Part shown: positions 1-64,000 of the stretch, one piece after another
Position numbering within the stretch: position 1 is the first letter of the stretch
Layout of the letters: each line of letters opens with the position of its first letter
Assembly: GCA_965207015.1 (NCBI GenBank)
Contig: OZ242257.1
Span: 461,253-525,252, forward strand
Source: Nitrospirales bacterium
GTDB taxonomy: Bacteria; Nitrospirota; Nitrospiria; Nitrospirales; UBA8639
Reading direction: 5' to 3'
DNA: 64,000 nt
The notes under the pieces: generated by a model
Database searches by the model: none
Told to the model about the DNA's origin: nothing
What the model saw: the letters and a program-made list of their open reading frames with translations, nothing else
Made by a program: the position numbers and the translations under genes

Positions 1-101
1 ATTCGGCATGCTAACCCTCTGCCTGTTGACGAACGAAAGGCTTCACACAGAATAACCGGGAAGAAAAGGGGAATGGAAGGGGGGAAGCTTGCCGCGTAGG
101 C

Positions 102-332
102 CTAACTTTGAACGGATGTAACCTGAACGGGGGTGCAATGGCGCTTGTGTTCGCGCGAGGCAATGGTGACCAACTCATTCATGTTGTCGAGACAGCGCCC
201 GCAACAATTGTCTTCGTCGTCGATACCCAGCGTGGCGGCCAGTTTCTTCGGGCAGGTAATCCCGGCGCGACCGAGGTCTTCAACGTCCGACTCTTTAATG
301 CCTTTACAAACACAAATGTACATGACAATCAC
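102..332 (-). CDS. bfd: BFD-like (2Fe-2S)-binding protein (bacterioferritin-associated ferredoxin family)
   Basis: 76-aa ORF. MYICVCKGI N-terminus plus a later CCGRC pair give the C-x-C...C-x2-C pattern of Bfd domains. The true start is probably the MYICVC Met at 320. Confidence 0.7.
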   Translation of the reverse strand: MIVMYICVCKGIKESDVEDLGRAGITCPKKLAATLGIDDEDNCCGRCLDNMNELVTIASREHKRHCTPVQVTSVQS

Positions 333-339
333 CGAATGC

Positions 340-358
340 GATATTGATTTCCGTTATC
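340..358. promoter_or_regulatory. Fur-box-like site upstream of bfd
   Basis: GATATTGATTTCCGTTATC matches about 14/19 positions of the GATAATGATAATCATTATC consensus by eye. It lies immediately 5' of the iron-storage-linked bfd gene. Confidence 0.3.
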
Positions 359-508
359 ATCTTCACGCATTTTAATCGAGTCGCCGGGAGGTTGTCAAGC
401 CAAAAAAAATGAAAATGAGAAAAATTTTCAGGCTGGGAGGTACGGCCAAGGTTTGCAACGGTCCCGGCCGCTTTTTATAATCCATTTTTCATCTCCCTCT
501 TGTAACCA

Positions 509-3500
509 ATGAACCAACCTTCCTCTCCAGAAGCCCTCCGGTCCCAACTGGCAGACCGGCTGGGTCCCGACAGTGCGATCAAAGTGGCAACGGCGTTGTT
601 TGAGGCGGGCGGAGCCGGCCACGTCTCCGAATTATTGAACGAACTCCAGGAGCGTTCCGCGAAACTCGCGGGACAGGCCATGGACGCGCTTCCCGAGATG
701 GTGGAACGGTGCGATCCCGAGCCGGTTGTCCCGTGGCTGGATGTGGCCGTGACCTTTGCCGGGTTGTCGGGGGCGATTACCTTGAAATATCTGAAAGAAA
801 GCCCGCGTCTTTTAGGGGTTCTGGATTCCCTTGTGCTGCGTCAGGCCGTGCTCGAGACGACGCTGGAACTCGCCGACAACGACTCGGAGTTTGCGGCCAA
901 CTGCGCGTTTGAATTCTTTCGAAAGGCGCCGGAACTGTTGCTCGCGGATTCACAAACCGACTTGGCCCAATGGGCCGGGATTGGCCGGGAACTTACGGAT
1001 TGGAATGACGTGTTGGGCATTGAATTCATCCGGGAATGTCCGAGGGTGGCGGAAGTGTTGGCCTTGGAAGACGTGCGGCCCTGGGTGGCCTTCGGCATGA
1101 AACTGATTACGCAAAATAGTCTGGGAAAACCCGATTACGTGGGGATTCTCGAATTCTTTCGCACGAGCCCAGGCCTGCTCGGGGAAATCCCCGATGCGGA
1201 CTTGCACTCGCACATCGTGAGCGTGGGCTCGACCCTGGCGGATCAATCGCCTGAAACGGCCCTGACCTTTTTGGCCGAAGCGCCGGGGCTGATGGCGCTT
1301 CGGCCGTCGATGGAACGGCGCATGAAAGTCCTTCAATACGGAGGGCTGCTGGCCGAACGGGATGCCGGCGTGACCATGGAGTATTTTCGCCGGGCGCCGG
1401 AGGTGATTCGTCTGTGCGATGGCGCGGAAGGCCGGGACGAGGCCTTTGAAACGTGGTTCCGCGGCGGCATGGAAATATTGGAGTACAGCGCGGAGGGGGC
1501 TCGCGCGTATTTCGCCCTTGAAACATCGAAAGCGTTGAGCGCGATCGAACAGGCGACCAATAACGTGCCCCTTCGACATGTGGCGCGCTCGCTGAAGCTG
1601 CTGGGCCACATGATCTGCGGCCAACCCGTGCAGATCGAATCCCTGGTCGACTCGACCCGGCCGCCGCGTCTGGAGATGAACGCCGAAGGCCCCACGGTGT
1701 ATCTGCCGTCGATCATGAACCGGTTTTCGTCAACGGAGCAGAACGTACGCGGCTATACGGTCACGTTGGCGCATGAAGTGGGACACGTGGAGTTCGGAAC
1801 GTATCGAATCGATCTGCCGTATCTTCGACTTTTGGCGCAACGGGTGGTTGAGCGCTATCAACTCGATGCCGATGTTTCGGACGTCGACAGCCTGACGGAT
1901 TTCTTTGACCTCTATCCGCAAAAAGGGGTGATTCGTGACCTGTGGACCATTCTGGAAGACGCCCGCGTGGAATTTTTGTTGCAGCAGGAATATCCGGGAT
2001 TGCGAAATGATTTGGCCGCTGTGTCCCTTGCCTCGGTGCAGACCCGGTCCTTACTCCATGGCATGACGGCCAGAGAGATGGTCTTGGACCAGTTACTGCT
2101 CCGGTTTACTCAAGCAGCGGATAATCAGCCGGTTCAGGACAACCTTCAGCAAGTCGTGGATCGATCCTGGGACGTGGCACAGGCGATTCGGAACCATGAC
2201 GCGACGAACGAGCATGCCGTCGAGTTGGCCGACGGGATCTATCAGGTGTTGGATGAGATGATCAGCCACGTGGATCCCGTGGTTCCGCATGACGCGGATT
2301 CGACTGCCGAGGAGGAGGAGTTGGGTGCGGGGCCTCGTGCCGCGGAAGAAACCGGGGGCGGTTATCGAGGCATTACGAATTGGGCCTATCGGGGCGAAAT
2401 GAATCCGGATTACGTCCGTGGAGAATCCACGGAATCGGACGAAGGCGAGGACGTCGGGGAACAGCCGGCGCCGGAGTTGGAAAAGACGGGCGCGCCTTCT
2501 CGCTCTCAAGAACGTCGAACCGAAGAACCGGACACACGGGAAGCCCGGCAGGACGACGCCGGCGAATCGGTATCGCAGCGATCAGTCCTGGACGACTATT
2601 TCCACGTGAAAGGCCCCGGCGACGGGGTGTTGCCCGTGCCGTCCGGTCAGGAACAGGCGTACGTCTATCCGGAATGGGACGGCGCGATCCAGGACTATCG
2701 TCTCAAATGGTGCCGGGTGGTCGAGCGTCCCGGCGAGGAGGTCAACCAGGATTTTGCACAACGGATTCTGGAACAACATGCCCCGGCTGTCCGCGTCTTG
2801 CGCCGGTATTTTGAAACCATGCGGCCCACGGGCTTGCAGCGGGTCCACGGCTATGACCACGGCGAGCACTTGGATTTGGATGCCGCGATTCGTCATGTGG
2901 CGGAACGGCGGGCGGGCATCGACCCTTCCGACCGGATCTATGACCGGTGGGACAAACGTGAACGCCAGGTCGCCGTGGCGTTCCTGGTGGATATGAGCGG
3001 CTCCACGGGCCGGCAATTGGAAACGGGACAGCGCCGCGTGATCGACGTGGAGAAGGAAGGCCTGGTGCTACTCACCGAGGCGTTGGAGGCCATCGGGGAC
3101 CAATACGCGTTATACGGATTTTCCGGCCAGGGCCGGCAACAGGTGGATTTCATGGTGCTGAAAGATTTCAACGATACCCGGCGCTATCAGATCGGCCAGC
3201 GCATTGCGGCCATGACGCCGCTGCAGCAAAATCGTGACGGGGCCGCGATACGGCATGCCGTCCAGAAACTGCTGCGCTGCCCGGCCCGGCACCGGTTGCT
3301 CGTTTTGTTGAGTGACGGGCGCCCCCTTGACGGGGATTATGGAGAGGAATATGCCCTGGAGGATACCCGCATGGCGTTGCGAGAAGCGCGGCAGCAGGGG
3401 ATCAGTCCCTTTTGCCTGACCATCGATCAACAGGCAAGCGGCTATCTCAAACGCATGTACGGCGACGTTCAATACCTGGTCCTTGATGACATCCTGACCT

Positions 3501-3550
3501 TGCCTGAACGGTTGCCGCGCGTGTATCAACGATTGACGGGAAGGTCGTGA
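509..3550 (+). CDS. large von Willebrand factor A domain protein, CbbO/NorD-like
   Basis: 1013-aa ORF. C-terminal VWA/MIDAS signature (VAFLVDMSGSTG ... LLVLLSDGRPLDGDY). Central HEVGH zincin-like motif (about nt 1768-1788). Acidic low-complexity linker. Confidence 0.7.
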   Translation: MNQPSSPEALRSQLADRLGPDSAIKVATALFEAGGAGHVSELLNELQERSAKLAGQAMDALPEMVERCDPEPVVPWLDVAVTFAGLSGAITLKYLKESPRLLGVLDSLVLRQAVLETTLELADNDSEFAANCAFEFFRKAPELLLADSQTDLAQWAGIGRELTDWNDVLGIEFIRECPRVAEVLALEDVRPWVAFGMKLITQNSLGKPDYVGILEFFRTSPGLLGEIPDADLHSHIVSVGSTLADQSPETALTFLAEAPGLMALRPSMERRMKVLQYGGLLAERDAGVTMEYFRRAPEVIRLCDGAEGRDEAFETWFRGGMEILEYSAEGARAYFALETSKALSAIEQATNNVPLRHVARSLKLLGHMICGQPVQIESLVDSTRPPRLEMNAEGPTVYLPSIMNRFSSTEQNVRGYTVTLAHEVGHVEFGTYRIDLPYLRLLAQRVVERYQLDADVSDVDSLTDFFDLYPQKGVIRDLWTILEDARVEFLLQQEYPGLRNDLAAVSLASVQTRSLLHGMTAREMVLDQLLLRFTQAADNQPVQDNLQQVVDRSWDVAQAIRNHDATNEHAVELADGIYQVLDEMISHVDPVVPHDADSTAEEEELGAGPRAAEETGGGYRGITNWAYRGEMNPDYVRGESTESDEGEDVGEQPAPELEKTGAPSRSQERRTEEPDTREARQDDAGESVSQRSVLDDYFHVKGPGDGVLPVPSGQEQAYVYPEWDGAIQDYRLKWCRVVERPGEEVNQDFAQRILEQHAPAVRVLRRYFETMRPTGLQRVHGYDHGEHLDLDAAIRHVAERRAGIDPSDRIYDRWDKRERQVAVAFLVDMSGSTGRQLETGQRRVIDVEKEGLVLLTEALEAIGDQYALYGFSGQGRQQVDFMVLKDFNDTRRYQIGQRIAAMTPLQQNRDGAAIRHAVQKLLRCPARHRLLVLLSDGRPLDGDYGEEYALEDTRMALREARQQGISPFCLTIDQQASGYLKRMYGDVQYLVLDDILTLPERLPRVYQRLTGRS

Positions 3551-3565
3551 CGCCTCTCACCAATG

Positions 3566-3730
3566 TGTCATTCCCGACGTTTGTCCCCACTTGATCGGGG
3601 ATTCAGGGGTTTTTGTGGGTTTGTCTCTTTTTGTCATTCCCGACATTTTTAATCGGGAATCCAGGGTCTTTCCTTTTTCCTTTCTTTGCGAAGAGCAAGA
3701 CGCTGGATTCCTGCTTTCGCAGGAATGACA
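3566..3730. repeat. REP-A palindromic interspersed repeats (3 copies, one inverted variant)
   Basis: TGTCATTCCCGAC-n-ATCGGGRATCCAGGGTCTTT core with a CCCGA/TCGGG hairpin. The same element recurs 14 or more times in the window. Confidence 0.85.
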
Positions 3731-3797
3731 GAAGCGGACTGCGGAAATGGACAATGACTGACCGAACATTGACACTGGTCACGGGTGACCCAACCTG

Positions 3798-4211
3798 ATG
3801 AACGCCGAATCCCAAGAACGAACGGTACCGCCCTGGCTGTACAAGCTGTTCACCGGGCACCAGTATCCGTACGTCCGTCGCCTGGCCAAATTCGAGAAAA
3901 AGGACCGGAAGCGCGGCGAGATGAGTGCCGAGCCGTCACGCGAAGAGATTGATGCCAAATTCTGGGAAGTGTATCCTCGATCGTCAGCCAGAATTTTGCA
4001 GGAAGTGAAGCAGGGGATGATCGTGGGCTTCACGGAATTGGGGTCCTATCCACCCGGCGGCTACCAGGAATTGGTGGATACGCCGGAAGAGTTCCTGGCT
4101 AGGGAATACGGCAGAAAAAAAATCAAGGTGAATTTTTACGACGGAGAAAATTTCGTCTGCACCATCAACTTCAAAGTCGGAGGGTGGGCCAGTCACGATG
4201 ATGACGACTAG
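3798..4211 (+). CDS. hypothetical protein
   Basis: 137-aa ORF in an otherwise empty gap. No recognisable motif. Confidence 0.4.
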   Translation: MNAESQERTVPPWLYKLFTGHQYPYVRRLAKFEKKDRKRGEMSAEPSREEIDAKFWEVYPRSSARILQEVKQGMIVGFTELGSYPPGGYQELVDTPEEFLAREYGRKKIKVNFYDGENFVCTINFKVGGWASHDDDD

Positions 4212-4301
4212 GGACGGTCACGTCAGCCGGCCGCGCGCCAGGCTTCTTTACGTTGATGGTTCGTATCAGAATCGAACCAACAATCTAACGTCAGGTGCGT
4301 C

Positions 4302-5243
4302 ATGAGTCGACAGAAAATCACGATCGTCGGGGCGGGCAACGTCGGAGGATCGGTTGCGCAGAGGCTGGCCGAAAAGAGCGGGTACGACATCGTCCTCGTT
4401 GATATTGTGGAAGGCCTGCCGCAGGGCAAGGCCCTGGACCTGGCGCAGGCCGGCGCGGTGTGCGGCTATGACTCGCCGATTCGCGGCACCGACCGGTATG
4501 ACGATACCACGGATTCCGACGTGGTGGTGGTGACCTCAGGGATTGCCCGGAAACCCGGCATGAGCCGGTCCGAATTACTGGAGACCAACACCAACATCGT
4601 GCGATCCGTGGTCCGGGAAGTGGCTACCCGTTCGCCCGAGGCCGTGCTGGTCATCGTGGCCAATCCGTTGGACGCCATGACGTACGTGGCCTACCGGGTG
4701 AGCGGATTTCCCAAACAGCGCGTCGTGGGCATGGCCGGGATTCTGGACTCCGCCCGGTTCTGCACGTTTATCGCCCAAGAGTTGAACGTCTCGGTTCACA
4801 ACGTCCATGCCATGGTACTGGGAGGACATGGAGACGCGATGGTGCCGCTGATCCGGTATACCACCGTGGCCGGTCGCCCCGTGGATCAATGGATGTCGAA
4901 AGAGCGGCTTGACGCCCTGGTGAAGCGAACGCGCGGCGGCGGCGGGGAGATCGTCAGTCTTCTCAAGACCGGGAGCGCCTACTATGCTCCGGCGGCATCC
5001 GTGGTCGAAATGGTCGAGGCCATTATCCGTGATGAACACAAGGTCCTGCCCTGTGCCGCGTTGTGTGACGGCGAGTACGGCCTGAAAGGGACCTATATGG
5101 GCGTGCCGATCCGATTGGGGAAAACCGGCGTCGAAGAAATTCTCGAATATGATCTGACCCCGGACGAAAAAGCCGCGTTCGAGGAGTCGGCCCAAGGCGT
5201 CAGGGAACTCTGCGAAGAGGTCGATAAAATCCTCGGCTTGTAA
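4302..5243 (+). CDS. mdh: malate dehydrogenase (LDH-like type)
   Basis: [12 protein letters not shown] Rossmann N-terminus. Colinear LDH/MDH family sequence, 313 aa. Confidence 0.95.
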
Positions 5244-5247
5244 CCCG

Positions 5248-5745
5248 CTACTGCAATTTTTCAGCCAGCACCTTTTCCGTTTGTTTCCGGCGGAACTCTT
5301 CCAGGTTTTTCTTGATCCCCGAATCCGACAGGGCCAGGATCGCGGCCGCAAATAAGGCGGCGTTGGCTGATCCGGCTTCACCGATGGCCAGGGTGGCGAC
5401 CGGAATGCCTTTGGGCATTTGGACGATGGAGAGAAGGGAATCGAGGCCTTGGAGCGCTTTGGATTGCATGGGTACGCCCAGAACGGGCAGGGTTGTCTTT
5501 GCCGCAATCACGCCCGGCAGGTGCGCCGCTCCGCCGGCGCCCGCGATCATGACGCGGAGCCCGCGTGACTCGGCCTGGCTCACGTAGTCGAACAGGGCAT
5601 CGGGGGCCCGGTGAGCGGAAATCACGCGACATTCATTGGCAATGCCGAGTTGCGTCAGTGTCTCACTGGCCAGCCGCATGACCTCCCAATCGCTTTTACT
5701 ACCCATAATAATGCCGACTAACGGCGTATCGTTTGCTGAAGCCAC
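5248..5745 (-). CDS. purE: 5-(carboxyamino)imidazole ribonucleotide mutase
   Basis: [14 protein letters not shown] ... [11 protein letters not shown] motifs, 165 aa. Confidence 0.95.
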
Positions 5746-5878
5746 AAGCGTTCCTCCTTAACCGAAATGGGGGCGTTGAAGTGGAAGAGAATTCGTCGAT
5801 GACCGGATGAGAGTGTACTCACTCGTCATTTCATTTACAATCTCATTCTGTGGCCACGCGAAACGTGAAAAGCGGGAC

Positions 5879-6027
5879 ATAGCGGCAGATAGCAAAAACA
5901 TAGCAAATCATAGCAAAAACATAGCAGAATATAGCAATGCATAGCAAAATATAGCACAGAACATAGCAAGACATAGCAGATCATAGCAGCCGATAGCTAA
6001 ATATAAATACATATAGCTCGATAGAGC
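5879..6027. repeat. helically phased ATAGCA repeat array (12 regular and 2-3 degenerate units)
   Basis: ATAGC cores start at 5879, 5889, 5900, 5910, 5921, 5931, 5941, 5951, 5963, 5973, 5983 and 5993, with 10-12 bp spacing. Many are followed by A-tracts. Degenerate copies sit at 6013 and 6021. Confidence 0.85.
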
Positions 6028-6242
6028 GTGAAGTGTCATCTATCGCGATGACGTGAGGGTGCAGCTTGTTGAGAACGAACGCGCCCCACGACCGGGAACA
6101 AATAAGCCAATCGGCGGGATGTGCCGGAGTCTAACTCGTTGACGTGCAAAGGGTTTTGGTTCCCGTGTACGGGAGAACGGCTTGACGGAATCAATTAGAG
6201 CCTGTAAATGTTTCCTCATTCGTTGGTAGGATAATCGTTCTA

Positions 6243-6276
6243 CCTCCCCTTGCCCCTCCTTACAAAGGAGGGGAAT
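6243..6276. repeat. REP-B hairpin repeat (inverted orientation)
   Basis: CCTCCCCTTGCCCCTCCTTACAAAGGAGGGGAAT, related to copies at 9152, 23275, 47667 and 47750. Confidence 0.75.
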
Positions 6277-6344
6277 GCCAACGAAGTCGTGAAACCTATG
6301 CAAGGATGACAGCCTGAGCCGTTGCCCGGATTGAAGCATTTTTT

Positions 6345-7658
6345 ATGACTGACAAATTTCCACTTCGATTACTGGCTCCATTCGATGGAGAGCCCTGGGA
6401 TATTGACGGCTACGTCAAACGCGGTGGGTATGAGGCGTGGCAACAAGTGGTTCGAGACGCCGATCCCAATCGCGTGATAGACGAGTTGAAGCGGGCGGGT
6501 CTGCGGGGCCGGGGCGGAGCCGGATTTCCGACGGGCTTGAAATGGGATAAAGTCGTGCATCATCGGGAGACGGAACGATATTTCGTCTGCAACGCCGGCG
6601 AGCACGAGCCGGGCACCTTCAAGGACCGGTACCTGGTCGAGCATCACCCGCATCAGTTGATTGAAGGCTGTTTAATCGGGGCCTTCACCATCGGCGCGCG
6701 GGAAGCCTACATTTATCTGAACGCCGAATTCCTGGCAGCGCGGGCGAGCCTGGAGAAGGCCTTGGAGCAAGCCAAGGCACGTGGATTCCTCGGCCAAAAC
6801 GTGTTGGGGTCCGGGATGGACCTTGACTTGGAGATCTTCGAGGGGCATGGCAGTTACGTCGCCGGCGAAGAGACCGCGATGCTGGAATCCATGCAGGGCC
6901 GCCCGGCGCAACCCAAGGAAAAGCCGCCGTTTTACCCCACCGAGTTCGGGCTTCACGGAAAACCGACCCTGGTGAACAACGTCGAAACCCTGTCCCACGT
7001 GCCGCACCTGCTGCGCAACGGGGCACAATGGTTTACGGCAGTGGGTACGGAAAAGAGTCCGGGAACCATGTTGTTTTCGTTGAGCGGGGCCGTCAATCGT
7101 CCGGGTGTGTATGAATTGCCGTTGGGGACGCCGTTGCGCCATCTGATCGAAGAATGCGGAGGGGGGATTCCGCATGGCCGCGGGATCAAAGCCATCTTTC
7201 CGGGGGGACCGTCCTTTGCCATGATGGGGCCTGAAGCCTTGGATCTGCCCATGGATTTCGATGCCTTGAAGCAGGCCGGGACCGGGTTGGGGTCGGCCGG
7301 GGTGATTGTCGTGGATGATGCCACCAGCATGGTGACTCAGACCCGCAAGCTCTCGACGTTTTTTCGGGAGGAGAGTTGCGGGCAATGTCCACCCTGCAGG
7401 ATCGGCACGGAGCATCTCGAAGAACTGGTGGCGAAAATCGAGGAGGGGAACGGGACACGGGAAGATCTGGATAAACTCCTGCAGATTTGCGGGTTCGTCA
7501 AAGGCACGGGCTATTGCACGTTGGTGACGGGCGCGGCCGTCCTGGTCCAAAACAGTCTGCGGCTGTTCCGGCACGAATTCGAGGAGCGCGTCGCCACGCG
7601 AGCGTGTCCGCCCGACCGCCACGGAACCGGCGATTGCCGTGGGGTGAGCGATTCCTGA
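6345..7658 (+). CDS. NuoF-like NAD(H)-binding FMN/[4Fe-4S] flavoprotein
   Basis: GLRGRGGAGFPTGLKW (NADH/FMN site) and SCGQCPPCRIGT (N3-type cluster motif), 437 aa. Confidence 0.85.
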   Translation: MTDKFPLRLLAPFDGEPWDIDGYVKRGGYEAWQQVVRDADPNRVIDELKRAGLRGRGGAGFPTGLKWDKVVHHRETERYFVCNAGEHEPGTFKDRYLVEHHPHQLIEGCLIGAFTIGAREAYIYLNAEFLAARASLEKALEQAKARGFLGQNVLGSGMDLDLEIFEGHGSYVAGEETAMLESMQGRPAQPKEKPPFYPTEFGLHGKPTLVNNVETLSHVPHLLRNGAQWFTAVGTEKSPGTMLFSLSGAVNRPGVYELPLGTPLRHLIEECGGGIPHGRGIKAIFPGGPSFAMMGPEALDLPMDFDALKQAGTGLGSAGVIVVDDATSMVTQTRKLSTFFREESCGQCPPCRIGTEHLEELVAKIEEGNGTREDLDKLLQICGFVKGTGYCTLVTGAAVLVQNSLRLFRHEFEERVATRACPPDRHGTGDCRGVSDS

Positions 7659-8005
7659 TGCCGCGCGTCACCTTTATTCATCCTGAAGGCACGAGCGGCG
7701 AGGTGCCGGAGAACGTCTCCCTGCTCGATGCCGCGGAACAGTTGGGGTTTCCGCTCAACCATGATTGCGGAGGGAGCGCCTCGTGTTCGACCTGCCGCGT
7801 CGAAGTGATTATGGGCGGAGAGCATTTATCCGAAATAGATTTTGAAGAGCAGGACCTGCTCGATCGCGAAGCCTTAACCGAACCCTATCACCGTCTGGGT
7901 TGCCAGGCTTTGATCCTGGGAGACGTTGTCGTGCAGGTGCCCGAAGAAAAATGGGCGTCCGCGGCTGCCGATCAGCCGGACTCCTCGAATGCCGCGGAAA
8001 GTTGA
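7658..8005 (+). CDS. 2Fe-2S ferredoxin
   Basis: The internal Met of ORF 7487..8005 lies in a TGATG overlap with the NuoF-like stop. Motif CGGSASCSTCRV ... C. Confidence 0.85.
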   Translation: MPRVTFIHPEGTSGEVPENVSLLDAAEQLGFPLNHDCGGSASCSTCRVEVIMGGEHLSEIDFEEQDLLDREALTEPYHRLGCQALILGDVVVQVPEEKWASAAADQPDSSNAAES

Positions 8006-8037
8006 CCCGTGAGCCGGAGCGGAACAGGTCGAAACCG

Positions 8038-8475
8038 ATGAACGAAACAATCTGCGTGACCCGTCCATACCGGTTCTGTGCGGCGCACCGGTTGCATACC
8101 AATGCCTTGCCCGATGACGTCAATCGAAAAATCTACGACAAGTGCAACAATCCCAATGGACATGGCCACAACTACACCGTATTCATCACCGTCACCGGCG
8201 AAGTGGATCTCAAGACCGGCGACGTGACGGACGTCGAGGCCCTGGACCGGCTGGTGAACCGGAAAATCGTGGAACGGTTCGATCACCGTCATCTGAATCA
8301 CGACCCGGCGTTTCAGCAACTCGTGACCACCGGCGAAAATCTCGTCAAATTCATTTGGGACGAGTTGGTACACCACATCCCAATGGGACGGTTGGAAAAA
8401 GTCGGGCTGATTGAAACGCGTGACAATTATTTCGAATACCGGGAGTCCGTGTCACCTGAACATCAATCAGCCTGA
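8038..8475 (+). CDS. queD: 6-carboxytetrahydropterin / 6-pyruvoyl-tetrahydropterin synthase
   Basis: FCAAHRL ... [11 protein letters not shown] motifs. Start taken at MNETICV. Confidence 0.85.
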
Positions 8476-8494
8476 GAAAGGGTCTTCCTCCTCT

Positions 8495-9142
8495 ATGGAC
8501 AAACGCCGTTCTTCCAAGGCGCCAACGCGACGACGCGCGTGGGCAACAAAGGTCGCCCCGGACTTCGACGTCAACCCCGGCGACGGCCAAGCCATCCAAC
8601 CGCTGATCACGCAACTCCTGAAAGCCCTGGGAGAAGATCCCAAGCGTGTCGGCTTGGAAAAAACGCCCGAGCGTATCGCCAAGGCCCTCACGTTTTTGAC
8701 GAAAGGATACGATCAGGACATCAAAGAGATCATCAACGGGGCCCTGTTTCCGCTCGAATATGACGAGATGGTCATTGTCCGCGACATCGACTTTTACAGT
8801 TTATGCGAACATCACCTGCTCCCGTTTTTCGGAAAGTGTCACATCGGGTACATCCCGAACAAACAGGTCGTCGGCCTGAGCAAACTGCCGAGGATCGTCG
8901 AAGTGCTGAGCCGGCGGCTTCAAGTGCAGGAACGTCTGACGGTGGAAATCGCTGAGACGCTCAAGACGGCGCTGAAACCCTTGGGGGTGGGGGTCGTCAT
9001 CGAAGCCCAGCACCTGTGCATGATGATGCGCGGCGTCGAGAAACAAAATACCATAGCCGTCACCAGTCACATGCTGGGAGGGTTTCGCAAGCAACAACAA
9101 ACCCGCGAAGAATTTCTGAAGCTCATCGGCCGCTCCGTCTGA
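8495..9142 (+). CDS. folE: GTP cyclohydrolase I
   Basis: [22 protein letters not shown] signature. Start taken at MDKRR to avoid overlapping queD. Confidence 0.95.
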
Positions 9143-9151
9143 GCCATCCGT

Positions 9152-9200
9152 TCCCTCCCCTTTGTAAGGGGAGGGCAGGGTGGGGTAGAACCGCCCCTAC
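9152..9200. repeat. REP-B hairpin repeat
   Basis: CCTCCCCTTTGTAAGGGGAGGGCAGGGTGGGGTAG. Confidence 0.75.
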
Positions 9201-10000
9201 AAATCCGAATTTTCCACCGACTTCAAGAAACTCAAGAGCGCCTCGTTAAAGGCGCCGGGGTTTTCCATGTTCGAGAGATGCCCGGCCTGAGGGATACGCA
9301 CAAAGGTCGCGCCGGGGATCTCTTTGGCCATGCTCTCCACTTCCTCGGGCGGCGAGGCGAGGTCCTCTTCGCCGGCCAGCACCAACGTCGGAACGGCAAT
9401 GGTGCTCAACAGCGAAGTGGAATCCGGCCGCTCTTCCATGGCCATGAGATCGCCCGCGATTCCGGACACCTGGTTGCCGGTGATGATCGTACGCACGTGC
9501 TCCCGCAGGTCCGTGCGGTGTTCACATGCAGCCGGACTCAATAATTTGGGCAACATGAGTTCGGCGATAGCCGACGCTCCCCGGCGATACGCGATCTGAG
9601 CCATGGAAAACCGAGCGTCCCTGGCGTCAGGCGTATCGGCTGAGGCCCTGGTATCGGCCAAGACAAGAGCGTGAAACAGTTCGGGGTGCGTTCGATACAG
9701 CGCAAAGAGAATATACCCGCCCATGGACAGGCCCACGAACGTCGCCCGCGCAATACCCAGGTGTTCCAGCAAACCATTGACGTCCTCCGCAAACCGGTCC
9801 AGGGTATAGCGCCACATCGGCGCATCGGATTCGCCGTGCCCGCGCAGATCAATCGTGACAACGCGATGCCGGTCCGATAGTCCGGCCACCTGCGAAGCCC
9901 ACATCGTCCGATTGAGCGGAAACGCGTGGAGAAGAACAACCGGAGGCCCTTGGCCTTCATCGGAATAGGCAAGATTGATGTCGTTAATGCGTGCTTTCAT
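9197..10000 (-). CDS. alpha/beta-fold hydrolase
   Basis: VVLLHAFP ... nucleophile elbow GLSMGG, 267 aa. Confidence 0.85.
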   Translation of the reverse strand: MKARINDINLAYSDEGQGPPVVLLHAFPLNRTMWASQVAGLSDRHRVVTIDLRGHGESDAPMWRYTLDRFAEDVNGLLEHLGIARATFVGLSMGGYILFALYRTHPELFHALVLADTRASADTPDARDARFSMAQIAYRRGASAIAELMLPKLLSPAACEHRTDLREHVRTIITGNQVSGIAGDLMAMEERPDSTSLLSTIAVPTLVLAGEEDLASPPEEVESMAKEIPGATFVRIPQAGHLSNMENPGAFNEALLSFLKSVENSDL

Positions 10001-10012
10001 AGTCAGGGAAGA

Positions 10013-10220
10013 TGTCGGGTTACGCTACGCCTGTCCTGAGCGTAGTCGAAGGGCTAACCCGACCTATGCAAGACTGTCTTTCCTCTTTCTGTCATCCCCG
10101 ACTTGATCGGGGATCCAGGGTCTTTGCTTTGTCTTTATCTGTCATTCTCGACGCTTGTCCCCGACGTTCTTAATCGGGGATCCAGGCGATACCCGAGAAT
10201 CCAGAGTCTTTGCTTTTTCC
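10013..10220. repeat. repeat cluster: one REP-C copy followed by REP-A copies
   Basis: GTCGGGTTACGC...GCTAACCCGAC (REP-C), then GTCATCCCCGACTTGATCGGGGATCCAGGGTCTTTG and nested variants. Confidence 0.85.
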
Positions 10221-10335
10221 TCGGACGAGATGTGCTTATTTTACCGCGACGAAATACATCCAGTACCCGTCATTTCATTTGCACCGGGTTTCAATGGCGT
10301 TATAGCATGCCAATAACGTAGGCTTCAGGAAAAAC

Positions 10336-11640
10336 GTGATGTCCGACGAGACTCCACCTGACCTGTTCTCTACCGCTCCACGGCCGAATCCTAAGTCAAA
10401 ACGCACACCGGCGCAAATCGCGTCCGCTCCGCTGGCCGAGCGGCTTCGTCCCCAAACGTTCGACGAATTCGTCGGCCAGGACCACGTGCTCGCCGGGCAT
10501 CAATCGCTCCGGCAGGCGATCGACAACGACCGGGTTCCGTCGCTGATTCTGTGGGGGCCGCCCGGGTCCGGGAAAACCACGCTGGCCCACATCATCGCCC
10601 AAAAGACGAAAGCGGCATTCGTGGCGTTTTCCGCGGTGGTCAGCGGCGTGCCCGAGTTGCGAGGGATCATCAAGGAAGCCGTGCAGCGGCGTCGCATTCA
10701 TGACCAGTCCACGATTCTGTTCGTGGATGAAATTCACCGGTTCAACAAAGCGCAGCAGGACGCCTTTCTGCCCCACGTCGAGAAGGGGGAGATCGTTCTC
10801 ATCGGCGCGACCACACAGAACCCGTCCTTTGAGGTCATTGCCCCGCTCCTGTCCCGGTCTATGGTCGTGACGCTCAATGCGTTGGAGGATGAAGCGATGG
10901 GCATGATCCTGGACCGGGCCTTGAACGACGGCGAGCGCGGGCTGGAAAAATCCAAGGCAACCCTGACCGACGAGGCGCGGCAATACGTGATCCGGTACGG
11001 GAACGGCGACGCCCGGTCAATGCTGACGGCTCTGGAATACGTGGTCCGGCAGGCGGCTCCCTCCGCCGATAAGCCGACCACCCTGGATCGTCCGCAACTG
11101 GAGGAAATCCTTCAGCAACGCGTGAGATACGACAAGGACGGCGAAGAGCATTACAACCTGATCTCCGCCTACATCAAGAGCATGCGGGATTCCGATGCCG
11201 ATGCCGCGTTGTATTGGTTGGCCCGGATGCTGGAAGGCGGGGAAGATCCCAAGTTCATCGCGCGGCGCATGGTCATCTTCGCCTCGGAAGACGTGGGCAA
11301 CGCCGAGCCCATGGCCGTGGTCGTGGCCACCTCGATTTTCCACGCCGTGGAAATGATCGGGCTGCCCGAAGCCCAAATCAATTTGGCGCAGGGCACCACG
11401 TACTTGGCGTCCTGCCCCAAGAGCAACGCGTCCTACGCCGGGCTGATCGAAGCGCGAAAGGATGCCAAGGCGTTCGGCAACCTGCCCGTCCCCTTGCATT
11501 TACGGAACGCTGTGACGTCGCTGATGAAAGACCTGGGATATGGGAAAGGGTATCGCTACGTCCATCACGATCAAAAGGCCCGAACCGAACAGACCCATCT
11601 GCCGAAAGAACTGGACAAGAAAAAGTATTACCGGCCCTGA
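10336..11640 (+). CDS. rarA: replication-associated recombination protein A (AAA+ ATPase)
   Basis: LWGPPGSGKTTLA Walker A, FVDEIHRFNK, C-terminal MgsA domain. Confidence 0.9.
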   Translation: MMSDETPPDLFSTAPRPNPKSKRTPAQIASAPLAERLRPQTFDEFVGQDHVLAGHQSLRQAIDNDRVPSLILWGPPGSGKTTLAHIIAQKTKAAFVAFSAVVSGVPELRGIIKEAVQRRRIHDQSTILFVDEIHRFNKAQQDAFLPHVEKGEIVLIGATTQNPSFEVIAPLLSRSMVVTLNALEDEAMGMILDRALNDGERGLEKSKATLTDEARQYVIRYGNGDARSMLTALEYVVRQAAPSADKPTTLDRPQLEEILQQRVRYDKDGEEHYNLISAYIKSMRDSDADAALYWLARMLEGGEDPKFIARRMVIFASEDVGNAEPMAVVVATSIFHAVEMIGLPEAQINLAQGTTYLASCPKSNASYAGLIEARKDAKAFGNLPVPLHLRNAVTSLMKDLGYGKGYRYVHHDQKARTEQTHLPKELDKKKYYRP

Positions 11641-11645
11641 ATGCT

Positions 11646-13487
11646 CTACCCCACCTTCGCCAGTTGATCCTTGAGTTCCGCGAGTTCGGTGGACAAGGTT
11701 GACCACCGGTTGGTCAGGGCGTCCAGTTCCTCTTTCCAGCGTTCATGTTCCTGATGCAACTCGTTCCATCGGGGAAAATCTCCGTAGAGTTCCGGCGTTG
11801 CGAGTTCTTCCGTCCGGGCTTTGATCCGGTCTTCCAGGGCCGTAATGTCCTCTTCCGACCGGGCGACCTGTTTCTCCAGCCGGTTGATCGTTTTGGTCAT
11901 GTCGCGGCGAGTGAGTTTCTTCGACGGGGGGATTGCCTCAGCCGTGGGGGCGAGTTTCCGGGATTTTTGGCTTTTGGGTCCGGTGCGCGTCCGGGTTTCT
12001 TCCTGCGCTTTCAAGGTCTCGAATTCCTGTGACCGCTTCCACAAATAATATTCATAATCGCCCAGGTAATCCTTGACGCGGCCGTCTTCGATCTCCACGA
12101 CACGCGTCGCGACGCGGCTCAGAAACACCGGATCATGGGAGATGAACACGATCGTGCCTTGAAAGTCGATGAGCGCATCGGTAAGCACGTCCACGGAGAC
12201 CGGGTCCAGGTGATTCGTGGGCTCGTCTAACAGGAGCGTGTTCGCCGGTTCCACGAGCATGCGAGCCAGGGCCACCCGGTTGCGTTCCCCGCCGCTCAGG
12301 GCCTTGATCGGTTTTTTCTGATCCTGTCCGGAAAACAGGAAGACCCCGGCCGTGCTTCGCAAATAATTCGTCTCGGCTTGCGGCGCGGCTTCAGTCAGGG
12401 ACTCCAGGATCGAATGTTCGGGGTTCAAAATGTCGGCCTGGTGCTGGGCGAAATAATGCAGTGTCACGCCGTGGCCTTCCTGCCGCGTGCCGGCCTCGAA
12501 CGGCAACACGCCGGCGAGCATTTTCAACAGGGTGCTTTTCCCCGCGCCGTTCTCGCCGACCAACGCGACCCGTTGTCCGCAGTCCACGGAAAAGTGCAAC
12601 CCCTCATAGACGACGTTGTCGCCGTATTGTTTGCGAACGTCGTGCAGTTCCAACACCCGGATCCCGCTCTTCGCGGGTTGTGGAAACTTGAACCGGAGCC
12701 GTTTGGGGTCACGCTGGGTTTCCAGGAGTTTGATTTTTTCCAACTGTTTGATGCGCGACTGCACCTGTTTGGCTTTGGTCGCCTTATACCGGAATCGATC
12801 CACAAATTTTTGAACGCGTGCGACCTCCTTGGCCTGACGTTGGGCGGCCGCGGCTTGTTGCGTATCGAGCTGAGCCCGCTGTGTCTGGAAGGTTTGGTAA
12901 TTGCCGCGATATTCCTGGATCTGACGATGACGGATTTCCCAGATGTGCGTGGTCATCCGGTCGAGGAATTTCGTATCATGGCTGATGATCAGCATGGTCA
13001 TGTTCGAGGCGAGCAGGAAGGCTTCGAACCAGGCTTGCGTGGGTTTGTCCAGGTGGTTCGTGGGCTCGTCCAGCAGCAGCACGTCGGGGTTGGTCAGTAG
13101 CAGATGCCCGAGAGCCACCCGCATGCGATAGCCGCCCGAATAGGTGTGCAGGGGTCGATGCCAGTCCGCCTCGCCGAACCCGAGGCCCGACAAAATCCGT
13201 TTGGCTTCATGTTCGGGATATTGCTCGCGATGAGCCGCCTGCAACACGGTCAGGTCCGTGGGAGCGTCGAGTTCCTGGGGAAGATAGCCGATACGGAGCC
13301 AGGGCCGTTTGCGAATGGTCCCGTCGTCGGGCGAATCCTCGCCGATGATCATCCGGAGCAGGGTGGTTTTCCCCGTGCCGTTTCGGCCCACGAGGCCGAC
13401 CCGGGCTTCCGGACGCAGGTGGGCCGACGCCTCGGAAAAAAGCGTCTTCGTCGGGTACTGTTTGGTCAAGGATTCAATGTGAATCAT
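11646..13487 (-). CDS. ABC-F family ATPase (two ABC domains plus C-terminal coiled coil)
   Basis: Two Walker A motifs (GRNGTGKTT, GENGAGKST), two LSGG signatures, no transmembrane domain, 613 aa. Confidence 0.9.
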   Translation of the reverse strand: MIHIESLTKQYPTKTLFSEASAHLRPEARVGLVGRNGTGKTTLLRMIIGEDSPDDGTIRKRPWLRIGYLPQELDAPTDLTVLQAAHREQYPEHEAKRILSGLGFGEADWHRPLHTYSGGYRMRVALGHLLLTNPDVLLLDEPTNHLDKPTQAWFEAFLLASNMTMLIISHDTKFLDRMTTHIWEIRHRQIQEYRGNYQTFQTQRAQLDTQQAAAAQRQAKEVARVQKFVDRFRYKATKAKQVQSRIKQLEKIKLLETQRDPKRLRFKFPQPAKSGIRVLELHDVRKQYGDNVVYEGLHFSVDCGQRVALVGENGAGKSTLLKMLAGVLPFEAGTRQEGHGVTLHYFAQHQADILNPEHSILESLTEAAPQAETNYLRSTAGVFLFSGQDQKKPIKALSGGERNRVALARMLVEPANTLLLDEPTNHLDPVSVDVLTDALIDFQGTIVFISHDPVFLSRVATRVVEIEDGRVKDYLGDYEYYLWKRSQEFETLKAQEETRTRTGPKSQKSRKLAPTAEAIPPSKKLTRRDMTKTINRLEKQVARSEEDITALEDRIKARTEELATPELYGDFPRWNELHQEHERWKEELDALTNRWSTLSTELAELKDQLAKVG

Positions 13488-13580
13488 CGTTCAATCCGGC
13501 ATTCCGAACATCGGCTTGGGCTTCAAAACCGGGAGAAAAAATACGGGAAAGCGAGGCGGGATCCGATCACTACGAGGAGT

Positions 13581-13656
13581 TGGTGGAGCTGGCCGGGATT
13601 GAACCGGCGACCTCGTGAATGCCATTCACGCGCGCTCCCAACTGCGCCACAGCCCC
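13581..13656 (-). tRNA. tRNA-Ala (anticodon GGC), CCA encoded
   Basis: Hand-folded cloverleaf: acceptor GGGGCTG/CAGCTCC with the G3:U70 alanine identity pair, anticodon loop ATGGCAT, TTCAATC T-loop. Confidence 0.9.
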
Positions 13657-13805
13657 ACTCAGCAGTGTTTTCGGAAAGAACAGACAACAAGCAGGGAATC
13701 TAACATGCAGGTCAGGATCGGTCAAGGTTGCGGGTGCGGTCGGTCTCTCGTTCTGTACCAACCATGCATAAAAAATAAAGTGGCAACCGGACGGCACACT
13801 TTGAT

Positions 13806-15233
13806 ATGAAGAAAGGCATGAGCGACGTCAGAGTTCGTTTTGCGCCCAGTCCCACGGGGTATCTCCACATCGGAGGTCTGCGGACGGCTTTGTTCAACTG
13901 GTTGTTCGCACGACGGCATGGCGGCACATTCATTTTGCGGATTGAAGACACGGATCGCGACCGGTCAACCGACGCCGCCATCGAGGCGATTCTGGATGGA
14001 CTGCGCTGGGCCGGACTGGATTGGGATGAGGGCCCGCATCGTCAAAGTGACCGGTTGGATCTCTACCGGCAAAAAGCCATGGAACTGCTCGACCGGGGGC
14101 AGGCCTATTGGTGCGTGTGTACGCCGGAAGAACTCGAAGCGCGCAGGAAGGAAGCCCAGGCCAAAGGGGAATCCGTTAAATACGATTGCCGGTGTCGGGA
14201 GCGAAGCCTGACCGCTCCCACGGAACCCGCGGCGCTCAGGTTTCGATCCCCGCAAGAAGGGCAAACCGTTGTCGAGGACCTGATCAAAGGCGCCATCACG
14301 TTCGACAACGCCGTCCTGGACGACCTCATCATTCTTCGGTCGAACGGCTATCCCACGTACAATTTGTCCGTGGTGATCGATGACGCCCTCATGGGGATCA
14401 CGCACGTGATTCGCGGTGACGATCACGTCAACAACACCCCGCGCCAAGTGTCCCTGTTCGAAGCGTTGGAGTATCCGGTGCCCAAGTTTGCCCACGTGCC
14501 GATGATTTTGGGTGAAGATAAATCCAGACTGTCCAAACGACACGGCGCGACGTCGGTGCTGGCGTATCAGGAAATGGGATATTTGCCGCAAGCCCTGGTG
14601 AACTACCTGGTCAGGCTGGGATGGTCACACGGTGACCAGGAAATCTTTTCGATTCGGGAGATGATCGAAAAATTTTCATTTGACCACGTGCAATCGTCCG
14701 CCGCGGTGTTCAACCCGGAAAAATTGCAGTGGCTCAACGCGGAATACATCAAACAAGGTGACCCCGGGCACCTCGCGGAACTGTTAGGTCCCTTTTTGGA
14801 AAAGCAGGGATACGACCCGAACGGAGTCGTTCAGCCACGCGGTGGCATTGAGGCGGTGGTCCCGCACCTGCGCGAGCGCGCCAAAACGCTGGTCGAAATG
14901 GCGGACTGGACCATGCCCTATGTGACGGAACCCGTGGCGATGGACGAAGCCGCGGCCGGCAAGTTTCTCACCCCCGCAATTGCGCCCAGTCTGCACACAT
15001 TCGCCGAACGGGTGAAGACGGTCGAGCCCTTTTCCAAAGAGACGCTCGAACCCGTGGTGCACACCATCCTGGAGGAAGAGCGGTTGAAGATGGGGAAATT
15101 CGCCCAACCTCTTCGCGTCGCTCTCACCGGAAGAACCTTCAGCCCGGGCATTTATGAAGTTATGGAATTACTGGGCAGGGACCAGACCCTCAAACGCCTT
15201 GAACAGGCTCTGAGGCGAATCGGTTCGCAATAG
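13806..15233 (+). CDS. gltX: glutamate--tRNA ligase
   Basis: RFAPSPTGYLHIGG (HIGH) and KLSKR motifs, 475 aa. Confidence 0.95.
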   Translation: MKKGMSDVRVRFAPSPTGYLHIGGLRTALFNWLFARRHGGTFILRIEDTDRDRSTDAAIEAILDGLRWAGLDWDEGPHRQSDRLDLYRQKAMELLDRGQAYWCVCTPEELEARRKEAQAKGESVKYDCRCRERSLTAPTEPAALRFRSPQEGQTVVEDLIKGAITFDNAVLDDLIILRSNGYPTYNLSVVIDDALMGITHVIRGDDHVNNTPRQVSLFEALEYPVPKFAHVPMILGEDKSRLSKRHGATSVLAYQEMGYLPQALVNYLVRLGWSHGDQEIFSIREMIEKFSFDHVQSSAAVFNPEKLQWLNAEYIKQGDPGHLAELLGPFLEKQGYDPNGVVQPRGGIEAVVPHLRERAKTLVEMADWTMPYVTEPVAMDEAAAGKFLTPAIAPSLHTFAERVKTVEPFSKETLEPVVHTILEEERLKMGKFAQPLRVALTGRTFSPGIYEVMELLGRDQTLKRLEQALRRIGSQ

Positions 15234-15246
15234 AAAAACGCCTGCG

Positions 15247-15921
15247 TCAGGCCACGCAACTTGTGGTGTCTGAATAAAGTTGGTCGCGACGAACGTCTGA
15301 GGCGAGGGAAGGGGCTGCCTGATCGCCAGGGGGTAAAAGGCCCTCTGCCTGCTTGGCGATTGACTCCAGCAAGAGTTTCTCGGGGCGGCTGCGGGAGAGC
15401 ACAACCAACCCGATGAGCAGACTCAGCAAGGCGCGCGCGGTGGAGGTTGGCACGACCGATTTATCAATTTCCCCCATGGCTCGGCCCTTTTCGATCATTT
15501 TGCGGAAGAATTTTTGCTCCATGTGGGTGAAAGCTTCTCTGACAACCTCGGCCACTTCCGGGTCGTGAGGCGCCAATTCCAGAGCCGTATTGATCAAAAA
15601 GCAGCCATTGCGCGACCCATGCTTCACCACCTCAGTGACCGCATCCTGGAACAGGCCGAGAATGGCTTGACGGGGCGACGGCAATTGCATCCGCCTCGCG
15701 ACATCGGCGCGGCGGCAGACGATGTCGTATCGGCGCAAGGTCTCGAGGAAGAGAGAGTGCTTATCGCCAAACGCGTTATACAGGCTGGCTCGTTGGATCT
15801 CCATGCAGTCGAGGAGGTCGTTCAGGGACGTCGCTTCATAGCCACGTTTCCAAAAGGCTTTCATTGCCCTGTCCAAGACGAGATCGACGTTAAATTCTTT
15901 TTTCCTGGGCACGACTATCAC
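15247..15921 (-). CDS. TetR/AcrR family transcriptional regulator (paralog 1)
   Basis: N-terminal HTH (AFWKRGYEATSLNDLLDCMEIQRASLYNAFGDK). Confidence 0.85.
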   Translation of the reverse strand: MIVVPRKKEFNVDLVLDRAMKAFWKRGYEATSLNDLLDCMEIQRASLYNAFGDKHSLFLETLRRYDIVCRRADVARRMQLPSPRQAILGLFQDAVTEVVKHGSRNGCFLINTALELAPHDPEVAEVVREAFTHMEQKFFRKMIEKGRAMGEIDKSVVPTSTARALLSLLIGLVVLSRSRPEKLLLESIAKQAEGLLPPGDQAAPSLASDVRRDQLYSDTTSCVA

Positions 15922-16065
15922 CGTAATATTAAAAATGACAGCACAAAGTGCAAACTATAAACATAAGTGACACATAATTACAAGCAAACTGGAATGATTA
16001 TTCTGAAACGATTAGTCTTGAATAATAAAAATGACGGCACAAATGACCAATTGTAGGTGCAAGGG

Positions 16066-16695
16066 TCACATAATCGGAGGTTGGATAAGGGAAGGGGGTT
16101 GGGCTGCCTTATCGCCGGGGGGTAAAAGGGCTTCCGCTTGTTTCGCGATCGACTGCAGCAAATTTTTTTCAGGTCGGCTGCGGGAGAGCACCCGCAATCC
16201 GATACACAAACTCAGCAAGGCGCGCGCAGTCGGGGCTGCCACCACCGACTTGGCAATCTCGCCGTTGTCTCGGCCCTTATCGATCATTTTTCGGAAGAAG
16301 CGTTCTCTCTTCTCGAAGGCTTGACCAACGAGTTTCGCGACGTCTTTGTCGTGCGGCGATAGCTCCAAGGCCGTATTGACCAGAAAACATCCCTCGCGTG
16401 CCCCATCGTTCACCACTGCGGTGATAATTTCCTGGAATAGGCGGAGGATGGCTTGGCGGGGCGAATGCGCTTTGGCTATCGCCAGGAATTCGTCTTGGCG
16501 GGCGACTTCATATCGACGTAAGGTCTCGAGAAAGAGCGTGCGCTTATCGCCGAACGCGTTGTACAAACTGGCGCGCTGGATCTGCATGCAGTCCAGGAGA
16601 TCGTTCAAGGATGTGGCCTCATACCCTCGGCTCCAGAAGGCAGTCATAGCCTTGTCTAAGACCATGTCGACGTCGAATTCTTTTTTTCTGGGCAT
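16066..16695 (-). CDS. TetR/AcrR family transcriptional regulator (paralog 2)
   Basis: Highly similar to paralog 1 along its whole length. Start taken at MPRKKEF. Confidence 0.85.
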   Translation of the reverse strand: MPRKKEFDVDMVLDKAMTAFWSRGYEATSLNDLLDCMQIQRASLYNAFGDKRTLFLETLRRYEVARQDEFLAIAKAHSPRQAILRLFQEIITAVVNDGAREGCFLVNTALELSPHDKDVAKLVGQAFEKRERFFRKMIDKGRDNGEIAKSVVAAPTARALLSLCIGLRVLSRSRPEKNLLQSIAKQAEALLPPGDKAAQPPSLIQPPIM

Positions 16696-16868
16696 GGTAG
16701 GCCACCTTGGGAGAGGTGCACACAAGCAACACTATCTGAAAACACCATGACTCGCAAGCATGTTGGAATAAGCATAAGAAGGCTTAAGGGCTCAATGATC
16801 GTGAAGTTTGCGGATTCGGATCAGATCTTGACTCCCGGAAAAGACTCCGTTTAAGCTTTTTGACGGCT

Positions 16869-16942
16869 TGGGGGATCGTCTAAGGGTAGGACATCAGATT
16901 CTGGATCTGAGCGTGAGGGTTCGAATCCTTCTCCCCCAGCCA
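16869..16942 (+). tRNA. tRNA-Gln (anticodon CUG), CCA encoded
   Basis: Hand-folded: acceptor TGGGGGA/TCCCCCA with the U1:A72 pair typical of bacterial tRNA-Gln, anticodon loop TTCTGGA. Confidence 0.9.
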
Positions 16943-17062
16943 ATCTTCGCCGAAATTACCAGGTCAACGTTAATGACGCGTGACCGCGCTCTTCACCGTA
17001 GCGGGCAAGCCTCATGGGAGGCCTTGACACCTCCGGTCATTTTTCCTAGGTTTCGTCCGGTG

Positions 17063-17443
17063 ATGGCAACGACGATCAAACGCTTCGCTTTCTCGCTCTG
17101 TCTTCTCCTGACCCTGACGGTGCTGCTCGTCCCGGTTCACGGCTTTGGGTACCAAAGCGAGGTTGACTGGATGTGGAACGATACGAAACCCACGTCCAAG
17201 GGACGGTGCAAAACGTTTGTGGTCAAAGCCGGGCCTCCGAAGATTGTGCGGGGGACCGTCTCGGGTCGCACGTGCCTGACCCACGCCATTCAGGCCTATC
17301 GCAAAGGCGACCATGAAAAAGCATTCGGCTGGATCCTGGCGGGTCAATGCCATGATCGCGACGCCCGGGAAACCTTGATCAAGAACGCGCCGCACGTGCT
17401 GAAATACCTGCTCGAGCAGTACGGACCACACGTGTCCGAGTAA
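17063..17443 (+). CDS. small secreted hypothetical protein
   Basis: The internal Met gives the signal-peptide-like MATTIKRFAFSLCLLLTLTVLLVPVHG. The upstream part of the ORF overlaps tRNA-Gln. Confidence 0.5.
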   Translation: MATTIKRFAFSLCLLLTLTVLLVPVHGFGYQSEVDWMWNDTKPTSKGRCKTFVVKAGPPKIVRGTVSGRTCLTHAIQAYRKGDHEKAFGWILAGQCHDRDARETLIKNAPHVLKYLLEQYGPHVSE

Positions 17444-17478
17444 CGTGAAATTCTCTCGGCTACCCCGACCTGCTATTT

Positions 17479-17580
17479 CTGTCATCCTCGACGTTTGTAA
17501 TCGAGGATCCAGGGTTTTTGTTTTTTCCTGCCTTTGTGAGGAGAACGACACTGGATCCTCGCTTTCGCAAGGATGACAGC
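17479..17580. repeat. REP-A copies (direct plus inverted variant)
   Basis: GTCATCCTCGACGTTTGTAATCGAGGATCCAGGG and CTGGATCCTCGCTTTCGCAAGGATGACAG. Confidence 0.85.
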
Positions 17581-17607
17581 AGGGGAAGGGCAAAGATGAC
17601 AGTTTTT

Positions 17608-17876
17608 CGTAGGTCGGATTAGCGGAGCGTAATCCGACATGGAGCCGGACCGCCGCGTGAAGAACGGAATCCGGGAGGGGCGATGATGGATGACCAATAT
17701 TTGTTTTATGGCGCGTTGTTGCTGATCGTCGGGGTGATCGGCTTGTGGGTGTTGCTCAAGGGCAAGAAACCTTATTAGTTTTGCGTAGGTCGGATTAGCG
17801 GAGCGTAATCCGACATGGAGCATCGACCGTTGCGCGGGTTGATTGTCGGGTTACGCCTGCGGCTAACCCGACCTAC
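17608..17876. repeat. REP-C copies: perfect 37-nt direct repeat pair (17608-17644 and 17784-17820) plus a third copy (17843-17876)
   Basis: CGTAGGTCGGATTAGCGGAGCGTAATCCGACATGGAG occurs twice identically. It has an internal hairpin, GTCGGATTA...TAATCCGAC. Confidence 0.9.
17683..17778 (+). CDS. candidate 31-aa hydrophobic peptide (MMDDQYLFYGALLLIVGVIGLWVLLKGKKPY)
   Basis: Below the cutoff of the ORF track. GGGAGGGG Shine-Dalgarno 4-11 nt upstream. One predicted TM helix with a Lys-rich tail. Confidence 0.3.
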   Translation: MMDDQYLFYGALLLIVGVIGLWVLLKGKKPY

Positions 17877-17932
17877 TCGCTTGCCTTGAATCGTCGCAGC
17901 AGCATCGTAATGGAATAGAAAGACTCCTGAGC

Positions 17933-19612
17933 ATGTCCAATCCTCAGCAGGTTTCCCGGGATTTCATTCGCGCGATCGTGGCGCAGGACCGGGAGAGCGG
18001 GAAATTCGACGGCGTCGTGCATACGCGGTTTCCGCCGGAACCCAACGGCTATCTGCATATCGGCCACGCCAAATCCATCTGTTTGAATTTCGGCATTGCG
18101 CAGGAATTTGCCGGGGGGCTGTGCAATTTGCGGTTCGACGACACCAACCCGGCCAAGGAAGACGTGGAATACGTGGAGTCCATTCAGGAAGACGTGCGCT
18201 GGCTGGGATTCGACTGGGAGGACCGGCGTTTCTTCGCCTCGGATTATTTCGAGAAGTTGTACGAGTATGCGGTGTTGCTGATCAGGAAAGGGAAGGCCTA
18301 CGTGGACAGTCTGACCGCGGACGAGATCCGATCCTACCGGGGGACCTTGACGGAGCCGGGCAAGGAGAGCCCGTATCGAGCGCGACCGGTGGAGGAGAAT
18401 CTTGACCTGTTCTCACGGATGCGTGCCGGCGACTACGAAGAAGGGGCGCACGTGCTCCGCGCCAAAATCGACATGGCCTCGCCCAACATCAATATGCGCG
18501 ATCCCACGCTCTACCGGATCCGGCGGGTGCCGCATCACCGCACGGGCACGGCGTGGAACATCTATCCCACGTATGATTTCGCGCATCCCCTGTCCGATTC
18601 CCTCGAAGGGGTGACGCATTCGCTGTGTACCTTGGAGTTCGAGGATCACCGTCCCTTATACGACTGGCTGCTCGATGAGTGTGAGGTGGCGTGCCATTCC
18701 CAGCAGATCGAGTTCGCGCGCCTGAACCTGACTCACACGGTGATGAGCAAGCGGAAGCTGTTGGAACTCATCGAGGAGGGGCACGTGTCGGGCTGGGACG
18801 ACCCGCGCCTCCCCACGCTGATGGGCTTGCGGCGCCGCGGGTATCCCCCGGAGGCGGTCCGGCGGTTTTGCGAGCATATCGGGGTGGCGAAACGCGACAG
18901 CGTGGTGGAGGTCAACCTGCTGGAGCATTTCGTCAGGGAGAACCTGAACGCGGGCGCGCAACGGGTCATGGCGGTGCTCCGGCCCCTGCGCGTGGTCATC
19001 ACCAATTACCCGGAAGACCGGGTGGAAGAATTACAGGCGGTGAACAACCCCGAAGATCCCGCGATGGGGAGCCGGGCGGTGCCGTTTTCCCGCGTCCTGT
19101 ATATCGAGCGGGATGATTTTCGTGAAGATCCGCCGAAAAAATACTTCCGGCTTGCGCCCGGCCAGGAGGTGCGGTTGCGCTACGCCTACATCATGCGATG
19201 CGAGGACGTGGTCAAGGACGAGCAGGGAGAGGTCATCGAAGTCCGGTGCACGTATGACCCGGAGACGAAAAGCGGGTCGGGGCAGGCGACACGGAAGGTG
19301 AAGGGCACCATTCATTGGGTCTCCGCGGCGCATGCGCTCGAAGCCGAAGTGCGGCTGTTCGATCACCTGTTTTCCGTCCCGGACCCCGAAAAGGACGGCC
19401 GGGATTACCGCACCGCGCTCAATCCGGACTCGGTGGAACGGGTCCAGGGCTGCCGGATCGAACCGGCGTTAAAGGACTCGACCGTCGGCCAACGGTTTCA
19501 GTTCGAACGGCAGGGCTATTTTTGCGTCGATCCCGATTCGACCGGGCAACAACTTGTCTTCAACCGCACCGTCGCCCTCCGCGATTCCTGGTCGAAACTC
19601 GAAAAGAAGTAG
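17933..19612 (+). CDS. glnS: glutamine--tRNA ligase
   Basis: [13 protein letters not shown] (HIGH) and VMSKR motifs, 559 aa. Confidence 0.95.
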
Positions 19613-19618
19613 TTCTCT

Positions 19619-19752
19619 TGTCGGATTACGCTACGCTAATCCGACCTACGCAAAGCCCGGACAGGCACGGGGGCCTGTCCCTACAGGAAGAACGAACCGT
19701 AGGACTGTAGGTCGGGTTAGCCCTGAGCTTGTCGAAGGGCGTAACCCGACAA
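19619..19752. repeat. REP-C copies flanking a GGACAGGC/GCCTGTCC hairpin (REP-D)
   Basis: GTCGGATTACGCTACGCTAATCCGAC; GGACAGGCACGGGGGCCTGTCC; GTCGGGTTAGCC...GTAACCCGAC. Confidence 0.8.
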
Positions 19753-19760
19753 TCTCGTTC

Positions 19761-20648
19761 CTATTCCATCGGCATGTCGACGCGCTGGAGTCCCAGCGTT
19801 TCGTAGATCTGTAACGAGGCTCTGGATCTGTTCAGGGTATAGAGATGCACCCCAAGGACCTTGTTATCCAAGAGGTCCAGGACCTGTTCCGTGGCCCAGT
19901 GGGTGCCGATCTTTTCGGCTTGGGCATCATCCTTCGCGCTCGCCAGGGCGCGAAGCAGCCGTCCCGGAAAGCGCGCGCCCAGGGCGAGTTCCGCCATCCG
20001 CTTCATCCCTTTCAGTGAGGTAATCGGCATGATGCCCGCGATGATGGGGACGCGGATCCCGGCCAGCCGGCACCGTTCGCAGAAATCGTAAAAGTCGCGA
20101 TTGTCGAAAAAAAGTTGCGTGCAGATGTAGTCGGCGCCGGCGTCGATTTTGGCCTTGAGATACTCGATTTCGTGGAGCCGGTTGGGCGTGTCGGGATGGC
20201 CTTCGGGGAACCCGGCCACCCCGATCCCCATATGGGGAAAGTGTTCTTTGATGAAGGCCACCAGTTCCACGGCGTGGCGGAAGTCCTGCTCGGCCGGATC
20301 CCACGGCTCCTGGGTGGGCGGGTCGCCGCGCAGGGCCATGATGTTCCGGACGCCGTGTTCGTCATATCGTTGGAGAATCTTGAAGATTTCATCCCGTCTC
20401 GACTTCACGCACGTCAGGTGCGACACGATCGTCAGATTTGTCTCATTGTGCAACTTGACGACCAGGTCATGAGTCAACTCACGCGTTGATCCACCCGCTC
20501 CATAGGTGACGCTGACGTAGGCGGGTTTCAGCGGAATCAACTTCTGAATCGTATGAAACAACGACTCGGACGCGGCCTCACTCTTTGGGGGGAAAAACTC
20601 GAAACTGATTGCAGGCTGGCTTTGCCGAAACACTTCTGCTATATGCAT
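19761..20648 (-). CDS. metF: methylenetetrahydrofolate reductase
   Basis: SFEFFPPKS N-terminus. Start taken at MHIAEVF. Confidence 0.9.
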   Translation of the reverse strand: MHIAEVFRQSQPAISFEFFPPKSEAASESLFHTIQKLIPLKPAYVSVTYGAGGSTRELTHDLVVKLHNETNLTIVSHLTCVKSRRDEIFKILQRYDEHGVRNIMALRGDPPTQEPWDPAEQDFRHAVELVAFIKEHFPHMGIGVAGFPEGHPDTPNRLHEIEYLKAKIDAGADYICTQLFFDNRDFYDFCERCRLAGIRVPIIAGIMPITSLKGMKRMAELALGARFPGRLLRALASAKDDAQAEKIGTHWATEQVLDLLDNKVLGVHLYTLNRSRASLQIYETLGLQRVDMPME

Positions 20649-20750
20649 GCGGGACTCGTTTCGTGAATAATGCGTTCTGTTTTGCCCAAGACTACTAGAC
20701 CAGGGGAAATGAGGCAACACTGAATGGGGTATGACCGCCGTGAAGACCTG

Positions 20751-20828
20751 CGGGACGGCACGGGGGCCGTCCCCTACGGGACCAATGAGGTCTTCCTCCC
20801 TGTAGGGGCAACCCCCCGTGGTTGCCCG
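20751..20828. repeat. REP-D GC-rich hairpins
   Basis: GGGACGGCACGGGGGCCGTCCC and GGGCAACCCCCCGTGGTTGCCC. Confidence 0.7.
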
Positions 20829-20839
20829 TGAGAGCGGAT

Positions 20840-22183
20840 ATGGTAAAGATCATCTGTCTGCAAGGCAGCCTTCTCGACGTTGAGGCGCAGGTCATCGTCA
20901 ACGCCGCGAACAGTCACGGCCTCATGGGCGGAGGCGTGGCCGGGATCATCCGGCGCGCCGCGGGATCCATCGTGGAAGACGAGGCGCGCGAACAGGCGCC
21001 GATACCCGTAGGGCAGGCCGTGCTGACGTCGGGCGGCCGCACCCGCTTTGCGGGGATCATTCACGCGCCGACCATGCCCGAACCGTCGATGCGCATTCCC
21101 GTCGAAAACGTGAAATTGGCCACGCGGGCCGCGCTCCGGCTGGCCGATGAACAGGGCTTTATCTCCCTCGCCATTCCCGGCATGGGCACGGGAGTGGGCC
21201 GCGTCGTTCCGGAGGAAGCCGCGCAAGGGATGGTTGAGGAAATTCGCGAGTTTCAACCCCGCTTCCTGCAATCGGTTATCCTGGTGGACGTCGATCCCGT
21301 GATGGTCCGGGCCTGGCAGGCTGTACTGTCGCGGCCAGTGGTACTCGAAGACGAATTCTGTGACATCGTGAAAAAGGCACGGAAGGGGCTTGGACAATCC
21401 GTCGCCGGAGCGGCGGAAACCGCTCAGCTTCGCAAAGACGAGTGGGAACGATTGGAACAGGGCGCCCGTGCCCCATCGGAACACGAAGTCCAAGCCATGG
21501 CCCGGGTTCTGACCCTCAGAGCGGAGGCGCTGAGCGCGGTGTCCATAGGGGGATGGGTGCCGGAGCCGTCTCCGGCGTGGGTTTCGACGCTGGCCGTGAC
21601 GGTGCTCGGCGACATCGGGGGCTACGAGGTCAAAGGGTATGTCCTGATCGACCCGCAAACCAAACAAGCGGTCTTTATCGATACGGCGTACAATGCGGAG
21701 GCCATGCTGGCCGTGCTTGACGCGCACCACGCGACGTTGACCGGCGTGTGCCTCACGCATGGGCATATGGATCACGCCGGAGGCCTGGATCGGATTTTGT
21801 CCGAATGGCCCGTGCCGGTGTATCTTGGAGAAGGAGATTTCCCGTTGTTGCCCTGGAAGCCGCCGCAAGAATCGGTCGTTGTTCCCGAGGATGGCCGGAT
21901 CATTGCCGCGGGAGACCTGAAGGTCGAGTGTCTCACCACGCCCGGCCATACTCCCGGCGGGATTTGCTACAGGGTGCAATCGCAAGACCAGGCCCTCTGT
22001 TTCGTCGGGGATACGCTGTTTGCCGGGTCCGTGGGCGGGTCCAATCCGCTGTCGTTGTATGCGGAGCATTTGACGTCGGTTCGCGGGCGCGTGTTGCAGT
22101 GGGACCCGGACACGGTGTTGCTCCCCGGGCACGGGCCGCCGACCACGGTCAAGGAAGAACGCGTCATGAACCCCTTTGGATGA
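20840..22183 (+). CDS. macro domain / metallo-beta-lactamase-fold hydrolase fusion protein
   Basis: N-terminus: VNAANSHGLMGGGVAGII plus GMGTGVG (macro). C-terminus: THGHMDHAGG, TPGHTPG, GDTLF, LPGHG (glyoxalase II-like MBL). Confidence 0.8.
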   Translation: MVKIICLQGSLLDVEAQVIVNAANSHGLMGGGVAGIIRRAAGSIVEDEAREQAPIPVGQAVLTSGGRTRFAGIIHAPTMPEPSMRIPVENVKLATRAALRLADEQGFISLAIPGMGTGVGRVVPEEAAQGMVEEIREFQPRFLQSVILVDVDPVMVRAWQAVLSRPVVLEDEFCDIVKKARKGLGQSVAGAAETAQLRKDEWERLEQGARAPSEHEVQAMARVLTLRAEALSAVSIGGWVPEPSPAWVSTLAVTVLGDIGGYEVKGYVLIDPQTKQAVFIDTAYNAEAMLAVLDAHHATLTGVCLTHGHMDHAGGLDRILSEWPVPVYLGEGDFPLLPWKPPQESVVVPEDGRIIAAGDLKVECLTTPGHTPGGICYRVQSQDQALCFVGDTLFAGSVGGSNPLSLYAEHLTSVRGRVLQWDPDTVLLPGHGPPTTVKEERVMNPFG

Positions 22184-22215
22184 TATGATATTTCGCCGCT
22201 GAATCGTCGTCGCTT

Positions 22216-23202
22216 ATGGATCAACCACCGTTTCCGCCCGAACAGAAGTCGGGGTTTCCCGATGACCCCTCGGAAGACGACCGGCCGCATGCACACGAGG
22301 AATGGTCGCCGGATTGGGAACGTTCCGAACCCGAGCCGGAAAGCGCGGTGTCGGTCCTGTATCTGCCGCTCGGCTTATTTGTCGTCACCGTTTTCACCAC
22401 GTTTTGGGCTGGCGCGTATCAGGTCAATACCGAGCCGGTGTCGGGCGCCTGGGATTTCCTCGTGCGCTATCCCGGCAGCCTGTGGAACGGGTGGCCGTTC
22501 GCCTGTACGTTGTTGGGGATTCTCGTCACGCACGAATTCGGGCACTTTTACTTGTCGCGCGTACACCGGGTCCCGGCGTCTCTGCCGCTGTTCATTCCCG
22601 GTCCTCCGCAATTTATCGGGACGTTCGGCGCCGTCATTCGTATGCGCTCCCCGATTATGAACCGCCGGGCCTTGTTCGACATCGGCGTCGCCGGCCCGAT
22701 CGCGGGATTCATCGTGGCCGTCCCGGCCTTTCTGATCGGCCTGTCCTATTCAAAGGTCGAACCCACGCTGGGCCTCTATGGTTTGAAATTCGGGGAGCCG
22801 TTGTTGCTGCAATTTTGCACGTGGCTCATGTTTGGGCCGCTCCCCGAGACTTCCGACGTCCTGTTGCATCCCGTGGCCTTTGCCGCGTGGTTCGGTTTTT
22901 TCATTACCGCGTTGAATTTGATCCCGATCGGACAACTCGACGGCGGACACGTAGCCTATGCGCTGTTGGGCCATCGACAACGGACTTTGGCGTTGGCCGC
23001 GATTCCCATCCTGCTCGTGTTGGGGCTGTGGGGGTGGCCGGGGTGGATTTTGTGGACGTTTCTGGCCGGCTTGGTTGGGATCAGCCATCCGCCGGTGATC
23101 GATCCGGCAACGGAATTGGGCCGCGGCCGGATCTGGGTGGGCTGGGGCGCCCTTGTCATTTTTCTCGTCAGCTTTTCCCCGGTCCCCTTTTATTTCGGCT
23201 GA
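22216..23202 (+). CDS. site-2 protease family (M50) membrane metalloprotease
   Basis: HEFGHF and NLIPIGQLDGGH motifs, multiple TM helices. Confidence 0.85.
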   Translation: MDQPPFPPEQKSGFPDDPSEDDRPHAHEEWSPDWERSEPEPESAVSVLYLPLGLFVVTVFTTFWAGAYQVNTEPVSGAWDFLVRYPGSLWNGWPFACTLLGILVTHEFGHFYLSRVHRVPASLPLFIPGPPQFIGTFGAVIRMRSPIMNRRALFDIGVAGPIAGFIVAVPAFLIGLSYSKVEPTLGLYGLKFGEPLLLQFCTWLMFGPLPETSDVLLHPVAFAAWFGFFITALNLIPIGQLDGGHVAYALLGHRQRTLALAAIPILLVLGLWGWPGWILWTFLAGLVGISHPPVIDPATELGRGRIWVGWGALVIFLVSFSPVPFYFG

Positions 23203-23225
23203 GGAATGCTGACAAAGGAAAAGGC

Positions 23226-23312
23226 TGTCATCCCCGACCCCGATCGGGGATCCAGTGTCTTTGCCTTTTTCTATTCCTCCCCTTTGTAAGGGGAGGATAG
23301 GTGGGGTAGAGT
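23226..23312. repeat. REP-A followed by REP-B
   Basis: GTCATCCCCGACCCCGATCGGGGATCCAGTGTCTTTG; CCTCCCCTTTGTAAGGGGAGGATAGGTGGGGTAG. Confidence 0.85.
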
Positions 23313-23331
23313 TGAGAAAGAGAGCACCTCG

Positions 23332-24681
23332 ATGAAATATCTGGAAGCCTATATCCGGTCGGTCCGGCCGCAGTTTGAAGACATGCTCGGGCAGGCGGTA
23401 GAGATCCCGTCGGTGAGTTCCGATCCTGGGCGAAAGAAGGATATTGACCGGATGGCTGCCGTCGCGGCGCAGTATCTGCGCGGCCTCGGCGCGCGGGCGC
23501 GGGTCGTCACGACCAAGGGCAATCCCGTGGTGTTGGGCGGCTGGCAGGCCGGGAAGTCGTCTCCCACGTTGACGATTTACAATCATCTGGACGTGCAACC
23601 CGCCCAGGAACCGGAGTGGAAACAGGACCCGTTCGTCTTTCGCAAACAGGGGGAGACCTATCGAGGCCGGGGGACCACCGATGATAAAGGCCCGGCGCTG
23701 GCCGCGCTCCTGGCGGCCCGGTATGCCGTGGAGCAGGGCGTTGCGTTGAACATCCGGTTTCTCTGGGAATTGGAGGAGGAAATCGGCAGCCCGAATTTTC
23801 AGGATGCCCTGGATCAACGGGCGGCGGTGCCGCGCCCGGATTCGGTCCTGGTGTCGGATACCATTTGGGTGTCGCGCCAACGCCCGGCGATTTCCACGGG
23901 CTTGCGTGGGATGCTGGCCGTCCGGCTGACCCTGCGCACGGGAACCACCGACGTGCATTCCGGGTTGACCGGCGGCGGGGCCAGAAACCCGTTGACCGAA
24001 CTCTGCGAGGCCGCGCAGTCGTGCGTGGATGCGCGAACCGGCCGCGTGACCATTCCCGGGTTCTACGATGAGGTGGTGCCGCCCACCAATGCTGAAATGA
24101 AGCAGTTTCTTTCCTCGGGCTTTCAGGTGGACCGGTTCAAAAAGGCCTACGGGTTCCGGTCGATCCGGACACAAAACCGTGCAGAGTTGATCCGACGGAT
24201 CTGGGCAGCCCCCACCTTCGAAGTACATGGGTTGGTGGGCGGGTACATGGGGCCCGGCGTGAAAACCGTGGTCCCGCCATCCGGGGAATTGAAGGTGAGC
24301 ATGCGGCTGGTCCCGAACCAGAAGCCTGCGACGATCCTCGCCCGGCTCAAGGCCCATCTCAAGAAACTGAATCCCGACATCCGGGTCGAAGCCGACGGGC
24401 AACTCGAACCGTTTAAGGGTGTGACGCGGGGCCCGTACGCCGACGCGCTCCGCCAAGCGATGCGGGCAGGCTTCGGAAAGGACCCTGCGCTGGTCCGGGA
24501 AGGGGGATCGATCGGCGCGATTTCTCTGATGGAGCGGGCGTGGCAGGTGCCTATTCTCTTCTGCGGGCTGAGCCTGCCCGAGCACGGCTACCATGCGCCG
24601 AATGAAAACTTCGATTGGGGCCAAGCCTCCGGCGGCATCCGTACCTTCGTCGACTACTTCACCCGCGTGGCGGCACTGTAG
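23332..24681 (+). CDS. M20 family dipeptidase/deacylase
   Basis: YNHLDVQPA...W..DPF, GRGTTDDKG, EEEIGS motifs, 449 aa. Confidence 0.85.
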   Translation: MKYLEAYIRSVRPQFEDMLGQAVEIPSVSSDPGRKKDIDRMAAVAAQYLRGLGARARVVTTKGNPVVLGGWQAGKSSPTLTIYNHLDVQPAQEPEWKQDPFVFRKQGETYRGRGTTDDKGPALAALLAARYAVEQGVALNIRFLWELEEEIGSPNFQDALDQRAAVPRPDSVLVSDTIWVSRQRPAISTGLRGMLAVRLTLRTGTTDVHSGLTGGGARNPLTELCEAAQSCVDARTGRVTIPGFYDEVVPPTNAEMKQFLSSGFQVDRFKKAYGFRSIRTQNRAELIRRIWAAPTFEVHGLVGGYMGPGVKTVVPPSGELKVSMRLVPNQKPATILARLKAHLKKLNPDIRVEADGQLEPFKGVTRGPYADALRQAMRAGFGKDPALVREGGSIGAISLMERAWQVPILFCGLSLPEHGYHAPNENFDWGQASGGIRTFVDYFTRVAAL

Positions 24682-24713
24682 GCGGGCGCGGCTGAAAATA
24701 ACTGTGAAAGCTC

Positions 24714-24741
24714 TTGACAAAGCATACAATGTACATACAGT
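24714..24741 (+). promoter_or_regulatory. candidate sigma70 promoter/operator of brnTA
   Basis: TTGACA-N16-TACAGT ends about 7 nt before the ATG, implying a near-leaderless transcript. An imperfect ACATAC..GTATGT palindrome overlaps it. Confidence 0.3.
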
Positions 24742-24747
24742 ATATGT

Positions 24748-25035
24748 ATGATTACATTTAGTTGGGATCAGGACAAAGCGAAGTCCAATCTCAGGAAGCA
24801 TGGGATTTCTTTCGAGGAAGCCCGATCTGTCTTCTACGACGAGTTCGCAAGACAATTCTATGATGAGAGTGCCGTTGTCGAAGACAGGTTCATTCTACTT
24901 GGCATGAGCAATCAAGCCCGTGTTCTGGTCGTCGTACATGGTGAGCGAGGGAAAGATGGTGAAGAACTTCGTATTATTTCAGCACGGAAGGCCACAAAGA
25001 AAGAACAGCAGCACTACCGAGGTGATGTGTCATGA
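24748..25035 (+). CDS. brnT: BrnT family toxin
   Basis: Colinear by eye with the BrnT pattern (F.WD..KA..N..KHG.SF.EA..VF ... RIISARKATKKE). Confidence 0.8.
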   Translation: MITFSWDQDKAKSNLRKHGISFEEARSVFYDEFARQFYDESAVVEDRFILLGMSNQARVLVVVHGERGKDGEELRIISARKATKKEQQHYRGDVS

Positions 25036-25250
25036 AAAGAGAGTATGATTTTTCCAAAATGAAATCTCGTAAGAACCCTTACGTGTCCAAGTTGAAAAAA
25101 CCGGTAACGATCCGTCTCAGCGAGGACGTGATTGCGTATTTCAAGGAAATGGCTGAGGCGTCGGGGATGCCCTATCAGAGTTTAATCAACCTGTATCTGC
25201 GCGATTGTGTACAGGGACGCCGGAAGGTCGATATCCAGTGGCAGCTTTGA
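25032..25250 (+). CDS. brnA: BrnA antitoxin (ribbon-helix-helix)
   Basis: 4-nt overlap with brnT. VTIRL...A...GMPYQSLIN motif. Confidence 0.75.
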   Translation: MKREYDFSKMKSRKNPYVSKLKKPVTIRLSEDVIAYFKEMAEASGMPYQSLINLYLRDCVQGRRKVDIQWQL

Positions 25251-25278
25251 CTGACCCTCGCCCCTAACCCTTCTCTTT

Positions 25279-25320
25279 CTGTCATCCTCGACATCTGTAA
25301 TCGAGGATCCAGCGTCTTTG
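25279..25320. repeat. REP-A copy
   Basis: GTCATCCTCGACATCTGTAATCGAGGATCCAGCGTCTTTG. Confidence 0.85.
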
Positions 25321-25351
25321 CCCTGTGTCTTTCTCTCTCGCCTCCGACCCT

Positions 25352-26731
25352 TCACGCTTTCTTCCGCACCAAAATCCTCAACGGCGTGCCCTCGAACCCG
25401 AACGTGGCCCGGAGTTGGTTTTCCAGGTACCGCAGGTAGGCGGGGGTCACCACCGCCGATTTGCCTGCAAACAGCGCGAACGTGGGCGGTTTGGTCGCGA
25501 CTTGGGTCATATAGAGCGATTTCGGCGGATTTCCTTTTTTCACGGTCAGGGGATTGTCGGTCAACGCCTTTTGGAGGAATTGATTGAGACGCCCGGTTGG
25601 TACCCGATACGAGAACGCGTCCATCACCCGGGTGACCGCGGCGAACACCTGATCGACGGTCTTGGGCGCCAGCGCCGATCCGAAGAGTACGGGCACGAAG
25701 GTGAAGAAAGGAAACTGTCGCTGCAACTCCAGAGTAAATTTCTTCTTGGCCTCGCGTTGATCCCGACGCAGGTCCCATTTATTGACGAGCATGACGCAAC
25801 CCCGTCCCTGCCGTTGGATGAGCCCCGCGATCTTGGTGTCCTGGTCCGTGACGCCCTCGACGCCATCAAGTAACAACACGCCGATATCCGACCGCCCCAA
25901 CGCCCTCATGGTCCTGGCCACGCTGTAGCCTTCGATGCCGGGCTCCACGCGGCCGCGACGCCGCAACCCCGCGGTATCCGTCAACAGAAACGGCCGGCCG
26001 TCGCGTTCCAGGTGCGTGTCGATGGGATCTCGCGTGGTGCCGGGCACGTCGCTGACGAGGGCGCGTTCCTCGCCCAGGATGGTGTTCACCAGCGTGGACT
26101 TGCCCACGTTGGGACGGCCGACCACGGCCACCCGGGTCGTGGCGGTTTCCGTCAGGTCCTCGTCATGCGCCGGCAGGAGATGCAGGAACGCCTCCAGCAG
26201 GTCATCCACCCCGTTGCCGTGCTCCGCCGAAACGGGGAACAGCATGTCCTTCCCGAGTTGATAAAAATCCGCCAACAGGGGTTCCGACTTCGGGGTATCG
26301 ATTTTATTGATGACCCAGAACGTGGGTTTGTCCACCCCGTGGAGCCCGTCCACGATCTCGCGGTCCACGGGCGTGAGCCCGGCGCGGCCGTCCATGATGA
26401 CGAGCAGAATATCCGCGGCGGCGAGCGCGGTCTGCGATTGCCGGCGGATGAGTCCGAGCATGCCGTCGTCGGCGGTGGGATCGAGCCCGCCAGTATCGAC
26501 GAGCTGGAAGCGGCGGCCCTGGTACGTGCACTCGGCGTAAATCCGGTCGCGCGTCACCCCCGGCCGGTCATCCACGATGGCGTTCCTGGTCCCCAGAATC
26601 CGGTTGAACAGGGTCGATTTCCCCACATTCGGCCGCCCGATCACCGCCACCAGCGGCACCCCCGACGGCCTGAGGCCCGGCAGAAACGCCTGCCGACTCG
26701 ATCGCGCTGTTGATTTCCGTTTCATGGCCAA
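25352..26731 (-). CDS. der: ribosome-associated GTPase Der (EngA)
   Basis: Two G domains (GRPNVGKST twice) plus a KH-like C-terminus. Confidence 0.95.
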   Translation of the reverse strand: MAMKRKSTARSSRQAFLPGLRPSGVPLVAVIGRPNVGKSTLFNRILGTRNAIVDDRPGVTRDRIYAECTYQGRRFQLVDTGGLDPTADDGMLGLIRRQSQTALAAADILLVIMDGRAGLTPVDREIVDGLHGVDKPTFWVINKIDTPKSEPLLADFYQLGKDMLFPVSAEHGNGVDDLLEAFLHLLPAHDEDLTETATTRVAVVGRPNVGKSTLVNTILGEERALVSDVPGTTRDPIDTHLERDGRPFLLTDTAGLRRRGRVEPGIEGYSVARTMRALGRSDIGVLLLDGVEGVTDQDTKIAGLIQRQGRGCVMLVNKWDLRRDQREAKKKFTLELQRQFPFFTFVPVLFGSALAPKTVDQVFAAVTRVMDAFSYRVPTGRLNQFLQKALTDNPLTVKKGNPPKSLYMTQVATKPPTFALFAGKSAVVTPAYLRYLENQLRATFGFEGTPLRILVRKKA

Positions 26732-26759
26732 GGCGGTTTTCTCTTTCTTTTGTCTTTAT

Positions 26760-26801
26760 CTGTCATCCTCGACATTCCTAATCGAGGATCCAGTGTCTTT
26801 G
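26760..26801. repeat. REP-A copy
   Basis: GTCATCCTCGACATTCCTAATCGAGGATCCAGTGTCTTTG. Confidence 0.85.
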
Positions 26802-26820
26802 TCTTTTCCTTTTGTATTCG

Positions 26821-26973
26821 TAGCCCCGCCATGTCATGGCGCATTCCTCCAAGTAGCATAGGACATTGCCGCTATAACGTGAAAAAGAATGTTCTCCGGC
26901 AGGCAGAGGAAAAGAAGAACCGAAAATCCAGTCTACGAGCGGGTAAGGGGAAAAGACAAGTCGTTACATGTGG
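26821..26973 (+). repeat. 153-bp direct repeat, copy 1 (flanks higBA)
   Basis: Aligns by eye with 27624-27776 at high identity over its whole length. It begins with the hairpin CGCCATGTCATGGCG. Confidence 0.85.
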
Positions 26974-27011
26974 TCATAAAGCGAGACAGGCCGACGCAGC
27001 CTGCATGCGGG

Positions 27012-27302
27012 CTATCCCAACATCGCAGCCGGTTGGACACCGACGGTCAGCCGGTGCTTCTCTCCGGCCAGCTTCCGAAAATCACACTCGACTTGGATGC
27101 CGTGCCAGAATTGCTCTGACTGGCCGAAGAAGGCGCCGAAGCGAATCGACATGGCAGGCGTGATCGACCGGCGGCCATGCACGATTTCATTGATCGCACG
27201 CGGGGCCACACCGATGGCGCGCGCCATGGCGTTCTGCGAAATCCCCATGGGCTTGAGGTATTCCTCAAGCAAAATCTCGCCGGGTGTGATGGGCGTGTCC
27301 AT
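27012..27302 (-). CDS. higA: HigA family antitoxin (XRE HTH)
   Basis: [29 protein letters not shown] signature. Confidence 0.85.
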
Positions 27303-27334
27303 ATCCGTATCCTATAACGTTATAGGGATATTTT

Positions 27335-27613
27335 TCAATGATAATCCGTGATGGCCACCTGTTCTGGCCCGGAATCCGTCCACCTGAAGACGATGCGCCA
27401 TTGGTCGTTGATGCGAATGGAATGAAAGCCCGAAAGCCTCCCGCTCAGAGCTTCAAGCCGGTTGCCGGGTGGCACGGCCAGGTCGCCAAGAGTACCGGCT
27501 TGATTCATCTGAATCAGTTTTCGTAACGCAACTCGTGATAGCACGGCAAACCGCCGGTTGCGTTCCGACCTGAACAGTTCTTCCGTATCCCTATCCGCAA
27601 AGGATTGGATCAT
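27335..27613 (-). CDS. higB: HigB / plasmid-maintenance killer toxin (RelE/ParE superfamily)
   Basis: [14 protein letters not shown]...[11 protein letters not shown]...[14 protein letters not shown]...ITDYH. The toxin gene lies upstream of the antitoxin, as in higBA. Confidence 0.85.
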
Positions 27614-27623
27614 GGCTAGCGCC

Positions 27624-27776
27624 TAGCCGCGCCATCTCATGGCGCTCTCCTCCAAGCAGCATTAGACGCTTTCGCTACAACGTGAAAAAGAATGTACTCC
27701 GGCAGGCAGAGGAAATAAAAAACCGAAAATCCAGTCTACGGGCGGGTAGAGGGGAAAGACAAGTCGTTACATGGGG
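27624..27776 (+). repeat. 153-bp direct repeat, copy 2 (left edge of island)
   Basis: See copy 1. Its first 23 nt (TAGCCGCGCCATCTCATGGCGCT) recur inverted at 38139-38161. Confidence 0.85.
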
Positions 27777-27962
27777 AGGGGCTTTATGGCGACGGTCTCT
27801 TGTCTGATAACGAATGAATGCTCGTTAAATGGGCGTTGCAAGTTTGTCGTCTCGCCATTGATGGGGGGGAGGGACACAGCCGACAGAATTCACTAAAAGC
27901 CAAAATTTTAGTTTTGAACTGTCTCCTTGACAAATAAGCTTGAGCTTTGAGGCAAAATTCCT

Positions 27963-28718
27963 TTACTCAAGCATCTCGTCATCTGTGAAAATCAGCAGCG
28001 TGAGAATCTCGTCGTTGCCTGGAATGTAACGCGACTCTTCATAAATTTCGTAGTTCTCTGCACCTCTGCGGTCAAACCAAATATCCGCACTAATCGGTAT
28101 ACGGTCGCTACATTCAGCCTCGTCCATAGCATAACGGGTTGGGTCGAGATCGTTGCGGGGAAACCACCGGTCTGGAATATAGTGCGATCGATAGAACCAT
28201 TTTCGGTTCCTTACGGTGTGACAGAGCAGGATAGCAGGCTCAGGTCCATACTCTATCAACCGAAGAGCGGTCGCAGTGATGCTAGTCTGGAATTCCGTCC
28301 GCAGGGTTTCCACGGCCTGAAAGGAGACTTTGCCAATTTCAAGCGCCATCGGTTCAAAGAGGTATTCAGGCATCAGGAGATCAGCAGCGTAACCATCAGC
28401 GATGCGTTCCGGGTCCGGAAAACTTTTCTTCGGGTTATTAATGTCATCTGATAAGCAGATCAAGGAGCGTCCTCGATCGTAATGCCAGTGACCCAACTCG
28501 TGTGCTGCCGAAAATCTCCGCCTAGCGGAAGTCGCTTGGCTATTGACCGTGATTACTGCGCGGTTGTTTGAACCAATAATACGGCCTTCGCAGCCGTTGA
28601 GCGGGCGATACTTAATGGTTGCTCCGACATGATAAGCGATTGCTTCAATGTCAATGTCCTTGGCAGCTGTGACACTAAGCTCTTTGAGGAGTTTTTCCGC
28701 TGGTGAAAGTTGATTCAC
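27963..28718 (-). CDS. ImmA/IrrE family (DUF955) zinc metallopeptidase
   Basis: HEXXH in RRFSAAHELGHWHYD and downstream ERIADGYAADLLMPEY. A C-terminal domain of about 110 aa of unknown role follows. Confidence 0.85.
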   Translation of the reverse strand: MNQLSPAEKLLKELSVTAAKDIDIEAIAYHVGATIKYRPLNGCEGRIIGSNNRAVITVNSQATSARRRFSAAHELGHWHYDRGRSLICLSDDINNPKKSFPDPERIADGYAADLLMPEYLFEPMALEIGKVSFQAVETLRTEFQTSITATALRLIEYGPEPAILLCHTVRNRKWFYRSHYIPDRWFPRNDLDPTRYAMDEAECSDRIPISADIWFDRRGAENYEIYEESRYIPGNDEILTLLIFTDDEMLE

Positions 28719-29152
28719 TTTACGTTGCCCTCGTCATCAATCATGCCAAGGTCAATGAGATCTTCAATAAAGCTGTCCATATCTGCTTCGGAGTCTTTCT
28801 CTTGACGCGCGGCAAGGGTTAACTTTTGTTTTAGTGTGTCGTTGTTCTGCGCGAAGTGCTGGATTAGCTGGTGTTTGCGACTCAACGGCCAGTACAATAC
28901 CTTATTCCCATGACCGGTTTGGTGCATCTCAGCTTCATAACCAGCACGCGCTGTTTCCATTTTCTGGCGGCCAAACTTTGCAATGGCATCAGCAATTAGC
29001 CCTCTCGTCCGCTTGGCAATCGCATCGGTGTCTTCGCCAGCTTCTTGCAGTTCGGCCATTAGTTCTTTATCACTCATGGCGTCTACATCGTCGGCCAATG
29101 CGTTGCAAAGTCGCTCCAACTTTTCAATTGCCTCATTCTGATTCTTATTCAT
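28715..29152 (-). CDS. acidic, predicted all-helical hypothetical protein (candidate partner/anti-sigma)
   Basis: 145-aa ORF. It overlaps the upstream gene by 8 nt and the downstream gene by 4 nt. No HTH or known motif is recognised. Confidence 0.6.
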   Translation of the reverse strand: MNKNQNEAIEKLERLCNALADDVDAMSDKELMAELQEAGEDTDAIAKRTRGLIADAIAKFGRQKMETARAGYEAEMHQTGHGNKVLYWPLSRKHQLIQHFAQNNDTLKQKLTLAARQEKDSEADMDSFIEDLIDLGMIDDEGNVK

Positions 29153-29726
29153 GGGTCAGGCCTTTCGGAAATTCGCGTAGAAGCTTGCGTTGCACGCGCT
29201 TTCGCGCTGCTGCGTACTCTTTCTCGCTCATGGACTCCATTTCACGGATTTCGTGCGGAGTCCAATCTTCCATAATGCCGATCACAATCGCCTGGGCCTT
29301 AGGGTCTTCGCTGAACATCGCCTCGATTCCGGCAAGTGCCTTGCCATAGTCGAGATGTCCTACGACAACCTCTTCCAGCGACATTGCCGGGTCAGGTGCG
29401 TTGACAATGGGATCGTCTCCATCACCCTCGCTAGAATTGCTGGGTGTTTCCCGCTTCCACTTCTCACGTGCATGGGAAGCAATGCTCTTCATCACGTTGC
29501 ACAAGAAAGTCGCTAGCTTCACGTCACGGGGGCAGTTACGGCCACCGTTCTCTTCAAGGGAACGCATCACAGCTTCCTGCAGGAGGTCGTTTGGTTCCAT
29601 GCCGGTGCCTGGTGCTAAGAAAGATGCCTCTTTCTGGAGGCGTGTCAGATCGGTCGGTTGCAAAGCCTCAAGCGCCGACCGCATCTCGGCAGGAGAGAGC
29701 ACTTCACGCTGTGGAATGGCTTCCAC
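29145..29726 (-). CDS. ECF sigma-70-like protein (regions 2 and 4 recognisable)
   Basis: DLLQEAVMRSLE...TFLCNVMKSIASHAREK resembles sigma region 2. TPHEIREMESMSEKEYAAARKRVQRKLLREF resembles the region 4 HTH. Confidence 0.5.
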   Translation of the reverse strand: MEAIPQREVLSPAEMRSALEALQPTDLTRLQKEASFLAPGTGMEPNDLLQEAVMRSLEENGGRNCPRDVKLATFLCNVMKSIASHAREKWKRETPSNSSEGDGDDPIVNAPDPAMSLEEVVVGHLDYGKALAGIEAMFSEDPKAQAIVIGIMEDWTPHEIREMESMSEKEYAAARKRVQRKLLREFPKGLTHE

Positions 29727-30036
29727 CGATTCAAAATCCTCCTTTCAACTCTTTAGGCCGAATTCAACGGGCCTTCCGGACAATTTTCTGAAATTTTTCT
29801 GGATTCTTGTGTCCGAGACGGCGGCTTTCGGCGGCCTAAGGTAATAGAGGCACAAGTCTCGGCCATTATTGAGTCCCAAATTGGGGAAGCGGCAGCGTAC
29901 CACCTGATAGGGATGAAGCGTAACACACATAAACGGCCATCTGGAAGTCCAAGAGTCGAGACATGCCTCTTTCTTTATCTTTTGAAAGCATATCGTTAAC
30001 CGGAAACCCTTTGGGGCCATTTTTAAGGAGGAAGCA

Positions 30037-30783
30037 ATGCCAGAAGTAACTGAAAGAAATGAGGTCGAAGATTTGGAGGAATGCGCGCGTGAGGATCGCA
30101 CACCGCGAGTCGGACATTGGTTTCGGGTGCGGATCAATGACAATAGATTCGTCGTCACCGATCCCGTTATTACGGGGCGACAGCTTCTCGACGAAGCTGG
30201 GAATCGGCCGGTCGAAGATTTTTTAATCTTTCTGAAACTGCGCAATGGGCTGCTGGAGGAGATCAGGCTTGACGAAACCGTTGATCTACGAAAGCTAGGC
30301 GTAGAGAGGTTCCTGGTGTTCAAGAGCGACCGGAGCTTCCGTTTCGAGTTGGATGGTCGGCGATTCGAATGGGGGGCGACCCTTATTACTGGGCGAACGC
30401 TGAAGAACCTTGCGGATGTGGACTTGGAAAGGTATGGGGTCTGGCGTGAAGTCCGTGGTGGCGAGGACCTCCCTATTGGTGACGATGAGTTTGTCGATCT
30501 CAGCGAGGAAGGGTTAGAGCGATTCTTCACGGCATCCCACCCTACCGCCACATTCGAGATCATCGTGAACGCACGTCCGCATACGGTAACAGGTCGGAAG
30601 GTGACCTTCGAACAGGTGGTAGAGTTGGCGTTTCCCAACTATCAACCAAATCCAAACATCGTGTTTTCGATGACCTATCGCCACGCCGCTTCTAAACCTC
30701 ATGCTGGCGAGCTTGGTGCTGGGGGTGTCGTCGAAGTGGACAATGGAACCGTTTTCAATGTCTCAAGAACTGATAAGTCGTAG
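30037..30783 (+). CDS. multiubiquitin-type protein with three tandem beta-grasp repeats
   Basis: AAGGAGG SD 7 nt upstream. Three internal repeats of about 70 aa (about nt 30118-30336, 30337-30540 and 30550-30780) share the F.[VFI].[IL][ND]...F/H.[VW]...ITGR..L pattern. Confidence 0.75.
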   Translation: MPEVTERNEVEDLEECAREDRTPRVGHWFRVRINDNRFVVTDPVITGRQLLDEAGNRPVEDFLIFLKLRNGLLEEIRLDETVDLRKLGVERFLVFKSDRSFRFELDGRRFEWGATLITGRTLKNLADVDLERYGVWREVRGGEDLPIGDDEFVDLSEEGLERFFTASHPTATFEIIVNARPHTVTGRKVTFEQVVELAFPNYQPNPNIVFSMTYRHAASKPHAGELGAGGVVEVDNGTVFNVSRTDKS

Positions 30784-31936
30784 TCCCGATTTGAAGCGTC
30801 TTCGTGATGAAGGATACTTCGTGCAGATACGAGGAGGTCTCCTCATCATGCGCGGAGTGCCCTACGTCAATGCGCTACGGCAGGTGCAGGAGGGAGTGCT
30901 GATCTCCAGCCTCACGCTCGCCGGCGACATCACCTCGCGACCGGACACGCATGTCGTCCACTTCGACGGCGACTACCCTTGTGGAGCAGATGGTACGCCT
31001 ATCCAGCAGATTATGAATCAAAGTGGAGACTTCGACCTTGGTAATGGCGTAACAGCAAAACACATGTTCTCAAGCAAGCCTAGTGAGGGATACCCCGACT
31101 ATTACCAAAAGATGACCACCTATGCCAATATCCTTTCAGGGCCTGCAACGACTTTGAAGCCCGGGGTCACCGCACGGATATTCCGCAATCCTGAAGACGA
31201 GGAAGATAGCATCTTCAGGTACGCAGAGACCGCATCCGATCGAGTGGGTATCGGCAGGCTAACTGAGCGGTTGGCAGAAGAAAAAATGGCTATCGTTGGC
31301 CTTGGCGGTACTGGGTCTTACGTGCTTGACCTCGTGGCCAAGACGCCGGTCCGAGAGATTCGACTTTTTGACGGCGATGAATTCTTGCAGCATAACGCCT
31401 TCCGTTCGCCGGGCGCTCCGTCCATTGAAGAACTGCGCGATGCACCGATGAAAGTCAATTACCTAAAGAATATTTATTCAAGAATGCACAGCAAAATCAT
31501 CGCCCATCCCGCTCCTATTGACGCAAGTAACGTCAACCTGCTGGACGGTATCACTTTCTCCTTCATATGCATGGACGGAAATGAAACCAAACGACTCGTC
31601 GTCGAAAAGCTTGAGGCTCTTAACGTGCCCTTCGTCGATACTGGTATGGGTCTCAACCTGAGTGACGACTCGTTGGGCGGTATTTTGAGGGTCACCGCGA
31701 GCACGCCAGCGAAGCGCGACCACATTCAGCGCCGCATATCTTTCGCTGTCGACGGGCAGGATGACATCTACGCGTCAAACATTCAGGTCGCCGATCTGAA
31801 CGCGCTGAATGCGGCAATGGCCGTCATCAAGTGGAAGAAAATTCGGGGTTTCTACCGAGATGATGATGGTGAGCATCATAGCACCTACACGATCGACGGC
31901 AACATGCTGCTGAATTGTGATTGCCGACAGCAATGA
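30758..31936 (+). CDS. E2-like N-terminal domain fused to a ThiF/MoeB/E1-type adenylyltransferase
   Basis: GLGGTGS nucleotide loop (31298-31318) and ThiF-like core. The N-terminal domain of about 190 aa has HVVHFDGDYPCG (Cys codon 30980-30982). The start is ambiguous (30743 or 30758), and both overlap the upstream gene. Confidence 0.8.
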   Translation: MSQELISRSPDLKRLRDEGYFVQIRGGLLIMRGVPYVNALRQVQEGVLISSLTLAGDITSRPDTHVVHFDGDYPCGADGTPIQQIMNQSGDFDLGNGVTAKHMFSSKPSEGYPDYYQKMTTYANILSGPATTLKPGVTARIFRNPEDEEDSIFRYAETASDRVGIGRLTERLAEEKMAIVGLGGTGSYVLDLVAKTPVREIRLFDGDEFLQHNAFRSPGAPSIEELRDAPMKVNYLKNIYSRMHSKIIAHPAPIDASNVNLLDGITFSFICMDGNETKRLVVEKLEALNVPFVDTGMGLNLSDDSLGGILRVTASTPAKRDHIQRRISFAVDGQDDIYASNIQVADLNALNAAMAVIKWKKIRGFYRDDDGEHHSTYTIDGNMLLNCDCRQQ

Positions 31937-32373
31937 TGCGATATTCTTATCTCAAACATCAGTTCGTACGGCACATTCCGCGTGACCTCGATCCAGGGGT
32001 GCTCTACATTTCAGTGGAATACGGTACAGCCGCACATAGTTGCTGTTGCGGGTGCGGTGAAGAAATCGTAACACCCTTTACACCAACCGACTGGGAAATG
32101 ACGTTCAATGGCGAGACGATTTCGTTATGGCCGTCGGTTGGCAACTGGAATCTAGCTTGTCGCTCCCACTACGTGATACAGCGCGGACAGGTGATCAAGG
32201 CCACGCCATGGAGCGATAGGCAAATCGTAGCGGGGCGTAGAAGGGACAAAGCGGCAAAGGCTCGCTACTTCGGCACAGGGGAGGTGCCTGCGGAAGCTGG
32301 ACGTGTGTTAACTCGCCCGGGAACTAGAGGCTTATGGTCTATGATCTTGCGCTGGATCTCCAAATCCAATTAA
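31933..32373 (+). CDS. Cys-rich DUF6527-like protein
   Basis: ATGA overlap with the E1 stop. AAHSCCCGCGEE (32041-32055) plus LACRSHY, a probable Zn site. The pattern matches my recollection of DUF6527 proteins next to ThiF/multiubiquitin genes. Confidence 0.6.
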   Translation: MMRYSYLKHQFVRHIPRDLDPGVLYISVEYGTAAHSCCCGCGEEIVTPFTPTDWEMTFNGETISLWPSVGNWNLACRSHYVIQRGQVIKATPWSDRQIVAGRRRDKAAKARYFGTGEVPAEAGRVLTRPGTRGLWSMILRWISKSN

Positions 32374-32393
32374 GGCACTATTTCCATGGTCAA

Positions 32394-34142
32394 TTAATCC
32401 CTTTTCTTTTCTCCTCTCGCTGGCTCTTCACTGTCCAGCACCAACGCCTCATGCAACATCGACTCAATCAATCGACCCCGCGCCTCGTCACCTGTGACAA
32501 GACTCGCCTCCAGCCGGTTACATAGGGTCATGAGTTCATCGACTTTGGCGACGATGCGGTGCTGTTCGGCGAGTGGGGGGAGATGAATAGAGAGTGGATA
32601 AATATCCTTATTGTTTATCTGAGGAACGGAAGTCCCAGAATTTAGCTTCCACAAATCCAGGTTGCTGAACCACAACTCCAAAAACGGAAGGAGATCGTTC
32701 ACAAATGGCTTCATAGCCATGATATTACTGTCGCAAACAATATTTACATGCAACCTGCGTTTTCGATTCGTTGCAATAGCCCCGCCCCTTTTTGGAAAAA
32801 CAATGCTTCCACTTTCGATCACGGCATCTTTCAGATCGTGACCAACAAATCTTGAGGATGTAACTATACCTTTATCGTTCTCAGTCAAGCTCAAATCCGA
32901 AACTTTCAAATATGGAAGGTCTCCAACAGCCTGCTCTTCACCGTGCTTAAGAGCTATACCGCTTCTCAGGTAGGCTATCTGGGAGATTGAGGTTTTGCTC
33001 CAATTTTGTGGCAACTGACGTGCAAATTTTTCATTCAAACCCCTGACAGTTGATTTTGCGCGGGGTATTTCCCCCGTCTTTACTAGCCGATCTTTCTCCG
33101 CCGCGATTCGCTTCAACAGCTCCGATGCTGGTTCGTCGTTCGGGTCTTGTGGGACGAGCTTGCCGCGTACGGCGAGGTTGAGGATGGTCTGGCGCAATGC
33201 TTTGATTTGGTCTGGGCGGGTGGTGAGCGGGGTGAGGTTGTTGAGAGCGAAGCGTGCGTGGTTCTGAAATGTCGCCGGGTCCGGGTCGGGTTCGTTGAGA
33301 CGGGCGAGGCTCGCTGTCGCCATCCGGTCGCGTGTCGCCTCTCGTTTCGCTCGCGTTTCCTCTAGTTGTTCGCAGAGGGCCATGAATTCGTCGACTTTGG
33401 CGACGATGCGGTGTTGTTCGGCGAGCGGAGGGAGGGGGATCAATGACTCATATAACTGATGGGCTTTAACATTTTGCACCGTCATCTTAGCTGTCTCGTC
33501 TTTCCACTTCTCGATGCGAGTATTGACGCCAAAGAGCAGCCATACGGAAAGCAAATCATTTGAGGCAGGAGTGATTCGAGCTATTCGTTGATTCAGGAGT
33601 GCTGTAGGTCCCTCCCATATGGCGCACTTGATTGAACCACTCAACCCGACAAGGATATCGCCACGATTTACCACGAAGGCTAGATCATACGGTCCCCTGA
33701 GAAAAACCGTTGGTGTGTTCGTTCCGATATCGCCTATCTTGATAAGTGGATACCCCGTGTTCGGGTCATTTGAGAAATTTCCTGAGGAAAAAGCAAAGCC
33801 TTGCACGATGATTGCGCTTGATCCGAGACGTATCCACTCCCAGTTGTGTGGAGTGTCGAAGGGGATTTCATCGAGTGCGATTTCAGGAAGAAGTTTTTCC
33901 TTTTTGATTTCCCCCGCCGCCATTTTCCGCTTTTTTTCTGCCGCAATCCGTTTCAACAACTCCGAGGCCGGTTCGTCGTTTGAGTCTTGTGAGACGAGCT
34001 TGCCGCGGACGGCGAGGTCGAGAATGAAACGGCGCAGGCGAGGGATGGCGTTGGGCGTGTCGGCGATGCGGTCGAAGTGTGTGAGGAGGTGTTCGACGGG
34101 AGCTGGATTCCCGCTTTCGCGGAAATGACAGTTGGGCTTCAC
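32394..34142 (-). CDS. hsdS: type I restriction-modification specificity subunit
   Basis: Two target-recognition halves separated by duplicated conserved helices (LPPLAEQHRIVAKVDEFMALCEQLE and LPPLAEQHRIVAKVDELMTLCNRLE). GTGA overlap with hsdM. Confidence 0.9.
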   Translation of the reverse strand: MKPNCHFRESGNPAPVEHLLTHFDRIADTPNAIPRLRRFILDLAVRGKLVSQDSNDEPASELLKRIAAEKKRKMAAGEIKKEKLLPEIALDEIPFDTPHNWEWIRLGSSAIIVQGFAFSSGNFSNDPNTGYPLIKIGDIGTNTPTVFLRGPYDLAFVVNRGDILVGLSGSIKCAIWEGPTALLNQRIARITPASNDLLSVWLLFGVNTRIEKWKDETAKMTVQNVKAHQLYESLIPLPPLAEQHRIVAKVDEFMALCEQLEETRAKREATRDRMATASLARLNEPDPDPATFQNHARFALNNLTPLTTRPDQIKALRQTILNLAVRGKLVPQDPNDEPASELLKRIAAEKDRLVKTGEIPRAKSTVRGLNEKFARQLPQNWSKTSISQIAYLRSGIALKHGEEQAVGDLPYLKVSDLSLTENDKGIVTSSRFVGHDLKDAVIESGSIVFPKRGGAIATNRKRRLHVNIVCDSNIMAMKPFVNDLLPFLELWFSNLDLWKLNSGTSVPQINNKDIYPLSIHLPPLAEQHRIVAKVDELMTLCNRLEASLVTGDEARGRLIESMLHEALVLDSEEPARGEKKRD

Positions 34143-35596
34143 CGGATCAACGCCTCCGCCAGGATCTTCTTCAATTGGTCGCGCAGGTCGGCGGTTTCGG
34201 CTTCGGTCTTGCTCAGCTTTGCCAGCAATTCCTGCGGGTCACCGTGGTTGTCTTCGGCGGTATGTGGGTTTTTGATGTCGAGGTTGTAGCCGCGTGCCTT
34301 GATCTCTTCAGCAGTCACCTTCCAGGCGCGGTCAGTTTCCTTGCGGCCTTTGCGGTCTGCGCCGCCCCACCAGTCGATGCAGGGTTGCAGGTGTTCCAGT
34401 TTGATGGGTTTGGTCATGGAATAGGCTTTCTGGCCTTCGGGGACGCGGTGTTCGTAGAACCAGATATCTTTGGTCGCTTCGCCTTTCTCGAAGAACAGCA
34501 GGTTGGTGCCGATGGAGGCGTAGGGCCTGAACACGGAGTTGGGCAGGCGGACGATGGTGTGCAAGTTGCACTCCTCCATGAGATGTTCCTTGAGCCGCGT
34601 CTTGACGCCTTCGCCGAACAGCGAGCCGTCTGGCAGGACGACCGCGGCGCGCCCTCCCGGCTTCAACAGCCGGACGATCAGGGCAAGGAACAGGTCTGCG
34701 GTCTCCCTGGTACGGAAGTGCTGGGGGAAGTTGGTCTCGATGCCGTCTTCTTCCTTGCCGCCAAAGGGCGGGTTGGTCAGCACAACGTCCACCCGGTCCT
34801 TCTTCTCCCAACCGATGTAGGGCTTTGCCAAGGTGTTGTCGTGGCGTACGAAGCCTGGGTCCTCGATGCCGTGCAACAGCATATTGGTGACGCATAGCAT
34901 GTGCGGCAGTTGTTTTTTCTCAACGGCGCGCAGTGCGGCTTGCATTTTCCGTTCGTCTGAGGGCCGCTTGACGTAGCGGTCGCGCATGTGGCGTATCGAA
35001 CAGGTCAGGAAGCCGCCCGTGCCGCAGGCGGGATCGAACAGAGTTTCACCGGGCTTGGGATCGATGCGGTCGGCCATGAAGGCGGTGACGGCGCGCGGCG
35101 TGTAGTATTCGCCCGCGTTTCCTGCGGATTGCAGGTCGTTGAGGATTTGTTCATAGATGTCGCCGAAGTGCTGGCGCTCGGTGAGGTTGTTGAAGTCGAT
35201 GCCGTTGATCTTGTTGACCACCTGGCGCATCAATTGGCCGGACTTCATGTAGTTATTGGCGTCCTCGAACACGTCGCGCACCACGCGGCCTCGGTCTTCC
35301 GCATGGCTGGTCGTCCGGAGATCCTTCAGGGCCGGGAACAGGTCGTTGTTGATGAAGGTGAGCAATGCTTCACCGGTGATGCCCTCGGGGTCGGCTGCCC
35401 AGGCGCGCCACCGGAAGCGCGCCGGGATCGGGGAGGCATAGTCCGACTTCATCAGTTCTAGTTCCTGATCCTGATCGTCGATGATTTTGAGGAAGAACAT
35501 CCAGCACAACTGGCTGATGCGCTGGGCGTCGCCGTCCACGCCGGAGTCCTGGCGCATGATATCCTGAACGGATTTGACGAGAGTGCGGACGGACAC
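34139..35596 (-). CDS. hsdM: type I R-M N6-adenine DNA methyltransferase subunit
   Basis: LTNPPFGGK (motif IV) and DPACGTGGFL (motif I). Confidence 0.95.
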   Translation of the reverse strand: MSVRTLVKSVQDIMRQDSGVDGDAQRISQLCWMFFLKIIDDQDQELELMKSDYASPIPARFRWRAWAADPEGITGEALLTFINNDLFPALKDLRTTSHAEDRGRVVRDVFEDANNYMKSGQLMRQVVNKINGIDFNNLTERQHFGDIYEQILNDLQSAGNAGEYYTPRAVTAFMADRIDPKPGETLFDPACGTGGFLTCSIRHMRDRYVKRPSDERKMQAALRAVEKKQLPHMLCVTNMLLHGIEDPGFVRHDNTLAKPYIGWEKKDRVDVVLTNPPFGGKEEDGIETNFPQHFRTRETADLFLALIVRLLKPGGRAAVVLPDGSLFGEGVKTRLKEHLMEECNLHTIVRLPNSVFRPYASIGTNLLFFEKGEATKDIWFYEHRVPEGQKAYSMTKPIKLEHLQPCIDWWGGADRKGRKETDRAWKVTAEEIKARGYNLDIKNPHTAEDNHGDPQELLAKLSKTEAETADLRDQLKKILAEALIR

Positions 35597-35599
35597 GGG

Positions 35600-38032
35600 C
35601 TACGCGGTCTCCTGATAGAGCGCGGCTTGCAGGTCGCGGACTGCGGCAACGAATTTGTCCTTGCCGCCGAAGGCGTTGATCAACTGCACCGGGGTGCCGA
35701 GTTCGGTCAACGGCGGGATGCGCAGTACGCTGACGTCATCCAAGTTGAACATTCCCTCGTCGGCGTATTTGACAAGCAGGGCGTCGAGCACGGCGCGGGC
35801 CTGTTCTCCGTATTTGTTGAACACATCGCGTTTCTTGACGTTCGCGGCGCGCTCGCGGCGGGTGAGCGGCTTGGCGTCAAAGGCGACATGGCAGATGAGA
35901 TCGAAGGGGTCGAGATCCCTGCCAAGCTCTTGGGCGATGGCGTCGAGAGGCAGATCCGCGTCCTCCAATTCTTCGACAATCGCCTGCTTGCGCTCTGCCG
36001 CTCCCCAGCGCCGGAGGAAATCGTCGAGGCTGGCGAAGCGCTTTTTCAGAGCCTTCTTGGTGAAGTCGCGCAAGGACTCGGTGACGAGCTTGCCGTACTC
36101 GTCCAGAAATTCCACCCGCTCACCTATGACTGTGGCCTCGATACCATCCACGTACACTTTGCGCGGACTATCACGAGGGTACGGCGGGGGAGGGTCATCG
36201 ATAATGGTTTCATCCTCCCCAGGTTCCGCCGGAATGGGATCGTCGTCATCGTCTTGAGGTGGCACGTCGTCAGGCGGCACGATGGAATCGCCTCCACCCG
36301 GTTCGTAAGTCTGTACCGGTTCACCGTCGAAATCCGGGTCGGCGAAGTGATTGGTCGCGCCGCGAAAATCCATCAGGGTGAAGTAAAGTTTGTGTGTGTC
36401 GTCGTGTACGCGGGTGCCACGTCCGAGTATCTGCTTGAACTCGGTCATGGATCCGACTTCACGGTCGAGCACGATCAGCCTGCACGTTTGCACATCGACA
36501 CCCGTGGACAGCAGCCGCGAGGTAGTGACCAGCACGGGGTATCTGGATTCCGGGTCGATGAAGTTGCCCAACTCCGCTTGGCCTTCGGGGTCGTCGCCGG
36601 TGATGCGCATCACGTAGCGATGGTTTTGGTCCACCAAGTCGGCGTTCTGGTTGACGAGCGTCTGCCGCATGCGCGTGGCGTGTTCTTGGTCGACGCAGAA
36701 GATGATTGTCTTGTTGAAGCGACCGCCGCTTTCCTTCAGGAATTCCGTCACCTTTTCGGCGACGACTTTGGTCCGGCCGTCCAGCACTAGGTTACGATCG
36801 AAGTCCTTGGTGTTGTAGATGCGGTCTTCGACTTCCTTGCCGCTCCGGTCGCGTTGGCCTTTCTCCGGCCGGTAGCCTGCTACGTCGCGGTCGATATGGA
36901 CCTTGATGACTTTGTAGGGGGCGAGGAAGCCGTCCCTGATTCCCTGTTTCAGGGAGTAGGAGTAGACCGGCTCGCCGAAGTAATGGATGTTGGACACGTA
37001 GCGAGTTTCCTTGGGCGTGGCGGTGAGACCGATCTGCGTGGCTGTGGTGAAATATTCCAGGATTTCCCGCCAAGCTGAGTCGTCGGCGGCACTGCCGCGA
37101 TGACACTCGTCGATCACGATGAGGTCGAAGAAGGTGCGTGAAAATTCGCGGAATATTTTTTGACGTTCTTCTGGTCCAGTGATCGCTTGGTACAGGCTGA
37201 GATAGACCTCGTACGCTTTATCGATACGCCCGACGGTGGCAGGCGAGTCCTCTGAGGAACCGTCGTCGCGTTCGATGGTTCCCGCTCTGGTCGAAAGTTT
37301 GGTCATAGCCGGACCAAAGGGCCGGAAGTCGTTGACCATGGTTTGGTCCACCAGCACGTTGCGGTCAGCCAGGAACAGGATTCGTTTTTTGCGCCCTGCC
37401 TTCCACAGTCGCCAGATGATCTGAAAGGCTGTGTAGGTTTTGCCGGTTCCCGTCGCCATGACAAGCAGAATGCGGTTGCGTCCTTTGGCGATGGCTTCGA
37501 TGGCGGCGTTGATGGCATTGACCTGATAGTAGCGCGGGGTTTTGCCGCTGCCATCGTCAAAATAATCCTGAAGGACGATTGCCTCTTCTTCGGAGGTTAG
37601 GCCTTTCCACGCGCAATAGCGTGCCCACAGGTCTTTTGGCGAGGGGAAGGAATCGTTATCGAGCGTGGTTTCTTTTTCAACGCCGGTGCCGCTCCGGTCA
37701 TGGAAGACGAACCCATCACCGTTGGAGGAGAAGACGAAGGGCACCTGCAACGTTTCGGCATAGTCGAAGGCCTGTTGCATGCCGTCGCCGATGGCATGAG
37801 TATTGTCTTTGGCTTCGATCACCGCAATGGGGACGTTGGGCTTGTAACAGAGGATGTAGTCGGCCCGCTTGGCCTTGCCCCTGCTGACCAACTTCCCGCG
37901 CACGATGATGCGGCCCTTGGTGAAACTGACCTCCTCGCGGATTTGCGTCATCTCGTCCCAGCCTGCCTTGCGAAGGGCGGGCGTGATGAACTTGGTGCAG
38001 ATGTCGCGCTCGCTCAGGTCTTTCTTATTCAT
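35600..38032 (-). CDS. hsdR: type I restriction endonuclease subunit (EcoAI/EcoEI-like, probably family IB)
   Basis: Nuclease N-terminus (ADYIL...IEAKD), MATGTGKTYTAFQ, VIDECHRGS (DEAH), and a C-terminal EcoEI-R-like tail, 810 aa. Confidence 0.95.
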   Translation of the reverse strand: MNKKDLSERDICTKFITPALRKAGWDEMTQIREEVSFTKGRIIVRGKLVSRGKAKRADYILCYKPNVPIAVIEAKDNTHAIGDGMQQAFDYAETLQVPFVFSSNGDGFVFHDRSGTGVEKETTLDNDSFPSPKDLWARYCAWKGLTSEEEAIVLQDYFDDGSGKTPRYYQVNAINAAIEAIAKGRNRILLVMATGTGKTYTAFQIIWRLWKAGRKKRILFLADRNVLVDQTMVNDFRPFGPAMTKLSTRAGTIERDDGSSEDSPATVGRIDKAYEVYLSLYQAITGPEERQKIFREFSRTFFDLIVIDECHRGSAADDSAWREILEYFTTATQIGLTATPKETRYVSNIHYFGEPVYSYSLKQGIRDGFLAPYKVIKVHIDRDVAGYRPEKGQRDRSGKEVEDRIYNTKDFDRNLVLDGRTKVVAEKVTEFLKESGGRFNKTIIFCVDQEHATRMRQTLVNQNADLVDQNHRYVMRITGDDPEGQAELGNFIDPESRYPVLVTTSRLLSTGVDVQTCRLIVLDREVGSMTEFKQILGRGTRVHDDTHKLYFTLMDFRGATNHFADPDFDGEPVQTYEPGGGDSIVPPDDVPPQDDDDDPIPAEPGEDETIIDDPPPPYPRDSPRKVYVDGIEATVIGERVEFLDEYGKLVTESLRDFTKKALKKRFASLDDFLRRWGAAERKQAIVEELEDADLPLDAIAQELGRDLDPFDLICHVAFDAKPLTRRERAANVKKRDVFNKYGEQARAVLDALLVKYADEGMFNLDDVSVLRIPPLTELGTPVQLINAFGGKDKFVAAVRDLQAALYQETA

Positions 38033-38138
38033 AAGCGCATGATTTTATATGTTGCGTTGAAGTTGCACAATGTGCGGTATGGAGCCGCCTGACTTTACAT
38101 CCTTACTCCGGCTTTTTCCTGGTGGAGGAGGAGTGAAG

Positions 38139-38161
38139 CGCCATGAGATGGCGCGGCTACG
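38139..38161 (-). repeat. inverted copy of the 23-nt head of the 153-bp repeat (right edge of island)
   Basis: The reverse complement, TAGCCGCGCCATCTCATGGCGCT, is identical to 27624-27646. Confidence 0.8.
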
Positions 38162-38177
38162 ATAGGAAAGGAAAAGG

Positions 38178-38215
38178 CAAAGACGCTGGATCCCTGATCA
38201 GATCGGGGATGACAG
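38178..38215. repeat. REP-A copy (inverted)
   Basis: CAAAGACGCTGGATCCCTGATCAGATCGGGGATGACAG. Confidence 0.85.
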
Positions 38216-38244
38216 AAGGGGAGAGGGTGGTTTTATTTAGTTCG

Positions 38245-38526
38245 TTACTCGATACTCTTCAATTTTCCCGTTACGAATTTGTGGAGGGTGCTGGAGATGA
38301 GGGTTTGGTAGGGCATCCCTTCCTTTGCCGCTTTTTTTTGCAGACTGTTCAAATCGCGTGACGAGATCCGAATGTTGATTCGCTTGTCCTTTTGAAGGAA
38401 CTCGTGGGCCGCCTCTTCCAGTTGACGCTTCGCTTCTTTGAAATTGTTGATACTGGTCAGTTCCCCCCGTTCAAAGTCCTGGAGGATCTTCATCTCTTCC
38501 CTGTCTAATTTGAGAGCGTTCTTCAT
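38245..38526 (-). CDS. ribbon-helix-helix (BrnA/CopG-like) antitoxin, apparently orphan
   Basis: AAGGAG SD 8 nt before the internal Met. RINIRISSRDLNSLQKKAAKEGMPYQTLIS matches the RHH 'PYQ[ST]LI' pattern. No intact toxin ORF lies upstream. Confidence 0.6.
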   Translation of the reverse strand: MKNALKLDREEMKILQDFERGELTSINNFKEAKRQLEEAAHEFLQKDKRINIRISSRDLNSLQKKAAKEGMPYQTLISSTLHKFVTGKLKSIE

Positions 38527-38644
38527 TTGAGGTACTCCTTTGTCGGTTCCATTCTGAATATGAAAGAGGATGGCTTGAATCTCATGTTGTGTGCCTTTTG
38601 TCAACGCCAATGTCGTCATAACTACGAGATTCCTCGCTACGCTC

Positions 38645-38752
38645 GGAATGACAAATGACGCTGGATCCCCGATCAGGTCGGGGATGACAGACAAGAAACA
38701 AAGGCAAAGACAAAGACACTGGATTCCCGATTAAGGATGTCGGGAATGACAG
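38645..38752. repeat. two REP-A copies (inverted)
   Basis: CTGGATCCCCGATCAGGTCGGGGATGACAG and CTGGATTCCCGATTAAGGATGTCGGGAATGACAG. Confidence 0.85.
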
Positions 38753-38773
38753 AGAGAGGCAAAGGAGGGGAAC

Positions 38774-39301
38774 TTATAAATGCAAATGTTTCATGGCAGC
38801 GGCGCAGAGGATGATGAAGATGCCCATCCAGAGGCCGGCTTTTTGGAAGGGGATGGGTTCGACGATTTGTTCTTCTTTTTCCTGTTCGTCTTCCTCGCCC
38901 GTGGGTTCGATGCGGAAGATGACGGTGTAGAGGAACAGGGTCAGGATGCCGAGTACCAGGGTGAGCTTGATGAAGAAGACCGTCAAATACTTGGCGTTGT
39001 TGGACAGGCCGAAGCCGGTCTGCATTTCCATGGCTTCGCTCACGTAATGCAGATTGATGCCGCCCGTGAAGAGGATCACCACCAGCAGCATGCCCACCAC
39101 CTTGCGATACTGCTTGTAGAAGGTGTCGCAGATGGGTTTGATGTATTCCTTGGGCACGGACGATTGCAGCCCGGGCGTCACCGCCATGACCAGGAAGGCC
39201 AGCCCGCCGATCCACACGACGGCCGAGAGCAGGTGCAGCCAGTGATTGACAATGGGAATGATTTTGTTGATATCGGACAGCGTGGCCAGCAGGGCATCCA
39301 T
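38774..39301 (-). CDS. integral membrane protein (CopD-like 4-TM)
   Basis: The internal Met lies in an ATGA overlap with the radical-SAM stop. WLHLLSAVVWIGGLAFLVM and further TM helices. Confidence 0.55.
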   Translation of the reverse strand: MDALLATLSDINKIIPIVNHWLHLLSAVVWIGGLAFLVMAVTPGLQSSVPKEYIKPICDTFYKQYRKVVGMLLVVILFTGGINLHYVSEAMEMQTGFGLSNNAKYLTVFFIKLTLVLGILTLFLYTVIFRIEPTGEEDEQEKEEQIVEPIPFQKAGLWMGIFIILCAAAMKHLHL

Positions 39302-40665
39302 CAGAATTTGAACACCGGTTTTTCGTTGCCGAAGCGTTTTTGCCGAAGCTCTTCCATCAACTCCACGGTGATGCGTGGGATGTTGTGTTCGCGGGCGTGC
39401 CGTTCGGTGCCTTTTTTCACCATGGCGCGCAGGAAGTAGGGGATCCGGCTCAACCGCGCCTGCGCGGCTTCGTCCCATTCCACCTCGACCTCCTCGGGCA
39501 CGTTGAACGCGACCTGGATTTTTTCCCCGCCCTTGGGCGTGTACAGGCACCACTGATCCTCATCCATCCAGTCCCCGTGATCCACGTAGGGCCGCGCCCG
39601 GCAGCCGCCGCAGATCTCGCTGTATTCGCAGTCGCCGCATTTGCCCTTCAGGTGGGGATACCGGAACGAGTCGAAGATGTCCGACTTCTCCCACAGGTCC
39701 ACGAAACTGGTGTCCCGGATGTTCCCGGCCGACAGGGGCATGTAGGGACACGGGGTCAGGTCCCCGTTGGGGGTGACCCGCGCGTAGTTCGTCCCGGCCA
39801 GGCAGCCCCCGCCCATGTATCCCTGGGCCTTGGTGATCGGAGAGTCGGGGTCCTTTTCATAGGCTAGGCGTTTGAAGTGCGGGGCGCACCGCGCGCGCAC
39901 CAGCATGTCCGAATACCGGTCCTGGCTTTCCACCAGGAAGGCCAGCACCTCCTCGTACTGTTCGGGGGTAATGTCGGTTAGTTCTTCGCCGCGGCCCGTG
40001 CAGACCATGAAGAAGACGTTCAGCACGCGCGCGCCCAGGCCGTGGGCCCAGTCGATCACGTCCGGCAGTTCCTTGTAGTTCATGGGTTGGGCGCTGAAGT
40101 GCACCTGGAATTGCAAGCCGTTCCGTTTGCAGGCTTCGATGCCCGCGACCGCCGCTTCCCAGGCCCCGGGAATGCCGCGAAACGCGTCGTGTTTGGCCGC
40201 GTCGAGGGAGTCGATGCTGATGCCCATGCCCATGACGCCGATCTCCACGAGTTCGCGGGCCAGGCGGTCGTTGATGAGCATGCCGTTGGTGCCGAAGACG
40301 ACCATGAACCCCTGGCTCACGGCGTGACGCGCGATGTCCAGGATGTCTGGCCTGACGAGGGGTTCGCCCCCGGTGATGACCAGCAGGCAGCCTTTATTGA
40401 CTTCGGCGATCTGATCGATGAGCCGGTAGCATTCCTCGGTCGAGAGCTCGTCCGAGCCGCCCCCGGCCTTGGTGGTGGCGTCCAGATAGCAGTGATCGCA
40501 TTTCAGATTGCAGCGTTTGGTCAGGTTCAGAGCGACGAGGTAGGGCTTGAAATCATCGACGGTTCGGCCGTCGCCGGGACCAACTCCGGGAGACGTAAAC
40601 CCGGTGACGCGGGAGTCGAGCCCTTCCCCTTGGGGGGCATTGATGACAGGGAGTGATTTGCCCAT
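39301..40665 (-). CDS. radical SAM/SPASM protein with a C-terminal PCP-reductase-like domain
   Basis: CNLKCDHCY (CX3CX2C) and a SPASM Cys cluster (GKCGDCEYSEICGGCRARPY). The C-terminal EVEWDEAAQARLSRIPYFLRAMVKK... matches the repeats in the next gene. Confidence 0.85.
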   Translation of the reverse strand: MGKSLPVINAPQGEGLDSRVTGFTSPGVGPGDGRTVDDFKPYLVALNLTKRCNLKCDHCYLDATTKAGGGSDELSTEECYRLIDQIAEVNKGCLLVITGGEPLVRPDILDIARHAVSQGFMVVFGTNGMLINDRLARELVEIGVMGMGISIDSLDAAKHDAFRGIPGAWEAAVAGIEACKRNGLQFQVHFSAQPMNYKELPDVIDWAHGLGARVLNVFFMVCTGRGEELTDITPEQYEEVLAFLVESQDRYSDMLVRARCAPHFKRLAYEKDPDSPITKAQGYMGGGCLAGTNYARVTPNGDLTPCPYMPLSAGNIRDTSFVDLWEKSDIFDSFRYPHLKGKCGDCEYSEICGGCRARPYVDHGDWMDEDQWCLYTPKGGEKIQVAFNVPEEVEVEWDEAAQARLSRIPYFLRAMVKKGTERHAREHNIPRITVELMEELRQKRFGNEKPVFKF

Positions 40666-40671
40666 GGCTCC

Positions 40672-42723
40672 CTATTGCTGGGCGCCCGCGCCGGTCAGTT
40701 TGGCGATGATTTCCTTGACGTTGCCGGACTTCATGGCTTCTTCCATGGTCTGCTTGGCCTGTTCGATCCCTTCGTTCGCCACGTCGATGGTGATCCGGGT
40801 GGTGCCCAGCTTGTCGGCGTGCTTGATGATGAGGGCCCGGGTGCAATCGCGCATGAAGCCTTCCGGCGCGCGTTCCAACCGTTTCAAGGCCTCGGGTTCC
40901 CAATCGTAGGGAGAGTCGGGCTTCGGCCCGTTCGGCTGAGGGGCAGGTTGTTCCATTTCCGCCTCCTTGTTGGCGAAAATCGGCGTGTAGTCTTCGTTGG
41001 CGGCTTCGTCGATCATGGGCGAGGCATACTCCAGGGTGATCGTGGTCATGCCGAGTTTTCTCGCGGTCTTTTCGATCTTGGCTTTGGCGCGGCGGCGCTG
41101 GAACCCCGCGGGCACCGCCCGGATGGCTTCCTTGGCGTCCTTGGTCCATTGCATGGGCACGTCGTCGTATGCCAGTTGCGTTTCCAGGACCCCCTCCTGC
41201 TTGGCCGCGGCGTCGAACATGCTCTTGTCGACGGTTTTGAATCCGTCGCCCGCGCCCCCGCAAATCGGACATTTCACGGGTTGGGCGCCCTTCCCGATGT
41301 ACCCGCATCCGTCGCAGACGTAATACGGCTGGGCCATGCGGTCCAGATAGGATTGCGTGGACGGGCTGACCGCGGGATTCGCCGCGGGCTCCTTTTCCTC
41401 GACCACCTGGTTGACCATGCCGCTGAGGGTCGAGCCCATCAGGTCCTGGGCCACGGAGTCGTCGGCCTGCATCTTGTCGCGGTCGATGCCCGCCTCGTCG
41501 AGTTGGCCGCCCAGGGCTTTCATCGCGTCCATGGCGCCTTTGGGCAGGATGTCGCCGACCGCGTCGTCCACCACCGAATTGCTGATGATAGTATGCCCTT
41601 TCTCAATGGCATAGCGGTGAATGGCGGTTTTGGCGACGCCGCGCGCGAACACCGGCACCTTTTCCATGCGCAGCAGGGCTTCCTCGGTCCAGGCAATGGT
41701 GTATTCCGCCTGGGTGTCGATCGGCGGCACGAATTTCCTGTTGGAAACCAGGACGTTACAGGTGGCCGCCCGGAGCAGGTTCTCGGTGTTGCTGCCGATA
41801 TCCATGTCGTCGTCGCTGTGCACGCCGATGCGCCCGACGATCAGGAGCCAGGGTTGTTCCTTGCGCACGTACTGGAGGACTTTCTCGAAGACCTTGCCGT
41901 CCAGGAGCGTGGTGCGGACGTCCGATCCCTCTTCCTGGGCCACTTCCCGGGAAATGTCCAAATGCGACTGGTAGATTTTGGCCAGCCCGCTGTCGATGAC
42001 TTCCTCATGGAGTTTTTCCTGTTCCTTGAACCGGAAGACCTTGCCGGCCTCTTCGTTCAGGACCCCGGAAATGCTGTGGAACGCGGCATAGTGGAAGTAC
42101 GGATCGAACGCGGAAATGGCCTCGACCGGCTTGTTCAGCGCTTTCCCTAGGGCCAGGCCGGTTTTCAGGCCGCCGAAGCTGTACGGGCTGCCGTCCACGG
42201 CCACGACGATTTTCCCGCCGTTCATGGGCTTCAGGTCTTTCACGATGAACATGTCCGAATTGCGAACCCGGCGCAGGACCCGTTCGGTATTGCTGCCGAT
42301 CACGGAATCTTTCACGGCGCCCACCCCGAGCGAGCCCATGATGGTCAGGTCGTAGGCGTTGGCGTTGATGTCCTCGGCCAGCACCTTCCAATTGCGACCT
42401 TCGAGGGACCGGCGCTCCAGGGGGAGATTCGACTCGGTACATCTCTGATCCACGTAGTCCAGATAGGAATCGGTGATGATCTGGAGCCCGCGCGTGATGA
42501 GGGAGTCGTGAATCTTGCGTTGGCGGTCGAGTTCTTTTTCGTCGTGATATTCCTCGGGCAGGCCCGCTTCCATCTGCTTGAACCGCTTGTCGTGCATCTT
42601 GGCGGCATAGACGTGGCTGCCGACGATTTTCGATCCGAATTCCTGTGCCAACCGCACACCCAGGTCGACGGCCATATTGGAATGGTCGGAATTGTCGACC
42701 GGGATGTAGATGGTTTTATACAT
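40672..42723 (-). CDS. multidomain universal stress protein: 2 USP domains, 3 PCP-reductase-like domains and a rubredoxin-like zinc knuckle
   Basis: USP N-terminus (KTIYIPVDNSDHS, KIVVAVDGSPYS). The W.E.A...L...P.F.R motif is repeated three times. YYVCDGCGY...KCPICG. Confidence 0.8.
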   Translation of the reverse strand: MYKTIYIPVDNSDHSNMAVDLGVRLAQEFGSKIVGSHVYAAKMHDKRFKQMEAGLPEEYHDEKELDRQRKIHDSLITRGLQIITDSYLDYVDQRCTESNLPLERRSLEGRNWKVLAEDINANAYDLTIMGSLGVGAVKDSVIGSNTERVLRRVRNSDMFIVKDLKPMNGGKIVVAVDGSPYSFGGLKTGLALGKALNKPVEAISAFDPYFHYAAFHSISGVLNEEAGKVFRFKEQEKLHEEVIDSGLAKIYQSHLDISREVAQEEGSDVRTTLLDGKVFEKVLQYVRKEQPWLLIVGRIGVHSDDDMDIGSNTENLLRAATCNVLVSNRKFVPPIDTQAEYTIAWTEEALLRMEKVPVFARGVAKTAIHRYAIEKGHTIISNSVVDDAVGDILPKGAMDAMKALGGQLDEAGIDRDKMQADDSVAQDLMGSTLSGMVNQVVEEKEPAANPAVSPSTQSYLDRMAQPYYVCDGCGYIGKGAQPVKCPICGGAGDGFKTVDKSMFDAAAKQEGVLETQLAYDDVPMQWTKDAKEAIRAVPAGFQRRRAKAKIEKTARKLGMTTITLEYASPMIDEAANEDYTPIFANKEAEMEQPAPQPNGPKPDSPYDWEPEALKRLERAPEGFMRDCTRALIIKHADKLGTTRITIDVANEGIEQAKQTMEEAMKSGNVKEIIAKLTGAGAQQ

Positions 42724-42975
42724 GAGAAGCCTCCTTACGAAACTTCACGAGCCGAATCGCGTCTCACACCTTCAGTGGGATTCAAGAAGTCACACCAAGA
42801 GCGTCAAAAAATTGAAAGGCGATCTTAGCACCTGGCATTTGGGCAATGCAACCTGATTGACGGATGGAGGGACCGATCATTTTTTGTATGGAATGATCGT
42901 TCTTTTTCGAAAATTGCCGTCAGCCCGTCTGCGCATGTCAGCCGCCGGTTTGGTCAGGAGAAAGATGGCCGTGGC

Positions 42976-43332
42976 TCAGCCTTCGAAGGCTCTGAGGAAT
43001 TGCAGGAGTGATCTGCGCAGCTTGCCGGGCATCCGGCGGATCTGATGCAGCAGGGCTTTTTCTTCGCTGGTCAGGGCCCCATAGTCCGGTTTCGGCGACT
43101 TTGCCACCGACTCACGCCCGCGGGAATGCATCCTGCCGGTGGCGAGCCATCGTGGTTCCTGGCCCAGCAGACTGGCGAGGGCGAAGAAGTGATTCAACTT
43201 CATATTCTTGGTCAAGCCCTGCTCCCATTGATTGACTGCAGACGGAGAGATATGCAGCGCCTTGGCGACGTCCGCCTGAGACAAACCCGCCTCTTTCCGG
43301 GCGGTACGAATTCTTTCGGTCAACGTATTCAT
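42976..43332 (-). CDS. XRE-family HTH regulator, tandem paralog 1
   Basis: LTERIRTARKEAGLSQADVAKALHISPSAVNQWE plus a conserved C-terminal LL.QIRRMP..LR..L.FL motif. Confidence 0.8.
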   Translation of the reverse strand: MNTLTERIRTARKEAGLSQADVAKALHISPSAVNQWEQGLTKNMKLNHFFALASLLGQEPRWLATGRMHSRGRESVAKSPKPDYGALTSEEKALLHQIRRMPGKLRRSLLQFLRAFEG

Positions 43333-43473
43333 GAAAGAATGTTTCTTTTGAGGGCATCAGTATGCTTCCTTTTCAGGAAAGTATGACTTATTTCATGAAG
43401 TCAGCATGGAGAATATTTCGGGTCCTGGTTCGGTCGTGTGAGGGCGTCGGGGTGCGCCGCTGCGTTATCAGGC

Positions 43474-43854
43474 TCAGTGGCGGGGTGTGTTGGGCGGGAC
43501 GTCGAGGTTGTGCAGACCTTTCAGAAACCGAAACACCAGTTTTCGCAGGGTGTCCGGCATTTGGCGAATATAATGCAGCAGCGTTCTTTCTTCGGTACTG
43601 AGTATCGGACCCTGTCCTGCCGGCTGCCCTTTCTCTCGCGCTCGCGGGTGCACCTTGCCGGTCGCCAGCCATTGCGGGTCCTGGCCCAGCAAATGGGCCA
43701 GGGCGAAGAAATACTCCAGTTTGATGTTTTTGGTGAAACCGTGCTCCCACTGATTGACCGCTGACGCCGAAATCCGTAGCGCCTTGGCCACATCCACTTG
43801 GGACAAGCCCGCCTCTTCCCGGGCCGTGCGAATCCTTTCGGGTAGTGTCTTCAT
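43474..43854 (-). CDS. XRE-family HTH regulator, tandem paralog 2
   Basis: Same architecture and closely related sequence. Confidence 0.8.
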   Translation of the reverse strand: MKTLPERIRTAREEAGLSQVDVAKALRISASAVNQWEHGFTKNIKLEYFFALAHLLGQDPQWLATGKVHPRAREKGQPAGQGPILSTEERTLLHYIRQMPDTLRKLVFRFLKGLHNLDVPPNTPRH

Positions 43855-44092
43855 GGCAAGAATCTTTCCCCCCTTTGTTCAGATGGGACCAAGTATCCGC
43901 CATTTTTGACTAAGTATGCTTGAATAAAGTGTTTGTGTGCAGATTTTTTCATGACGCCGGGCAGGGCACGTGGGGCGTGACGGGGGCTTCGAACAGTTCT
44001 GAAGCCCAGTGCCGGGTCCCCGGCCCAGGTCACGAATTTCGAAGACATGTGTTGGGAGTGACAACAAGCGGAAAGGGGGCGGTGGAGAGGTA

Positions 44093-44479
44093 TCAGGTTC
44101 CGCGTTCGGGTTTGTCCGGGGAACAATAAATGTTGGTCAACCCCCTCAGAAACCGGAGTACGAGTATTCGCATCGTGTCGGGCATTTGACCGACATAGTA
44201 CAGGAGTGCTCTTTCTTCGCTTGTGGTGGGGTGAGGATTCGGCGACGGTGGCGTTGTCGTTCGTGCTTGGGGGTGCGACTTGCCGGTCGCGAGCCATAGT
44301 GGGTCCTGGCCCAGTAAACTGGCCAGCGCAAAGAAATGTGTCAGTTTGATGTTCTTGCTGAAGCCGTGCTCCCACTGATTGACCGCTGACGCCGAAATCC
44401 GTAGCGCCTTGGCGACGTCCGTTTGCGTCAACCCCGCCTGTTCCCTGGCTGCTCGAATTCTCTCAGTCAATGTGTCCAT
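44093..44479 (-). CDS. XRE-family HTH regulator, tandem paralog 3
   Basis: Same architecture and closely related sequence. Confidence 0.8.
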   Translation of the reverse strand: MDTLTERIRAAREQAGLTQTDVAKALRISASAVNQWEHGFSKNIKLTHFFALASLLGQDPLWLATGKSHPQARTTTPPSPNPHPTTSEERALLYYVGQMPDTMRILVLRFLRGLTNIYCSPDKPERGT

Positions 44480-44914
44480 ATTGAAATCGTTACCCTCCTA
44501 CTATTATTATCCACCATTCCTGTAACGTGCGTTGCACTATTTTACAATATGGGATTTTTGTATAAGTATACTTTATTACATAAATTAACGTGAAAATTAT
44601 TTTATCAAGTTTCGCGACAAAAAAAAGAGCTTTTGGCCGGTCAGGTGGGTCCGGTTTCCGGTATCAAGTCGTTTTTGCAATCATGCGATTCCTGTCGGCA
44701 TTGAAAAATTTTTGAAATCCGTTTAGTATCTGCCGCATCCGTTCACGGCGGGAAGGTAGGGGAGACTCCTGGGGGTGCGAGGAGGGGGGTCTCTTTGTCC
44801 ATATCGAGAGAGGATCCGCGAGGACTCTTGAGTTCGTTCCGTTCCCACCTATATGAGAAATGCTGTCAACTATTTGAAAATACTTGATTTTTTTTCAATG
44901 CGAGAATGTTGTGT

Positions 44915-44945
44915 TTGACAAACCTGCCTCGTTTTTCTTTATGGT
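44915..44945 (+). promoter_or_regulatory. candidate sigma70 promoter of metK-ahcY
   Basis: TTGACA (44915-44920) with TTTATG/TATGGT 17-19 nt downstream. A leader of about 130 nt contains an 8-bp GGGTTGCC/GGCAACCC hairpin. Confidence 0.3.
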
Positions 44946-45077
44946 AGGCGGTCTTTGGGTTGCCATCCGTGGTGTTCCGGGCAACCCGATTCTTTAACAG
45001 TTCAACAAGGCACTCCTCTCCGACGGGATGGACAGGGGCTGCCTTTTTGTTTATTGAGCCAGGGAAAGGTGACCGTA

Positions 45078-46235
45078 ATGAGTCAACAGAATTTTTTGTT
45101 TACCTCCGAGTCCGTGACCGAGGGACATCCGGACAAAATCGCCGACCAGATATCCGATGGCATCCTGGATGCCATTATGGCCAAGGATAAAAATTGCCGC
45201 GTGGCGTGTGAGACGATTCTGACGACCGGTTTGGCGTTCGTGGCGGGAGAAATTTCCACGAAGGCCTACGTGGAAATCCCCGATATTATTCGGGAAACCA
45301 TCCGTGACGTGGGCTATACCGATGCCACCTGGGGCTTCGATCACCGGACCTGCTCGGTGCTGACGGCGATCGACGCCCAGTCGGGCGATATCGCCATGGG
45401 TGTGGATACGGGGGGCGCGGGGGACCAGGGGTTGATGTTCGGCTACGCCACCAACGAGACGAGCGAATTGATGCCCATGCCGATTGTGTTGGCCCATCGC
45501 CTGACGAAACGGCTGGCCGAGGTCAGAAAAACGAACCTGTTACCGTGGGTACGCCCGGACGGGAAGGCGCAGGTGACCGTCGAGTACAAGAACGGCAAAC
45601 CGGTCCGCATTGATACGATCGTGGTTTCCACGCAGCACAGCGACAAGGTGACATCCAAGAAGATCGAGCAGGAAATCAAGGAAAAAGTCATTAAACCCGT
45701 GATGCCGAAAGGGATCTTCAACCCGAACAAAGTCACGTTTCACATCAACCCGACGGGCCGGTTCGTGACGGGGGGGCCCATGGGCGATACCGGGTTGACC
45801 GGGCGCAAGATCATCGTTGATACCTATGGAGGCGTGGGAAGTCACGGCGGCGGGGCCTTTTCCGGCAAGGATCCCAGCAAGGTGGACCGGTCCGCATCGT
45901 ACATGGCCCGGTATATTGCCAAGAATATCGTGGCGGCGAAATTGGCCGGGAAATGCGAAGTGCAATTGGCGTACGCGATCGGGGTACCGGAACCCGTCTC
46001 CGTGCTGGTCGACGCCAAAGGGACGGAGAAAGTCGCGATTGAGGTCATCGACAAATTGGTCCGGAAACATTTCCCGATGACCCCGCGTGGCATTATCGAT
46101 TATTTGAAACTGCGACGTCCGATTTATAAGCAGACGGCTGCCTACGGGCATTTTGGGCGAAGCGGCCCGGGATTCACCTGGGAAAAAACGGATAAGGCCT
46201 CGATTTTGAAACAGGCCGTCGACGTGTACCTGTGA
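45078..46235 (+). CDS. metK: S-adenosylmethionine synthase
   Basis: [23 protein letters not shown]-terminus, GGGAFSGKD. Start taken at MSQQNF. Confidence 0.95.
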
Positions 46236-46270
46236 CGTTGAGGGAGTCCAAGCAGAAGGGAGCGATAAGC

Positions 46271-47653
46271 ATGAGTACAACTGCGCAACTGGAGAACACG
46301 GTGTGTGATTATAAGGTAGCGGATATCAGCTTGGCTGACTGGGGCCGGAAAGAGATTCAGATTGCCGAAACGGAAATGCCCGGCTTGATGGCCTTGAGGG
46401 AGAAGTATCGGGCGACGCAACCCCTCAAGGGCGCCAGGATTCTGGGGTGCATTCACATGACGATCCAGACGGCCGTCCTGATTGAAACCTTGATGGAATT
46501 GGGGGCCGAAGTGCGGTGGTCCTCCTGCAACATTTTCTCCACACAGGATCACGCCGCGGCCGCGATCGCGGCCCGGGGCATTCCGGTGTACGCCTGGAAA
46601 GGCGAGACGCTCGAAGAATATGACTGGTGCATCGAGCAGACCATTTTGAAGGATGGCCGGCCCTGGGACGCGAACATGGTCCTGGATGACGGGGGTGATT
46701 TGACCCTGATGCTCCACGAAAAGTATCCGGCGATGTTGGATAAAATCCACGGCATCACGGAAGAGACCACCACGGGGGTGCACCGGCTGCAGGAGCGGAT
46801 GGAAAACGGCACCCTGAAAGTGCCGGTCATCAACGTCAACGATTCCGTCACGAAATCGAAAAACGACAATAAATACGGCTGCCGGCACAGTTTGAACGAC
46901 GCGGTGAAGCGTGGCACGGACCACCTCTTATCCGGGAAAAAAGCCCTGGTGGTCGGGTATGGCGACGTGGGGAAAGGGTCGGCCCAATCCCTGCGCCAGG
47001 AAGGCATGATCGTGCGCGTGTCGGAAATCGACCCCATTTGCGCGATGCAGGCCTGCATGGACGGCTTTGAGGTCGTGTCGCCCTACAACGCTGGAATCAA
47101 TACGGGGAAAGTGGAAGACATCAACACGGCGGTGTTGGGCAATACGGACCTGGTCGTGACGGCCACCGGCAATTACAACGTCTGTGACGCCGCCATGTTG
47201 CAAACGCTCAAACCGGGCGCCGTGGTCTGCAATATCGGCCATTTCGACAATGAAATCGATACGGCCTACATGCGGAAACATTGGGAGTGGGAGGAAGTCA
47301 AGCCGCAAGTGCATAAAGTCTATCGGAGCGCACTCGCCAACGACCACCTGATCCTCCTGTCCGAAGGGCGTCTGGTCAATCTGGGCAATGCCACCGGTCA
47401 TCCCTCCCGGATTATGGACGGGTCCTTTTCCAACCAGGTCCTGGCGCAAATTTATCTGTTCGGGAAAAAATTCGCCGACACGCCTGGGGCTTCGGTCACG
47501 GTCGAAGTGCTGCCGAAGAAGCTGGATGAAGAAGTGGCCGCCCATATGGTGCGCGGGTTCGGTGGGATGTTGACCAGACTCACCGAAGAGCAGGCCTCCT
47601 ACATCAATGTGACTGTCGAAGGCCCGTTCAAACCGGAAACCTACCGGTACTGA
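46271..47653 (+). CDS. ahcY: adenosylhomocysteinase
   Basis: [17 protein letters not shown]..., [11 protein letters not shown] site. Start taken at MSTTAQ. Confidence 0.95.
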
Positions 47654-47666
47654 TTGTCGCGCGTTT

Positions 47667-47787
47667 TCCTCCCCTTTGTAAGGGAAGCTGGGTGGGGTAG
47701 AGCCACCCGTCCATGGAGGACAGAGGTTTGCCGTCTTGGTCCCTGCCTCTACCTCCCCTCGCCCCTCCTTACGAAGGAGGGGAATAG
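47667..47787. repeat. two REP-B copies in opposite orientation
   Basis: CCTCCCCTTTGTAAGGGAAGCTGGGTGGGGTAG and CCTCCCCTCGCCCCTCCTTACGAAGGAGGGGAAT. Confidence 0.8.
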
Positions 47788-47817
47788 GAAGAGTGCGAGG
47801 CATACCCTGTCTGCGCA

Positions 47818-47847
47818 TTGACAGCCCATCCCGGAAATTTCTATAGT
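47818..47847 (+). promoter_or_regulatory. candidate sigma70 promoter of the oxidoreductase operon
   Basis: TTGACA-N18-TATAGT, about 190 nt upstream of 48038. Confidence 0.4.
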
Positions 47848-48037
47848 GATTCGCTGGAATTGCAGCGTGGAATGCTGGGTCAAAAGCCTCATGCAGCCGG
47901 TCTGGACAATGGCCTAAATATCCGGCCTGTTGGGGCTTTTTCCAGGTTGCGAAATTCCGTACACCGGCATACAGTAATCCGACAACTGCGTTATCAGGAC
48001 ACATTTATATTCTGTCAGGAATTGAGGAATTAAGCCT

Positions 48038-48652
48038 ATGTCGACAATGTATGAGGTTCTACCAGGTCCGGAGCATTTTCTGCCCCCGGCGGCAGCCAGT
48101 ATGGGCGTTCGTTTGCCGGATCCGGGGCAGGCACATATTCACGGAAAAATCGTCAATGAGGATGAGGCCATGGAAGTCGCGGCCCGTCAGTTCCTGTCGG
48201 CCAAAGTTCCGACGATCTTCCCCGGTCCGCTGGTTCTGTGGGCCTGGAATGAAAAAGCGGCCAAGAAGGCCACGGCAATCAGGCATCTCTATGAAACGAT
48301 CAAGGAAAGCGTCGCCCCGTCCCAACAGGCGATGCTCATTCCCATGCCCGATTACCGGCCCAAATATCCGAAGATCAACCCTGAAATCGAAATCAATCCC
48401 AACCATCCCAACCTCACGATTTGGCATAACAAGATCGATGCCTGTATGTTCGTCGGGGTGCATTGCCATCAGGCGAACCTGTCCCTCAAGATTATCCGGG
48501 GCGGCACGTATTGTTATACCATCGCCATGTGCGCCCAGGCCGGGCATGAAGACGCCATGGTGTCGTTCCGGGATGCGACGGCCGACAAGATCATGAAATT
48601 GGCCGATTGGGTGAAAAAGTTAAAAGGGTCGGTCGAGCCGCCGAAAGATTGA
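48038..48652 (+). CDS. putative fifth (delta-type) subunit of the five-subunit 2-oxoacid:ferredoxin oxidoreductase
   Basis: 204-aa ORF leading the alpha-beta-gamma-ferredoxin genes. Assigned by position and size only. Confidence 0.5.
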   Translation: MSTMYEVLPGPEHFLPPAAASMGVRLPDPGQAHIHGKIVNEDEAMEVAARQFLSAKVPTIFPGPLVLWAWNEKAAKKATAIRHLYETIKESVAPSQQAMLIPMPDYRPKYPKINPEIEINPNHPNLTIWHNKIDACMFVGVHCHQANLSLKIIRGGTYCYTIAMCAQAGHEDAMVSFRDATADKIMKLADWVKKLKGSVEPPKD

Positions 48653-48776
48653 GGACAACGGTATTTTTTATTTATTTCACGTGCTTGAAACGCTACAATA
48701 GAGAAACACGAGAGAAACACGCGGTTCACATGAAACGCCCTGTGAGAAGAAGCCGGTAGCAGAAGGAGGCGCAATC

Positions 48777-49985
48777 ATGGCAACGCAATCATTAGTCGGG
48801 ACAAAAAACAGAGCCGGGCAGGTCGTGGAAGACCCCTGGAAGATGATGCATGAAGCCGAACGAACTCCCTGTTTTTTTACGGGTAGTGAGGTCATCAAGG
48901 AAGCCATCCGTCGGGCCAATTGCGACGTCATGATCGCCTATCCGATTACCCCGCAAAGTGAAGCCGCGGCGTTGATCGGTGAGTTGTTTGCCGAAGGGTT
49001 TATCGGTGACTACTTCCGCGGGGAAAGCGAGTTCGCGGTCATGTCCCAATGCGCGGGGGCGGCGTTCGGCGGCGCGCGCGTGTTTACCACGACCGCGGGT
49101 CCGGGCACCATGCGGGCCATGGAGAACTTTCCGATGTGGGCCGGGGCCCGGCTGCCCATTCAAATGATCGTGACCTGCCGGGGCATCAACTCCCCCCTCT
49201 CCATCCAGCCCGACACGTTGGAAATCTCGTACCTGCTGAACACGGGGATGCTGGTCTGGCACGCCGAGACGGCTCAGGACTTTTATGACTGGATTTTGAA
49301 GGGCTACATGGTGTCGGAAGAGCCGGACGTGCATTTGCCCCTGGCGCTGTGCTGTGACGGGTTTTTCGTGACCCACACGAAGGACGTGGTGAATCTGACG
49401 CCGGCGGACATGTGCCTGCCGCCCTATGACCCGTACCGGTCGCCGGTGCCGTGCATGGACATGGAATGCCCGCCGGTCCGCATGATGCGTGACCCGTTCG
49501 TGATGAAGAGCAACTATATCAGTTATGCCACCCATGCGAGCTGGCAGCAGGAGGTCTGGGCGGCGATCGAGCGGTCCCGGAAGCACACCATCCGGTGGTT
49601 GGACGGTCTGATTGAAGTGGACCGGCCCGATGCCGAGATTCTGATCGTCTCGTCCGGCACCGCGGTTTCCCAGGGCCGAGAAGCCCAGGCGCTGCTGGAA
49701 GAGGACGGCATCGACGTGGGCATCGTCAAAGTCAAAACCCTGCGGCCGTGGCCGGGAGAGGAAATCCGGGAGGCCACCAAGAAGGCCAAGCACATCATCG
49801 TGCCGGAATTCAACGTCACGGGTTGGCTGGCCAAAGAAATCCGTGCCACGATTGATGATGGAGACCGCGTATTTGCCGGTCCTCACGTCTGCGGGGGCAT
49901 GACCATGCCGCCTGAGGTCATCGCGGCAGATCTCAAGAAGCATTTGGGCCTGAAATCCGAAAGCCTGGCCGGACGAGGAAGCTGA
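48777..49985 (+). CDS. 2-oxoacid:ferredoxin oxidoreductase alpha subunit
   Basis: MIAYPITPQSE and colinear PorA/KorA-type sequence, 402 aa. Confidence 0.9.
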   Translation: MATQSLVGTKNRAGQVVEDPWKMMHEAERTPCFFTGSEVIKEAIRRANCDVMIAYPITPQSEAAALIGELFAEGFIGDYFRGESEFAVMSQCAGAAFGGARVFTTTAGPGTMRAMENFPMWAGARLPIQMIVTCRGINSPLSIQPDTLEISYLLNTGMLVWHAETAQDFYDWILKGYMVSEEPDVHLPLALCCDGFFVTHTKDVVNLTPADMCLPPYDPYRSPVPCMDMECPPVRMMRDPFVMKSNYISYATHASWQQEVWAAIERSRKHTIRWLDGLIEVDRPDAEILIVSSGTAVSQGREAQALLEEDGIDVGIVKVKTLRPWPGEEIREATKKAKHIIVPEFNVTGWLAKEIRATIDDGDRVFAGPHVCGGMTMPPEVIAADLKKHLGLKSESLAGRGS

Positions 49986-50057
49986 CGCAACGTACGTCCG
50001 TCACACCCGGCATGCGGAATGAACGTGATTATTCTGAATATGCGCTAGGAGGCGACC

Positions 50058-50993
50058 ATGAGCAAGGAACGCATTAAGATAGCTCCTGAGATGTTCGATA
50101 TTATGCCCGAGGAGTACCAGGATCTGGTTGAACGCGCCACGTACGGGAAGGATGGCCGCGGGTGGAAGGATATCGGGACCTCGAAGGAATTGATTGAAGA
50201 GCATTCGTTGTGTGCCGGGTGTCCCGAGTCCATGGCGTTCCGGTACATCCTGGCGTCGTTGCCCGCCCCCGAGGATACCGTGATGGTGGGGTCCACCGGC
50301 TGCACCAGCTTGGTCTTTCCGCACGTGGGCGTCCACAATATTCATTCGCTCTTCGGCAACCAGAACGCGATCGCGTCCGGGTTGAAACGCGCGCTCAGCG
50401 TGCGGTTCCCGGGACAGGTCAAGGACGTGGTGGTGTTGGCCGGCGACGGGGCCACGGTGGATATCGGCCTCGATATGACGCTGCAAGCCTGGTTCCGGCA
50501 GGAGAAATTCACGACCATTTGTTTCGACAACGAACTGTACGCCAACACGGGCGGCCAGGAGAGCGGCCTGATGCAAAAGGGGTTCGTGGCCAAGATGGCG
50601 CCCGTGGGCAAAACGTTTGAAAAGGTCAAATTGCCGGAAATCGCGCGTGAGTCCGGCTGCCACTACGTGGTGAATTGTACGGTCAGCAAACCGAACCTGG
50701 TGGAAAAGGTCATCAAGAACGCGATCCACGTGGCCCGTGAGATCGGCCCCACCTACTTGCAACTCTACACCCCGTGCATCCTCGAAATCGGGAAGAACAG
50801 CATGGAAGGCTTGCAGGAAATGCGGGACTCTGAAAAGCCGACCGAACGGTTTGCGTATAAAGAGTACGTCAGCGATGAAGCCAAGGAGTTGTTGACCGAA
50901 TTGGCGGCAAAGGAAAAAGAGCGCAAGGCCGCATTGAAGAAGCAATTGGCGGACAAGCAAGCGGCGGAAAAGGAATTGGCTGCAAAGGCCTGA
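50058..50993 (+). CDS. 2-oxoacid:ferredoxin oxidoreductase beta subunit (TPP-binding)
   Basis: CAGCPES..., GSTGCTS, LAGDGATVDIG, NELYANTGGQ motifs. Confidence 0.9.
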   Translation: MSKERIKIAPEMFDIMPEEYQDLVERATYGKDGRGWKDIGTSKELIEEHSLCAGCPESMAFRYILASLPAPEDTVMVGSTGCTSLVFPHVGVHNIHSLFGNQNAIASGLKRALSVRFPGQVKDVVVLAGDGATVDIGLDMTLQAWFRQEKFTTICFDNELYANTGGQESGLMQKGFVAKMAPVGKTFEKVKLPEIARESGCHYVVNCTVSKPNLVEKVIKNAIHVAREIGPTYLQLYTPCILEIGKNSMEGLQEMRDSEKPTERFAYKEYVSDEAKELLTELAAKEKERKAALKKQLADKQAAEKELAAKA

Positions 50994-51021
50994 GCCCTCC
51001 CTACGGAAAGGGGAACACGTC

Positions 51022-51717
51022 ATGATCAAGCGGAGATTGAATATTCGCATGTCGGGTCTTGGAGGACAGGGTGCCGTGACGGCCGCGCACGTGCTGGCCA
51101 TGGCGGCGTCCCGGGATGGCAAGTTTGCCATCTCGAATCCCTTTTTCGGCGCGGAAAAGCGCATGGCGCCGGCCGAGAGTTATTGCCGGATCGGCGTGAG
51201 CCGGATCTACGACCGGGGGGAGTTGGTGTTCCCCGACGTGATCGAAGTGTTTCACCCGCAGGTGATCACAATGGGCAAGAGCTACACCATGCCGTTTTAT
51301 TCGGGCATCAAGGAAAACGGCGTCGTCGTCATCAATTCGGACGTGCCGCTGTTGTCGGACGAGGACGTGAAGCGGTTGAAGGATCTGAACGTGGCGGTGT
51401 TCTATATCAAAGGCACCCAGGTCGCGTTGGAAGTGGCGGGCACGGAGTTGTCCACGAATATGACCATGATCGGGTCGGTATCCGGCATTACCAAGTGCGT
51501 CTCCCTGGAGGCGCTCGAGGGCGCGCTGCAGGAGCGGTTCGGGAAAAAATTCGTGGCCTCCGGTGGTACGGCCACCCTGGACGAAGCCATCAAAAAGAAA
51601 TTCGCCAAGAAAGAAATGCTCTTGAAGAAAAACCTGGAGACGGTCGTCAAATCATACGAAATGGCGTCGGAATGGGCGGAAAAGAACAACATCGAACTGG
51701 CCGTTGCCGCGGCATAA
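51022..51717 (+). CDS. 2-oxoacid:ferredoxin oxidoreductase gamma subunit
   Basis: IRMSGLGGQGAVTAAHVLA N-terminus typical of gamma subunits. Confidence 0.85.
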   Translation: MIKRRLNIRMSGLGGQGAVTAAHVLAMAASRDGKFAISNPFFGAEKRMAPAESYCRIGVSRIYDRGELVFPDVIEVFHPQVITMGKSYTMPFYSGIKENGVVVINSDVPLLSDEDVKRLKDLNVAVFYIKGTQVALEVAGTELSTNMTMIGSVSGITKCVSLEALEGALQERFGKKFVASGGTATLDEAIKKKFAKKEMLLKKNLETVVKSYEMASEWAEKNNIELAVAAA

Positions 51718-51738
51718 AGAAGAAAGACAGGAGTATTC

Positions 51739-52017
51739 ATGTATAACGTAGCGCAAGTCACCGATGAAAAATGTGTCGCCAAAAAGGGGTGCCGGTTGTG
51801 CATCATGTACTGCCCCGAGGCCAACACCCTGGACCTGAACGTCGAGAAAATGGTGGCGGAAGTTTTTATCAATCGGTGTAAGGGTTGTGAGTTGTGCAAG
51901 GTTGTGTGCGACGCGGCCAAACATGAAGCCATCGACATGGTGGCGGTGAGCGCCAACGGACAATTGATGGACCAGGCCGGCGAAGCCGCGGAGTTGGGAC
52001 AAGCCTATCAGGGGTAA
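51739..52017 (+). CDS. 2x[4Fe-4S] ferredoxin-type subunit of the oxidoreductase
   Basis: CVAKKGCRLCIMYCP and CKGCELCKVVCD cluster motifs, 92 aa. Confidence 0.85.
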   Translation: MYNVAQVTDEKCVAKKGCRLCIMYCPEANTLDLNVEKMVAEVFINRCKGCELCKVVCDAAKHEAIDMVAVSANGQLMDQAGEAAELGQAYQG

Positions 52018-52061
52018 TCTCACACGTCAGATATCGGAATAGGGCCCTGCGGCAGACGCCT

Positions 52062-52391
52062 TTGTCGCGGGGCTTTATTTTTTTCGATGGCGACCCGCGC
52101 GATTCGGATGAACCAGAGGGTGCGGACATGAGCGATGACCTCAGAGAACTCATGGGCGAGATCAACCAGAGCATGACCAAGTTCCATGACCGGCTGGAGA
52201 GTCGTGCCACGGAAATGGAACTGACGGGCGGGGACCCCGACGTCGTCAAGAAATTGACCCTCGGCGCCGATGCCATGAAAGACAGCGCCAACATCTACAT
52301 GTCGTGGGCGCGGCATTACGTCGCGTTGTCCGAAGGCGGCGCGGCCGAAGCCGAAGAAGGCGAAGAAGACTCCGACGATTTTCAGTTTTAA
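52062..52391 (+). CDS. acidic hypothetical protein
   Basis: 109-aa ORF (alternative start MSDDLREL at 52128) with an EEGEEDSDDFQF tail. Confidence 0.4.
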   Translation: MSRGFIFFDGDPRDSDEPEGADMSDDLRELMGEINQSMTKFHDRLESRATEMELTGGDPDVVKKLTLGADAMKDSANIYMSWARHYVALSEGGAAEAEEGEEDSDDFQF

Positions 52392-52549
52392 GACTGCAAA
52401 AGATCACCGCCAGGCCAAGCCGAATAATCTCTCCAGTCCATGGCCGTTATTGCTCAACTCACATGCCAAGTATATGATGACGATTGTTACGAGGAGATTG
52501 ATCCGGCGCAAAACACGAATTGATTTAGTCATCAGCCCGATATAGACGT

Positions 52550-52625
52550 TCCTCGGTAGCTCAGTTGGTAGAGCGGTCGGCTGTTAACCGATTGGTCGCA
52601 GGTTCGAGTCCTGCCCGGGGAGCCA
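52550..52625 (+). tRNA. tRNA-Asn (anticodon GUU), CCA encoded
   Basis: Hand-folded: acceptor TCCTCGG/CCGGGGA, anticodon loop CTGTTAA, TTCGAGT T-loop. Confidence 0.9.
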
Positions 52626-52631
52626 ATTTTC

Positions 52632-52652
52632 AGCCGCTCATCTGAGCGGCTT
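52632..52652 (+). terminator. hairpin downstream of tRNA-Asn
   Basis: 9-bp stem AGCCGCTCA/TGAGCGGCT with a 3-nt loop. No clear U-tract. Confidence 0.3.
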
Positions 52653-52942
52653 ATGAGTGCAAGCGAGACTCCGAAGGGTAACTCGCATCGGGGTTTTCCA
52701 GAGGTAAACCTCGCCGGCGACGGCATCCGTCGCCGCTCGCTCGACGCCCTGCTTCAGGGCGCGGGTCTTGGAATGGCGATGCCTTGAGAAAGGCCAGGTT
52801 TCGCCAAAACTGCATGGCTGTACCCGCCTGCTTGATCGCGGATCAGAATACAGTGATATGAGGTGAACCACCTTGGGGGTGCCGGTAGGCGACTGCCATG
52901 TAGGTTCTGAGAGATTTCAATAACCAAGGAGTTTGTTTACGT

Positions 52943-54325
52943 ATGTCTGTTAAGTCTTTTTCAACCCGTCCACGTCCATCCAGCCGAACACGGCGCCACC
53001 AAGCCGTTTGCGCTGATTGCGAGACGTCTACAACCGTTCCCTTCCGGCCGGGCCCGGAAAGGCCGGTGTACTGCTCGCCATGCTTCAAAACCCGTCGCAG
53101 CGGTCTGTCCTCGGCGGTCAATGCACCGGTGAGTGAGTCATTTTCTGCAAAAATCCCCCCTGCCGACGGCGCCCACGCCGATGGCGCCGCATTTTCCGGC
53201 ATGGCGTTGAATGGTGCCACCAAGGCGGCCATTTCCAGGATGAACATATCGGAGCCCACGCCCATTCAAGAGCAGTCCATCCCCCATCTCCTGGCGGGTC
53301 AGGACTTGATCGGGCAGGCGCGTACGGGGTCCGGAAAGACGCTGGCGTTTGCCGTACCCCTGGCGGAGCAGTGTGATCCGTCGGTCCGGCAGGTCCAGGC
53401 GCTGGTCCTGGTTCCCACCCGGGAACTGGCCATCCAGGTATCCGGAGTCATGAAGGCCTTGGCGTCGGCACAGCGGCTGCGCGTGACGTTACTCTACGGC
53501 GGCCGGTCGTTGAGGCCGGAGTTCACGGCGTTGCGAAACGGAGCCCAGATCATCATCGGCACGCCGGGCCGCACGCTGGACCATCTGCGGCAGGGCACAC
53601 TTGACCTGCGGTCCGTGCGATTCCTGGTGTTGGATGAAGCGGACGAAATGCTGGACAGGGGATTTGCCCACGACGTTGAAGCCATTCTGAGCCGGACGCC
53701 CTCCGGACGGCAGACGGCGCTTCTTTCCGCAACCATGCCGGAGTGGGTGGCGAAGACCGCGAAGAAATACCTGCGCAACCCCGTCTCGGTAAAGGTGGAT
53801 GCAGACCTGCAGGCGCTGCCTACTGTGGAGCACGTGGTCTATACCATTCAGAAGAGCGACAAGATCGAAGCCCTCAAAACCCTGTTGAACCAGCGGGACG
53901 ACGCTCCGGTTATCGTCTTCGGCAAAACCAAGCACGGCGTCACCAAGCTGGCCAAGAAGCTCGACACATTGGGCTATCCGGTCGGCGCGCTCCAAGGCAA
54001 TCTCAGCCAGAACGCACGTGAGCGGGTGATGCTGAACTTCCGGTCCGGCGCCGCGCCGATTTTGGTCGCGACCAATGTGGCCGCTCGAGGCTTGGACGTT
54101 CAAGGCATCGGTCAAGTCATCAACTATGACCTGCCGGACTCGGAACAACTCTTCACGCACCGGGTCGGACGGACCGGTCGCATGGGCCGCTCCGGAGAGG
54201 CGATCACGTTCATCACGTCTGACGAAGAGCGGAAATGGCGTGAAATTGAGCGAAGCCTGGGCCGCCGGTTTGCCCGCAAGGCATGGAGTGCTGACCGTAA
54301 GCCGGAGCACCGTCGAGGGAGGTAA
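52943..54325 (+). CDS. DEAD-box RNA helicase with an N-terminal CxxC-x17-CxxC zinc ribbon
   Basis: CADC-x17-CSPC at the N-terminus. AQARTGSGKT, VLDEADEML, SAT, HRVGRTGR motifs. Confidence 0.9.
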   Translation: MSVKSFSTRPRPSSRTRRHQAVCADCETSTTVPFRPGPERPVYCSPCFKTRRSGLSSAVNAPVSESFSAKIPPADGAHADGAAFSGMALNGATKAAISRMNISEPTPIQEQSIPHLLAGQDLIGQARTGSGKTLAFAVPLAEQCDPSVRQVQALVLVPTRELAIQVSGVMKALASAQRLRVTLLYGGRSLRPEFTALRNGAQIIIGTPGRTLDHLRQGTLDLRSVRFLVLDEADEMLDRGFAHDVEAILSRTPSGRQTALLSATMPEWVAKTAKKYLRNPVSVKVDADLQALPTVEHVVYTIQKSDKIEALKTLLNQRDDAPVIVFGKTKHGVTKLAKKLDTLGYPVGALQGNLSQNARERVMLNFRSGAAPILVATNVAARGLDVQGIGQVINYDLPDSEQLFTHRVGRTGRMGRSGEAITFITSDEERKWREIERSLGRRFARKAWSADRKPEHRRGR

Positions 54326-54390
54326 GACCGCCCTTCATGGCGCGGTCGTCCGGAGGCGTTGCCGGTTTGCGGGCAACTGAACGTTTTTAC

Positions 54391-54415
54391 GAAGCACCGC
54401 GCGAGGCGGTGCTTC
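54391..54415 (+). terminator. hairpin between the helicase and csp genes
   Basis: 10-bp stem GAAGCACCGC/GCGGTGCTTC with a 5-nt loop, followed by GCTTATT. Confidence 0.35.
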
Positions 54416-54447
54416 GCTTATTCACTATGTCGTGAAAGGAAATAATC

Positions 54448-54657
54448 ATGGCCACCGGTACAGTAAAATGGTTCAATGCAACCAAGGGCTTCGGCTTTAT
54501 CGAGCCTGAAGACGGCTCGAAAGACGCCTTTGTGCACATCAGCGCCGTAGAAAAGGCTGGGTTGTCGGGTCTCAATGAGGGTCAACGGGTTTCTTTTGAC
54601 CTCGTTCCCGGCAAGGACGGCAAAATGTCGGCGGATAATCTTTCCATCGCTAACTGA
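54448..54657 (+). CDS. cspA: cold-shock protein (CspA family)
   Basis: [15 protein letters not shown] (RNP1) and DAFVHIS (RNP2). Confidence 0.95.
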
Positions 54658-54708
54658 ATTGGTTCTGGAGCGGTCTGGAAACGCTCCATTGCTTTATGAG
54701 GACCTGCT

Positions 54709-54909
54709 TTGCCCCGCAAACCCAATTACAAATTCGCTCGCCAAGAACGTGAACGGGCGAAGGCAAAAAAGAAAGCAGAGCGCTTAGAGGCCAAGTTGAA
54801 GCAAAAGGCCGAAAAAGAAACTTCCGATTCTGCCGAACATGAAGCCAACGCCGACTTCTCTGCGGAGAACCCGTCAGACACATCCCGCGTAGACGACGAA
54901 ATCGTTTAA
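54709..54909 (+). CDS. small Lys/Glu-rich hypothetical protein
   Basis: 66-aa ORF MPRKPNYKFARQERERAKAKKKAE... No family recognised. Confidence 0.35.
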   Translation: MPRKPNYKFARQERERAKAKKKAERLEAKLKQKAEKETSDSAEHEANADFSAENPSDTSRVDDEIV

Positions 54910-54953
54910 CCGGCGATCACAAGACTCTGCAAGGCGACGACGATGATATCGTG

Positions 54954-56759
<1,806 letters not shown>

Positions 56760-56961
56760 GGTACGGAAAGAAAGCCCCCGGCAGGTGCGTGCATCTTGCG
56801 ATCAGGCACGGTATCATCTTGGGGTTGCTCATGTCACATAAACCCCCGATTACACAAGCGAAACGTTCGGTTCTGCTTTTGGCCTCAGCGTTGTGGTCGC
56901 TATACTTCTGTCACGTCGTGTTGTATGTTCACTTTTTTCATACGAGCGGTAGGAGGAACTC

Positions 56962-57323
56962 ATGAGCGATCAGACCAATCCCGTGAATTGGTTCGAAATT
57001 CCCGTGAATGATTTGGAGCGAGCAAAGCAATTCTACGAAACCGTGTTCGGTCTCCAACTCAGCCTGAACGAAATGGGCCCCATGAAGATGGCTTGGTTCC
57101 CCATGACCCAGGGAAGTCCCGGAGCCACGGGGACGTTGATAAAATCCGAGGGGTACACGCCGTCCCATGCCGGGACTTTGATCTACTTTACCGTGACCGA
57201 CATCGAGGGACCCTGGACAAGGTTAATGCCAACGGCGGCAAGACGCTGATGCCCAAGACCGGCATCGGTGAACATGGGTACATCGCCCACTTCCAGGACT
57301 GCGAGGGAATCGACACGCCATGA
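56962..57323 (+). pseudogene. VOC/glyoxalase-family gene disrupted by a frameshift
   Basis: The N-terminal 83 aa are in frame 1 (WFEIPVNDLERAKQFYETVFG...). The continuation TLDKVNANGGKTLMPKTGIGEHGYIAHFQDCEG lies in another frame, with the switch at about 57208-57211. The 3' end is abnormal and partly duplicated downstream. Confidence 0.6.
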
Positions 57324-57639
57324 CGTAACGGAGCCTTAGTTACCGCGATGCGCTTTTCTCCAACGTCTGCCTAATCCAGCTATTCAGGCTCAAGCCGCTC
57401 TGCCCAAGCAACCGTTGGTGCAGGTCGGGGCCGAGCCGCACGTTCCTTGAATATGGGATGGACATCGCCCACTTCCACGTGGGACTGCGAGGGACGAATC
57501 GTCGGTGGCGTTACACGCCATGACGTCGCACACCGTCGCTCTCCCGGTCTCTGTTTCGTGGGGCCGGTGAATCACGATCCGTTCCTCTCCCTTCTTCAGA
57601 ACGACTGCCCGGCGAGTGTTTCATTGACCGGCCTAGGAT

Positions 57640-58053
57640 CTAGTGCCCTTCCTTGACCAGGTTCTTATTCCATTCGGGGATTTCGACGACGAGGTTGGTT
57701 GAGCCGTCTGGAACGCATTGGCAGGCCAGGCGGGATTGCAGCGTAATCGCGGGGGCTTCGTCCAACTGATCCAGTTCGTCGTCCGTGGCTTCGCTGCACG
57801 AATCCAGTCCCTCTTTCACGACAACGTGACAGGTCGAACAGGCGCAGACGCCGCCGCAGGCATGTTCGACGTCGAGTCCCGCGCCCATCGCAATGTCCAG
57901 GAGGCTGCCGGGCTGGCCGGTCGGTCCATATGGGATTTTGCTTGGATCCACCGCAACCGCAAGGGTTTCGTCCGGCATACGAAAGGTCACGGTGAAGGGT
58001 TCTGTGGCTGTTTTGACTTCGACTTGCTCGATATATGGATTACTGCCTCCCAT
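57640..58053 (-). CDS. fdx: 2Fe-2S ferredoxin (ISC/adrenodoxin type) with an N-terminal extension
   Basis: CGGVCACSTCHVVV ... LACQ motifs. Divergent from iscR. Confidence 0.85.
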   Translation of the reverse strand: MGGSNPYIEQVEVKTATEPFTVTFRMPDETLAVAVDPSKIPYGPTGQPGSLLDIAMGAGLDVEHACGGVCACSTCHVVVKEGLDSCSEATDDELDQLDEAPAITLQSRLACQCVPDGSTNLVVEIPEWNKNLVKEGH

Positions 58054-58145
58054 CTGGTCTCCTTTTCCCTAGGATATGGAAAGAAAAATTATTGAATTAT
58101 GAAGTACTTTCAATAAGATAGCCAATAGAACGGCTTGAAGGCTCT

Positions 58146-58236
58146 ATCTCCGACCCTTTTAATCTCCGACTAAAATACTCTTGACTAGAAAGAAATGTCA
58201 ATGCTAGAATTTGCTCCGATGGTTTTGGTCGGAGAT
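58146..58236. promoter_or_regulatory. fdx/iscR divergent control region: TTGACT-N18-TAGAAT promoter flanked by three ATCTCCGAC motifs
   Basis: ATCTCCGAC at 58146-58154 and 58162-58170, with an inverted GTCGGAGAT at 58228-58236. Promoter hexamers at 58181-58186 and 58205-58210. Confidence 0.4.
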
Positions 58237-58265
58237 TCATTAGCTCCGCGTTTATGTGAGGGGTC

Positions 58266-58748
58266 ATGCTGAAGTTTTCAAAGAAAGCCGATTACGCCTT
58301 GCTGTCGCTCCAGTACATGGCCACGGTTCAATGCGGCATCGAGGCCAACCCGCGTGTGGTGAACACCAAGGAAATTGCCGAAGAGCATAATATTCCCGTG
58401 GAATTGTTGGCGAAAGTGCTTCAGACCCTGGCCAGGCATCAATTGGTCGAAAGTCACCATAACGGACCCAAGGGCGGCTACGCATTGGGGCGGGAGCCCA
58501 AGGACATTACCCTGGCGCAAGTGCTTGAAGCCATTGAGGGTCCCTTGGGCTTGACGGATTGTTCTCATGAAAAAAATGACCATTCCCAGTGTGAGCAAAT
58601 GAACCACTGCAATATTCGCACCCCGCTGTTCAAGATCCAGGAAAGTATCTACCAATTGCTGAACAGCATGTCCATCGAAGACTTATTGGTCGAAGAAACA
58701 CCCATGATTTTCGTCGAATCTTTAAAGCCACAAGGAGTGCCATCATGA
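58266..58748 (+). CDS. iscR: Rrf2-family Fe-S cluster regulator
   Basis: [16 protein letters not shown]-terminus. Three-Cys cluster ligand set (C-x10-C-x5-C). Confidence 0.85.
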
Positions 58749-59959
58749 AATTACCCATTTATATGGACAACCATTCGACCACGCCCTGCGATCCTCGCGT
58801 GGTGGATGCGATGCTCCCGTACTTCACCGAAAAATTCGGCAATTCCGCGAGCCGGAACCATTCCTTCGGGTGGGAAGCCGAAGAAGGCGTGGATCAGGCG
58901 AGGAAACACATCGCGAGCCTCATCAATGCCGACGCCAAGGAGATCGTGTTCACGAGCGGCGCGACCGAGTCCGACAATCTGGCGCTGAAAGGCGTGGTGG
59001 AAATGTACAAGGAGAAGGGTGATCACATCATCACCAGTTCGACCGAGCATCGCGCGGTGATCGACGCGGCGAAGTCATTGGAGAAAAAAGGCATCAAGGT
59101 CACGTACCTGCCCGTGGATAAAGCCGGCCGGGTCGATCCGGACGACGTGCGGAAGGCTATCACCGACAAGACCATTTTGATTTCGATCATGCTGGCGAAC
59201 AATGAAATCGGCACGATCCATCCCATCGCGGAGATCGGCAAGATCGCGAAGGAAAAGGGCGTGCTCTTTCATTGCGACGCCACGCAAGGCGTGGGGAAAA
59301 TCCCGGTTGACGTCCAGGCACTGGGGGTGGACCTGATGGCCTTTACCGCGCACAAGATTTACGGACCCAAGGGCATCGGGGCGCTGTACGTGCGCCGGAA
59401 AGCGCCGCGCGTCCGGTTGGCGCCGATGATTGACGGCGGCGGGCATGAGCGGGGCATGCGGTCTGGCACGTTGCCGGTGCCGCTCGTGGTCGGGTTCGGC
59501 AAAGCCGTCGAGTTGTGCGCGCAGGAAATGCCGGAGGAATCCGTTCGCACGATGGCCCTGCGCGATCGCCTGCAAGACGGCATCATGGGCGCCTTGGAAG
59601 AGGTGTACCTCAACGGCCACGAGACGGAGCGGCTTCCCGGGAACCTGAACATCAGTTTCGCGTACGTCGAAGGCGAAGCCCTGTTGATGGGCGTCAAGGA
59701 AATCGCCTTGTCGTCGGGCTCGGCTTGTACCTCGGCCACCCTCGAGCCGTCGTACGTGCTGCGGGCGCTGGGCGTGGGGTCCGACTTGGCGCATTCATCC
59801 ATCCGGTTCGGCATCGGCCGGTTTACGACGCCGGAAGAAGTGGAATATACTATCGATAGGATGATCAAGGCGGTCAATCATCTGCGTGAAATGTCGCCGC
59901 TCTATGAAATGGCGAAGGAAGGCATTGATCTCAAAACCGTCCAATGGGCGGTGCACTAA
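58745..59959 (+). CDS. iscS: cysteine desulfurase
   Basis: [34 protein letters not shown] motifs. Confidence 0.95.
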
Positions 59960-60017
59960 GTCAAGCATGCAAGACGTACTGTATTTATAAATTATCGGAC
60001 AGAAGGAGGATGGTGTC

Positions 60018-60431
60018 ATGGCGTACAGTGAAAAAGTGATCGACCATTACAACAATCCGCGTAACATGGGGTCGTTCAAGAAAGACGAAGATGGCGTGGG
60101 GACCGGCATCGTCGGGGCTCCCGAATGCGGCGACGTGATGAAACTGCAGATCAAGGTGGAAGACGACACCATCGTGGATGCGAAATTCAAAACCTTCGGG
60201 TGCGGGTCGGCGATCGCCAGTTCCAGCTTGGCCACGGAGTGGTTGAAGGGCAAAACCGTGGATGAAGCGGGCCAGATCAAGAATACCGAGATCGTTCAGG
60301 AATTGAACCTGCCCCCGGTCAAGATCCACTGTTCCGTGTTGGCGGAAGATGCGATCAAAGCCGCGTTGAACGATTACAAAAAGAAAGCCGATACCGAAGG
60401 CGCGCCCGAAGAAGCGGCGACGCCGGCCTGA
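60018..60431 (+). CDS. iscU: Fe-S cluster scaffold protein
   Basis: YSEKVIDHYNNPRN, GAPECGDV, TFGCGSAIASS, LPPVKIHCS. Confidence 0.95.
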   Translation: MAYSEKVIDHYNNPRNMGSFKKDEDGVGTGIVGAPECGDVMKLQIKVEDDTIVDAKFKTFGCGSAIASSSLATEWLKGKTVDEAGQIKNTEIVQELNLPPVKIHCSVLAEDAIKAALNDYKKKADTEGAPEEAATPA

Positions 60432-60450
60432 CCCGGCAAGGAGTGAAGCC

Positions 60451-60798
60451 ATGGAAACGACACAACAAACCCCGCTTGTCACGCTGACGGAGGCCGCGGT
60501 GGCCGAAGTCAAACGGCTCATGGACGTGCAGGACCTGACCGAAGGCGGCCTGCGCCTTGGCGTCAAGGGCGGCGGGTGTTCCGGGTTGAGTTACACGATC
60601 AACTTCGACGAGAAAATCGGCGAGTTCGACACCGTGTGCGAGCAGGGCGGCGTGAAAGTCATCGTCGATGCGAAGAGCGCCATTTACCTCGAAGGCATGC
60701 AGATTGACTATCAAAAGGACATGGTCAGCGGGGGATTCAAATTCATCAATCCCAACGCGTCCAAAACCTGCGGGTGCGGAGAATCGTTTTCGGCGTAA
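60451..60798 (+). CDS. iscA: A-type Fe-S carrier
   Basis: GGGCSGLSY ... CGCGESF. Confidence 0.9.
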   Translation: METTQQTPLVTLTEAAVAEVKRLMDVQDLTEGGLRLGVKGGGCSGLSYTINFDEKIGEFDTVCEQGGVKVIVDAKSAIYLEGMQIDYQKDMVSGGFKFINPNASKTCGCGESFSA

Positions 60799-60878
60799 CG
60801 CGTTGAACGGCGTCGCGCGACAAACGAACCAACGGGCATGGTGAAGTCCTACCATGCCCGTTGTGCGAGAGAGGAAGG

Positions 60879-61640
60879 ATGAGCGAACACACACATCATG
60901 AGGATTCAGGGCGGAGCCGCGACCTGCCGATGGCCCGCAGCATGTGCTGGCATTGTCAGTCTGAAATGACCGGCGAATACTTCTGCGGCCGGTGCGTCAA
61001 GGTGCAACCCTTGTCCAAGGAACTCGACTATTTCACCTGCCTCAACCTGCCTCGCAAATTGAACCTCGACGAACAGGCGTTGGAAGAAACCTTCTATGCC
61101 TTGAGCCGGAGCTTTCATCCCGACTACTACGCCACGAAAGACGAGAGTGAAAAAGCCATCAGTCTCGGCAACACCGCGTTATTGAACACGGCGTATCGTA
61201 CGTTGAAAGACCCCGTGCAACGAGCCGAGTATCTCATTCGTCTGGAAGCGGGGTCGGCCAAGGATATTCGGACTTCCCCTCCGGCAGACCTGTTCGATGA
61301 AATCCTGGAACTGCAAGAGGACCTGGAAGAGTTCCGGTCGCTGTCCGCTGCGGAGTCCGACGCACGCCGGCAGGAACTTCTGGAGAAATTGCAGGACGAT
61401 CGCCGGACGCTCGAAGCACGAAAAGCAGAAATGGAAAATCGACTGCGTGAGCAATTCAGCCGCTGGGACGCCCTGCCGGCCGAAGCCGAAGAGAACCCCG
61501 CCGTGCAGGCGCAAAAAGACGCGGTGCTCACCGGTATGCAGGAAATTCTATCCAACCGCACGTACGTCAAGAATATCGTGAATGACCTGGTGGCGGCGAC
61601 GAGTCCCACGGGCGACGACGGACGGAACATATGGCACTGA
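60879..61640 (+). CDS. hscB: J-type co-chaperone HscB with an N-terminal tetracysteine domain
   Basis: GAGGAAGG SD before the ATG at 60879. CWHC-x9-CGRC, then a J-domain (DYFTCLNL...HPDYY) and a C-terminal helical domain. Confidence 0.85.
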   Translation: MSEHTHHEDSGRSRDLPMARSMCWHCQSEMTGEYFCGRCVKVQPLSKELDYFTCLNLPRKLNLDEQALEETFYALSRSFHPDYYATKDESEKAISLGNTALLNTAYRTLKDPVQRAEYLIRLEAGSAKDIRTSPPADLFDEILELQEDLEEFRSLSAAESDARRQELLEKLQDDRRTLEARKAEMENRLREQFSRWDALPAEAEENPAVQAQKDAVLTGMQEILSNRTYVKNIVNDLVAATSPTGDDGRNIWH

Positions 61641-63454
61641 TCGTCGGTATCGACCTCGGCACCACGAATTCATTGGTCGCGCACATGGCCGGCGACGGCC
61701 CGCGGGTCATTCCCGGAGCCCGCGGCCAAACCAAAGTTCCGTCGATCGTGGGCCTCACGGACAACGGCCTCCTGGTCGGGGACCCCGCCAAGGAATATCT
61801 CGTCCGCGATCCGTCCCGCACGATTTATTCCGTGAAACGGTTCATGGGCAAAGCCGTGGCCGACGTGGCGGATGAATTGAAATATTTCCCGTACACCTTG
61901 CAGGAGAAGGGCGGCGTGATCCGTATCCAGGTGGGTGACAAAACCTATTCTCCCCCGCAAGTCTCGGCCATGATCCTGAAAGAACTCAAGCTTCGGGCGG
62001 AAGCGCATCTGGGCGAGGAAATTACCAAGGCCGTCATCACGGTCCCGGCCTATTTCAACGACAGCCAGCGACAGGCGACGAAGGACGCCGGCCTCATTGC
62101 CGGCCTGGAAGTGCTGCGGATCATCAATGAACCCACCGCGGCGTCATTGGCCTATGGATTGCAAAAGAACACGCAGGGAAATATCGCCGTCTACGATCTC
62201 GGAGGCGGAACCTTCGACATCTCCATTCTGAAACTCAAGGACGGCATCTTCGAGGTGCTGGCGACCAATGGGAACACGCATCTCGGCGGGGATGATTTCG
62301 ACAGGCGGCTGGTGGACGCGGTCATCCGGGACATTGACGCCCGGCATGGCGTCAAAGTCGAAGATTCACCGGAACTCATGCAAACCGTGCGGCTTGAGGC
62401 CGAAAAAACCAAGATCCGGTTGTCGGACGAACCTCAGGCGCACATGGCCGTCACCCTTCCCGACGGCAAGGGGACATACGAACGTACCTGGTCGCGCGAT
62501 GAATTCGAAGCCCTGGTCCTGGACCTGGTCGAACAAACCATGACGCCGTGCCGTCACGCGTTGAGCGACGCGGGCCTGGAAACCGGTCAGATCGACGAAG
62601 TGGTTTTGGTCGGCGGTAGTACCAGGATGCCGGTGATTCGATCCCGCGTGCAGGCGCTGTTCGGCCAGACGCCCCACTGTGACCTGAATCCCGATGAGGT
62701 CGTCGCGCTCGGGGCCGCGGTCCAGGCCGGCATACTGGCGGGGGAAAACACGGAGATGCTCCTGCTCGACGTGACCCCGCTGTCTCTGGGTATTGAAACC
62801 ATGGGCAACGTCATGAGCGCGTTGATTCGCCGGAATACGACCATCCCGACGAGCGCCAAGGAAATGTTCACCACCTACGTGGACGGTCAAACCGGCGTGG
62901 ATATTCACGTATTGCAAGGCGAACGCGAACTGGTGAAAGACAACAGGAGCCTGGCCCGATTCCAACTCAAGGTCCCGCCGCTACCCGCGGCCGTGCCTCG
63001 CATTGAAGTGACGTTTCTGATCGACGCCAACGGCATTCTCAACGTCACGGCCTCCGATATCCGGACCGGCGAATCGCAATCCGTCCAAGTCAAACCTTCT
63101 TACGGGTTGACCGATGACGAAGTCGAAACCATGATTCGGGAATCCTTCCAATTCGCGGCAGAGGACATTAAGGCGCGTCAGGTGATCGAGGCGAAGACGG
63201 AGGCCGACGCCATCATCATGGCCACCGAAAAGGCGCTGACACGCGGTGCGGATTTGATCCCGGCGGATGAGATCCAGTCCATTCGCAACACCATCGAGGA
63301 ACTGCGCGCCGCCCTGAAACAGGAAGATCATCGACTCATCCGGGCCAGGATTGCCGACATGGAAAAAGTGACCCATCACCTGGCCGAGGTGTTGATGGAC
63401 GCCACGCTCAAAGAAGCCCTCGAAAGCAAAAAACTCTCCGAAGTCACGGATTGA
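61631..63454 (+). CDS. hscA: Fe-S cluster chaperone HscA (Hsp70)
   Basis: [21 protein letters not shown] motifs, 607 aa. Confidence 0.95.
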
Positions 63455-63486
63455 TCCCACGGCTGTCCGCCGGAGGAGCACTACAT

Positions 63487-63702
63487 ATGTCTCAAGAATT
63501 GAACTGGGCTATGGCCGAAGACATTGCGATTCGGCTTCACGAAGAGCATCCGGACATCGATCCGTTGACGGTCCGTTTCACCGACCTGCACGCCTGGATC
63601 GTCGCCTGGCCGGAATTCACCGACGACCCCAAGGGCTCCGACGAAAAAAAACTCGAAGCCATTCAGATGGCCTGGCACGAAGAATACCAGGACGCGCAAT
63701 AG
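63487..63702 (+). CDS. iscX: Fe-S assembly protein IscX
   Basis: HPDIDPLTVRFTDLHAWIV...DDP...EKKLEAIQMAW, colinear with E. coli IscX as I recall it. Confidence 0.85.
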   Translation: MSQELNWAMAEDIAIRLHEEHPDIDPLTVRFTDLHAWIVAWPEFTDDPKGSDEKKLEAIQMAWHEEYQDAQ

Positions 63703-63753
63703 CAAGACCTTCGCCCCCTGCCGGCATCCCGGAGGCTTCCGTCTCATTTTCGA

Positions 63754-64000
63754 TTACCGCGGCTCAACGGTTTCGTCGAGTTGATCAAATTCGTAAAAAT
63801 CCAAAGGATCGGCCGGTTGGCGAACGGGTGGGTGGGGAACCGTTCCGTCTGCAAAGACTTCGGTCGTCGTCCCTTGTGAGGGTTCGGCGACGAGGGTGCC
63901 GGTTGTCCGATCGACCTCGACGAACTGGATGCCATCCGGAACCGCGAAGGTCCGGACGGGGAGGAGGTTGAGACTCTTGCGCATGAAGTCTGTCCAGATG
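63754..64000 (-). CDS. 3' end of a gene running off the window (possibly a class A penicillin-binding protein)
   Basis: The frame is open to the window edge. F.VPDGI.FVEVDRTTGTL resembles PBP1A C-terminal regions. Weak call. Confidence 0.4.
   Translation of the reverse strand, partial: IWTDFMRKSLNLLPVRTFAVPDGIQFVEVDRTTGTLVAEPSQGTTTEVFADGTVPHPPVRQPADPLDFYEFDQLDETVEPR

What the first reader, a model, noticed from the sequence alone, without database searches (positions are those of the whole stretch)
30037..32373. JAB-less three-gene ubiquitin-like conjugation cassette: triple beta-grasp 'multiubiquitin', an E2-like/E1 fusion and a Cys-rich DUF6527-like protein
Seen in the sequence:
- ORF 30037-30783 has a strong AAGGAGG SD. 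It contains three internal repeats of about 70 aa (WFRVRINDNRFVVTDPVITGRQLL / FRFELDGRRFEWGATLITGRTLK / FEIIVNARPHTVTGRKVTFEQVV), with the strand-strand-helix spacing of ubiquitin-like beta-grasp folds.
- The next ORF overlaps it. It carries the GLGGTGS nucleotide loop of ThiF/MoeB/E1 adenylyltransferases behind a domain of about 190 aa containing HVVHFDGDYPCG (candidate catalytic Cys, codon 30980-30982).
- The third ORF starts in an ATGA overlap and has a CCCGC...C-x2-H cluster.

Established knowledge:
- Multiubiquitin + ThiF/E1 + prokaryotic-E2 (+JAB) neighbourhoods were predicted computationally by Iyer, Burroughs and Aravind.
- The E2-then-E1 fusion order is that of CBASS Cap2.
- Bil operons are experimentally antiphage, CBASS Cap2/Cap3 tune antiphage signalling, and Bub operons are biochemically shown Ubl-conjugation pathways.

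Inference: this is a minimal variant with no JAB or other deconjugase and no recognisable effector. It sits between an ImmA-protease operon and a type I R-M system. It is probably a defence or stress module whose substrate, target and third component are unknown. I know of no experimental work on this architecture.
Basis: partly seen in the sequence, partly recalled or inferred. Interest (0 to 1): 0.9.

Follow-up and report, generated by a model that had tools for sequence, protein, structure and literature searches.

The report
Type II Bub ubiquitin-like conjugation operon
The three genes are a standard Type II "Bub" bacterial ubiquitin-like conjugation operon, a family already described and partly reconstituted in vitro; the only fresh angle is its unusual sigma-factor-based, DNA-damage-type regulator next door.

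Summary
Three overlapping genes at 30037-32373 encode a triple beta-grasp Multi_ubiq protein, a DUF6791+ThiF fusion and a DUF6527 protein.

This is a Type II Bub operon (formerly "6E.2/DUF6527"): BubA, the BubBD E2-E1 fusion and BubE. Ye, Gong, Chambers and Corbett defined and studied it biochemically (bioRxiv 10.1101/2024.11.21.623953).
- The window's BubA aligns end to end with the crystallised E. coli ZDHYS365 BubA.
- BubBD reaches the NCBIfam equivalog cutoff.
- The order BubA-BubBD-BubE is kept in 80 of 80 genome loci from many phyla.

- The proposed catalytic Cys is replaced in 31% of family representatives. The published residues are conserved instead: E2 Ser105/Lys107/His65, E1 Tyr338 and adenylation Arg216.
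- The cassette does have a deconjugase, because BubE is a zinc-finger Ser-His peptidase.

The upstream "ImmA operon" is a CapP peptidase with a diverged ECF-like sigma factor and a 145-aa protein without a helix-turn-helix. Two divergent promoter-like motifs (TGTCCG-N17-GGCCTA) flank the intergenic region, and the same module sits beside CBASS operons elsewhere. The target and biological role of Bub remain unknown.

This is a new member of a known kind, of low interest.

The parts
30037..30783 (+). bubA: ubiquitin-like protein with three beta-grasp (Multi_ubiq) domains (Ubl3). The C-terminal residue is Ser248 (codon 30778-30780). The Ca2+ site-1 equivalents are D98 (30328-30330) and E161 (30517-30519).
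   Evidence: Pfam PF14452, three stretches, E 2.1e-59. Full-length match to PDB 9cd2, E. coli ZDHYS365 BubA, E 2.6e-44, with both proteins ending in TDKS. The C-terminal residue is Ser in 79 of 80 orthologues.
30025..30031 (+). Shine-Dalgarno AAGGAGG of bubA
   Evidence: Read directly from the sequence.
30758..31936 (+). bubBD: E2-like (DUF6791) plus E1 (ThiF) fusion of 392 aa. Key codons are His65 30950-30952, Ser105 31070-31072 (E2 nucleophile), Lys107 31076-31078, Arg216 31403-31405 (adenylation) and Tyr338 31769-31771 (E1 crossover-loop nucleophile).
   Evidence: Pfam DUF6791 E 9e-60 and ThiF E 6e-10. NCBIfam NF004802 scores 675.7 bits against a cutoff of 601. Residues were mapped onto E. 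coli ZDHYS365 BubBD. Conservation was measured in 144 representatives. The E1 part of the model matches MccB, TcdA, UBA5, MoeB and Citrobacter BubCD by Foldseek.
31933..32373 (+). bubE: DUF6527 Zn-finger serine peptidase, the deconjugase. The Zn ligands are Cys37, Cys39, Cys41 and Cys76 (32041-32055 and 32158-32160). The catalytic dyad is Ser68 (32134-32136) and His79 (32167-32169). The C-terminal tail LWSMILRWI is hydrophobic.
   Evidence: Pfam PF20137 E 4.6e-24. Alignment to Citrobacter and E. coli BubE. These residues are at least 97% conserved in 80 sequences. The function comes from Ye et al..
29810..29841 (+). Promoter-like bipartite motif TGTCCG-N17-GGCCTAAGG pointing at bubA, which would leave a leader of about 195 nt.
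   Evidence: There are only two matches in the 64-kb window, against 0.17 expected. The motif is conserved in the same position upstream of Bub or CBASS operons in L082 and L084-L089. No sigma-70 consensus promoter is found in this intergenic region.
29751..29782 (-). The second copy of the same motif (TGTCCG-N17-GGCCTAAAG), pointing at the sigma-like gene. It would give autoregulation.
   Evidence: Spacing within each arm is fixed, while the distance between the two arms varies from 17 to 28 nt among loci.
29145..29726 (-). Diverged ECF-type sigma-70-family protein of 193 aa, the first gene of the regulator operon.
   Evidence: NCBIfam TIGR02937 E 0.0057. Pfam Sigma70_r2 is hit weakly by 4 of 30 homologues. 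The AlphaFold2 model has pLDDT 76. Its top Foldseek PDB hits are almost all sigma factors, mostly ECF (SigL, SigH, RpoE, SigW, AlgU), with prob up to 0.94 and E 0.03-1.
28715..29152 (-). A 145-aa all-helical acidic protein with no helix-turn-helix. It is the candidate CapP substrate and anti-sigma factor. LTLAAR is invariant and the C-terminal helix is conserved.
   Evidence: No Pfam, NCBIfam or PADLOC family above threshold. The family has 63 detected members. See the alignment. A weak LEM/HeH-like hit occurs in 22 of 30 members. It always lies between the sigma-like gene and capP. Its gene overlaps both neighbours.
27963..28718 (-). capP: ssDNA-activated ImmA/IrrE-type metallopeptidase with HELGH at residues 73-77.
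   Evidence: PADLOC capP E 1e-61 over the full length. Pfam Peptidase_M78 E 1.6e-12. HELGH was read.

Best explanation
[quoted passage not shown] A divergently transcribed sigma-like / 145-aa protein / CapP module very probably controls its expression.

**Mechanism by homology to the characterised E. coli ZDHYS365 and Citrobacter systems**
1. The BubBD dimer adenylates the C-terminal carboxylate of BubA. Here that residue is Ser248, not Gly.
2. Activated BubA is captured as an oxyester on Tyr338 in the E1 crossover loop.
3. BubA is passed to Ser105 of the N-terminal E2-like domain, assisted by Lys107 and His65.
4. BubA is then transferred to lysines of still unknown targets.
5. BubE, a C4 zinc-finger peptidase with a Ser68/His79 dyad, cleaves the conjugates and restrains the pathway.
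6. The Ubl3-type BubA retains the Ca2+-site residues used for dimer and filament formation.

**Regulation (inferred)**
1. DNA damage or phage infection produces ssDNA, which activates CapP.
2. CapP cleaves the 145-aa protein, which acts as an anti-sigma factor.
3. The freed ECF-like sigma factor drives two divergent TGTCCG-N17-GGCCTA promoters. One serves its own operon and one serves bubA-bubBD-bubE.

**What is shown and what is inferred**
- Shown here: identity, architecture, synteny, conservation of the catalytic residues and the promoter-like motifs.
- Shown in the literature for homologues: the conjugation chemistry, BubE peptidase activity and Ubl3 filaments.
- Inferred: the regulatory cascade and any antiphage or stress role.
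For: **Domain identity**
- Three Multi_ubiq stretches, DUF6791+ThiF and DUF6527.
- The NCBIfam equivalog NF004802 scores 675.7 bits against a 601 cutoff.
- BubA aligns over its full length to PDB 9cd2, the Type II BubA used in the published assays (E 2.6e-44).

**Family definition and mechanism from the literature**
-.

**Catalytic residues**
- Window S105, K107, R216 and Y338 correspond to E. coli S106, K108, R219 and Y342.
- In 144 representatives, H65 and R216 are conserved in 144, and S105 is S in 140 and C in 4. Y338 is Y in 142, and the other two carry the Tyr one aligned position earlier. K107 is conserved in 127.
- The BubE Zn cysteines and Ser/His dyad are conserved.

**Synteny and fold**
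- BubA lies upstream in 80 of 80 loci. BubE lies downstream in 79 of 80, and the one exception is cut by a contig end.
- The E1 fold matches by Foldseek include Citrobacter BubCD 9eav_B.
- The Ca-site residues D98 and E161 are conserved.

**Regulator**
- PADLOC capP E 1e-61.
- The sigma fold is supported.
- The same three-gene regulator module lies next to Bub operons (L052, L085-L089) and CBASS operons (L082-L084).
- The divergent motifs are described, and no sigma-70 consensus promoter lies in that region.
- The literature reports that 31% of Bub operons carry CapH+CapP, and that 24 CBASS systems have capH and capP alongside a sigma-70-family sigma factor.
Against: - The UBC/E2 fold of the N-terminal domain could not be confirmed here. 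The AlphaFold2 model was poor (pLDDT below 50 for residues 1-165). Profile searches found no solved E2, not even Citrobacter BubB. The E2 assignment therefore rests on the published AF3 models and mutants of a homologue about 38% identical.
- The residue mapping used a machine-read supplementary table with obvious reading errors.
- No Bub operon has yet been shown to protect against phage, so the biological role is open.
- The anti-sigma role of the 145-aa protein is purely positional. It has no detectable similarity to CapH or to known anti-sigma factors.
- The Foldseek E-values for the sigma-like model are weak (0.03-1).
- The C-terminal Ser of BubA differs from the Gly of Type I BubA, and its chemistry has not been discussed explicitly in the literature I could read.
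Confidence: 0.85

Rival explanations
1. This is a previously unstudied minimal thioester-type cascade whose E2 domain uses the Cys in HVVHFDGDYPCG as its catalytic residue, and which lacks any deconjugase.
For: The Cys is invariant among the 80 closest genome orthologues. It lies 10 residues after an invariant His, a spacing reminiscent of the HPN...Cys spacing of UBC enzymes (my own recollection, not tested). It is also present in E. coli ZDHYS365 BubBD.
Against: The residue is Cys in only 99 of 144 representatives, with H, S, Y, R or F in the others. A 91%-identical homologue has His there. The published S106A mutant, equivalent to window S105, abolishes conjugate formation. Position 105 tolerates only Ser or Cys. 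BubE is a demonstrated peptidase that removes conjugates.
Confidence: 0.03
2. The cassette has the same Bub identity, but the 145-aa protein is a DNA-binding repressor: a CapH analogue that uses a helix-extension-helix (LEM/SAP-like) motif instead of a helix-turn-helix. The TGTCCG/GGCCTA elements are its operators. The sigma-like protein plays an auxiliary role or none.
For: In canonical CapH+CapP, the gene next to capP encodes the cleaved repressor. A weak LEM-like hit at residues 22-52 occurs in 22 of 30 family members. The motif copies form an inverted arrangement.
Against: Spacing within each arm is fixed, while the distance between arms varies from 17 to 28 nt. Each arm points at a gene start. 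This fits two promoters better than one dimer-bound palindrome. The two hexamers of an arm are not palindromic to each other. No sigma-70 promoter that a repressor could occlude is detectable. A sigma-family gene always heads the regulator operon. The LEM hit is below Pfam's cutoff.
Confidence: 0.25
3. The ThiF-domain protein and beta-grasp protein form a sulfur-carrier or cofactor/peptide-modification system of the ThiF/ThiS, MoeB/MoaD or MccB type, rather than a protein-conjugation system.
For: The adenylation domain matches ThiF, MoeB, TcdA and MccB by profile and by fold. Beta-grasp proteins also serve as sulfur carriers (established knowledge).
Against: The best matches are to the dedicated PRK06153/BubBD equivalog, not to ThiF or MoeB models, which score far below their cutoffs. 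No thiamine or molybdopterin genes lie nearby. Homologues form ATP-dependent protein conjugates. The operon includes a peptidase and defence-type regulators.
Confidence: 0.02

Closest known systems
Type II Bub operon (6E.2 / DUF6527 family), for example E. coli ZDHYS365 BubA-BubBD-BubE (Ye, Gong, Chambers, Corbett; bioRxiv 10.1101/2024.11.21.623953)
   Same: - The three genes and their order are the same, and there is no JAB peptidase.
- BubA is a three-domain Ubl3 with the same TDKS C-terminus as the crystallised E. coli protein.
- The E2 Ser/Lys/His, the E1 Tyr and the adenylation Arg are conserved.
- The BubE C4 Zn site and Ser-His dyad are conserved.
- A CapP-type regulator is nearby.
   Different: - Identity to ZDHYS365 BubBD is only about 38%, though it is 62% to another E. 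coli BubBD.
- The regulator is a sigma-like protein, a 145-aa protein and CapP, rather than the HTH repressor CapH with CapP.
- The host is an uncultured bacterium with about 57% GC.
Type I Bub operon (Citrobacter BubAB, BubCD, BubE)
   Same: It uses the same oxyester chemistry (E1 Tyr, E2 Ser), the same BubE peptidase and a Ubl3 that forms Ca2+-dependent filaments.
   Different: - Type I fuses the Ubl to the E2, and a JAB peptidase to the E1.
- Its Ubl is released by cleavage after a C-terminal Gly.
- In the window there is no JAB, the E2 is fused to the E1, and BubA is made with a free C-terminal Ser.
Type II CBASS Cap2/Cap3
   Same: It has the same E2-then-E1 fusion order, and both are associated with CapP-type regulators in defence islands.
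   Different: - Cap2 uses catalytic cysteines, conjugates a CD-NTase rather than a Ubl, and is paired with the JAB peptidase Cap3.
- The window's protein matches PADLOC E1-E2 models only weakly, and mostly only over a stretch of about 50 residues around the nucleotide-binding loop (E 6e-7 at best).
CapH+CapP (and Deinococcus DdrO/IrrE) DNA-damage switches
   Same: The peptidase is a CapP over its full length (PADLOC E 1e-61). It is encoded divergently upstream of an immune operon.
   Different: The partner protein lacks the helix-turn-helix of CapH and DdrO, and an ECF-like sigma gene precedes it. Lau et al. noted 24 CBASS systems in which capH and capP sit alongside a sigma-70-family sigma factor, and I found no study of that arrangement.

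Membership tests
Type II Bub operon | A Ubl (BubA) with 1-3 beta-grasp / Multi_ubiq domains | tested here: met
   Pfam PF14452, three stretches, E 2.1e-59. Full-length match to the PDB 9cd2 ZDHYS365 BubA, E 2.6e-44.
Type II Bub operon | A single E2-E1 fusion protein (BubBD) with DUF6791 followed by a ThiF adenylation domain | tested here: met
   DUF6791 E 9e-60 and ThiF E 6e-10. NCBIfam NF004802 scores 675.7 bits against a 601 cutoff. The E1 part matches by Foldseek, including Citrobacter BubCD.
Type II Bub operon | The N-terminal domain of BubBD has a (diverged) UBC/E2 fold | tested here: inconclusive
   The AlphaFold2 model has pLDDT below 50 for residues 1-165. Its helix, three strands, then long helix order is compatible with a UBC-like core but is not reliable. 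hhalign against Citrobacter BubB gave probability 1%. A profile search of PDB found nothing. The assignment rests on the published AF3 models.
Type II Bub operon | A DUF6527 protein (BubE) encoded downstream, and no JAB/JAMM peptidase | tested here: met
   PF20137 E 4.6e-24. No JAB hit in any of the six proteins. BubE lies downstream in 79 of 80 orthologous loci.
Type II Bub operon | Oxyester catalytic set: an invariant E2 Ser with Lys and His, an invariant Tyr in the E1 crossover loop, an adenylation Arg, and no conserved catalytic Cys | tested here: met
   S105, K107, H65, Y338 and R216 are present and map to E. coli S106, K108, Y342 and R219. Conservation in 144 representatives was measured, and Cys75 is Cys in only 99 of 144.
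Type II Bub operon | BubE C4 zinc finger and Ser-His dyad | tested here: met
   C37, C39, C41 and C76 with S68 and H79 align to Citrobacter C57, C59, C61 and C99 with S92 and H102. They are at least 97% conserved in 80 sequences.
Type II Bub operon | ATP-dependent covalent conjugation of BubA and its reversal by BubE | not testable with these tools
   This needs biochemistry. It has been shown only for E. coli ZDHYS365 and Citrobacter homologues.
Ubl3 filament-forming Ubls (Gong et al., bioRxiv 10.1101/2024.11.21.623966) | Conserved acidic residues of intra-dimer Ca2+ site 1 (E. coli D73 and E136) | tested here: met
   Window D98 and E161 align to them (allowing for the 2-residue offset of the PDB chain). 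Both are at least 97% conserved. The residues are named.
Type II CBASS Cap2/Cap3 | A CD-NTase substrate gene, a Cys-dependent E2-E1 (Cap2) and a JAB peptidase (Cap3) | tested here: not met
   No SMODS/CD-NTase or JAB gene lies in the neighbourhood. PADLOC E1-E2 matches are weak, and most cover only a stretch of about 50 residues around the nucleotide-binding loop.
Bil (BilABCD) | [quoted passage not shown] | tested here: not met
   There is a single adenylation domain fused to the E2-like domain, and no JAB.
CapH+CapP regulator | A CapP metallopeptidase with HExxH | tested here: met
   PADLOC capP E 1e-61 over 8-241 of 242 positions. HELGH lies at residues 73-77.
CapH+CapP regulator | A partner that is a helix-turn-helix repressor (CapH) | tested here: not met
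   The 145-aa partner has no HTH or other family hit in Pfam, NCBIfam or PADLOC. A profile search of PDB at E up to 10 returned only three unrelated chains and no CapH structure.
ECF (group 4) sigma-70 family | Sigma-2 and sigma-4 domains | tested here: inconclusive
   Sequence hits are weak: TIGR02937 E 0.0057 and Sigma70_r2 in 4 of 30 homologues. A profile search of PDB found nothing. The AlphaFold2 model has pLDDT 76, and its top Foldseek hits are nearly all sigma factors, but with E 0.03-1 and low TM scores.

The most novel reading that the evidence does not exclude
The sigma-like / 145-aa / CapP genes form an uncharacterised three-component DNA-damage switch. In it, the ssDNA-activated CapP peptidase destroys a new type of anti-sigma factor, not a repressor. 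This frees a dedicated ECF-like sigma factor that reads the two divergent TGTCCG-N17-GGCCTA promoters, one for itself and one for the neighbouring immune operon. The module would be portable, since it sits in front of both Bub and CBASS operons. A smaller point is that Type II BubA is activated at an invariant C-terminal serine rather than glycine.
Probability: 0.4. Interest if true: 0.5.

Novelty: new member of a known kind. Interest (0 to 1): 0.22.

Why it matters
The cassette itself adds little. It is one more Type II Bub operon, from a family with hundreds of catalogued and thousands of detectable members, and its chemistry has already been worked out.

What remains open for the whole family is the target of BubA and the biological role, since no phage protection has been shown.

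This locus gives a usable handle on when the operon is switched on. A CapP-linked, sigma-factor-type regulator with recognisable promoters could be used to induce native Bub expression and look for substrates. [quoted passage not shown]

Tried and rejected
**Attempts that gave nothing useful**
1. An AlphaFold2 model of BubBD from a 16-sequence alignment had pLDDT 46, and the E2 domain was unusable. Only the E1 part gave meaningful Foldseek hits.
2. hhalign of the DUF6791 domain profile against Citrobacter BubB gave probability 1%. An hmmsearch of that profile against PDB found no E2. Sequence methods therefore cannot link the domain to UBC.
3. phmmer of BubBD against PDB found no hit.
4. Profile searches of PDB with the sigma-like and 145-aa families found nothing meaningful.
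5. I could not identify the source genome. Exact look-ups showed that three of the five proteins tried (BubA, the 145-aa protein and CapP) sit on a 2.35-Mb NCBI/ENA contig, but no record could be retrieved. The window has no rRNA.
6. A Pfam census of ORFs upstream of bubA in the genome loci found Peptidase_M78 in 3 of the 119 ORFs scanned and Sigma70_r4 in one. My crude ORF picking probably missed regulators.
7. A viral-contig scan found one relative, so the operon is not typically phage-borne, although the scan was limited by its search patterns.

**Considered and rejected**
- CBASS, Bil, or a ThiS/MoaD-type sulfur-carrier system (see the membership tests).
- A functional link to the type I R-M system. 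None of the 80 orthologous loci has a detectable relative of its genes.


Full report
**1.

The ORF list and direct reading of the junctions confirm three co-directional, overlapping genes.
- The first gene (30037-30783, 248 aa) follows an AAGGAGG Shine-Dalgarno sequence. It contains three Pfam Multi_ubiq stretches (PF14452, E 2.1e-59).
- The second gene carries DUF6791 (E 9e-60) followed by ThiF with GLGGTGS.
- The start of the second gene is best placed at the ATG at 30758, not 30701. The NCBIfam model begins at residue 20 of the longer ORF and homologues are 390-392 aa.
- That start gives a 26-nt overlap with the first gene, which is also seen in orthologous loci.
- The third gene starts in the ATGA overlap at 31933 and matches DUF6527/PF20137 (E 4.6e-24).

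**2. What it is**

The literature held in the library names this architecture precisely.
- Ye, Gong, Chambers and Corbett (bioRxiv 10.1101/2024.11.21.623953) renamed the "6E/DUF6527" operons of Burroughs, Iyer and Aravind as Bub.

The window matches this definition point by point.
- BubA aligns end to end with PDB 9cd2, the E. coli ZDHYS365 BubA used in their assays and crystallised in the companion paper (E 2.6e-44; both end in TDKS).
- BubBD reaches the NCBIfam equivalog NF004802 at 675.7 bits against a cutoff of 601.
- A precomputed annotation source already labels PF20137 "BubE".
- RefSeq names an E. coli orthologue "ubiquitination-like system serine protease family protein".

**3. Family size and synteny**

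- BubBD has at least 8000 close relatives in the protein database; that figure is the scoring cap. The top 120 are at least 70% identical and span Verrucomicrobiota, Myxococcota, Planctomycetota and Alpha- and Gammaproteobacteria.
- It has 2026 cluster representatives at E up to 0.001.
- In 80 genome loci, every one has BubA immediately upstream. BubE lies immediately downstream in 79, and the exception is cut by a contig end.
- None of the 80 loci has a detectable relative of the window's HsdM, HsdS or HsdR. Only one (L052) has the sigma-like / 145-aa / CapP module.
- Only one relative was found on viral contigs.

**4. Catalytic residues**

The paper reports that Bub works through oxyester intermediates.
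- The intermediates form on a Tyr in the E1 crossover loop and a Ser in the E2 domain. In Type II the Ser is accompanied by Lys and His.
- In E. coli BubBD, S106A, R219A and Y342F abolish conjugate formation, while a K108 mutant does not.

I aligned the window protein to the ZDHYS365 sequence from the machine-read Table S2.
- The table has a few reading errors that shift numbering by 1-2 residues.
- Window S105, K107, R216 and Y338 correspond to E. coli S106, K108, R219 and Y342.

Conservation in 144 representatives at 40-64% identity:

| Residue | Conservation |
|---|---|
| H65 | 144 of 144 |
| R216 | 144 of 144 |
| Y338 | 142, plus 2 that carry the Tyr one aligned position earlier |
| S105 | Ser in 140, Cys in 4 |
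| K107 | 127 of 144 |

- The Ser/Cys pattern at position 105 is what one expects of a nucleophile.
- A 91%-identical metagenomic homologue has His at position 75.
- Cys75 is invariant only within the closest clade. It sits next to an invariant Pro in the loop that carries His65, so it is probably structural.

**5. BubE**

- By alignment with the Citrobacter and E. coli proteins, the window protein has the C4 zinc ligands C37, C39, C41 and C76. These correspond to Citrobacter C57, C59, C61 and C99.
- It also has the dyad S68/H79, corresponding to S92/H102. All are at least 97% conserved in 80 sequences.
- It has the hydrophobic terminal extension described for the family.
- The paper shows that BubE cleaves peptide and isopeptide bonds and erases BubA conjugates in cells. 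The cassette is therefore not without a deconjugase.

**6. BubA details**

- The C-terminal residue is Ser in 79 of 80 orthologues, in the pattern T-[RK]-T-[VD]-[QK]-S. It is also Ser in both E. coli proteins.
- Type I BubA ends in Gly after JAB processing. My text searches found no discussion of the Type II terminal Ser.
- The residues that coordinate the intra-dimer Ca2+ in E. coli Ubl3 (D73, E136) correspond to window D98 and E161, both conserved.
- Ca2+-dependent dimer or filament formation is therefore plausible here.

**7. What could not be shown**

- The UBC-like fold of the N-terminal domain was not confirmed.
- The only alignment I was allowed to submit was shallow, and the model was poor (pLDDT 46; below 50 across residues 1-165).
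- Profile methods do not connect DUF6791 to any solved E2.
- The E1 part does match E1-like enzymes, including Citrobacter BubCD.

**8. The neighbourhood**

Upstream on the other strand lies a translationally coupled operon of three genes.
- **Sigma-like protein (193 aa).** It has weak sigma-70/ECF profile hits. Its AlphaFold2 model has pLDDT 76. The top Foldseek hits are almost all sigma factors, mostly ECF, though with weak E-values.
- **145-aa helical acidic protein.** It has no family assignment and no HTH.
- **CapP peptidase.** It is full length (PADLOC E 1e-61) with HELGH.

How this compares with known regulators:
- CapH+CapP is a known ssDNA-triggered switch, found next to 31% of Bub operons.
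- Lau et al. noted 24 CBASS systems with a sigma-70-family sigma factor beside capH and capP, and my searches found no study of that arrangement.
- The same three-gene regulator module precedes Type II Bub operons in L052 and L085-L089, and CBASS operons in L082-L084. It is therefore a portable regulator.

The intergenic region contains two divergent copies of TGTCCG-N17-GGCCTA(A/T)(A/G)G.
- They are the only two matches in 64 kb, against 0.17 expected.
- One points at the sigma-like gene and one at bubA.
- The pair recurs in the other loci that carry the regulator module. Spacing within an arm is fixed, while the distance between arms varies from 17 to 28 nt.
- No sigma-70 consensus promoter lies in this region.

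My inference is that these are autoregulated promoters read by the sigma-like protein, and that the 145-aa protein is the CapP-cleaved anti-sigma factor.
- Its invariant LTLAAR followed by a conserved amphipathic helix loosely recalls the CapH cleavage site before its CapP-docking helix.
- No sequence similarity supports that parallel, so the resemblance is only a lead.
- The main alternative is that the 145-aa protein is a non-HTH DNA-binding repressor.

**9. Wider context**

- The segment from about 27 to 38.7 kb includes several windows with lower GC (51-53% at 28-34 kb) than the flanks, which are mostly 55-62%.
- It also holds HigB/HigA, a type I R-M system and a CopG-like gene. BrnT/BrnA lies beyond der.
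- Related metagenomic contigs keep the der and M20-peptidase flank but carry a different Bub variant (a one-domain Ubl) and an S8 peptidase.
- This marks a variable defence island.

**10. Verdict**

- The finding is a correct domain-level reading of a system that is already named, catalogued and biochemically characterised.
- The claims of novelty, the catalytic Cys and the missing deconjugase do not hold.
- The locus is a new member of a known kind.
- The one thread worth following is the sigma-based CapP regulator and its promoters.

Noticed in passing
window 29751-29782 (-) and 29810-29841 (+); also L082, L084-L089: Two divergent copies of TGTCCG-N17-GGCCTA(A/T)(A/G)G lie between the sigma-like gene and bubA. 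The same pair occurs upstream of CBASS and Bub operons that carry the same three-gene regulator module. Spacing within an arm is fixed, while the distance between arms varies. They are likely promoters for the sigma-like protein.
   Followed up: partly
window 28715-29152 (-): A 145-aa protein family (63 detected members, no Pfam domain) always lies between the sigma-like gene and capP. LTLAAR is invariant and the C-terminal helix DSFIEDLIDLG is conserved. A sub-threshold LEM/helix-extension-helix hit falls at residues 22-52. It may be a CapP-cleaved anti-sigma factor.
   Followed up: partly
window 30758-30783; loci L002-L081: Type II BubA ends in an invariant Ser (79 of 80), not the Gly usual for ubiquitin-like proteins. 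The last 26 nt of bubA overlap the start of bubBD in nearly all orthologous loci.
   Followed up: partly
proteins P0196, P0225, P0289, P0320 (BubBD representatives): Four of 144 BubBD representatives carry Cys instead of the catalytic Ser (window position 105) while keeping the crossover-loop Tyr. They may be natural thioester-using variants of the E2 step.
   Followed up: no
window 24748-25250, 27012-27613, 32394-38694; L085-L087: The operon sits in a variable defence island next to der. The island holds BrnT/BrnA, HigB/HigA, a type I R-M system (hsdS, hsdM, hsdR) and a CopG-like gene, with GC of 51-53% at 28-34 kb. Related contigs keep the der and M20-peptidase flank but carry a one-domain-Ubl Bub operon and an S8 peptidase instead.
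   Followed up: partly
L082-L084: In other genomes the same three-gene regulator module and its CBASS operon are inserted between hsdM and hsdS of a type I R-M system, together with small toxin-antitoxin genes.
   Followed up: no
proteins P0334, P0123, P0400 (one 2.70-Mb contig): One metagenomic contig appears to encode a sigma-like protein 99% identical to the window's but a 145-aa protein only 83% identical. This hints at recombination inside the regulator module. The link rests on matching contig lengths only.
   Followed up: no
L001 (E. coli ES2, NZ_CM184352.1 4056730-4059090): An E. coli Type II Bub operon (BubBD 62% identical to the window's) lies in an island between an IS1 element and a tyrosine integrase next to tRNA-Leu. 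No CapP-type regulator is annotated there.
   Followed up: no
window 29745-30638 (-): A 297-aa TTG-start ORF runs antisense to bubA. It is Ser/Arg-rich and looks like a by-product of the coding strand, not a gene.
   Followed up: no
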